Assembly: GCF_000189295.2 (NCBI RefSeq)
Contig: NC_016803.1
Coordinates: 1,800,001-1,832,000, forward strand
Source: Pseudodesulfovibrio mercurii
GTDB lineage: Bacteria; Desulfobacterota; Desulfovibrionia; Desulfovibrionales; Desulfovibrionaceae
DNA length: 32,000 nt
Direction: 5' to 3'
In this document: one piece after another, positions 1 to 32,000 of the stretch
How the letters are laid out: each line of letters starts with the position of its first letter
How positions within the stretch are numbered: position 1 is the first letter of the stretch
The notes under the pieces: model-generated
Seen by the model: only the letters and a program-made list of their open reading frames with translations
The model's database searches: none
Told to the model about the DNA's origin: nothing
Made by a program: the position numbers and the translations under genes

Positions 1-2
1 GG

Positions 3-47
3 TGCGCGGCCTGCGGCCGGGCCATCGACGGCGTGGACCTCGGCTGA
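3..47 (+). CDS. 3' end of an upstream gene (partial), C-terminus ...CAACGRAIDGVDLG*
   Basis: Frame 3 has G/C at every third codon position up to the TGA at 45-47. A CxxC motif sits near the C-terminus. Only 14 codons are visible, so the product is unknown. Confidence 0.25.
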   Translation, partial: CAACGRAIDGVDLG

Positions 48-133
48 CCGGCTTGCAAACCGCCCGCTTTTTCAGTAGGTATGCACACCCTTGCGCGACC
101 GTCGCCCGAAGCGACGGACCGGGCCGGGAGATC

Positions 134-325
134 GAGGATTTCTCCCGGCAAGGCGCAAAAAAGCCCAGGACCGCCGCGTATCTCGATACGCAAGGGTCCG
201 GATTTTTTGCCGCAACGCAACCTTGTCAGATGGCTGAGGATTTTCCCTGGCAAGGTGCAAGAATGATTCAGGACCGCCGCGTATCTTAATACGCAAGGGT
301 CTGAATCATTCGCAGCAACGCAGCC
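134..325 (+). repeat. Two tandem copies (134-222 and 236-325, period 102 nt) of a ~90-nt hairpin-forming element
   Basis: Direct alignment shows shared blocks: gaggattt..ggcaagg, caggaccgccgcgtatct(cg/ta)atacgcaagggtc, and gc(c/a)gcaacgca(a/g)cc. The stem segment between the blocks differs between copies but stays self-complementary in each. Confidence 0.8.
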
Positions 326-349
326 AGGGGGAATCCTCAGCCATCTGAC
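225..349 (+). repeat. ~125-nt extended imperfect hairpin (structured RNA or MITE-like element) ending 2 nt before tRNA-Pro
   Basis: Outer arms 225-250 (gtcagatggctgaggattttccctgg) and 324-349 (ccagggggaatcctcagccatctgac) pair over 26 positions. The two non-Watson-Crick positions are T:G, which gives G-U wobbles only in a plus-strand RNA. An inner stem gaatgattca/tgaatcattc and an apical gcgtatc-tt-aatacgc hairpin lie inside. Confidence 0.6.
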
Positions 350-351
350 GA

Positions 352-428
352 CGGGGCGTGGCGCAGACTGGTAGCGCGCCTGCTTTGGGAGCAGGATGCC
401 GGGGGTTCAAATCCCTTCGCCCCGACCA
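352..428 (+). tRNA. tRNA-Pro (anticodon UGG)
   Basis: Cloverleaf read by hand. Acceptor CGGGGCG/CGCCCCG; D arm GCGC-AGACTGGTA-GCGC; anticodon stem CCTGC/GCAGG with loop TTTGGGA (anticodon TGG); T loop TTCAAAT; discriminator A and an encoded CCA. Length is 77 nt. Confidence 0.93.
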
Positions 429-436
429 GCCACATT

Positions 437-465
437 AGGCCTCGGACTCCGGTCCGGGGCCTTTT
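437..465 (+). terminator. Rho-independent terminator after tRNA-Pro
   Basis: Hairpin AGGCC-T-CGGAC-TCCG-GTCCG-G-GGCCT followed by TTT(T). Confidence 0.6.
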
Positions 466-614
466 GGATCCGAAACTTGCCTTTCCACCCGGTTCCGACC
501 TATCCTAAGGCGGTGAATCCCCTTCAATTGCAGGGGAAGGAACGGGAATAACGGAAAACGGACAACGCCCGGGCGACCATTGCCGCCGGACGCGATTCCG
601 GGCACGGAGGCCGC

Positions 615-1028
615 ATGCACCAGATAGAATGGCATGATTCCCACTCGGTGGGCGTCCCGTCCATCGACGAACAGCACAAACGGCTCGTGGCCCTGACCAA
701 CCGCCTCTTCCTGGCCATCATGGACGAAACCGGGGAAACCGCCCTGGGCGACGTCCTGGACGAACTGGCCGACTACGCCGTGTACCACTTCACCCATGAG
801 GAGGGACTCCTCCACCTGCACGGCTACCCCGACGAACTCCTGACCGAGCACCGGGCCGAGCACGCGGCCCTGACCGACCAGGTTCACGAGTATATCGAGC
901 GCTACCGGGAAGACCCCGCCTGCCTGGACCTGTCGGTCTACGTCTTCCTGCGCGACTGGACCACCGAGCACATGAGCCGGTCCGACTCCAAATACTCGGA
1001 ATTTCTCCAGGCGCGCGCCGCCGAATAA
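615..1028 (+). CDS. Bacteriohemerythrin (hemerythrin-like metal-binding domain protein)
   Basis: N-terminus IEWHDSHSVGVPSIDEQHKRL is followed by H..F..EE, H...H and L.DW...H....D iron-ligand spacing. GGAGG lies 4 nt upstream of the ATG. Confidence 0.85.
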   Translation: MHQIEWHDSHSVGVPSIDEQHKRLVALTNRLFLAIMDETGETALGDVLDELADYAVYHFTHEEGLLHLHGYPDELLTEHRAEHAALTDQVHEYIERYREDPACLDLSVYVFLRDWTTEHMSRSDSKYSEFLQARAAE

Positions 1029-1126
1029 CCCCCGCCGCCCGGCCGGTTCCCCCCTTCTCCGCCCCCTGACCGGGCCTCGTCGCCCGTGTCCATCCGATGA
1101 CGATTACGCACATGTTCAGAAATTGC

Positions 1127-1154
1127 TTGATCTTCGCATAACAGTACCTATTAT
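1127..1154 (+). promoter_or_regulatory. Putative sigma70-type promoter (TTGATC-N16-TATTAT) for the peroxiredoxin operon
   Basis: Hexamers at 1127-1132 and 1149-1154 lie in a local AT-rich patch upstream of the gene. Read by eye only. Confidence 0.3.
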
Positions 1155-1313
1155 TGAATCCATCAATCCTACGAGGTTGACCAATTACTGAACAAGGAGG
1201 CAATCATGCCTGAAATCCAGGATCCCTCGTGCGAACGGCCCGCGCCCAAGGTGGCGGCGCCCCCGGCCGAGGAACAGGCCCCGACCCCAACCAGCAAACC
1301 CAAAGGAGGCGTC

Positions 1314-1925
1314 ATGATCCGCGTCGGCCAGAAGGCCCCCGACTTCACCGCTCCCGCCTATATCGACGGTCAGTTCGGTTCCGTAACCCTGTCCGAGTAC
1401 CTCGGCAAATGGGTGGTTCTGTGCTTCTATCCCGGTGACTTCACCTTCGTCTGAGCGACCGAGGTTTCCGCGGTCGCGGAAAAGAACGACGAATTCGAAA
1501 AGCTCGGCGTCCAGGTCCTGTCCATGTCCACGGACTCCATGTTCGTGCACAAGATGTGGGTGGACCACGAACTTTCCAAGATGGTCTCCTCGGGCAGGGT
1601 GCCCTTCCCCATGCTGTCCGACGGCGGCGGCGCGGTGGGCACGCAGTACGGCATCTACGACGAGGCGGGCGGCGTGGACGTGCGCGGCCGCTTCCTCATC
1701 GACCCGGACGGCGTGATCCAGGCCTTCGAGGTCCTGACCCCGCCCGTGGGCCGCAACGTCAGCGAGACCCTGCGCCAGATCCAGGCCTTCCAGCTGGTGC
1801 GCGAGTCCAAGGGCACCAAGGCCACGCCCTCGGGCTGGAAGCCCGGCAAGCCCGTGCTCAACCCCGGCCCGTCCCTGGTGGGCAAAGTCTGGGAGGCGTG
1901 GAAGGTCTCCATGGCCTTCGACTAA
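1314..1925 (+). CDS. prxU: Selenocysteine-containing AhpC/Prx1-type peroxiredoxin (TGA 1452-1454 read as Sec; alternative in-frame start at 1206)
   Basis: ORFs 1206-1454 and 1524-1925 are in the same frame (all coordinates are 0 mod 3). The TGA falls exactly where the FYPxDFTFVCPTE motif carries the peroxidatic Cys ([16 protein letters not shown]). AAGGAGG lies 5 nt upstream of ATG 1314, which places Sec at residue 47. The usual resolving VCP is replaced by ATPSGW. Confidence 0.85.
1455..1477 (+). promoter_or_regulatory. SECIS-like hairpin immediately 3' of the in-frame UGA
   Basis: GCGACCG-AGGTTTCCG-CGGTCGC: a perfect 7-bp stem starting at the first nucleotide after the TGA, with GGU in the apical region. 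Confidence 0.6.
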
Positions 1926-2011
1926 ACGACGCCCGATTGACGCAACGCGGGCCCTCCGGCTACGGTCGGGGGGCCTGTTCTTTTGGGGGTCCACCAACAC
2001 AAGGAGCCATC

Positions 2012-2353
2012 ATGTACTGTCTCTACGCATTCAACGGCGAGCTCATGTGCTTCGTCCACGTCCTGCTCAACGCGCTCGACATGAAGGAAAAGGGCAAGGA
2101 GGCGATCATCGTCTTCGAGGGCATGGCCGTGAAACTCGTGCCGGAACTGGAAAAGGCGGACAACCCGTTCCACGCCCTGTACCAAAAGGCCAGGAAAGCG
2201 GGCCTGATCGCCGGGGCCTGCAAGGCCTGCTCGGCCAAGCTCGGCGTGCTCGACGCGGTGGAAAAGGCGGGGCTGCCCCTGCTCGCCGACATGTCCGGCC
2301 ACCCGTCCATGGCCGCCTACATGGACAAGGGCTACACCATCCTGACCTTCTAG
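2012..2353 (+). CDS. DsrE/DsrF-like family protein (small CxxC protein)
   Basis: 113 aa with AAGGAG 5 nt upstream of the ATG. The GACKACSAKLG...GHPSM...GYTILTF pattern recalls small DsrE-like proteins. The family assignment is from memory and not verified. Confidence 0.55.
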   Translation: MYCLYAFNGELMCFVHVLLNALDMKEKGKEAIIVFEGMAVKLVPELEKADNPFHALYQKARKAGLIAGACKACSAKLGVLDAVEKAGLPLLADMSGHPSMAAYMDKGYTILTF

Positions 2354-2363
2354 CCGCCTCAAA

Positions 2364-2416
2364 CGCGTGCGCGGCGCGACCCGCCGCGCACGCGAGGGGA
2401 CCCACCGCGTTTTTTT
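2364..2416 (+). terminator. Terminator-like GC hairpin plus downstream T7 tract
   Basis: Perfect 12-bp stem cgcgtgcgcggc/gccgcgcacgcg (2364-2375 / 2383-2394). The T7 run at 2410-2416 is 15 nt from the stem, which is non-canonical spacing. Confidence 0.45.
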
Positions 2417-2700
2417 CGGCGTTTCCCGGGGAAAACCCATAAAATATTCACCGATTCGCCAAAAATATCGAATTTCACCCGGCAAAACCGGGTTTCCGAA
2501 GTGGACATCCCCGAAATTTTGGCTTAAGCCTTTTTTCGCTTTTACAGCGAAATCCGTTCGCGGACCAAGGGAAGGGACACCCGCAAGGGGGGTCCCATTC
2601 TCTTTTCCACTCCGGGGCACGACGGGTCCGCCCGTCCCGACGCCCGCAGCGGAACCGCGCGCAGGCCGCGCGGCACACGTCAACACAACGCAGGTGAAAT

Positions 2701-4185
2701 ATGGCTCAACGTGAACAATGGGGCTCCCGCGTCGGCTTCGTGCTGGCCGCGGTCGGGTCCGCCATCGGTCTGGGGAACATCTGGCGCTTCCCCTACATGG
2801 CCTACGAGAACGGCGGCGGCGCCTTTCTCATCCCGTACATCTTCGCCCTGCTGACCGCAGGCATCCCCTTCATGATCCTGGAATTCGGCATGGGCCAGAA
2901 ATACCGGGGCTCCGCGCCCAAGGTCTTCCGCGCCCTGGGCGAAAAATGGGAGTGGATCGGCTGGATGCAAGTCGTCGTGGCCCTGATCATCTCCATCTAC
3001 TACGTGGCCGTCATCGGCTGGACCATCAACTACACCGGGTTCGCCCTGAACCTGTCCTGGGGGGCCGATCCCAAGGCATTCTTCTTCGGCGACTACCTGG
3101 GCCTGAGCGACGCGCCCCTGCACCTGGGCTCCATCCGCTGGCCCATCCTGGCCGCCTGCACCCTGGCCTGGGGCATCACCTGGCTGGCCATCACCTCGGG
3201 CGTGCGCAAGGGCATCGAACGGGCCTGCAAGATACTCATCCCCCTGCTCTTCATCCTGGTCATCGCGCTCATCGCCCGGGTGGTCAACCTGCCCGGCGCC
3301 ATCACCGGCCTGAACTACCTGTTCCACCCCGACTTCTCCAAACTGGCCGACTTCTCGGTCTGGGCCGACGCCTACGGCCAGATCTTCTTCTCCCTGTCCA
3401 TCGGCTTCTCCATCATGCTGGCCTACTCCAGCTACCTGCCCGAGGACTCGGACATCAGCAACAACGCGGCCATGACCGTGTTCATCAACTGCGGCTTCTC
3501 CCTGCTCGCGGGCATCATGATCTTCTCCGTGCTCGGCAACATGGCCCATGCCACAGGGCAGGAAGTGTCCGACGTGGCCGGAGCGGGCGTGGGCCTGGCC
3601 TTCATCACCATCCCCGCGGCCATCAACACCATGCCCGCGCCCGTGTTCGTGGGCACCCTGTTCTTCCTCTGCCTGACCATGGCCGGGGTCAGTTCGCACA
3701 TCTCCATCGTCGAGGCCGTCAGCTCGTCGTTCATCGACAAGTTCGGCATGGACCGCAAACGGACCGCCACCCTGGTCTGCGGCTTCGGCTACCTCATGAC
3801 CGTCGCCTTCACCACCGGCGGCGGACTGCTCATCCTCGACATCGTGGACCACTTCATCAACAACCTGTGCATCCTGGGCCTGGCCCTCGTGGAAATCGTC
3901 CTCATGAGCTATATCGTCGGCCTGGACGATCTCAACGCACACGTCAACGCGGTCTCCGACTTCAAGGTCGGCACCGCCTGGCGGCTCTGCCTCAAGCTCG
4001 TCACCGTGGCCGTGCTCGGCTATACCTTCGTCATGAACATCGTCACCGACCTGGGCACCCCCTACGGCGGCTACGCGCAATCCGACCTCGCCCTGCTCGG
4101 CTGGTCCCTGCTGCCCGTGGCCTTCGTCCTCGCCCTGGCCCTGAGCCGACGGGAAGCCGCCTACGGCTTCGCCCGCCAACACTAA
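2701..4185 (+). CDS. Sodium-dependent transporter, NSS/SNF family (MetP-like large subunit)
   Basis: Contains the signature WGSRVGFVLAAVGSAIGLGNIWRFPY..ENGGGAFLIPY. It is a 494-aa polytopic membrane protein. Confidence 0.93.
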   Translation: MAQREQWGSRVGFVLAAVGSAIGLGNIWRFPYMAYENGGGAFLIPYIFALLTAGIPFMILEFGMGQKYRGSAPKVFRALGEKWEWIGWMQVVVALIISIYYVAVIGWTINYTGFALNLSWGADPKAFFFGDYLGLSDAPLHLGSIRWPILAACTLAWGITWLAITSGVRKGIERACKILIPLLFILVIALIARVVNLPGAITGLNYLFHPDFSKLADFSVWADAYGQIFFSLSIGFSIMLAYSSYLPEDSDISNNAAMTVFINCGFSLLAGIMIFSVLGNMAHATGQEVSDVAGAGVGLAFITIPAAINTMPAPVFVGTLFFLCLTMAGVSSHISIVEAVSSSFIDKFGMDRKRTATLVCGFGYLMTVAFTTGGGLLILDIVDHFINNLCILGLALVEIVLMSYIVGLDDLNAHVNAVSDFKVGTAWRLCLKLVTVAVLGYTFVMNIVTDLGTPYGGYAQSDLALLGWSLLPVAFVLALALSRREAAYGFARQH

Positions 4186-4195
4186 GGAGCAGACC

Positions 4196-4297
4196 ATGTC
4201 CGTACCCGCTATCATCATGATGCTCGTCGGCCTCGGCGTCACCTGGGGCGGCGCAGCCTACTGCATCCGCCTGGCCATCAGACGGAACCGACAGTAA
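4196..4297 (+). CDS. MetS-like small subunit of the NSS importer (33 aa, absent from the ORF track)
   Basis: AAGGAG at 4184-4189 precedes ATG 4196. Translation is MSVPAIIMMLVGLGVTWGGAAYCIRLAIRRNRQ*, a single TM segment with a WGG motif and a basic tail, located directly after the NSS gene. Confidence 0.65.
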   Translation: MSVPAIIMMLVGLGVTWGGAAYCIRLAIRRNRQ

Positions 4298-4310
4298 CCG
4301 ACGCAAACGA

Positions 4311-4344
4311 AAAGGGGCGCTCCTCGCGGAGCGCCCCTTTTTTT
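4311..4344 (+). terminator. Rho-independent terminator of the NSS operon
   Basis: Stem ggggcgctcc (4314-4323), loop tcgc, stem ggagcgcccc (4328-4337), then T7. An A-run lies upstream. Confidence 0.85.
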
Positions 4345-4381
4345 GTCCCCTTCCCCCCTGGACCCCCCAACCCCTCTCTCT

Positions 4382-4549
4382 CCCTCCTAAACTTTTTGTC
4401 GCCGCTTCGCGGAGTGTGCGGCATGGCGAAAAGGCCTACTTCTTTTCCCCACATCCCACCCCTCCGACATCCCGCGTCCGCACGGCCCTGCCGAAGGCAC
4501 ACAAAAAGTTTGGGAGGGTCCAGGGAACCCTTTTCAAAGGGTTCCCTGG
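4382..4549. repeat. Nested inverted repeats in a convergent intergenic region
   Basis: ccctcctaaactttttgt (4382-4399) pairs with acaaaaagtttgggaggg (4501-4518) at 17 of 18 positions. There is also a perfect 13-bp hairpin ccagggaaccctt-ttca-aagggttccctgg (4520-4549). Confidence 0.6.
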
Positions 4550-4592
4550 TCTCCCCGAAGGGGCCGCCGGAGGCCCCGTGCGGGCCGGTCGT

Positions 4593-5117
4593 CTACAGTC
4601 CCTTTTTCTCGAAGAACCGGAAGAGCAGGACGGCTCCGACGGCCAGGACGATGACGGGAATCCAGTGGTTGACGCCGAGCAGGGAGCCCCAGGTGAGCTT
4701 GCCGTAGTCGCCCCAGGCGAGAACCGAGGTCTTCATGGCCGGGTAGGCTTCGGCGTACAGGGCGGCGCCGAACCAGCCGCCGAGGATGCCCCAGAGGCCG
4801 TCGAAGCGTCCTTCGCCGAACGCACCCCATGCGGTACCTGGACAATAGCCGAGCATGGCCCAGCCGACACCGAATAGCGTGCCGCCCACGAGCTGCGCAC
4901 CAAGAGAAGTGGGTTTGACTTCCAGGGAGAGCATGCCGAGGTCGAGAAAGAGATGGATGAGGATGGCCGCGACCACGATGGCCGAGAACATGAACTTGAC
5001 GATGGTCATGTCCTTGAAGAGGAGCGCGCCGAGCTGTTTGTCGAAGCGCAGGACGCGGGCGCGTTGCAGGAGCACGCCGAAAAGGACGCCGGTGAAGAGG
5101 CCGAATGCGAGCGTCAT
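4593..5117 (-). CDS. YeeE/YedE (sulfur-transport domain) family membrane protein, second half-size subunit
   Basis: MTLAFGLFTGVLFG...GYCPGTAWG motif. The ATG lies 1 nt after the upstream TAG, and a GGAGGG Shine-Dalgarno sits inside the upstream gene end. Confidence 0.8.
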   Translation of the reverse strand: MTLAFGLFTGVLFGVLLQRARVLRFDKQLGALLFKDMTIVKFMFSAIVVAAILIHLFLDLGMLSLEVKPTSLGAQLVGGTLFGVGWAMLGYCPGTAWGAFGEGRFDGLWGILGGWFGAALYAEAYPAMKTSVLAWGDYGKLTWGSLLGVNHWIPVIVLAVGAVLLFRFFEKKGL

Positions 5118-5118
5118 G

Positions 5119-5640
5119 CTATTTCCCTCCGTAGAGCAGCCGGGCGGCAACGGCCCCGCCCGCGAAGAAGGCGATCATGGCCAGGGTGCCGCTGATGGTC
5201 AGCTGGGCCATGCCGGACAGGCCGTGCCCGCTGGGGCAGCCTCCGGCCATGCGTGCGCCGAACAGGGCGACGGTGCCGCCGACGAAGGCGAGAACGAAGC
5301 GCAGTCCGGGCCGCGCGCCGTAGCGGGCCTGCCATCTGTCGGGCAGGGAGTTCCAGGCGTAGGAGCCCGAGAAGTTGGCGGACAGGTAGGAGCCGAAAAA
5401 GATGCCGAGGACGAACAGCCACTGCCAGTCGATACCGTTGTTCTTGCCGAAATACTTCATGAAATAGTCCGTGGCCTGGACGTGCTGCGGGGCCAGGGTC
5501 ATTTCGACCAGACCCACGGAGCGGACATAGGAGGTGGACGCGCCGAAGTACTTGCCCACCAGGAGCACGGACAGGGCCAGGAGCACACCGGTCAGCGCCC
5601 CGGCCAGATACGGATTCATGCCTTTATCGATAGTTTTCAT
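5119..5640 (-). CDS. YeeE/YedE (sulfur-transport domain) family membrane protein, first half-size subunit
   Basis: GARMAGGCPSGHG motif. The ATG at 5640 is preceded by AAAGGAGGG. The track start at 5664 is a TTG with no Shine-Dalgarno. Confidence 0.8.
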   Translation of the reverse strand: MKTIDKGMNPYLAGALTGVLLALSVLLVGKYFGASTSYVRSVGLVEMTLAPQHVQATDYFMKYFGKNNGIDWQWLFVLGIFFGSYLSANFSGSYAWNSLPDRWQARYGARPGLRFVLAFVGGTVALFGARMAGGCPSGHGLSGMAQLTISGTLAMIAFFAGGAVAARLLYGGK

Positions 5641-5818
5641 GGGACCCTCCTTTGGGGATTTCAAAGGGGAATAATACAGATTCGGCGGAAAATGAAAAGA
5701 AGACTACCGTCCGGGGCGGGAATACGCGAAATCGTCACATCCCCCCTGTTTGCGGAGGGTTGGGGAAAGGAGTGTTGACAAGCGGTCCGGGGGGTTGGTA
5801 TTTGTGAGATCTGCTCTG

Positions 5819-5839
5819 GCACGAAAGGTCCTTTCGTGC
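5819..5839. promoter_or_regulatory. Perfect 21-bp palindrome GCACGAAAGG-T-CCTTTCGTGC (operator or 5' hairpin) in a divergent promoter region
   Basis: Exact 10+1+10 inverted repeat, located about 15 nt downstream of a TTGACA-N18-TATTTG promoter-like pair (5775-5804). Confidence 0.4.
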
Positions 5840-5894
5840 ATCTAGCCCGATACCCTTTCGCTTCCGGATTCCGTCATGGCGCGCCGCGTCGCCC

Positions 5895-6758
5895 ATGGAG
5901 AAGGTCATGTTCCTGAAGCGTTATCTCCTTGCCCTGGCCGGGTATTACCTGCCCTGCGTTTTGCTTGCGCGGTGGGCGGACAGGCTCGACGTCCAGGCCG
6001 GTGTCCAGGCCGCACTGGCCCTGCTCTTTGCGGTCATGAGCCTGCACCTGGTGCTTTTCCGGCCGCAGGGCCGGTTCGCCTTCGTGTCAAGGGCGCGCCG
6101 GGGCATGCGCTGGGTCCTGTACCTGGTCCTGTACATCGGGCTGGTGCTCATGCCCGTGCTGCAGCTGCTCCAGGCCGGATCGAGCCTGTACCTCCTGCCC
6201 CTGGCCATGCCGGTCCTGATCTTTCTGGGCATGCTCCATGCGCCGGGGAAGCGGTCCGAACCGGGCGAGGTGAGGCGTCCGCCGGACGCGGAAGGCCCGG
6301 GACTGTGGCTGCCCTTCATCGGCCTGTACATGGGCGCGCCCTACGCCGGATGGCTGCTGATGACCATGCTGGTCCGGCCCAGGTACATGAACATGGCCCT
6401 GATCCTGCTTTTCCTGGCCAAGGTCTGCCTGGGGTTGTGGATACTCCACTGGCTGACCGTGTCCCGGCCGGGCGTCCGGTACGCCGACCTGCCCAAGGGG
6501 GCGCGGCGGAAACGGTTCTGGATTCACGCGGCATTGTACCTGAACGTGATCTTCGTCCTGCCCCGCGTCCTGGAATTTTCGTTCGGCAAGGCCATGCCCC
6601 TGGACGCCCTGCTCATCGCCCCGCTCCTGGCCTCGGCCGCCTGCGGCCCCGGCGGCTTCAAGGCCGTGTTCTCCAGGCGTCCCGCCGAACCGGCCCCTCC
6701 CGTGGAAACCGGAGACGAACGCGTGCAGCGCCGCATGCGCAACATCCAGGCCCAATAA
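5895..6758 (+). CDS. Hypothetical polytopic membrane protein
   Basis: Long ORF with coding-like GC3 bias and several hydrophobic segments. I recognise no family. The start could instead be 5907. Confidence 0.5.
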   Translation: MEKVMFLKRYLLALAGYYLPCVLLARWADRLDVQAGVQAALALLFAVMSLHLVLFRPQGRFAFVSRARRGMRWVLYLVLYIGLVLMPVLQLLQAGSSLYLLPLAMPVLIFLGMLHAPGKRSEPGEVRRPPDAEGPGLWLPFIGLYMGAPYAGWLLMTMLVRPRYMNMALILLFLAKVCLGLWILHWLTVSRPGVRYADLPKGARRKRFWIHAALYLNVIFVLPRVLEFSFGKAMPLDALLIAPLLASAACGPGGFKAVFSRRPAEPAPPVETGDERVQRRMRNIQAQ

Positions 6759-6881
6759 CCCACCCCTGAACCACCGCCCCGAAAAGCAGTCCCGGCACCC
6801 CGCCTCCCAGCCCTTCAGCGTCGGCAGCGAAGCGCCCCGACGCCCCCGACGCAGCAAGGCTTTCGAGAGTGGTGTGGCAGT

Positions 6882-6955
6882 ACATTTTTCGAGGGCGCGG
6901 CCGACCGCAGCGTATTGCAGCATACGTGAGGATCGGCCGCGCCCTCTAAAAATGT
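6882..6955. repeat. 74-nt hairpin element with the same apical core as the tRNA-linked repeats
   Basis: Arms acatttttcgagggcgcggccga (6882-6904) and tcggccgcgccctctaaaaatgt (6933-6955) pair at 22 of 23 positions. The apex is ccgcagcgtat-tgcagc-atacgtgagg. Confidence 0.65.
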
Positions 6956-6989
6956 GCTGACGCGCCGCTATCGGAAGCCGCCGCGCCCC

Positions 6990-7631
6990 CTACACGTACC
7001 AGTACATGACTACGTAGTGGCAGAACGAGCCGCCGATGACGAAGATGTGGAATATCTCGTGGAAACCGAAGTGCCTGGGGAAGGGGTTGGGCCACTTGAG
7101 GGCGTAGATGACGGCACCCAGGGAGTAGACCAGACCGCCGGCCACCAGCCAGATGAGGGAGGCCGGGGACATGGCCTGGACCAGGGGGTAGACGCCCACC
7201 AGGACGAGCCAGCCCATGGCCAGGTAGATGCCCGTGGACAGCCAGCGCGGGGCCGTGATCCAGAAGACCTTCATGACGATGCCGCCGATGGCCAGCCCCC
7301 AGATGACCCCGAAGATGGACCAGCCCCACGGACCGCGCAGGGGGATGAGGCAGATGGGCGTGTACGTGGCCGCGATGTAGAAGAAGATCATGGAGTGGTC
7401 CACGCGGCGCAGGACGCGGACCCAGCGGTCGTTCACCGGCAGCCAGTGGTACAGGGTGGAGGCGGTGAAGAGCAGGATCATGCCCCCGCCGAAGATGGAG
7501 AAGGTGACGATGTGCCACGGCAGGGCCGGGCCGGTGGCGCGAACGATGAGCAGGACCGTGCCGAGCACGGCCAGCGCCGCGGCGATGCAATGCGTCAACC
7601 CGCTGACCGGGTCGCGAAGGGATAAGGTCAT
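6990..7631 (-). CDS. Hemolysin III / PAQR family membrane protein
   Basis: 213 aa with about 7 TM segments. Motifs STLYH, R.DH..I. and HEIFH..V match the Hly-III family. Confidence 0.85.
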   Translation of the reverse strand: MTLSLRDPVSGLTHCIAAALAVLGTVLLIVRATGPALPWHIVTFSIFGGGMILLFTASTLYHWLPVNDRWVRVLRRVDHSMIFFYIAATYTPICLIPLRGPWGWSIFGVIWGLAIGGIVMKVFWITAPRWLSTGIYLAMGWLVLVGVYPLVQAMSPASLIWLVAGGLVYSLGAVIYALKWPNPFPRHFGFHEIFHIFVIGGSFCHYVVMYWYV

Positions 7632-7732
7632 GACGGCTCCTCGGCTATTTCAGCCATATTCAGCATGGCACACTTGCGCGCGTCAAACAAGTGTTTCACG
7701 GCGCCCCCGACGAGCCGGAATGTGCTCCCCGA

Positions 7733-8185
7733 TCAGAACCCGCCCCGGCTCCACGGCTCCACGGACGCGCTCCGACACTGCTCGGCGTCGTTGATCAGGT
7801 CGGCCAGGGTGAAGGTGTTCAGGCGCTCGTACATGGCGTCGGCGGCCTCCTGCCACAGGCGGCGGGTCAGGCACTCCTTCATGCGCGAGCACCCCTTGTC
7901 CCCGGAGCGGCACTCCACCAGGGAGCCGTCTCCCTCCAGAGCGTGGACCACCTCGCCGATGGGGATCTCGGCAGCGGGCTTGGCCAGGGAGTGCCCGCCG
8001 CGCGGGCCGCGCTTGGACTTGACGAAACCCACGTCCTTGAGCTTGCGGATGAGCTTTTCCAGGTACTTGGCCGAGACGCCCTGGCGGTCGGCGATGTCCT
8101 GGATACGCACCGGCCCGTCCTTCCCGTGCTGGGCGATGTCGAGCATCATGCGGGTCCCGTAGCGGCTCCGTGTGGTCAGTTTCAT
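7733..8185 (-). CDS. Rrf2 family transcriptional regulator (putative Fe-S binding)
   Basis: MKLTTRSRYGTRMMLDIA...VSAKYLEKLIRKL wHTH, plus a three-Cys cluster C-x8-C-x5-C (VECRSGDKGCSRMKEC). The start is taken at the ATG at 8185. Confidence 0.88.
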   Translation of the reverse strand: MKLTTRSRYGTRMMLDIAQHGKDGPVRIQDIADRQGVSAKYLEKLIRKLKDVGFVKSKRGPRGGHSLAKPAAEIPIGEVVHALEGDGSLVECRSGDKGCSRMKECLTRRLWQEAADAMYERLNTFTLADLINDAEQCRSASVEPWSRGGF

Positions 8186-8351
8186 GTGTGGCCCCCTGTG
8201 GTGTGGTTTGCGGTCCAATCGGTTTCGGCCAGTCCCGAGGGGCGTCGGTCCCTGCACAGGAACCGACGGGGCCCCGCAACGGGTCCCATGAACGCCCCGC
8301 CGGGAAAGCCCGTCAGGACAATTCAGAATGTTTCCGTAGGGGAATTAGCAC

Positions 8352-8382
8352 AAAAAAAAGGCCGCGACAACAATCGCGACCT
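8352..8382 (-). terminator. Rho-independent terminator after the CbiM-partner gene
   Basis: On the minus strand, ggtcgcga-ttgttg-tcgcggcc (one G-U pair) is followed by T8. Confidence 0.75.
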
Positions 8383-8414
8383 TTCGGGTCTGATTTTCCA
8401 CAAGGCCGCGCGGG

Positions 8415-9038
8415 CTAAGGGTTGCGGCGGCTCCTGACGTAGGCGGCCACGCCGAACAGGCCGAAAATCCAGCCGATGCCGCCGAGGATTTCGACCATGG
8501 ACGGCCCGCTGTCGTGCAGCTCGGCGACCATGCGCTTGAGGGGCTCGACCTCGCGCCGGACGATGGACTCCACCTGGGCGGCGGTCAGGCCGCCCGCCGG
8601 GACGGCGGCCGGGGCGACGGCGACGGGCGCGGCCGGGGCGGATTCCACGGCGGGCTCCTCCTCGGCGACCATGTCGGACGCGGGCCGGGGGGCGTCGGCG
8701 AACTCGTCGTAGCGCACGGTCCATTCGGCCTGGTGGCCCTGCCCGGCCTTGAGCAGCAGGCGCAGGTCCATCTTCTTTTCGCGGGCGGCTGCGGGGATGA
8801 CGAAGGCGAACTGGCCCTGGTCGTCGGTCTTGCCGCTCAGGAGCAGGGTTCCGGTGGCGGCGTCGTAGACCTCCACCTCGCCCTGGTGCACGCGGCTGGT
8901 GCGGCTGTAGCCGCTGTCGGTGACGATGCGGTCGCCGTCCACGTAGGCGAAGATGTTCACCTTGTGGGCCTCGGACACGGCGGCCAGGCAGAGGGTCGCG
9001 GCCAGGGCCAGGCACACGGCGATGATCAGGCGGTTCAT
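8415..9038 (-). CDS. Signal-peptide protein with a beta-rich periplasmic domain, Ala/Pro linker and C-terminal TM anchor; accessory to CbiM/NikM (NikK/NikL-like?)
   Basis: MNRLIIAVCLALAATLCLAAVSEA signal peptide; HKVNIFAYVDGDRI...TDDQGQFAFVIP domain; C-terminal ILGGIGWIFGLFGVAAYVRSRR. GAGGAG Shine-Dalgarno. The gene lies 35 nt downstream of cbiM. Confidence 0.55.
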   Translation of the reverse strand: MNRLIIAVCLALAATLCLAAVSEAHKVNIFAYVDGDRIVTDSGYSRTSRVHQGEVEVYDAATGTLLLSGKTDDQGQFAFVIPAAAREKKMDLRLLLKAGQGHQAEWTVRYDEFADAPRPASDMVAEEEPAVESAPAAPVAVAPAAVPAGGLTAAQVESIVRREVEPLKRMVAELHDSGPSMVEILGGIGWIFGLFGVAAYVRSRRNP

Positions 9039-9073
9039 GACAACTCCTCGGTTTGTCGGGTGCAATGCGCGGG

Positions 9074-9670
9074 TCAGCAGCTCAGGACCTCGGGCTTGAC
9101 CTTGGCCAGGAAGGCGTAGGCAAAGCCGGTGATGACGCCCTCGATGACCATGATGGGCAGATGGGCGAGGAACAGCACCTGGGCCGCCTCGACGAACTCG
9201 TCGCCGGACAGGGCCAGGGCCCCGGCGGTCAGGGTGGCGCTCAGGAGCATGGCCAGAAAGCCGCAGGCAAAGGCGGCGGCGAACCGGCTGCCCGCGCCGC
9301 GCACGAGCACGGGCCGGAACAGATACCAACAGAGCACGGCGGGCGCGGCCATGTTGAAGCAGTTGACCCCGAGCGAGGTCAGGCCGCCGTACTGGAAGAG
9401 CACGGCCTGGAGGGTCAGGGCCACCAGGATGGACGGGAAGGCCGCCCAGCCCAGGACCACGCCGAGCAGGCCGCCCAGGATGAGATGCCCGCTGGACGGG
9501 CCGATGGGCACGTGGATCAGCGAGGCGATGAAAAAGGTGGCGGACAGGATGGCCACGGACATGATCCGGTCGTAGTCGATCTTCCTCAGGCCGATGGCCG
9601 TTCCGGCCACGGTGAGGACCGCCCCGCCCAGGAGCACCGGCCCCGAGAGGACGCCTTCCGATATGTGCAT
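9074..9670 (-). CDS. cbiM: CbiM/NikM-type metal (Co/Ni) uptake membrane component
   Basis: N-terminal MHISEGVL, matching the MHI-EG metal-binding N-terminus typical of CbiM/NikM. 198 aa, polytopic. Confidence 0.8.
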   Translation of the reverse strand: MHISEGVLSGPVLLGGAVLTVAGTAIGLRKIDYDRIMSVAILSATFFIASLIHVPIGPSSGHLILGGLLGVVLGWAAFPSILVALTLQAVLFQYGGLTSLGVNCFNMAAPAVLCWYLFRPVLVRGAGSRFAAAFACGFLAMLLSATLTAGALALSGDEFVEAAQVLFLAHLPIMVIEGVITGFAYAFLAKVKPEVLSC

Positions 9671-9874
9671 AAGACCCGCTTTGCGTCATCGCGGGCGAAC
9701 CAACCCCTCGATTTCCGGGGAAATTTCGCCAGCGTGTTAACAATTTAAAATTTGTATACACCTACCGGGCCTATTTTTCAAGCAGTGTTTGCACCCGTCC
9801 GGGCGCGCGGGGCGGTTGCCTTCCCCGGCCGATTTCGGCACTCTGGGTGCGCACGGCAACCCAAGGGAGCAACC

Positions 9875-11122
9875 ATGTCCGTCATCATCCGAAAGAGCCT
9901 GCTCGAACTGATCTTCTCCGGCGCGTTCATGAAGCGCTGGAACGACAAGCTGCGGCCCATGGAGCTGGTCGAGGTGGACAAGCAGGGGCACAAGATGATC
10001 GTGGCCTGGCTGCTCTTCCTGCTCAACTCGCGGGACATGGACGTGGCCCGCAAGCGGGCGCTCGGCGAGTCGATCATCGAGGGCGGCATCTTCGACTACC
10101 TGTACCGGCTGGTCATCACGGACATCAAGCCGCCGGTCTTCTACCGCATCAAGGAGAACGCCGAGGACTACCGGACGCTGACGGCCTGGGTCCTCCGGGA
10201 GCTGACCCCGCGCATCATGCCGCTGGGCGAGGACTTCATCCGGCGCATGGGCGAGTACCTGATGCACCCCGAGGACAAGGGGCTGGCCCGGCGCATCCTG
10301 CACGCCGCCCACCTGTACGCCAGCTATTCGGAATTCAAGCTGCTCAAGTCCATCAACCGCATGGACCACGAGCTGCTCGAGATCGAGCAGAGCTTCATCG
10401 ACCGGCTGGAGGCCATGCGCGACCTGAACGGCGTGGCCGAGCTGCTCGACGAGGACGGCACGGTGCTCGGCGGGTTCGCGCGCATGTGCGGGCGGCTGCG
10501 GTTCCAGAAGCGCTGGTCCCAGACCCCGCGCGTGCCCGAGACCTCGGTCCTGGGCCACATGTTCATCGTGGCCGCCTACTCCTGGTTCTTCTCCATGGAG
10601 GTGGGGGCTTGCCGGGCGCGCAGCCAGAACAACTTCTTTTCCGGCCTGTTCCACGACCTGCCCGAGCTGCTGACCCGGGACATCATCTCCCCGGTCAAGG
10701 GGGCCTCCCAGGACATCAGCGAGCTGATCCACGAATACGAGATCCTGGAGCTGAACCGGGTGGTCCTGAACCCCCTCAAGGAGGGTGGCTACACGGACAT
10801 CACCGAGCGCCTGGAGTACTTCCTGGGCCTTGCGGTGGGCAGCGAGTTCAAGGCCACGGTGATGCTGGACGGCGTGGTCTCCGAGGCCTCGGAGACCGAC
10901 CTGGCCGGGCGCTACAACCACGACACCCTGGACCCCAAGGACGGCCCCCTGCTCAAGGTCTCGGACGCCCTGGCCGCCTACATCGAGGCCCACACCGCCC
11001 TCAAGAACGGCATCTCCTCGGACCAGCTCCACCACGCCCTCTATCGCATCCAGCTCAAATACAAGGAACACCCGATCGTTGCCGGGGTCCAGGTCAGCGC
11101 CCTGCTGGCGGATTTCGACTAG
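9875..11122 (+). CDS. HD-domain phosphohydrolase (YfbR-like motifs, internally duplicated)
   Basis: QKRWSQTPRVPETSVLGHMF ... GLFHDLPELLTRDI. The ATG at 9875 is preceded by AAGGGAG. Confidence 0.75.
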   Translation: MSVIIRKSLLELIFSGAFMKRWNDKLRPMELVEVDKQGHKMIVAWLLFLLNSRDMDVARKRALGESIIEGGIFDYLYRLVITDIKPPVFYRIKENAEDYRTLTAWVLRELTPRIMPLGEDFIRRMGEYLMHPEDKGLARRILHAAHLYASYSEFKLLKSINRMDHELLEIEQSFIDRLEAMRDLNGVAELLDEDGTVLGGFARMCGRLRFQKRWSQTPRVPETSVLGHMFIVAAYSWFFSMEVGACRARSQNNFFSGLFHDLPELLTRDIISPVKGASQDISELIHEYEILELNRVVLNPLKEGGYTDITERLEYFLGLAVGSEFKATVMLDGVVSEASETDLAGRYNHDTLDPKDGPLLKVSDALAAYIEAHTALKNGISSDQLHHALYRIQLKYKEHPIVAGVQVSALLADFD

Positions 11123-11135
11123 CGGGCGAAAAGCA

Positions 11136-11158
11136 AAGCCCCTCTAATTGAGGGGCTT
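11136..11158. terminator. Hairpin at the core/islet boundary (aagcccctc-taatt-gaggggctt)
   Basis: 9-bp perfect stem 14 nt after the HD gene stop. A T-rich tract follows only on the minus strand (tgcttttc). Confidence 0.4.
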
Positions 11159-11408
11159 AAAATGATAATCGAATTAGAAAAGACATACCGGGATCAATTG
11201 AATATTCGGGTGTTCTTCCGGCATATTTTCTGGAATATTAACCGGCTTGGGTTGCTAAACTGATCACCGTTTCCGGCCTGTCAATGAACGCGGGGAGTGA
11301 AAATGTGGTGAAATGCAGACCACCTAACCTCCTTACTATTTTCGTAAAAAGGTCACAATAAGCACAAATTGCGGCGCCATTGAAGCGACCTTCATATTTC
11401 ATAATGAA

Positions 11409-12875
11409 TTACACATTAAATGCTTTACCTTGGATTATCGACAAACCTTCTCGGTAGAGCATGGGCACTTTATATGACTGTCCAAACTTTTCAAGAAAAC
11501 CAATTTCTTCTAACTGTTTAACAGCTAGCAGTAATTCCCCGCCTTCTTTTCCAAGCAACACCGATAACGATTCTATATTGTGCTCGCTCTTTTGGCCCTC
11601 AAATTTGTATATTAATGCGACAGACTCCCCTGCTTCTGCCATTAGCGTATCTTCAACACGTGTATGGCTAAGCTTTGACAATGCACGCCGTATCGCATCA
11701 GATTCAATTATGGGATAATCCGCAGAATAGAGTCTAGGCTCTCTATTTTCACGACGCAACTGAGCCTCCCTAGCAAGGAAAACCAAATCGATCAAATTAC
11801 GGGGAGGTTTTATATTATTCCCGTCTCGAATTCGTGACATTATCCAATTCCAGCATGTTGGCTTCCTATCTCCCACATCAACCTGTTCTGGGAAAACCCT
11901 ATTAAAAATTTTGTCATTAGTGGAATCCGTTAGCTTTAATGACGATATTAATTCTTGGTTTTCTTTTAACCTCTCACATAACAGGTTAAGTAAATCTTCC
12001 TCATCCCAGACGATCTCTGTCTTGTTTGCATTAATATGCGTTAGATTAACGAACCCATCCCCTATAATTTTTCGAAAAAGGTCACATCGGACAAATAGTT
12101 TAATTTTAATATTCGAAAATTCAAGCATGTCAAGACAAGTTCTAAGCAATGCTCTCAGTGCAGGAACTTCTATATTTGGATATCCTTGGAATGCCTCATC
12201 CAATCTATCAAGGACAAACCACGCAGTCACACCAAGCTCTTTTACACATTCGTTGCATATACGAAGAGCATCCTCATGTGAAACCTCTTGATATTCTTCT
12301 TTTTTATTGTTGCTATATTCATATTTCTGTACAAAAATCGGCACCCCTGTTTCTGAAAAAGTCAGGCTAGATTCTACTGAATCAGGGTGCAAAAACCTTT
12401 TCACCAAATTAGCGAGCTTACCAAACACAGTTGCTGGAGAATCACTGTCCAAACGCAATCCAGAATCTCTTAATATCGAATCAAGTTTGGCAAATTTTTT
12501 GGAACCTTCTCCATCTGCAATCGATAAAACCCAATTCCCAACAAGAGACAGGATGTAAACCTTCCAAATACTTTTGTATTGCCCCTCAGTCAGGGGCTTA
12601 TCCTGTGTCAATTTCTGAAAGACAGGACTTCCTGTGGGATTAAAAGCGGTTAAAATCTCAATGTTTTTGAGTTCGGGCAATTGCCGTTGTCGACTGATAA
12701 TCATTCGATAGAGTGCGGTTTTACCCGTTCCTTTATCCCCAGCAATGACGTCAACCCGCCCCTCTATCAACGCCCTGAACGCCTCAGTTTCGACGAAATA
12801 TTTATCAAGAGCATCATCGTACTCAGCAACGGAATTTCCTATAAAAATGCTCCTGACATAATCAACCATCTCCAT
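11409..12875 (-). CDS. P-loop NTPase, KAP/Sll1717-like, 488 aa (function unknown; defence candidate)
   Basis: Walker A is AGDKGTGKT (12717-12743) and Walker B-like is AWFVLDRLDEAF. A KPPRNLIDL motif and a wHTH-like C-terminus are also present. GGAGG lies 7 nt upstream of ATG 12875. The track start at 12923 has no Shine-Dalgarno. Confidence 0.8.
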   Translation of the reverse strand: MEMVDYVRSIFIGNSVAEYDDALDKYFVETEAFRALIEGRVDVIAGDKGTGKTALYRMIISRQRQLPELKNIEILTAFNPTGSPVFQKLTQDKPLTEGQYKSIWKVYILSLVGNWVLSIADGEGSKKFAKLDSILRDSGLRLDSDSPATVFGKLANLVKRFLHPDSVESSLTFSETGVPIFVQKYEYSNNKKEEYQEVSHEDALRICNECVKELGVTAWFVLDRLDEAFQGYPNIEVPALRALLRTCLDMLEFSNIKIKLFVRCDLFRKIIGDGFVNLTHINANKTEIVWDEEDLLNLLCERLKENQELISSLKLTDSTNDKIFNRVFPEQVDVGDRKPTCWNWIMSRIRDGNNIKPPRNLIDLVFLAREAQLRRENREPRLYSADYPIIESDAIRRALSKLSHTRVEDTLMAEAGESVALIYKFEGQKSEHNIESLSVLLGKEGGELLLAVKQLEEIGFLEKFGQSYKVPMLYREGLSIIQGKAFNV

Positions 12876-12990
12876 TTGTCTGCCTCCGCTCCTTACTTTG
12901 AATATCGTCAATCGATATCTCACCTAATAAAAGCATGCAAGGAGCAATGCAAGGGTAGTAAAGAAGGCCCCAAAGAGAATAAATCTCCAT
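12862..12990 (-). CDS. Possible 42-aa single-TM micro-protein overlapping the NTPase start
   Basis: MEIYSLWGLLYYPCIAPCMLLLGEISIDDIQSKERRQTNGDG*. Its stop overlaps the NTPase start (ATGGAGATGGTTGA). It has no Shine-Dalgarno. A TATACT -10-like hexamer (12999-13004, minus strand) would make it leaderless. Confidence 0.2.
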   Translation of the reverse strand: MEIYSLWGLLYYPCIAPCMLLLGEISIDDIQSKERRQTNGDG

Positions 12991-13051
12991 CCATCTAGAG
13001 TATACCCCAGTTCGACAACAGCAAGCGTAATGAAAACCGTCCAAACGGCAG

Positions 13052-13090
13052 CAAAAAGGCCTTGGCTGACAATGTGTCAACCAAGGCCTT
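13052..13090 (-). terminator. Rho-independent terminator (minus strand) between rlmD and the islet gene
   Basis: On the minus strand, aaggccttgg-t-tgaca-cat-tgtca-g-ccaaggcctt is followed by TTTTTGC. Confidence 0.7.
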
Positions 13091-13229
13091 GATTGTAATT
13101 TGACTGTCCTGGCAGCTTCCGGAATATCGCGGGGCGCTCGGCTATAGAGAGCGCACCGGCCCACCTTGCCCCTGCCACCGGACCGGCTGACGGCCGGGGC
13201 TCTACGCCCCCGTCAGGGGGCCGGTCCGC

Positions 13230-14612
13230 CTACTTGCGTTCCAGCAGGGTCACGGTCTCGATGTGGTGGGTGTGGGGGAACATGTCCACGGCGCGGGCGC
13301 GGGTGAGGGTGTAGTGTTCGGAGAAGCGCTTCACGTCGCGGGCCAGGGTGGTGGGGTCGCAGGACACGGCCAGGATCTTTTTCGGGGCCAGGGTCAGAAT
13401 GGCCTGGGCCGTGCTCTCGTGGATGCCCGCGCGGGGCGGGTCCACCACCAGGACGTCGGCCTTGGGCAGCCCCTTGAGGGCCGCCGGGCTGTCCAGGGAG
13501 GCGGCGGTGAATTCGCAGTTGGTCAGCTTGTTCAGCTTGGCGCTGGCCCAGGCCTTGGACACGGCCTCCTCGCTGACCTCCACGCCCACGACGCGGCGCG
13601 CCTGGTCGGCCAGGAAGATGCCGATGGCCCCGCAGCCGCAGTAGAGGTCGAGCACGGTCTCGACGCCCGTGAGGCCGCAGAACTCGCGGACGGTGCCGAA
13701 GAGCTCGCCCGCACCGGCGGTGTTGGTCTGGAAAAAGGCGTTGGGTCCGAGGTGGTAGCGCACCGTGCGGTCGCCGTGCGCGACCTCCTCGGTCACGGTG
13801 CGGGCGCCCAGGCGGAAGACCGCCTTCTCGCCCGTGGCCGCCAGGGAGCGGCGGGCGCGCGAGGAGTGGACAAAGGAGGTCAGGTCCGGGAAGCGGTCGG
13901 CCAGCGACTCGCCCAGCGCCTCGGCCTGGCCGTAGTCGTCCGGGGCCTCGGCCGTGATCAGGTGGACCATGATCTCGTTCAGGGCGGTGTGGCGGACCAC
14001 CAGATGCCGCCAAAACCCGGTGTTGTCGGCCGGATCGTAGGCGGACAGGCCCGAGGCGCGGACGAAGTCGCGGGCCGCGCGCAGGATGTCCACGTCCCGC
14101 GAGGCGCACAGATGGCACTCCTCGATGTCCAGGACCGGGGCCAGCCCCTTGTCCCCGGCCGGGAGCGTCGCGCGCAGCCCCAGACGCGGGCCGTCCTCGC
14201 CCTGCTCGAAGGCGAATTCCATCTTGTTGCGGTAGTTCCAGACCGCGGGCGACGGCGCGGGCGGGTCCAGAACGAAGTCCGCCGCCCCGCCGATGCGCCG
14301 CAGGGCGTTCTCCACCTGGGCGGCCTTCTGGGCCACCTGCTCGGCGTAGTCCAGGTCCTGGACCGCGCAGCCGCCGCAGGAGCCGAAGTGCGCGCATTTC
14401 GGCTCCACGCGATGGGGCGAGGGCGCGGTCACGCGCTCCAGCACGGCCTCGGCGAACCGCTTCTTGGCCTTGACCACGCGGGCCGTGACCGTGTCGCCGG
14501 GCAGGCCGCCCGCCACGAACACGGCCATGCCGTCCACATGGGCCACGCCCCGGCCGCCGAAGGCCAGGGACTCGATGGAACACTCTATGACGTCGTCTTT
14601 CTGCAAGGGCAC
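13230..14612 (-). CDS. rlmD: 23S rRNA (uracil-C5)-methyltransferase RlmD/RumA family
   Basis: TRAM-like N-terminus, Fe-S motif CAHFGSCGGCAVQ, and DPPRAG and VSCDPTTLARD methyltransferase motifs. I prefer the GTG at 14612 (GGAGG 5 nt upstream). The longest ORF starts at GTG 14651. Confidence 0.88.
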   Translation of the reverse strand: MPLQKDDVIECSIESLAFGGRGVAHVDGMAVFVAGGLPGDTVTARVVKAKKRFAEAVLERVTAPSPHRVEPKCAHFGSCGGCAVQDLDYAEQVAQKAAQVENALRRIGGAADFVLDPPAPSPAVWNYRNKMEFAFEQGEDGPRLGLRATLPAGDKGLAPVLDIEECHLCASRDVDILRAARDFVRASGLSAYDPADNTGFWRHLVVRHTALNEIMVHLITAEAPDDYGQAEALGESLADRFPDLTSFVHSSRARRSLAATGEKAVFRLGARTVTEEVAHGDRTVRYHLGPNAFFQTNTAGAGELFGTVREFCGLTGVETVLDLYCGCGAIGIFLADQARRVVGVEVSEEAVSKAWASAKLNKLTNCEFTAASLDSPAALKGLPKADVLVVDPPRAGIHESTAQAILTLAPKKILAVSCDPTTLARDVKRFSEHYTLTRARAVDMFPHTHHIETVTLLERK

Positions 14613-14724
14613 GGGAGCCTCCTCGGTTCCGGTTCGCCCACAGAATGGCACACCGGGACGCGGTATACAATGATTGGTCGCTGGGGGTTTGACACGGATT
14701 TCCCCGCCTGTCTATGGTTATGCC

Positions 14725-15033
14725 ATGCTCGACAAGGCCACCGCCCTGCCCGTCCTGCTGCGCAGGCTCGACACGCTGCCCGTGGGCCACGCCCTGGACC
14801 TGCGCACCTACAAGCGCAACCGCTCGGTGCTCGTCCGGCGCGCGGGCGCGGACCGCTATGACGTGACCGAGGACGGCTTCCGCCGGGAAACGTTCCGGGT
14901 CCCGGCCGCCGACCTGAAAAAGCTGCTCAAGACCCTGTTGAAGAGGGAGTTTCCCCGGTCCACCAAGCTCCGGGTCTACGACCTGGGCGCGGCCGAGGGC
15001 GACGATCTGCCCACGGGGCGCAAGGTCATATGA
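14725..15033 (+). CDS. Small conserved hypothetical protein (102 aa), paralog A
   Basis: Coding GC3 bias. It shares an LP..L.RL.TLP.G..L.L.T.KR.R.V.VRR ... LKREFPRS.K pattern with the next ORF. Confidence 0.6.
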   Translation: MLDKATALPVLLRRLDTLPVGHALDLRTYKRNRSVLVRRAGADRYDVTEDGFRRETFRVPAADLKKLLKTLLKREFPRSTKLRVYDLGAAEGDDLPTGRKVI

Positions 15034-15314
15034 TCGACCTCGGCGCGGCCCTGCCCACGGCCCTCTCCCGGCTGAAGACGCTGCCCGACGGCGCGGTCCT
15101 GACCCTGCTGACCTTCAAGCGCGACCGGGGCGTGGCCGTGCGCCGGGTGGACGACGGCTTCGAGGTCCGCGAGTTCGGCTACCGCGACGAGACCGTCCTG
15201 GAGGACGCGGACGGACTCAGGAAACGGCTCAAAGGGGCGCTCAAACGGGAGTTTCCCCGGTCCAACAAGGTCCACCTGCTGGTGGACGACGGGGAAGAGG
15301 CGCGGCCCCGCTAG
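15030..15314 (+). CDS. Small conserved hypothetical protein (94 aa), paralog B
   Basis: ATGA start/stop overlap with paralog A. Hand alignment gives about 40-45% identity to A, including the exact motif LKREFPRS. Confidence 0.6.
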   Translation: MIDLGAALPTALSRLKTLPDGAVLTLLTFKRDRGVAVRRVDDGFEVREFGYRDETVLEDADGLRKRLKGALKREFPRSNKVHLLVDDGEEARPR

Positions 15315-16075
15315 CCCTCGGCGGGCGGATGGTACTCGCGCAGGGTCATGATGAAGGAGCCAACCACCACCTTGGAGCGGACCTTGACCGGGATGCGCCG
15401 CTCGTCGGCCGAAAACCAGACGTAGAGCTGGGCGTCCTTCGACTTCTTGAACACCCCGGACAGGTGCTGGATGTCCAGGCGCACGCGGAAGGCGTCCACG
15501 TCGCCGATGCCGGTCTCCACGGTCTCGCGCCCCTCCACGAAGGCCCTGCCCACCACCGACACCTTGCCGTCGGACACGTTGGCGTCGAACTCCATGCCCT
15601 CGTAGAGCGCGTGCTTGCGGAAGGCGAACAGAATGGACATGGGGTCGAAGACGTTCTCGGGCTGGTCGATGGTGTGCTGCAACTTGCCCCGGGCGTAGCG
15701 GTAGGATTTGTTGGCCTCCTTGTCGAAGACCAGCTCCACCTTCTTGTGGTAGGACCCTTCGTTCTGGTCCTTCTTGTAGAGCAGCGCGTAGTTGAGGCCC
15801 ATGTCGGTCCAGGCCTCCATGGTGTCGCGGACCTTGTAAAAGTTGTCCACCCAGCCCAGGGTCCGCGCCTTGGCGAAGAAGTAGCGCGCCGGACGCCCGT
15901 CCAGCTCGGCGTCCTCCCGCCAGAGCAGCTCGGCCTTGCCCGCATGGATCACGGTCCAGTAGATGTCGTAGTACATGCGCTCACCCGGCCCGAAGGCCGG
16001 GGGCGGGGTCTCGTCGGCCCTTGCGGGCACGGCCAGGAGGACCGCCAGCAAGGCGGCCAGGAGTATTCCACGCAT
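15311..16075 (-). CDS. DUF3108-like secreted protein
   Basis: Signal peptide MRGILLAALLAVLLAVPARA, then GERMYYDIYW..IHAGKAEL, typical of DUF3108. The family is recalled from memory. Confidence 0.65.
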   Translation of the reverse strand: MRGILLAALLAVLLAVPARADETPPPAFGPGERMYYDIYWTVIHAGKAELLWREDAELDGRPARYFFAKARTLGWVDNFYKVRDTMEAWTDMGLNYALLYKKDQNEGSYHKKVELVFDKEANKSYRYARGKLQHTIDQPENVFDPMSILFAFRKHALYEGMEFDANVSDGKVSVVGRAFVEGRETVETGIGDVDAFRVRLDIQHLSGVFKKSKDAQLYVWFSADERRIPVKVRSKVVVGSFIMTLREYHPPAEG

Positions 16076-16216
16076 ACACCATATTCGCCATTCCTGCGGG
16101 ACAAGTCAAGGAGTAGCCCTCTAACCACGCCGTTGTTATGGACAAATCCACGCACACGCGCTACGTAGGGCAGAGAGAGGCCCTGACCAACAGCAAGTTA
16201 CCGGAGGAAAGCCCCT

Positions 16217-16708
16217 ATGATGCTCAGAAAGCGCGCCTGGGACATGATGCGCGACGAATACCCGACCGTCCAGGAGGACGCCAGCCTGGCCGAAGCCATC
16301 CGCGTCATGCGCGCGGCCATGGTCGAGGCCCCGGATTCGCAGGTGGTGGTGGTCAAGACCAAGGGCGGCAGGCTCAAGGGGACCATCAACTTGTGGCAGC
16401 TGTTCAAGGCGGTCAAGCAGTCCGTGCTCAAGGACGAGAACCTGACCCTGGACGGCGAGGTGGACTGGGACCAGCAGTTCGCCAACGCCTGCCTGATCTG
16501 CACCCAGCTCCGGCTCGACGAATACATCATCCCCAACCCGCCCCTGCTCAAACCCAACGACCCCATCCTGGTGGTCCTGGACGTGTTCCTCAAGTCCCGC
16601 CGCGACTGGGCCCTGGTGGTCGAGTCGGACAAGGTCATGGGCGTGGTCTACGTGACCGACGTGTACCGCGACATGACCCGCGACATGGTCCAGATATTCA
16701 AGGGCTGA
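16217..16708 (+). CDS. CBS domain pair protein
   Basis: 163 aa with two CBS-like repeats (AWDMMRDEYPTV...EAIRVM and LDEYIIPNPPLL...VMGVVYVTDV). GGAGG Shine-Dalgarno. Confidence 0.7.
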   Translation: MMLRKRAWDMMRDEYPTVQEDASLAEAIRVMRAAMVEAPDSQVVVVKTKGGRLKGTINLWQLFKAVKQSVLKDENLTLDGEVDWDQQFANACLICTQLRLDEYIIPNPPLLKPNDPILVVLDVFLKSRRDWALVVESDKVMGVVYVTDVYRDMTRDMVQIFKG

Positions 16709-16728
16709 TCCCCCCCAAGACGCAACAA

Positions 16729-16764
16729 GGCGGCCCGCCCCATATGGAGCGGGCCGCCTTTTTT
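16729..16764 (+). terminator. Rho-independent terminator
   Basis: ggcggcccgc-cccatatgga-gcgggccgcc followed by T6. Confidence 0.85.
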
Positions 16765-16794
16765 GCGTGATTCGGTTTGCGGGACGGGCGCGGC

Positions 16795-17805
16795 CTATTT
16801 CATCTTCAGGTCGATCAGGAGCAGCATCTGCAGGGCCTTGGTGATCTCCTGGTCGTAGCGCGGGTCCTGGGCCAGGACCGTGGCCGCCTGGATGTAGCCC
16901 ATGGGCTCGGCGTAGGGGCGCTTGACGACCATGGCGCAGAAGGAATCGGCCACGGCGGTCAGGCGGCCCGGAAACTCCTGCTTGACCGACTTGAGCGGGT
17001 ATCCCGAGCCGTTCATGCGCTCGTGGTGCTCGGTCACGCACTGGTCCATCTCAGGGTAGCGCAGGCCGAGCTTGCCGAGCATCTCGAAGCCCACCTTGGT
17101 GTGCGCGTTGACCTTGGCGCGCTCATCGCCGGTCAGGGGCTTGTCCTTGGTACGGATGAACGGCGGCACCTTGGCCATGCCCAGGTCGTGCAGGAAGAGC
17201 CCGGCCAGGACGCGGTCGAAGGTGGCCCGCTTGACCCCCTCGGCGAACCCCTTCTCCTTGATCTTGCCCCACAGGGCCAGGCCGAGAAAGCCGGTGTTCA
17301 CCGAGTGGTTCTCCAGGGTGTGCTCCTTGTGCAGCCGCCGGACCAGGGCGCGGGCGCGGCGGATGTCGGCGTAGAGGTATTCGGCCAGGACCATGAGGTC
17401 CACCCAGAGCTTTTCGAAGACCGCCTTGACCGGCTGCTCGAAGAATTCGGCCAGCCTGCGGGTCAGGGCCTGGGTGAAGATGTCGGCGATCTCCTTTTCC
17501 TTGAGGTTGCCGTCCACCAGGACCAGGTCCAGCTGGTAGCTGATGTGCTTGACGTAGACAGGATGGTCCTCGCGGGAGACGAAGACCAGCCCCTGGCCGG
17601 TCAGGTCGGCCAGTTCGGCCACCTGCTCGTTGGACAGCCTGCCGCCCACCCGGTAGTACGGGATGACCCTGGCCACGTCCTCCTTGAAGGTGAAGATGTT
17701 CAGGGGGGGACGGTACTTGTTGAAGCTGCCCAGGATGTCGGCGCTGACCTGGTAGTACTCCTCGTTGAGCCCGTCGGGGATGTCGTGCTTCTGGTCGGCT
17801 CGCAT
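16795..17805 (-). CDS. HD-GYP domain protein (putative c-di-GMP phosphodiesterase)
   Basis: Contains the LFLHDLGM and HHERMNGSGYP motifs. Confidence 0.9.
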   Translation of the reverse strand: MRADQKHDIPDGLNEEYYQVSADILGSFNKYRPPLNIFTFKEDVARVIPYYRVGGRLSNEQVAELADLTGQGLVFVSREDHPVYVKHISYQLDLVLVDGNLKEKEIADIFTQALTRRLAEFFEQPVKAVFEKLWVDLMVLAEYLYADIRRARALVRRLHKEHTLENHSVNTGFLGLALWGKIKEKGFAEGVKRATFDRVLAGLFLHDLGMAKVPPFIRTKDKPLTGDERAKVNAHTKVGFEMLGKLGLRYPEMDQCVTEHHERMNGSGYPLKSVKQEFPGRLTAVADSFCAMVVKRPYAEPMGYIQAATVLAQDPRYDQEITKALQMLLLIDLKMK

Positions 17806-17812
17806 GGATCGG

Positions 17813-19255
17813 CTAGTCCTCTTCCTTGCTCAATTTCTCGTACAGCTTGACCACGTTGGTCTGGGTGGTGGACTTGCCCCGCTCGGGCTGGCCCGCCGTG
17901 ATGATGACGATGTCGCCCTCGACGAAGTCCGTGCACTGGCGGACGAAAACCTCGGCCCGCTCCTGGTGGTCGTGGATGACGTCCAGGGGCACGGCCGGGA
18001 TGACCCCCCAGGACAGGTTGGTGAAGTGGCGCACCACGCGGTCCGAGGACAGGGCGTAGATGGACTGCGCGGGACGGCAGGAGGAGAGCAGCCGCGAGGT
18101 CGCCCCGGAGGTGGAGTGGCAGACGATGGCCCGAGCGTTGGTCTTGCCCGCGAGCATGGCCGCGGCATAGGCCAGGAAGGTCGAGGGATGGTCCCTGGCG
18201 CTGCCCCGGTCCAGCTCGGTATGGCCGGGCTCGAACATGAAGGCCTCGATCTCGTAGGCGATCTTGCGCATGAAGCGCACAGTCTCGCCGGGGTAGTTGC
18301 CGATGGCCGTCTCCTCGGAGAGCATGACGCAGTCCGCGCCGTCCAGGATGGCGTTGGCCACGTCCGTGGTCTCGGCCCTGGTGGCCATGGGCGAGTTGAC
18401 CATGGACAGGAGCATCTGGGTGGCCACGATGACCGGCTTGCCCGCCTCGTTGCAGGACTTGATGATCCGTTTCTGGGCCACGGGCAGTTCGGCCAGGTCC
18501 AGCTCCAGCCCGAGGTCGCCGCGCGCCACCATGATGCCGTCCGCCTCCTGGATGAGTTCGTCCAGGCACTCCAGGGCCGCGGTGCGCTCCAGCTTGGCGA
18601 TGATGGGCAGGGGCTTGCCGTGCTGGGCCATCTCCCGGCGCAGGTTGCGGATGTCCTCGGGCTTCTGCACGAAGCTCATGGCCACCACGTCCACGCCCAG
18701 CTCCATGCCGAAGGCCAGGTCCTTCTTGTCCTTGTCGGTCAGCGGGGCCAGCGGGGTCTTGGTGCCGGGGAAGGTGATGCCCTTGCGCGGCGGGCACATG
18801 CCCGAGTTGGTGGCCTGGAGCCGGATGAGGTGCTCGTCCTCCACGGCGACCACGTTGAAGCGGATCATGCCGTCGGACAGGGCCACGGGATCGCCGACCT
18901 TCAGGCCGTGGAACATCTCGGGGATGTCCAGGCAGATGAACGGCTCCTTGACGCCCTCGGCCTTGTCCGGGGTGCCGAGCAGGACCTCGGTCCCCTTGGT
19001 CACCTCGAAGGCCCCCAGCCCCACGTCGCAGGTCCGGATCTTGGGCCCGGACAGGTCCTGGAGCACGGTCAGGGTCAGGCCGGTCTCCTCTTCGAGGCGG
19101 CGGATGATCTGGACCATCTGGGCGAAGAACTCCTTGCCGCCGTGGGAAAAATTGAGCCGGAATATCTTGGCCCCGGATTTGACCAGTTCCCTGACCGCCT
19201 CATAGGACCCGGTGGCCGGGCCCAGGGTGGCGATGATCTTTATATGTCTGTCCAT
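17813..19255 (-). CDS. pyk: Pyruvate kinase
   Basis: MDRHIKIIATLGPA...FRLNFSHG...GPKIR, MVARGDLG, and a C-terminal regulatory domain. GGAGG precedes ATG 19255. Confidence 0.93.
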   Translation of the reverse strand: MDRHIKIIATLGPATGSYEAVRELVKSGAKIFRLNFSHGGKEFFAQMVQIIRRLEEETGLTLTVLQDLSGPKIRTCDVGLGAFEVTKGTEVLLGTPDKAEGVKEPFICLDIPEMFHGLKVGDPVALSDGMIRFNVVAVEDEHLIRLQATNSGMCPPRKGITFPGTKTPLAPLTDKDKKDLAFGMELGVDVVAMSFVQKPEDIRNLRREMAQHGKPLPIIAKLERTAALECLDELIQEADGIMVARGDLGLELDLAELPVAQKRIIKSCNEAGKPVIVATQMLLSMVNSPMATRAETTDVANAILDGADCVMLSEETAIGNYPGETVRFMRKIAYEIEAFMFEPGHTELDRGSARDHPSTFLAYAAAMLAGKTNARAIVCHSTSGATSRLLSSCRPAQSIYALSSDRVVRHFTNLSWGVIPAVPLDVIHDHQERAEVFVRQCTDFVEGDIVIITAGQPERGKSTTQTNVVKLYEKLSKEED

Positions 19256-19461
19256 GACAGCCTCCCCGCCCCGGATCGCACCCCGGCGGGGCGCGGGCCG
19301 AAGCTCGTCTTGCATGTGGATTTACAGAACAATTGCCGAGGGCACTCGTTCAAGATTGGTGCAAGTCTAGGCGCGGGCCGTCAAAAAATCAATGATACTC
19401 GGTGAATTTCGCCGACCATTTCCCGGAGAACGGTTGACTTTCCCTTGAATTTCGCGCAGAG

Positions 19462-19517
19462 GTGGGAAGAAGTGGAATTTAGTGTAGACATGGTGTAAAG
19501 ATGTGGAGCATGATGGG
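19462..19517 (+). promoter_or_regulatory. Phased GTGG/GTGT repeats (MraZ-box-like operator array)
   Basis: GTGGG at 19462, GTGGA at 19472, GTGTA at 19482, GTGTA at 19493, GTGGA at 19503 and ATGGG at 19513, giving about 10-bp phasing immediately upstream of mraZ. Confidence 0.6.
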
Positions 19518-19532
19518 TTTCCGGGGGATTTG

Positions 19533-19979
19533 ATGAAGTTCAGAGGTCACGCACACAGAAGCCTGGACGACAAGGGTCGGCTCATACTGCCGCCCGAGTT
19601 CCGGGACACGATCCGTTCGGAGCTGCCGGACGGGGTCATCGTGCTGACCATCTTCGACAAACACGTCATCGGCATCACCCCGGAACAGTGGAACAAGCTC
19701 GAAAGCGAACTGGAGTCCATCAAGTCGCCCAGCCGCGAACTGCAGAACACCATCCGGTTGCTGAACCTGGGGTACACCGAGACCCCGGTGGGCAAGCAGG
19801 GGCGCATCGCCATTCCCGCGCACCTGCGCAAGTCCGGCAAGCTCGACCGGGACGTGGTGGTCATCGGTGCCGGGCGGCGGCTTGAGATCTGGTCCGCCGA
19901 GGCCTTCGAGAACCTGCTCGACCAGGACTACGACGTGTCCTCGGAGCTGGCGGAAAACAACGTCTCCCTGCCCTTCTAA
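19533..19979 (+). CDS. mraZ: Transcriptional regulator MraZ
   Basis: MKFRGHAHRSLDDKGRLILP and a second GRIAIPAHLR SpoVT/AbrB-like repeat. It occupies the first position of the dcw cluster. Confidence 0.93.
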   Translation: MKFRGHAHRSLDDKGRLILPPEFRDTIRSELPDGVIVLTIFDKHVIGITPEQWNKLESELESIKSPSRELQNTIRLLNLGYTETPVGKQGRIAIPAHLRKSGKLDRDVVVIGAGRRLEIWSAEAFENLLDQDYDVSSELAENNVSLPF

Positions 19980-20960
19980 ATGAAGTCCGGAGAGGTCAGT
20001 CCCGCCTCGCTCCACACCACGGTTCTTTTACATGAAGTGGTTCGGTGGCTTCAGCCCCGCCCCGGCGGCCGTTACATGGACGGCACCCTGGGCATGGGCG
20101 GCCACAGCCTGGCGCTTCTCGAAGCGGCGGGCGAAGGGGCCGAGCTCGTGGGGCTCGACCGGGACCAGGAGGCGCTGGCGCTCGCGACCAGGCGGCTTGA
20201 GCCGTTTGCGGGCCGCGTGCATTTGTTCCACCTGCCCTTCTCCCGGTTCGAGGAAGCCCTGGACGAAGTCGGCTGGGAGCGGATCGACGGCGCGGTCCTG
20301 GACCTCGGCGTTTCCTCCCTGCAACTGGACGAGGCTGATAGAGGATTCAGCTTCATCCACGACGGCCCCCTCGATATGCGCATGGACCCGGACTCCGGCC
20401 CTTCGGCCGAGGAACTGGTCAATACGCTGAAACACGGCGAACTGGCGCGGATCATCCGGGTGTACGGGGAAGACCCCCTGGCCGGGAAGATCGCGTCGGC
20501 GATAGTGAGGGAACGGGAAAAAGGGGCGATCACGAGGACGCTCCAGCTGGCCGAGATAGTGCGGCTGGCCTACCCGCCGAAGATGCGGCACACCGCGCGC
20601 AACCACCCGGCGACCCGGACCTTCCAGGGACTGCGCATAGCGGTCAACAGGGAAACTGAGGAACTTGAACATTACCTTGCAACCATAGTCGGACGCCTGA
20701 AACCGGGCGCGAGGCTGGCCATAATCTCGTTTCACTCCCTGGAGGACAGGGCCGTGAAGCACGCATTTCGGGATGCCGCCAAAGGGTGCAAATGCCCCCC
20801 GCATCAACTCCACTGCACTTGCGGCGGCGTACCCGAGATGAAGGTGCTGACGAGGAAACCGGTGGCCGCCTCGGACGCCGAGCGGGACGCGAACCCCCGC
20901 GCCAGGAGCGCCAAGCTCCGGGTGGCGGAACGGCTCGGTCCCGACGGAGAAGAAGCATGA
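19980..20960 (+). CDS. rsmH: 16S rRNA (cytosine1402-N4)-methyltransferase RsmH
   Basis: HTTVLLHEV...DGTLGMGGHS...DLGVSS.QLD...RGFSF motifs. Confidence 0.95.
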   Translation: MKSGEVSPASLHTTVLLHEVVRWLQPRPGGRYMDGTLGMGGHSLALLEAAGEGAELVGLDRDQEALALATRRLEPFAGRVHLFHLPFSRFEEALDEVGWERIDGAVLDLGVSSLQLDEADRGFSFIHDGPLDMRMDPDSGPSAEELVNTLKHGELARIIRVYGEDPLAGKIASAIVREREKGAITRTLQLAEIVRLAYPPKMRHTARNHPATRTFQGLRIAVNRETEELEHYLATIVGRLKPGARLAIISFHSLEDRAVKHAFRDAAKGCKCPPHQLHCTCGGVPEMKVLTRKPVAASDAERDANPRARSAKLRVAERLGPDGEEA

Positions 20961-21238
20961 GCAAGACCGACAAGACGCTCCTCTGGATGGTGCTGGGCCT
21001 GCTGGGCATGGCGCTGTTCCTCGGTTTGGGGGCGGTCTGGTTGAACATCGAGCGCATGGACCTGGCATACGACCTGCGCAAGATGGAGCAGAGCCTGGGC
21101 CGGAAAGAGGATCTGGCCGCGAAACTGACGGTTGAGAGGAACAACCTGGTTTCGCCCTACAGGCTGAAAAAGCTCGCGGGCCAACTCGGCCTGGGAGTGG
21201 CGGCGCCGGGCCAGATACGGCGCATTGCCTCGCAATAG
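20957..21238 (+). CDS. ftsL: Cell division protein FtsL
   Basis: 93 aa with a single TM segment followed by a coiled region. ATGA overlap with rsmH. Position is conserved within dcw clusters. Confidence 0.8.
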   Translation: MSKTDKTLLWMVLGLLGMALFLGLGAVWLNIERMDLAYDLRKMEQSLGRKEDLAAKLTVERNNLVSPYRLKKLAGQLGLGVAAPGQIRRIASQ

Positions 21239-21291
21239 CGACGCGCTTTACGCCATACAGCGCGCCGCCATAGTGGGAAACAGGGAATACG

Positions 21292-23253
21292 ATGGCACAG
21301 GACAACGCAAGGCGCACGGATCACAGCGGGATCAAGATGGGGTTCGTCATGGCCCTCTTCTCGATTGCGCTCGGTGCTCTGTGGGTACGCACCGGCTGGG
21401 TGCAGCTCCATGAGGGCGACGACCTGGCCGATCAAGCCTCCAGGCAGAGCCTGGCCGCCGAATACGAATACGGCGAGCGGGGCCGCATCCTCGACCGCAA
21501 CGGGGCCATGCTGGCCACCTCGGTGGAGGCTCGGTCCGTATTCGCCCGTCCGCACGAGATCGAGAACGTGGACGTGGCCGCCGACGTCCTGTCCCGCGAC
21601 CTCAAGCTGTCCCGCCGCGAGGTCTACGCCAAGCTCAAGTCCCGCAAGAAATTCGTCTGGATAAAACGGCAGGTCACGGACCGCGAGGCCGCCGCCCTGG
21701 ACCGGGCTGACCTGAAGGGCGTCCGGTTGACCACCGAGCACGCCCGCATCTACCCCAACGGACACCTGGCCGGGCAGCTGCTCGGCTTCACCGACATCGA
21801 CGGCCGGGGCCGCGAGGGCGTCGAGCGCGTCTACGACAAGCTGCTCGCCCCGAGCAGGGCCGAGTTCGAGGTCCAGCGCGACGCCACGGGCCACCTGCTC
21901 TACCTCGACGCCCACGGCCGCGAGGTGGACGTCAACGGCAAGGACGTGCAGCTGACCATCGACACCCACATCCAGCACGCCGCCGAACAGGCCCTGGCCA
22001 ACTCCATCGCCAAGTACGACGCCAGGGCGGGCATCGTCCTGGTGGTGGACGTCAAGTCCGGCGACATCCTGGCCATGGCCAGCGAGCCGTTCTTCAACCC
22101 GAACACCGTGCGCTCCTCCAAGCCGTCCCAGCGCAGGCTGCGGCCCCTGACCGACATCTACGAGCCCGGCTCGACCATGAAACCGTTCCTGTTCGCCGCC
22201 GCCCTCCAGGAGGGGACCATCACCCCGGACACGCTCATCGACTGCGAGAACGGCCGCTGGAAGGTGGCCCGCCGGATCATCCGCGACACCCACCCCGAGC
22301 GCTGGCTGCCCGCCCGCAAGGTCCTGCGCTACTCGTCCAACATCGGCTCGGCCAAGATCGGCATGAACCTCGGGGCCGGGGTCTACCATGACTATTTGAC
22401 CAAACTCGGTTTCGGTGAGAAGACCCACCTCGGCCTGCCGGGCGAGTCCACGGGCATCCTCCGCCCCGCCGGGGCCTGGAGCTCCGTGGACCTGGCCTGC
22501 ATCAGCTTCGGCCAGTCCATCGGCGTGACCGCCGTGCAGCTGGCGCGCGGCTTCCTCTGCCTGGCCAACCAGGGGGCCACCCGCGACCTGAATCTCATCC
22601 TGTCCCCCAAGAGCGAGCGCAAGAACGCCTCCATCCAGGTCTTCTCCCCCGAGACCGCGACCACGGTCCTGAAGCTGATGGAAGAGGTCGTCCAGGACGA
22701 CGGCACCGGGCGCAGCGCGCGCATCGAGGGCATCCGCATGGCGGGCAAGACCGGCACGGCCCAGAAGGCCTCCAAGGAAGGGGGATACGGCGACCAGTAT
22801 TTGTCCTCCTTCGTGGCCCTGGTCCCGGCCGAGGCCCCGGAGCTTCTGGTCATCACCATGATCGACGAGCCCCAGAAGGCCAACTACGGCTCCATGGTCG
22901 CCGCCCCGGTCTGCCGCGAGGTGACCGTGCGCACCCTGGCCTACCACGACCAACTGTCCGAGACCCTGCACGCCGAGGCCGAGGACACCCCCGTGGTCGG
23001 CGACGCAACGGATGAACCCCTGGCCGCCGCCGTGCCCGCCCCCGTGGTCCCGGCCGACGACGGCAAGGTCCCGGACGTGGCCGGAATGCCCGTCCGCCGG
23101 GCCCTGGAAACCCTGGTCAGAATGGGGATCGTCCCCGTGATCAAGGGACAGGGCATGACGGTCAAGCGCCAGGAGCCCGCGGCCGGGCAGCCCTGGCCCG
23201 GCAACCGCGCCAAGGAGGGAACGGATGATGTTTTTGTTCTCTGGCTCTCATAG
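21292..23253 (+). CDS. ftsI: Penicillin-binding protein FtsI-type transpeptidase with C-terminal PASTA-like domain
   Basis: STMKPF, SSN and KTGTA motifs. The C-terminal sequence VPDVAGMPVRRALETLVRMGIVPVIKGQG resembles a PASTA domain. Confidence 0.93.
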   Translation: MAQDNARRTDHSGIKMGFVMALFSIALGALWVRTGWVQLHEGDDLADQASRQSLAAEYEYGERGRILDRNGAMLATSVEARSVFARPHEIENVDVAADVLSRDLKLSRREVYAKLKSRKKFVWIKRQVTDREAAALDRADLKGVRLTTEHARIYPNGHLAGQLLGFTDIDGRGREGVERVYDKLLAPSRAEFEVQRDATGHLLYLDAHGREVDVNGKDVQLTIDTHIQHAAEQALANSIAKYDARAGIVLVVDVKSGDILAMASEPFFNPNTVRSSKPSQRRLRPLTDIYEPGSTMKPFLFAAALQEGTITPDTLIDCENGRWKVARRIIRDTHPERWLPARKVLRYSSNIGSAKIGMNLGAGVYHDYLTKLGFGEKTHLGLPGESTGILRPAGAWSSVDLACISFGQSIGVTAVQLARGFLCLANQGATRDLNLILSPKSERKNASIQVFSPETATTVLKLMEEVVQDDGTGRSARIEGIRMAGKTGTAQKASKEGGYGDQYLSSFVALVPAEAPELLVITMIDEPQKANYGSMVAAPVCREVTVRTLAYHDQLSETLHAEAEDTPVVGDATDEPLAAAVPAPVVPADDGKVPDVAGMPVRRALETLVRMGIVPVIKGQGMTVKRQEPAAGQPWPGNRAKEGTDDVFVLWLS

Positions 23254-23278
23254 CGAAAAGGAAAAGGTACGGGGCGTC

Positions 23279-24751
23279 ATGCAATTCGAGACCCTGTTGG
23301 AAAAGGCGAAAAAAGGGCTGGTCGTGCGCACGGATTCGCGCAAGATCCAGGACGGCGAGTGCTTCGTGGCCATGCCCGGCACGGCCGTGCGCGGCCTCGA
23401 CTACATCCCGAACGCCCTGGACAACGGCGCGCGCTACATCGTGGCCCCGGAGGCGGCCCGCGACCTCGTCGCCCCGGTGGTCGAGAAGAAGGCCGTGGCC
23501 GTGTACGTGGACAACCCGGCCGTGGCCCTGGGCGAACTGGCCCGCGCCCATTTCCAGGTCATGGACCGCGACCTCAAGCTGGTCGCCATCACCGGGACCA
23601 ACGGCAAGACGACAACCTCCTACATCATCGAGCACCTGCTGGCCTCGAGCGGGCTCAAGGTGGGCGTGCTCGGCACGGTCAACTACCGCTGGCCCGGCTT
23701 CATGATGGACGCCCCCCTGACCACCCCGGACTGCTGGATGATCCACGAGCTGCTCTTCAACATGAAGAAGGCCGACGTGGACGTGGCCGTCATGGAGGTC
23801 TCCTCCCACGCGCTCGACCAGTACCGCGTGGCCGGACTGGACTTCGACGCCGCCGTGTTCACCAACCTGACCCAGGACCACCTGGACTACCACGGCGACA
23901 TGGAGACCTATTTCCGGGCCAAGGCCAAACTCTTCTCCGAGTACCCGCGCCTGAACAAGGCGGCGGTGCTCAACTACGACGATCCCTACGGCCGCCGTCT
24001 CCTGGCCGAGTGCCAGGGCGGCATCGGCTACGGCATCGGCGACGCCTCCCTGGTCCGCCAGGAGGTCGGGGACAAGCCCCTGGTCCAGGGGCGCATCCTG
24101 TCCATGACCGGCCAGGGCATGGAGATCGAGACCTCGTGGAAGGGCAAGACCTGGGTGGTCCGCTCCCCGCTGGTGGGCTCGTTCAACGCCCTGAACCTGC
24201 TGGCCGCCCAGGCCGTGGGACTGCAGCTCGGCCTGAACTGCAAGGACATGCGCAGGCTGTCCACCTTCCCAGGCGTGCCCGGACGGCTCGAACGGGTCAT
24301 GAACGACAAGAATCTTGACATCTTCGTGGACTACGCCCACACCCCGGACGCCCTGGACAACGTGCAGAGGACCCTGGCCGCCCTGGACTTCAAGCGGCTG
24401 ATCACGGTCTTCGGCTGCGGCGGCGACCGCGACCGGACCAAGCGCCCGCTCATGGCCGCTTCCGCCGCCCGCTACGCCGACGTGGCCGTGCTGACCTCGG
24501 ATAATCCGCGCACCGAGGACCCGGCCGCGATCATGGACGACGCCCGCCCCGGACTGGCCGGGGCGAAGAGGGTCATGGAGAACCCGGACCGGACCGAGGC
24601 CATCAAAATGGCCGTGGCCGAGATGGAGCCGGGCGACGCCCTGCTCATCGCGGGCAAGGGGCATGAGGACTACCAGATCATCGGCACCACCAAGCGGCAC
24701 TTTTCCGACAAGGAAGCCGCGCTCAAGGCCATCGAGGAAGTGTATTCGTGA
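23279..24751 (+). CDS. murE: UDP-MurNAc-L-Ala-D-Glu:meso-DAP ligase MurE
   Basis: ITGTNGKTT P-loop and the DNPR motif (LTSDNPRTEDP), which indicates meso-DAP specificity. Confidence 0.95.
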   Translation: MQFETLLEKAKKGLVVRTDSRKIQDGECFVAMPGTAVRGLDYIPNALDNGARYIVAPEAARDLVAPVVEKKAVAVYVDNPAVALGELARAHFQVMDRDLKLVAITGTNGKTTTSYIIEHLLASSGLKVGVLGTVNYRWPGFMMDAPLTTPDCWMIHELLFNMKKADVDVAVMEVSSHALDQYRVAGLDFDAAVFTNLTQDHLDYHGDMETYFRAKAKLFSEYPRLNKAAVLNYDDPYGRRLLAECQGGIGYGIGDASLVRQEVGDKPLVQGRILSMTGQGMEIETSWKGKTWVVRSPLVGSFNALNLLAAQAVGLQLGLNCKDMRRLSTFPGVPGRLERVMNDKNLDIFVDYAHTPDALDNVQRTLAALDFKRLITVFGCGGDRDRTKRPLMAASAARYADVAVLTSDNPRTEDPAAIMDDARPGLAGAKRVMENPDRTEAIKMAVAEMEPGDALLIAGKGHEDYQIIGTTKRHFSDKEAALKAIEEVYS

Positions 24752-26136
24752 ACCTGACCCTGGCTGAAGTCGCACGCTGCCTCGGCACCCTGGCCGACGA
24801 GGGCTTCGAGGAGACCGTGGTCACCGAGGTGAAGACGGACTCCCGCACCGTCGAGCCCGGCGACCTCTTCTTCTGCATCGCGGGCGAGAATTTCGACGGG
24901 CACGAGTTCGCGGCCCTGGCCGCCGCCAAAGGGGCCTGCGCCGTGGTGGCCTCGCGCATGATCGGCGAGATCGACGCGCCGGTCATCATGGTCCGCGACA
25001 CCCGTACGGCCCTGGGCCGGCTGGCCGCCTGCTGGCGCGACACCTGCGGGGCGAAACTCGTGGCCGTAACCGGCACGGCGGGCAAGACCACGGTCAAGGA
25101 GATGCTCTTCGCCGTGGCCTCGCAAAAATTCGCCACGGCCAAGAACTACCGCAACTTCAACAACCAGATCGGGTTGCCCACGTCCATGCTCAAGGCCTCG
25201 GCCGACCAGGAGCTGTGGATCATGGAGCTCGGCATCTCCCGGCGGGGCGACATGGAGGAGCTGGCCCCGGTGGCCAGCCCGGACCTGGCGATCATCACCA
25301 ACGTGGGGCCCGGCCACCTGGAAGGGCTCGGCAACGAGGCGGGCGTGGCGAGCGCCAAGACCGCCCTGCTGCGCTACCTGCGCCAGGGCGGCCGCGCCGT
25401 GATCTCCAGGGACTATCCGCTGCTCTGGAACGCGGCCCTGGAGCTGGTGGACGCGCCCGTGGGCTTCTCGGGCCGGGACGACGCCGAGAGCGATTTTTCC
25501 GCCGCCTTCCTGGGCGCCCTGCCCGACGGCCGGGGCCGGTTCCGGCTGCGCACCCCCGACGGCGACGGCGAGCTGACCGCGCCGTTCTGCGGCAGGCACT
25601 ACGCCGAGAACCTGGCCTGCGTGGCCGCCGCGGCCCACTGCCTGGGGCTGACCCGCGACGACGTGGTCGGCGGCGTGCAGGCCATGGCCGCCGACCCCCA
25701 GCGCTTCTGCCGCAAGATCGGGGGCGGGATCACGGTCATCGACGACACCTACAACGCCAACCCCCTGTCCATGGCCAACGCCCTGCGCACGGCCAGGGAA
25801 CTGGCCGGGGAGCGCCCCCTGGTCCTGGTCCTGGGCGACATGCGCGAGCTGGGCGCCGAGGCGGTCCTGCGCCACGAGGAGCTGGGCCGGGTCATCCGCG
25901 AGACCGCGCCCGCCATGGTCTTCTACAAGGGCGACCACTTCCTGGATGTGGAGCGCGGCTTCGGCGGGTTCATGCGCCGGGCCGGCGACGTGGACGAATT
26001 TCTCGAGGCCTGGCGCGAGCTGTGCATCTCCGAGGGCGCGGTCCTGGTCAAGGGCTCCCGCTCCCTGGGCATGGAGCTCTACGCCAACGCCCTGTGCCGC
26101 GAAGTGAACGCGGAAGCCCAAGGAGGCGGCAAGTGA
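24748..26136 (+). CDS. murF: UDP-MurNAc-tripeptide:D-Ala-D-Ala ligase MurF
   Basis: [13 protein letters not shown] and DDTYNANP motifs. The GTG start overlaps the murE stop (GTGA). Confidence 0.95.
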
Positions 26137-27209
26137 TCTACAACCTGCTCGTTCCGTACAGTTCGGACCTGGGCGTCCTGAACGTCTTCCGGTACATCAC
26201 CTTCCGCTCGGTCTGGGCCCTGCTGACCGCCCTGATCATCTCCATCCTGTTCGGCCCGGCCATGATCCGCTGGCTGACCCGGGTCAAGTGCGGCCAGTAC
26301 ATCCGCGAGGACGGCCCCAAACACCAGGCCAAGCAGGGCACGCCGACCATGGGCGGGATCATGATCCTGTTCTCCGTGTCCGTGTCCACCCTGCTTTGGG
26401 CCGACCTGACCAACGTCTACGTCTGGCTGACCCTGCTGGCCTTCGCCGGGTTCAGCGCCATCGGCTTCACCGACGACTACATCAAGGTCGTCAAACGGCG
26501 CAACGAGGGGCTGTCGCCCAAGGCCAAGTTCACCCTGCAATGCCTGGTGGCGGCGGCGGCCATCGCCATGCTCATCCACGAGCCCGCCTACTCCACCCGG
26601 CTGTCCGTGCCGTTCTTCAAGAATTTCAATCCGGACCTCGGCTGGTTCTACCTGCCATTCGCCATGGTCGTCATGGTCGGGACCAGCAACGCGGTCAACC
26701 TGACAGACGGCCTGGACGGGCTGGCCATCGGGCCCATGGTCGTGGCCATGGCCTGCTTCGCCATCTTCATTTACGTGTCCGGCCACGCGACCATGGCCGA
26801 ATACCTCCAGGTCCAGAACATCCAGGGCATCGGCGAGGTCACGGTCTTCTGCGGGGCAATGGTCGGCGCGGGACTGGGCTTCCTGTGGTTCAACGCCCAC
26901 CCGGCCCAGATCTTCATGGGCGACGTGGGCTCGCTCGGCCTGGGCGGGGCGCTGGGCTTCGTGGCCGTGCTGGCCAAGCAGGAGCTTTTGCTGGCCATCG
27001 TGGGCGGCGTGTTCGTCTTCGAGACCCTGTCGGTCATCCTCCAGGTGGGCTACTTCAAGCTCACCGGCGGCAAGCGCATCTTCAAGATGGCCCCCCTGCA
27101 CCACCACTTCGAACTCAAGGGCATCCCGGAATCCAAGATCATCGTCCGCTTCTGGATATTGTCCATACTCATGGCGTTGATGGCCCTGTCCACGCTGAAA
27201 CTGAGGTAG
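26133..27209 (+). CDS. mraY: Phospho-N-acetylmuramoyl-pentapeptide transferase MraY
   Basis: [20 protein letters not shown] and MGDVGSL..G motifs. AAGGAGG precedes the GTG start, which overlaps the murF stop. Confidence 0.95.
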
Positions 27210-27213
27210 CACC

Positions 27214-28518
27214 GTGAACCGCATCGTCCGCAAATTCATCAACGAGGCCATTCTCGACGGCAAGCAGGCCGTGGTGGTCGGCACCGGCAAGTCCGGCCTG
27301 GCCGCCGCCCGGCTGCTGGACGTGCTCGGCGCGCGGGTGCGCGTGGTCGACCGCGACGAGTCGGTCACCGAGGCGAAGCTCGGTCCCCTGGCGGGCAAGG
27401 CGGAGCTGGTGGTCGGCCCCCACGAGAAAGGCCACTTCGCGGACGCGGACGTCATCGTCCTCTCGCCCGGCGTGCCGGTCAGAAAGCTCGCCCCGGTGCT
27501 CGAAGGCGTCCCGGCGCGGAACGTGGTCTCGGAGCTGGAGTTCGCCTCCTGGTTCATCGAGGCCCCGATCCTGGCCGTGACCGGGTCCAACGGCAAGACC
27601 ACGACCACCACGCTCATCTCCGAGATCCTGGAGAAGGCCGGACGCCGCGTGTTCACCGGCGGAAACATCGGCGTGCCCCTGTGCGAGTACCTCCTGGACA
27701 TGGAGCCGGCCGAGATCATCGTCCTCGAGGTCTCCAGCTTCCAGCTCCAGAACTGCCTCCGGTTCAAGCCGCACGTCGGCCTGTTCCTGAATTTCTCGGC
27801 CAACCACCTGGACTACCACGCGGACCTGGACGAATACCTGGACGCCAAGCTGCACCTGTTCAGCCGGATGGGTCCGGAGGACATCGCCCTGCTGCACGAG
27901 TCCCTGCACCCGCTGCTGGACGGACGGTCCTTCACCGAGGCGCACATCGAGTGGTTCGGACCCACGAACCGGTTCGAGGCCCCGCACCTCCTGGGCGAGC
28001 ACAACCGCTCCAACGTGGAGGCCGCCTGGCAGGCCGTGAAGCGGTTCGGGGTGAGCGAGGAGCAGGCCGCCGAGGCCATCCGCGACTTCCGCCCCCTGCC
28101 CCACCGCATCGAGCCCGTGGCCGAGAGGAACGGCGTGCTCTACGTCAACGACTCCAAGGCCACCACCCTGGACGCGGCCGAGGCGGCCGTTCACGCCTTC
28201 GAGCGCCCGGTGCGCATCCTCATGGGCGGGGTGTGGAAGGGCGGCGACGTGGCCAAATTCGCCGAGGGCATCAAGGGCCGCGTGGCCGCCGTGGGGTTGT
28301 TCGGCGGCTCGCGCGAGATCCTGGAGCCGGAGCTGGCCAGACATTTTTCCGTGACCTGGGACGAGACCCTGACCGAGGCCGTCAGACGGCAGGCCGGTCT
28401 GGCCGCGCCCGGCGACGTGGTCCTGCTCTCCCCGGCCACCTCCTCCTTCGACCAGTACCACAACATGGCCGAGCGGGGCGCGGACTTCAAACGCGCGGTG
28501 GAGGGACTCCATGACTAA
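27214..28518 (+). CDS. murD: UDP-MurNAc-L-Ala:D-Glu ligase MurD
   Basis: VVGTGKSGLAAARLL and VTGSNGKTTTT motifs. GTG start. Confidence 0.95.
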   Translation: MNRIVRKFINEAILDGKQAVVVGTGKSGLAAARLLDVLGARVRVVDRDESVTEAKLGPLAGKAELVVGPHEKGHFADADVIVLSPGVPVRKLAPVLEGVPARNVVSELEFASWFIEAPILAVTGSNGKTTTTTLISEILEKAGRRVFTGGNIGVPLCEYLLDMEPAEIIVLEVSSFQLQNCLRFKPHVGLFLNFSANHLDYHADLDEYLDAKLHLFSRMGPEDIALLHESLHPLLDGRSFTEAHIEWFGPTNRFEAPHLLGEHNRSNVEAAWQAVKRFGVSEEQAAEAIRDFRPLPHRIEPVAERNGVLYVNDSKATTLDAAEAAVHAFERPVRILMGGVWKGGDVAKFAEGIKGRVAAVGLFGGSREILEPELARHFSVTWDETLTEAVRRQAGLAAPGDVVLLSPATSSFDQYHNMAERGADFKRAVEGLHD

Positions 28519-29632
28519 CACGCTGAACGGCCGGAAGGCCGGAACCCCGGGCCGCATGGACTACTGGCTGCTGACCGCCACCCTGGTCCTGGCCGGGTTC
28601 GGCCTGATCATGGTCCTGTCCTCCTCGGGCATCATGGCCGAGCGCATCTACGGCGACACCTACTATTTCTTCAAGCGCCAGCTGATGTTCACGGGCGCGG
28701 GGCTCTTGGCCATGATCGTCCTGATCCGCATCCCGCCCAAGGCCATCTACTCCCTGACCTACCTCTGGGTCGGCCTGGCCATCGTCCTGCTCGCCCTGTG
28801 CATCTCTCCGCTCGGGGCCAGCGTCAACGGGGCCACCCGCTGGGTGCGCTTCGGCCCGTTCAACGTCCAGCCCCTGGAATACGCCAAGGTGGCCCTGGTC
28901 CTGTACCTGGCCTACTTCTTCGCCCGCAAGCAGGACCTGGTCCGAACCTTTTCCGTGGGCTTCCTGCCGCCCTTCCTGGTGACCGGCTTCCTGTGCGGCC
29001 TGCTCCTGCTCCAGCCGGACTTCGGCGGGGCCGTGGTCATGTGCGGCCTGCTCTTCTTCATGTGCCTGGTGGGCGGCACCCGGTTCAGCTACCTGTTCAT
29101 CTCGCTGATCTTCGCGGGCGGCGCGGGCTGGATGCTGATCTCGTCCTCGCCCTACCGCTTCAAGCGCTGGACCGCCTTCCTGGACCCCTTCGCCTCGGCC
29201 CAGAACGAGGGCTACCAGCTGGTCCAGTCCCTGTACGCCTTCGGCTCGGGCAAGATCTTCGGCACCGGCATCGGCGCGGGCCAGCGCAAGCTCTTCTTCC
29301 TGCCCGAGGCGCACAACGACTTCATCATGGCCGTGGTTGGCGAGGAGCTCGGCTTCGTGGGCATGTCCCTGTTCTTCCTCCTGGTGGCCTTCTTCCTGTA
29401 CCGCGCCTTCCGCGTGGCCATGAAGCTCGAGGACCTGCAGGACCGCTTCACCGCCTTCGGCACCACCTGCATCCTGGCCCTGGGCATGATCCTGAACCTG
29501 GCCGTGGTCCTCGGCACGGTGCCGCCCAAGGGCGTGGCCATGCCGTTCATCTCCTACGGCGGCTCCTCCCTGACCGTGTCCTTCATCTGCGCGGGCATCC
29601 TGCTGAACCTCTCCCGGAGGGTGAAGGCATGA
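28511..29632 (+). CDS. ftsW: SEDS-family peptidoglycan polymerase FtsW
   Basis: QP.E..K and LPE.HNDFI motifs. 373-aa polytopic protein in the conserved dcw position. Confidence 0.93.
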
Positions 29633-30720
29633 CCCTGGACCGCGTCATCCTGACCACCGGCGGCACCTGCGGCCACATCTTCCCGGCCCTGGCCGTGGCC
29701 ACGGCCCTGCGCGAGTACAACCACGGCGCGCGCCTGCTGTTCATGGGCGGCCCCGGCCCCGAGGGCGACCTGGCCCGGAAGAACGGCCTGGAATTTCTGG
29801 AGCTGCCCGCCAGCGGGGTCATGGGCAAGGGCGTCACCGGCGTGCTCTCCGGCCTGGGCTGGCTCGGCACGGGCATCCCCAAGGCCCTCTACGAGGTCTG
29901 GCGCTTCCGGCCCGACGCGGTCATCGGCTTCGGCGGGTACGCGGGCTTCTGCCCGGTGCTGGCCGGACGCGTGCTCGGCATCCCCACGGCCGTGCACGAG
30001 CAGAACTCCGTGCCCGGCGTGACCAACAAGGTCCTGGGCCGGATGGTCCGGCGGGTGTTCCTGAGCTTCCCGGACACCATGGGCGTGTTCCCCCCGCAAA
30101 AGACCTTCCTGACCGGCAATCCGGTGCGGCCCGAGATTTTCAAGGCGGGCGAACGGCGGCGCGGCCGGACGCCCGGCAAGCGGCTGTTCGTCTTCGGCGG
30201 CGGCCAGGGGGCACGGCCCATCAACGACGCGGTCATCGAGGCCCTGCCGACATTCATGGAGGCCGGGATCACCCTGGTCCACCAGGCGGGCCGAATCGAC
30301 TTTTCCCGCGTGCGCGCCGCGTATCAGGCGGCGGGCGCGGACCCGGCGCAGGTCCGGGAATTCATCGAGGACATGGGGGCCGAGTACGCGGCCTGCGACC
30401 TGGTTGTCTGCCGGTCCGGCGCGTCCACGGTCTTCGAAATAGCGGCGGCGGGGGCCCCGGCCATCTTCGTGCCCTTCCCCCAGGCCACCCACGACCACCA
30501 GACAATGAACGCCCGCGCCATGTCGGACATCGGCGCGTCCGTGCTGCTGCCCCAGTCGGGGTTGAGCGGCGCGGCGCTGGCCGACCGCGTGCTCGGCCTG
30601 CTGGCCGACCGCGAGCGGCTGACAACCATGGAAACAGCGGCCCGGTCCATGGCCCGGCAATTCGCGGCCCGGGACATCGTGGCCGGGCTGGCCGCCATGG
30701 CCGGCGGGCAGGAGTCATAA
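29629..30720 (+). CDS. murG: Undecaprenyl-PP-MurNAc-pentapeptide GlcNAc transferase MurG
   Basis: N-terminal G-loop [14 protein letters not shown] and C-terminal [13 protein letters not shown] overlap with ftsW. Confidence 0.95.
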
Positions 30721-30722
30721 TT

Positions 30723-32000
<1,278 letters not shown>

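Follow-up and report, generated by a model that had tools for sequence, protein, structure and literature searches.

DS-41 (AAA2; E. coli WP_033812887.1) is a single-gene anti-phage system described in the DefensePredictor study, in which the gene alone protected against several BASEL phages; its nearest known defence relative is given there as an Avs1B entry of AVAST type I (HHblits probability 98.1, coverage 0.52) (PMC13092281). DS-41 passes the NCBIfam model NF047389, 'P-loop ATPase, Sll1717 family' (92.2 bits, curated cut-off 75), a 'subfamily' name to which no function is attached, and no mention of Sll1717, PDC-M28 or PF24389 was found in the literature searched for these names. A second group of described systems with which a stand-alone P-loop ATPase can be compared is the ORC/Cdc6 clade, which includes BrxC and BrxD of BREX and RdrA of RADAR and whose hallmarks have been listed (PMC12839542).

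Here we describe an AT-rich islet of Pseudodesulfovibrio mercurii which, in our analysis, is a recently imported, self-contained cassette; its stand-alone Sll1717-family ATPase probably serves, by itself, as an anti-phage (anti-invader) defence. Because its distant E. coli relative DS-41 blocks phages alone, the gene is probably a phage-defence gene of a known, mechanistically unexplained kind.

The islet stands out from the rest of the 32-kb window, by which we mean the whole stretch of DNA that was analysed. GC content is 0.37-0.46 in the 500-nt windows of positions 11001-13000 and at least 0.58 in all other 500-nt windows, which makes the islet, as the preliminary description had it, the only strongly AT-rich stretch present. 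The islet was first delimited as 11123-13140; its character as a foreign AT-rich unit stands, but its extent is narrower, 11130-13096. This segment has a GC content of 0.409 compared with 0.663 for the remainder of the window, where the lowest 2-kb window reaches 0.627. The adjoining stretch 13097-13229 is GC-rich (0.71) and lies outside the foreign unit; it contains a separate hairpin (13179-13228) directly past the rlmD stop codon, which is probably the terminator belonging to rlmD itself. The cassette and its borders are as follows.

9875 to 11122, plus strand: host HD-domain gene (HD_3 / YfbR-like; Pfam HD_3 E 6e-25), left insertion border
11130 to 13096, minus strand: acquired cassette of 1,967 bp (terminator, leader, ATPase gene, 3' UTR, terminator)
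11136 to 11158, minus strand: 3' terminator hairpin of 9 pairs (6 G-C) with a T-rich tail (-16.6 kcal/mol, z -3.3)
11159 to 11408, minus strand: 3' UTR of about 250 nt
11409 to 12875, minus strand: 488-aa Sll1717-family ATPase of predicted ORC/Cdc6-/STAND-like AAA+ type (ATG start; stop codon 11409-11411)
12876 to 13055, minus strand: leader and presumed promoter region, with a GGAGG Shine-Dalgarno sequence at 12883-12887
13056 to 13090, minus strand: 5' insulating hairpin followed by a U-run, found by inverted-repeat search (-33.5 kcal/mol, z -7.65)
13230 to 14651, minus strand: host rlmD-type gene (TRAM + tRNA_U5-meth_tr; Pfam E 3e-26), right border

The Pfam assignments of the two flanks agree with the earlier placement of the islet between an HD hydrolase and rlmD. 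The HD protein is 95% identical to its counterpart in Pseudodesulfovibrio karagichevae and 93% identical to that in Desulfovibrio caledoniensis. The two flanking genes have a third-position GC (GC3) of 0.97 (HD) and 0.94 (rlmD), the ATPase ORF one of only 0.36.

The HD-rlmD junction is a rearranged, variable site. The ATPase gene was present at none of 80 related Desulfovibrionales HD loci in which it was sought. Synteny with the two closest genomes (L007 and L008) is lost at 11121/11122 and regained at 13228-13239, which are the two stop codons, and in both genomes the gap between the HD gene and rlmD is filled by different cargo. This absence among relatives and the break of synteny at both stop codons, together with a GC3 of 0.36 against about 0.95, bear out the view that the islet is foreign. 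Neither a terminal inverted repeat nor a target duplication was found at the cassette ends and no recombinase is encoded among the ORFs of the islet, in keeping with the initial observation that integrase, transposase and end repeats were lacking.

A second copy of the cassette was found on the Logan contig L087. The two copies are 87-91% identical (87% at the DNA level over 1,976 aligned bp), and the L087 copy lies in an unrelated context in which both flanks differ from Pseudodesulfovibrio and the 3' end of a tRNA is about 110 nt away. Two diverged copies in differing contexts show that genes of this kind are able to travel as very small, insulated units. Comparison of the ATPase gene with its L087 counterpart gives a dN/dS of 0.15, which points to strong purifying selection between the two copies. 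Judged from this ratio and from the retention of all family-invariant residues, the ATPase gene is functional.

The hairpins reported earlier on both sides of the unit (at 13052-13090 and 11136-11158) both fold, the first with slightly adjusted limits. The 5' hairpin, which would block read-through from rlmD into the cassette, is kept in L087 with one compensatory change (GG..CC to GA..TC), and the 3' hairpin and the Shine-Dalgarno sequence are conserved there as well. The GGAGG lies 7 nt 5' of the ATPase start codon, and the final ~80 nt upstream of the ATG are near-identical in L087. Scanning the leader with a simple consensus gave no sigma-70 promoter call. Two further candidate features at this end were rejected: a 42-aa hydrophobic ORF (~12990-12862, minus strand) that overlaps the ATPase start codon was dismissed because a stop interrupts its reading frame in L087, and a leader hairpin pairing with part of the Shine-Dalgarno region has a z-score of only -2.8 and its pairing is disrupted in L087.

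The ~250 nt downstream of the gene, likewise described at the outset as non-coding, are 84% identical in L087 but not conserved at L171, the locus of a 69%-identical homolog. A non-coding RNA is not favoured here (no Rfam match, folding z only -2.7), a six-frame profile search for a pseudogene remnant of the family gave at most 2.5 bits, and a 34-aa plus-strand ORF is frameshifted in L087. A 27-nt repeat is common to the 3' UTR and the coding sequence, probably by chance.

The extremely foreign codon usage of the ATPase gene could limit its expression. This and the lack of a called promoter are what might be seen if the cassette were a decaying or silent hitch-hiker, currently functionless in this genome. 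We nevertheless consider such a state highly improbable, since the ORF is intact and keeps every invariant residue under a low dN/dS, and since L087 preserves the Shine-Dalgarno sequence as well as the two terminators.

The ORF agrees with the minus-strand reading frame first proposed, with its own GGAGG: it encodes 488 aa from an ATG, which an alignment of 50 homologs favours over an upstream GTG at 12923. The following parts of the protein are distinguished.

12717 to 12740, minus strand: Walker A GDKGTGKT (residues 46-53), with K48, G49, G51 and K52 invariant across 84 diverse representatives
12231 to 12623, minus strand: helical insertion (residues 85-215) between strand 2 and the Walker B strand, with low-pLDDT loops
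12195 to 12221, minus strand: extended Walker B WFVLDRLDE (residues 219-227), of hhhhD-x-L-D-E type
11784 to 11810, minus strand: KPPRNLIDL (residues 356-364), with P358 and R359 invariant, at the start of a predicted lid helix (358-378)
11412 to 11600, minus strand: C-terminal winged helix (residues 426-488), predicted by AF2 as helices and a beta-hairpin with pLDDT >90

The Walker A, Walker B-like and KPPRNLIDL motifs recognised initially all fall on invariant or near-invariant columns of the family; in the Walker B motif, W219, D223, L225 and D226 are invariant across the same 84 representatives. We take the hhhhD-x-L-D-E form of this motif to resemble the NACHT type. R263 and R359 are also invariant and, from their conservation, are candidates for an arginine finger and a sensor-2 arginine, respectively. 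Viewed within an ORC/Cdc6-/STAND-like fold, the PRxLI motif can be read as supplying a sensor-2-type arginine where the lid helix begins, and R359 would accordingly be the sensor-2-like residue. No part of the protein varies more than the helical insert (1.46 bits of information compared with 2.2-2.55 in the core of the ATPase), whose length across the family is 111 to 142 aa; the insert is the candidate specificity or sensor region.

The AF2 model (pLDDT 85.4, pTM 0.83) predicts a fold that is an ORC/Cdc6-/STAND-like AAA+ core followed by a lid and a winged helix, the last matching the wHTH-like end that had been noted from the letters. The best Foldseek matches of the whole protein are to Cdc6/Orc1 (2qby_A, 2e-6) and to the archaeal ATPases SSO1545 and PAB2304, with 2fna and 2qen among the matches; next come BrxC (9zll/9zdx, 2e-5 to 1e-4) and RdrA (8hr8, 7e-4), as well as ORC subunits, and RFC, MuB and TnsC match more weakly. 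The alignments to Cdc6/Orc1, ORC subunits, BrxC and RdrA are full-length, and global TM-scores are low at 0.3-0.4. In the viral structure library Foldseek returned weak AAA+ matches only, and the family profile matched nothing among PDB sequences. The winged helix and the protein as a whole are acidic (pI 5.3-5.4), so simple DNA binding is not favoured. No recognisable effector domain was detected; Pfam finds no further domain, and the protein ends at the winged helix (residue 488).

The protein is a member of the Sll1717 family, which had been named earlier as the closest one: it scores 179.8 bits on NF047389 (E 1e-52), with residues 12-463 aligned to model positions 1-417 of 454. The same model matches all 84 diverse representatives of its clade, and homologs in Burkholderia, Pseudomonas and Rugamonas bear the family name. 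Its relation to DS-41 is more distant. On the DS-41 equivalog model NF053860 (DS41_1, cut-off 370) the ATPase scores 44.7 bits (E 9e-12), far below the cut-off, and the best-matching stretch covers residues 17-64 only; a truncated DS-41 sequence itself scores 325.9 bits. Among the 84 representatives, 71 match DS41_1 at E <= 1e-5. Direct comparison of the two proteins gives a BLASTP E of 0.46 and an hhalign probability of 40%, limited to the stretch from Walker B to the lid, so the link between them rests on the family HMMs. The ATPase and DS-41 are members of different clades of the Sll1717 family.

Despite this distance, the two are alike in being stand-alone P-loop ATPases of ~500 aa with no effector domain, and their motifs are collinear (GxxGxGKS/T, hhhD-x-LDE, W-x-x-(D/N)-(E/D)-L and PRxLIxL); DS-41 has VLIDKLDE at the aligned Walker B and SPRELIKL in place of KPPRNLIDL. 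DS-41 has been shown to be anti-phage, and the supplements of the DefensePredictor study contain neither the name Sll1717 nor the Walker A string of the present clade (PMC13092281). A search with the clade profile returned ~2,560 clusters at 50% identity, and members from different phyla share 54-62% identity, a degree of conservation unusual for an immune sensor.

The initial proposal of a candidate undescribed defence system is therefore upheld in part. The company kept by the homologs is mobile- and defence-like, as set out below, but 'undescribed' does not hold in view of DS-41 and of the PADLOC model PDC-M28C; nor can function be called uncharacterised for the family as a whole now that a member passing NF047389, DS-41, has been validated against phage (PMC13092281).

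The PDC-M28C model matches the ATPase with 64.4 bits (E 2.1e-18; PADLOC supplies no cut-off) in three partial stretches, the best of which covers residues 199-308. PDC-M28 is a three-gene candidate, its name implying genes A and B besides C, while the cassette holds one gene whose homologs lack a recurrent partner; the 25 PADLOC families that occur most often among 149 homolog neighbours contain no PDC-M28 model. With the ORC/Cdc6 clade, including BrxC, BrxD and RdrA, the ATPase shares the same predicted three-part architecture, and its model has the AAA+ core, the insert after strand 2, the helical lid and the winged helix that characterise the clade, but its insert is far larger (~130 aa). 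By sequence it scores 19.1 bits on PF24389 (ORC-CDC6-like), under the cut-off of 27 and in the P-loop region only; some homologs carry a precomputed PF24389 match. Unlike BREX and RADAR, the cassette has no partner genes, and BrxC is a protein of 1,200-1,300 aa with extra domains.

These matches are relevant to the possibility that the ATPase is an orphaned component of a larger system (PDC-M28, or a scaffold of R-M or BREX type) whose partners are elsewhere or lost and which has little or no activity here. PDC-M28C is the C gene of such a multi-gene candidate, the structural relatives BrxC and RdrA act only inside multi-protein systems (PMC12839542), and in 3 of 85 homolog loci the gene is part of a type I R-M operon and separated from its neighbours by no more than 61 nt. 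We think this origin improbable, as each neighbour family is confined to a few loci at most, the gene is under purifying selection and has its own terminators and Shine-Dalgarno sequence, and DS-41 works as a single gene.

Two other kinds of P-loop protein resemble the ATPase less closely. STAND NTPases (NACHT / NLR-like, Avs/AVAST) have the same succession of domains, an ATPase core followed by a helical domain and then a winged helix, but the ATPase has neither their C-terminal repeat sensor nor their N-terminal effector, and the Pfam P-loop matches are weak and all below cut-off (NACHT 13.9 bits against 26.7, nSTAND3 15.5 against 27.2, and NPHP3_N). The suggested kinship to KAP-type NTPases was not sustained: Pfam KAP_NTPase gives no match at E <= 1, a transmembrane insert is lacking (the highest 19-residue Kyte-Doolittle mean, at residue 102, is 1.37, under the usual threshold of 1.6), and only the P-loop and a PRxxI-like motif are in common.

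The genomic company of the homologs is defence- or mobile-element-like. By raw count, the commonest neighbour families are integrases, type I R-M methylases, Mrr, IS110 and resolvases, and single loci adjoin type I R-M with GmrSD, an integrase, an ICE with Abi genes, or IS110. At 41 of 45 loci the homolog gene is AT-richer than its flanks. About 30 prophage-like contigs in IMG/VR carry full-length members, most of them near contig ends as read from coordinates, with integrases, P4-type primases and Ogr/Delta as neighbours, and PHROG 14159 is a full-length match. The curated phage collection yielded no family match, and plasmids yielded four weak matches only, one of them annotated as a ParA family protein. 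No conserved partner gene was found among 294 neighbours in the 85 homolog loci, where no family recurs beyond a few; the portrayal of the gene as an insulated, solitary unit with its own terminators and Shine-Dalgarno sequence is thus well founded.

Such company could also be expected of a protein that maintains a mobile element, for example an ORC/Cdc6-like initiator, a loader, a partition-type ATPase or a MuB/TnsC-like target selector left behind as the remnant of an integrative element. The top matches of the predicted structure are indeed replication initiators, with MuB, TnsC and RFC among the weaker ones, the homologs accompany integrases, ICE genes, IS elements and prophages, and the weak ParA-annotated plasmid match points the same way. 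We give this origin only a slim chance, because no conserved origin-like repeats, transposase or partner gene accompany this solitary gene; because its homologs occur in many unrelated element types and within type I R-M operons while being nearly missing from plasmids and missing from the phage collection; and because the family member DS-41 protects against phage when cloned alone (PMC13092281).

The absence of an effector domain and the high conservation across phyla might instead suggest an accessory ATPase with a non-defence role in stress, regulation or nucleic-acid metabolism, acquired by chance, and some long variants of the family do carry R3H or OST-HTH/LOTUS RNA-binding domains. The chance of this is comparably slim given the patchy distribution of the gene, the low-GC signature in nearly all hosts compared, neighbourhoods rich in mobile-element and R-M genes, and the kinship to DS-41.

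If the ATPase is, as we favour, a single-gene anti-phage defence, it might rest as an inactive, nucleotide-bound monomer until a phage-derived trigger is sensed, most likely via the variable insert. ATP-dependent oligomerisation would then follow through Walker A K52, Walker B D223/D226/E227, R263 and the sensor-2-like R359. As there is no enzymatic effector domain, interference with infection would fall to the assembled ATPase itself. It might bind and sequester nucleic acid of the phage or a component of replication or packaging, or it might act on a conserved factor of the host; the lack of an effector domain also makes the protective output of the ATPase a matter of conjecture.

A bolder proposal is that the gene represents a new immune mechanism, in which a minimal ORC/Cdc6-/STAND-like ATPase protects without an enzymatic effector or partners and the cassette is a recombinase-free, promoter-to-terminator 'plug-in'. 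The protein would then assemble on a conserved feature of the invading nucleic acid or of the replication/packaging machinery and block it directly, and the clade would be conserved across phyla because the target it recognises is invariant. We regard this proposal as tentative and, on balance, unlikely.

Should the defence role of the ATPase be true, experimental support would extend over more of the Sll1717 family, for which a single tested E. coli protein now stands; the present clade is large, highly conserved and spread over several phyla. The 2-kb cassette is small, self-contained and easily cloned, and the clade offers a clean case in which to ask how a single AAA+/STAND-like ATPase can arrest phage without a nuclease, protease, NADase or pore-forming domain.

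The only AT-rich trough in the window lies between two neighbouring genes of an HD-domain protein and an RlmD-type methyltransferase. GC content is 0.37-0.46 in 500-nt windows over 11001-13000 and at least 0.58 in all other windows of the 32 kb. The foreign unit itself (11130-13096, hereafter the cassette) has a GC content of 40.9%, against 66.3% in the remainder of the window, where the lowest 2-kb window is at 62.7%; GC3 is 0.36 for its ORF and 0.97 and 0.94 for the two neighbouring genes. The GC profile and the ORF call thus agree with the preliminary description of a single trough with one large minus-strand ORF.

9875-11122: left neighbour, HD_3 / YfbR-like protein (Pfam)
11136-11158: 3' hairpin of the cassette, -16.6 kcal/mol
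11409-12875, minus strand: ATPase ORF, 488 aa
13056-13090: 5' hairpin of the cassette, -33.5 kcal/mol, z -7.7, followed by a U-run
13179-13228: separate GC-rich hairpin with 21-nt arms, directly after the rlmD stop codon
13230-14651: right neighbour, TRAM and U5-methyltransferase protein of RlmD type (Pfam)

The ATG is preceded at a distance of 7 nt by a Shine-Dalgarno sequence (GGAGG), and an alignment of 50 homologs supports it as the start in preference to an upstream GTG. Folding energies indicate that the hairpins on both sides of the unit are real, and the hairpin at 13179-13228 is probably rlmD's own terminator, distinct from the 5' hairpin of the cassette. The islet had been placed at 11123-13140; its foreign, AT-rich character stands, but its right end does not, because 13097-13229 is GC-rich and the foreign DNA ends at 13096. 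As had been read earlier, we found no recombinase in the islet and neither terminal inverted repeats nor target duplications at the cassette ends. A 27-nt direct repeat (78% identical) links 11331-11357 in the 3' UTR with 12060-12086 in the coding sequence, at the conserved CDLFRKII motif. Profile searches of the translated flanks gave no pseudogene signal, and the repeat is probably due to chance.

The closest protein to the window ATPase (P0001, 91% identical) is encoded on a 2.2-kb Logan contig, L087, which matches window positions 13096-11130 at 87% DNA identity. This match covers both hairpins, the leader, the gene and the ~280-nt 3' non-coding stretch, with one compensatory change between the two copies of the 5' hairpin, and the DNA flanking the matched part is unrelated between L087 and the window. 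The cassette is a recently acquired, insulated, single-gene unit. On the opposite strand of L087, ~110 nt from the cassette end, direct reading reveals a putative tRNA 3' end at 2150-2181 (T-loop GGTTCAAATCC plus CCA); the gene is cut by the contig end, and hence ARAGORN finds nothing there.

Between the window and L087 copies the gene has a dN/dS of 0.15 (dS 0.31), indicating that it is under purifying selection; that the gene is a silent hitch-hiker is a less well supported explanation. The non-coding flanks (window 11123-11408 and 12876-13096) are 83-84% identical to those of L087, whereas the gene's synonymous sites are only ~74% identical, suggesting that the leader or the 3' UTR may be under some constraint. 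At the locus of a 69%-identical homolog (L171), coding DNA alone can be aligned with the window, so any role of the 3' UTR is putative.

The HD protein of the window shares 95% identity with its counterpart in Pseudodesulfovibrio karagichevae and 93% with the one in Desulfovibrio caledoniensis, and tblastn detected no relative of the ATPase at any of 80 Desulfovibrionales loci carrying the HD gene. DNA synteny with the two closest genomes (L007 and L008) stops at 11121/11122, the HD stop codon, and picks up again at 13228-13239, the rlmD stop codon. The gap between these points holds other cargo in each.

Window, 11122-13230: the cassette
L007, 7245-10873: unknown 301-aa protein, SAM methyltransferase and periplasmic binding protein
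L008, 7245-9346: PEP-CTERM protein and the same periplasmic binding protein as in L007

The periplasmic binding protein gene adjoins rlmD in both L007 and L008 and is absent from the window. In most relatives, the more distant ones, rlmD shares the strand of the HD gene and immediately precedes it, whereas in the window, L007 and L008 it lies downstream and convergent, with cargo that differs per genome. The HD-rlmD junction is therefore a rearranged, variable spot, and its arrangement is lineage-specific.

Other parts of the window hold features of separate interest. The minus strand carries a pair of half-length Sulf_transp (YeeE/YedE-like) membrane protein genes side by side at 4593-5150 and 5119-5664, within a segment of normal GC (4280-5759) that is missing from D. 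caledoniensis, where 168 bp are found. On the plus strand, two tandem overlapping small ORFs (14674-15033 and 15030-15314; 119 and 94 aa) are 51% identical (E 2e-21) and match no Pfam family. The sole RNA gene found in the window by Rfam or ARAGORN is tRNA-Pro (TGG) at 352-428 on the plus strand.

Pfam gave only sub-threshold P-loop matches for the ATPase (ORC-CDC6-like at 19 bits, nSTAND3, NACHT, AAA_22) and none to KAP. The protein does pass the NCBIfam model NF047389, 'P-loop ATPase, Sll1717 family' (179.8 bits against a cut-off of 75, residues 12-463), bearing out the Sll1717 membership that had been suggested from the sequence. It also matches the PADLOC candidate model PDC-M28C (2e-18) and, over its full length, PHROG 14159 of unknown function (4e-66). 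The family has more than 1,154 matches among the scored candidates; the best 120 of these are nearly all full length (~485-515 aa), 53-91% identical, and come from hosts including Burkholderia, Pseudomonas, Rugamonas and Vicinamibacteria. Searching 1.84 billion representatives with a profile yielded 2,564 clusters at E <= 1e-3, 522 of them at E <= 1e-30.

We built an AlphaFold2 model with a 50-sequence alignment (pLDDT 85.4, pTM 0.83). N-terminal helices lead into strand 1 and the P-loop (GDKGTGKT). Between strand 2, which comes next, and the Walker B strand (WFVLDRLDE) sits a helical insertion of ~130 aa (residues 85-215) whose loops are of low confidence. Two further strands carry invariant R263 and D265, invariant P358-R359 opens the helical lid, and the chain closes with a long helix and a C-terminal winged helix (426-488). 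The extended Walker B (D-x-L-D-E) also resembles those of NACHT-type STAND NTPases. The KPPRNLIDL motif, previously likened to KAP NTPases, reads better as a putative sensor-2-type arginine. The insertion is the most variable region (1.46 bits/column against 2.2-2.55 in the ATPase core; length 111-142 aa). No transmembrane segment is present in the protein, and its pI is 5.4, with an acidic winged helix (5.3).

A Foldseek search of the PDB gave full-length matches, among them archaeal Cdc6/Orc1 (2qby_A, 2e-6), numerous chains of ORC and Cdc6, and two ATPases from archaea, SSO1545 and PAB2304. BrxC of BREX (2e-5 to 1e-4) and RdrA of RADAR (7e-4) were matched as well; global TM-scores were low (0.3-0.4), as expected for flexible multi-domain proteins. 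The hallmarks described for the ORC/Cdc6 clade are an insert that follows strand 2, an arginine finger and, at the C-terminus, a bundle of helices, which in BrxC is followed by a winged helix (PMC12839542). The model agrees with this description, with invariant R263 and R359 as the candidate arginine finger and sensor-2 arginine. The protein is thus predicted to be an ORC/Cdc6-/STAND-like AAA+ module with a winged helix. Extra parts are present in a few family members of greater length (P0248, P0264, P0206 and P0218): nucleic-acid-binding R3H and OST-HTH/LOTUS domains at the C-terminus, another ATPase module or a SAM methyltransferase domain, the last of which may be a gene-call fusion.

One distant member of the family has a known activity. 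DS-41 (construct AAA2, E. coli WP_033812887.1, 502 aa), a single gene with homologs extending to Halobacteria, was phage-validated in the DefensePredictor study, where the supplement lists it as validated with reduced plating efficiency on several BASEL phages (PMC13092281). The 399 aa printed in that supplement, an incomplete sequence, score 92.2 bits on the Sll1717 model (positions 1-341), above the cut-off, so DS-41 and the window ATPase both belong to the family by NCBI's definition. Nevertheless, they fall in different clades: BLASTP finds no significant similarity (E 0.46), hhalign of the profile for the clade with the single DS-41 sequence is confined to the stretch from Walker B to the lid (probability 40%, E 3e-4), and the window ATPase matches NF053860, 'DS41_1 anti-phage protein', weakly (44.7 bits against a cut-off of 370). 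That model is matched by 71 of 84 diverse clade representatives at E <= 1e-5, and the two proteins share the motif order GxxGxGK(S/T), hhhD-x-LDE, W-x-x-(D/N)-(E/D)-L and PRxLIxL. With a catalogued family, one validated member and known defence ATPases as structural relatives, the cassette is therefore not the undescribed system first proposed.

The neighbourhoods of homologs were varied. One homolog lies between phage-tail or pyocin-like genes and umuDC (Pseudomonas), another immediately precedes a type I R-M operon and GmrSD (Vicinamibacteria) and a third comes next to an integrase, just behind it, in an island that also encodes PAAR toxins and a NACHT protein (Burkholderia); one more adjoins IS110, one sits in an ICE-like region that also contains integrases, a relaxase, HipA and Abi genes, and one lies among serine recombinases, Bro-N and DUF4145. 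The homolog gene is AT-richer than its flanks at 41 of 45 loci (mean difference 0.08). Across 85 loci, integrases form the largest neighbour cluster (5 loci), followed by type I methylases and IS110 (3 loci each). Among the 149 neighbours within two genes, Pfam identified Phage_integrase (6), N6_Mtase, HsdM_N, Mrr_cat and IS110 transposase (3 each) and Resolvase, rve, BrnA and phage tail or baseplate families (2 each), and PADLOC up to 6 type I methylases. Full-length members also occur on about 30 IMG/VR contigs, mostly close to contig ends as read from coordinates, beside integrases (7 neighbours in 29 loci scanned), SRAP/umuDC, P4-type primases, Ogr/Delta and terminases; a curated phage collection gave no family match and plasmids four weak ones. 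These raw counts, which are not a formal enrichment test against a matched background, suggest neighbourhoods rich in mobile-element and R-M genes; a role as an element-maintenance ATPase is less well supported than defence. At three loci (L003, L113, L167) the ATPase gene and type I R-M genes share a strand and are separated by at most 61 nt, a layout that recalls other defence genes embedded in such operons. No partner family recurs among the 294 neighbouring ORFs of the 85 loci, and that the ATPase is an orphan component of a larger system likewise has less support.

Since DS-41 alone protects E. coli from phages (PMC13092281), we infer by analogy that the clade of the window ATPase probably also defends. 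The acidic winged helix and the very high conservation across phyla call for caution here, and an accessory role other than defence is a further, less well supported possibility. If the clade does act in defence, the variable insert might sense the invader, ATP-dependent oligomerisation might serve as the switch, and the assembled ATPase, lacking an effector, might itself block a phage process or engage a host factor. The interest of the finding lies in how a minimal cassette would move without a recombinase and in how an effector-less single-protein ATPase works.
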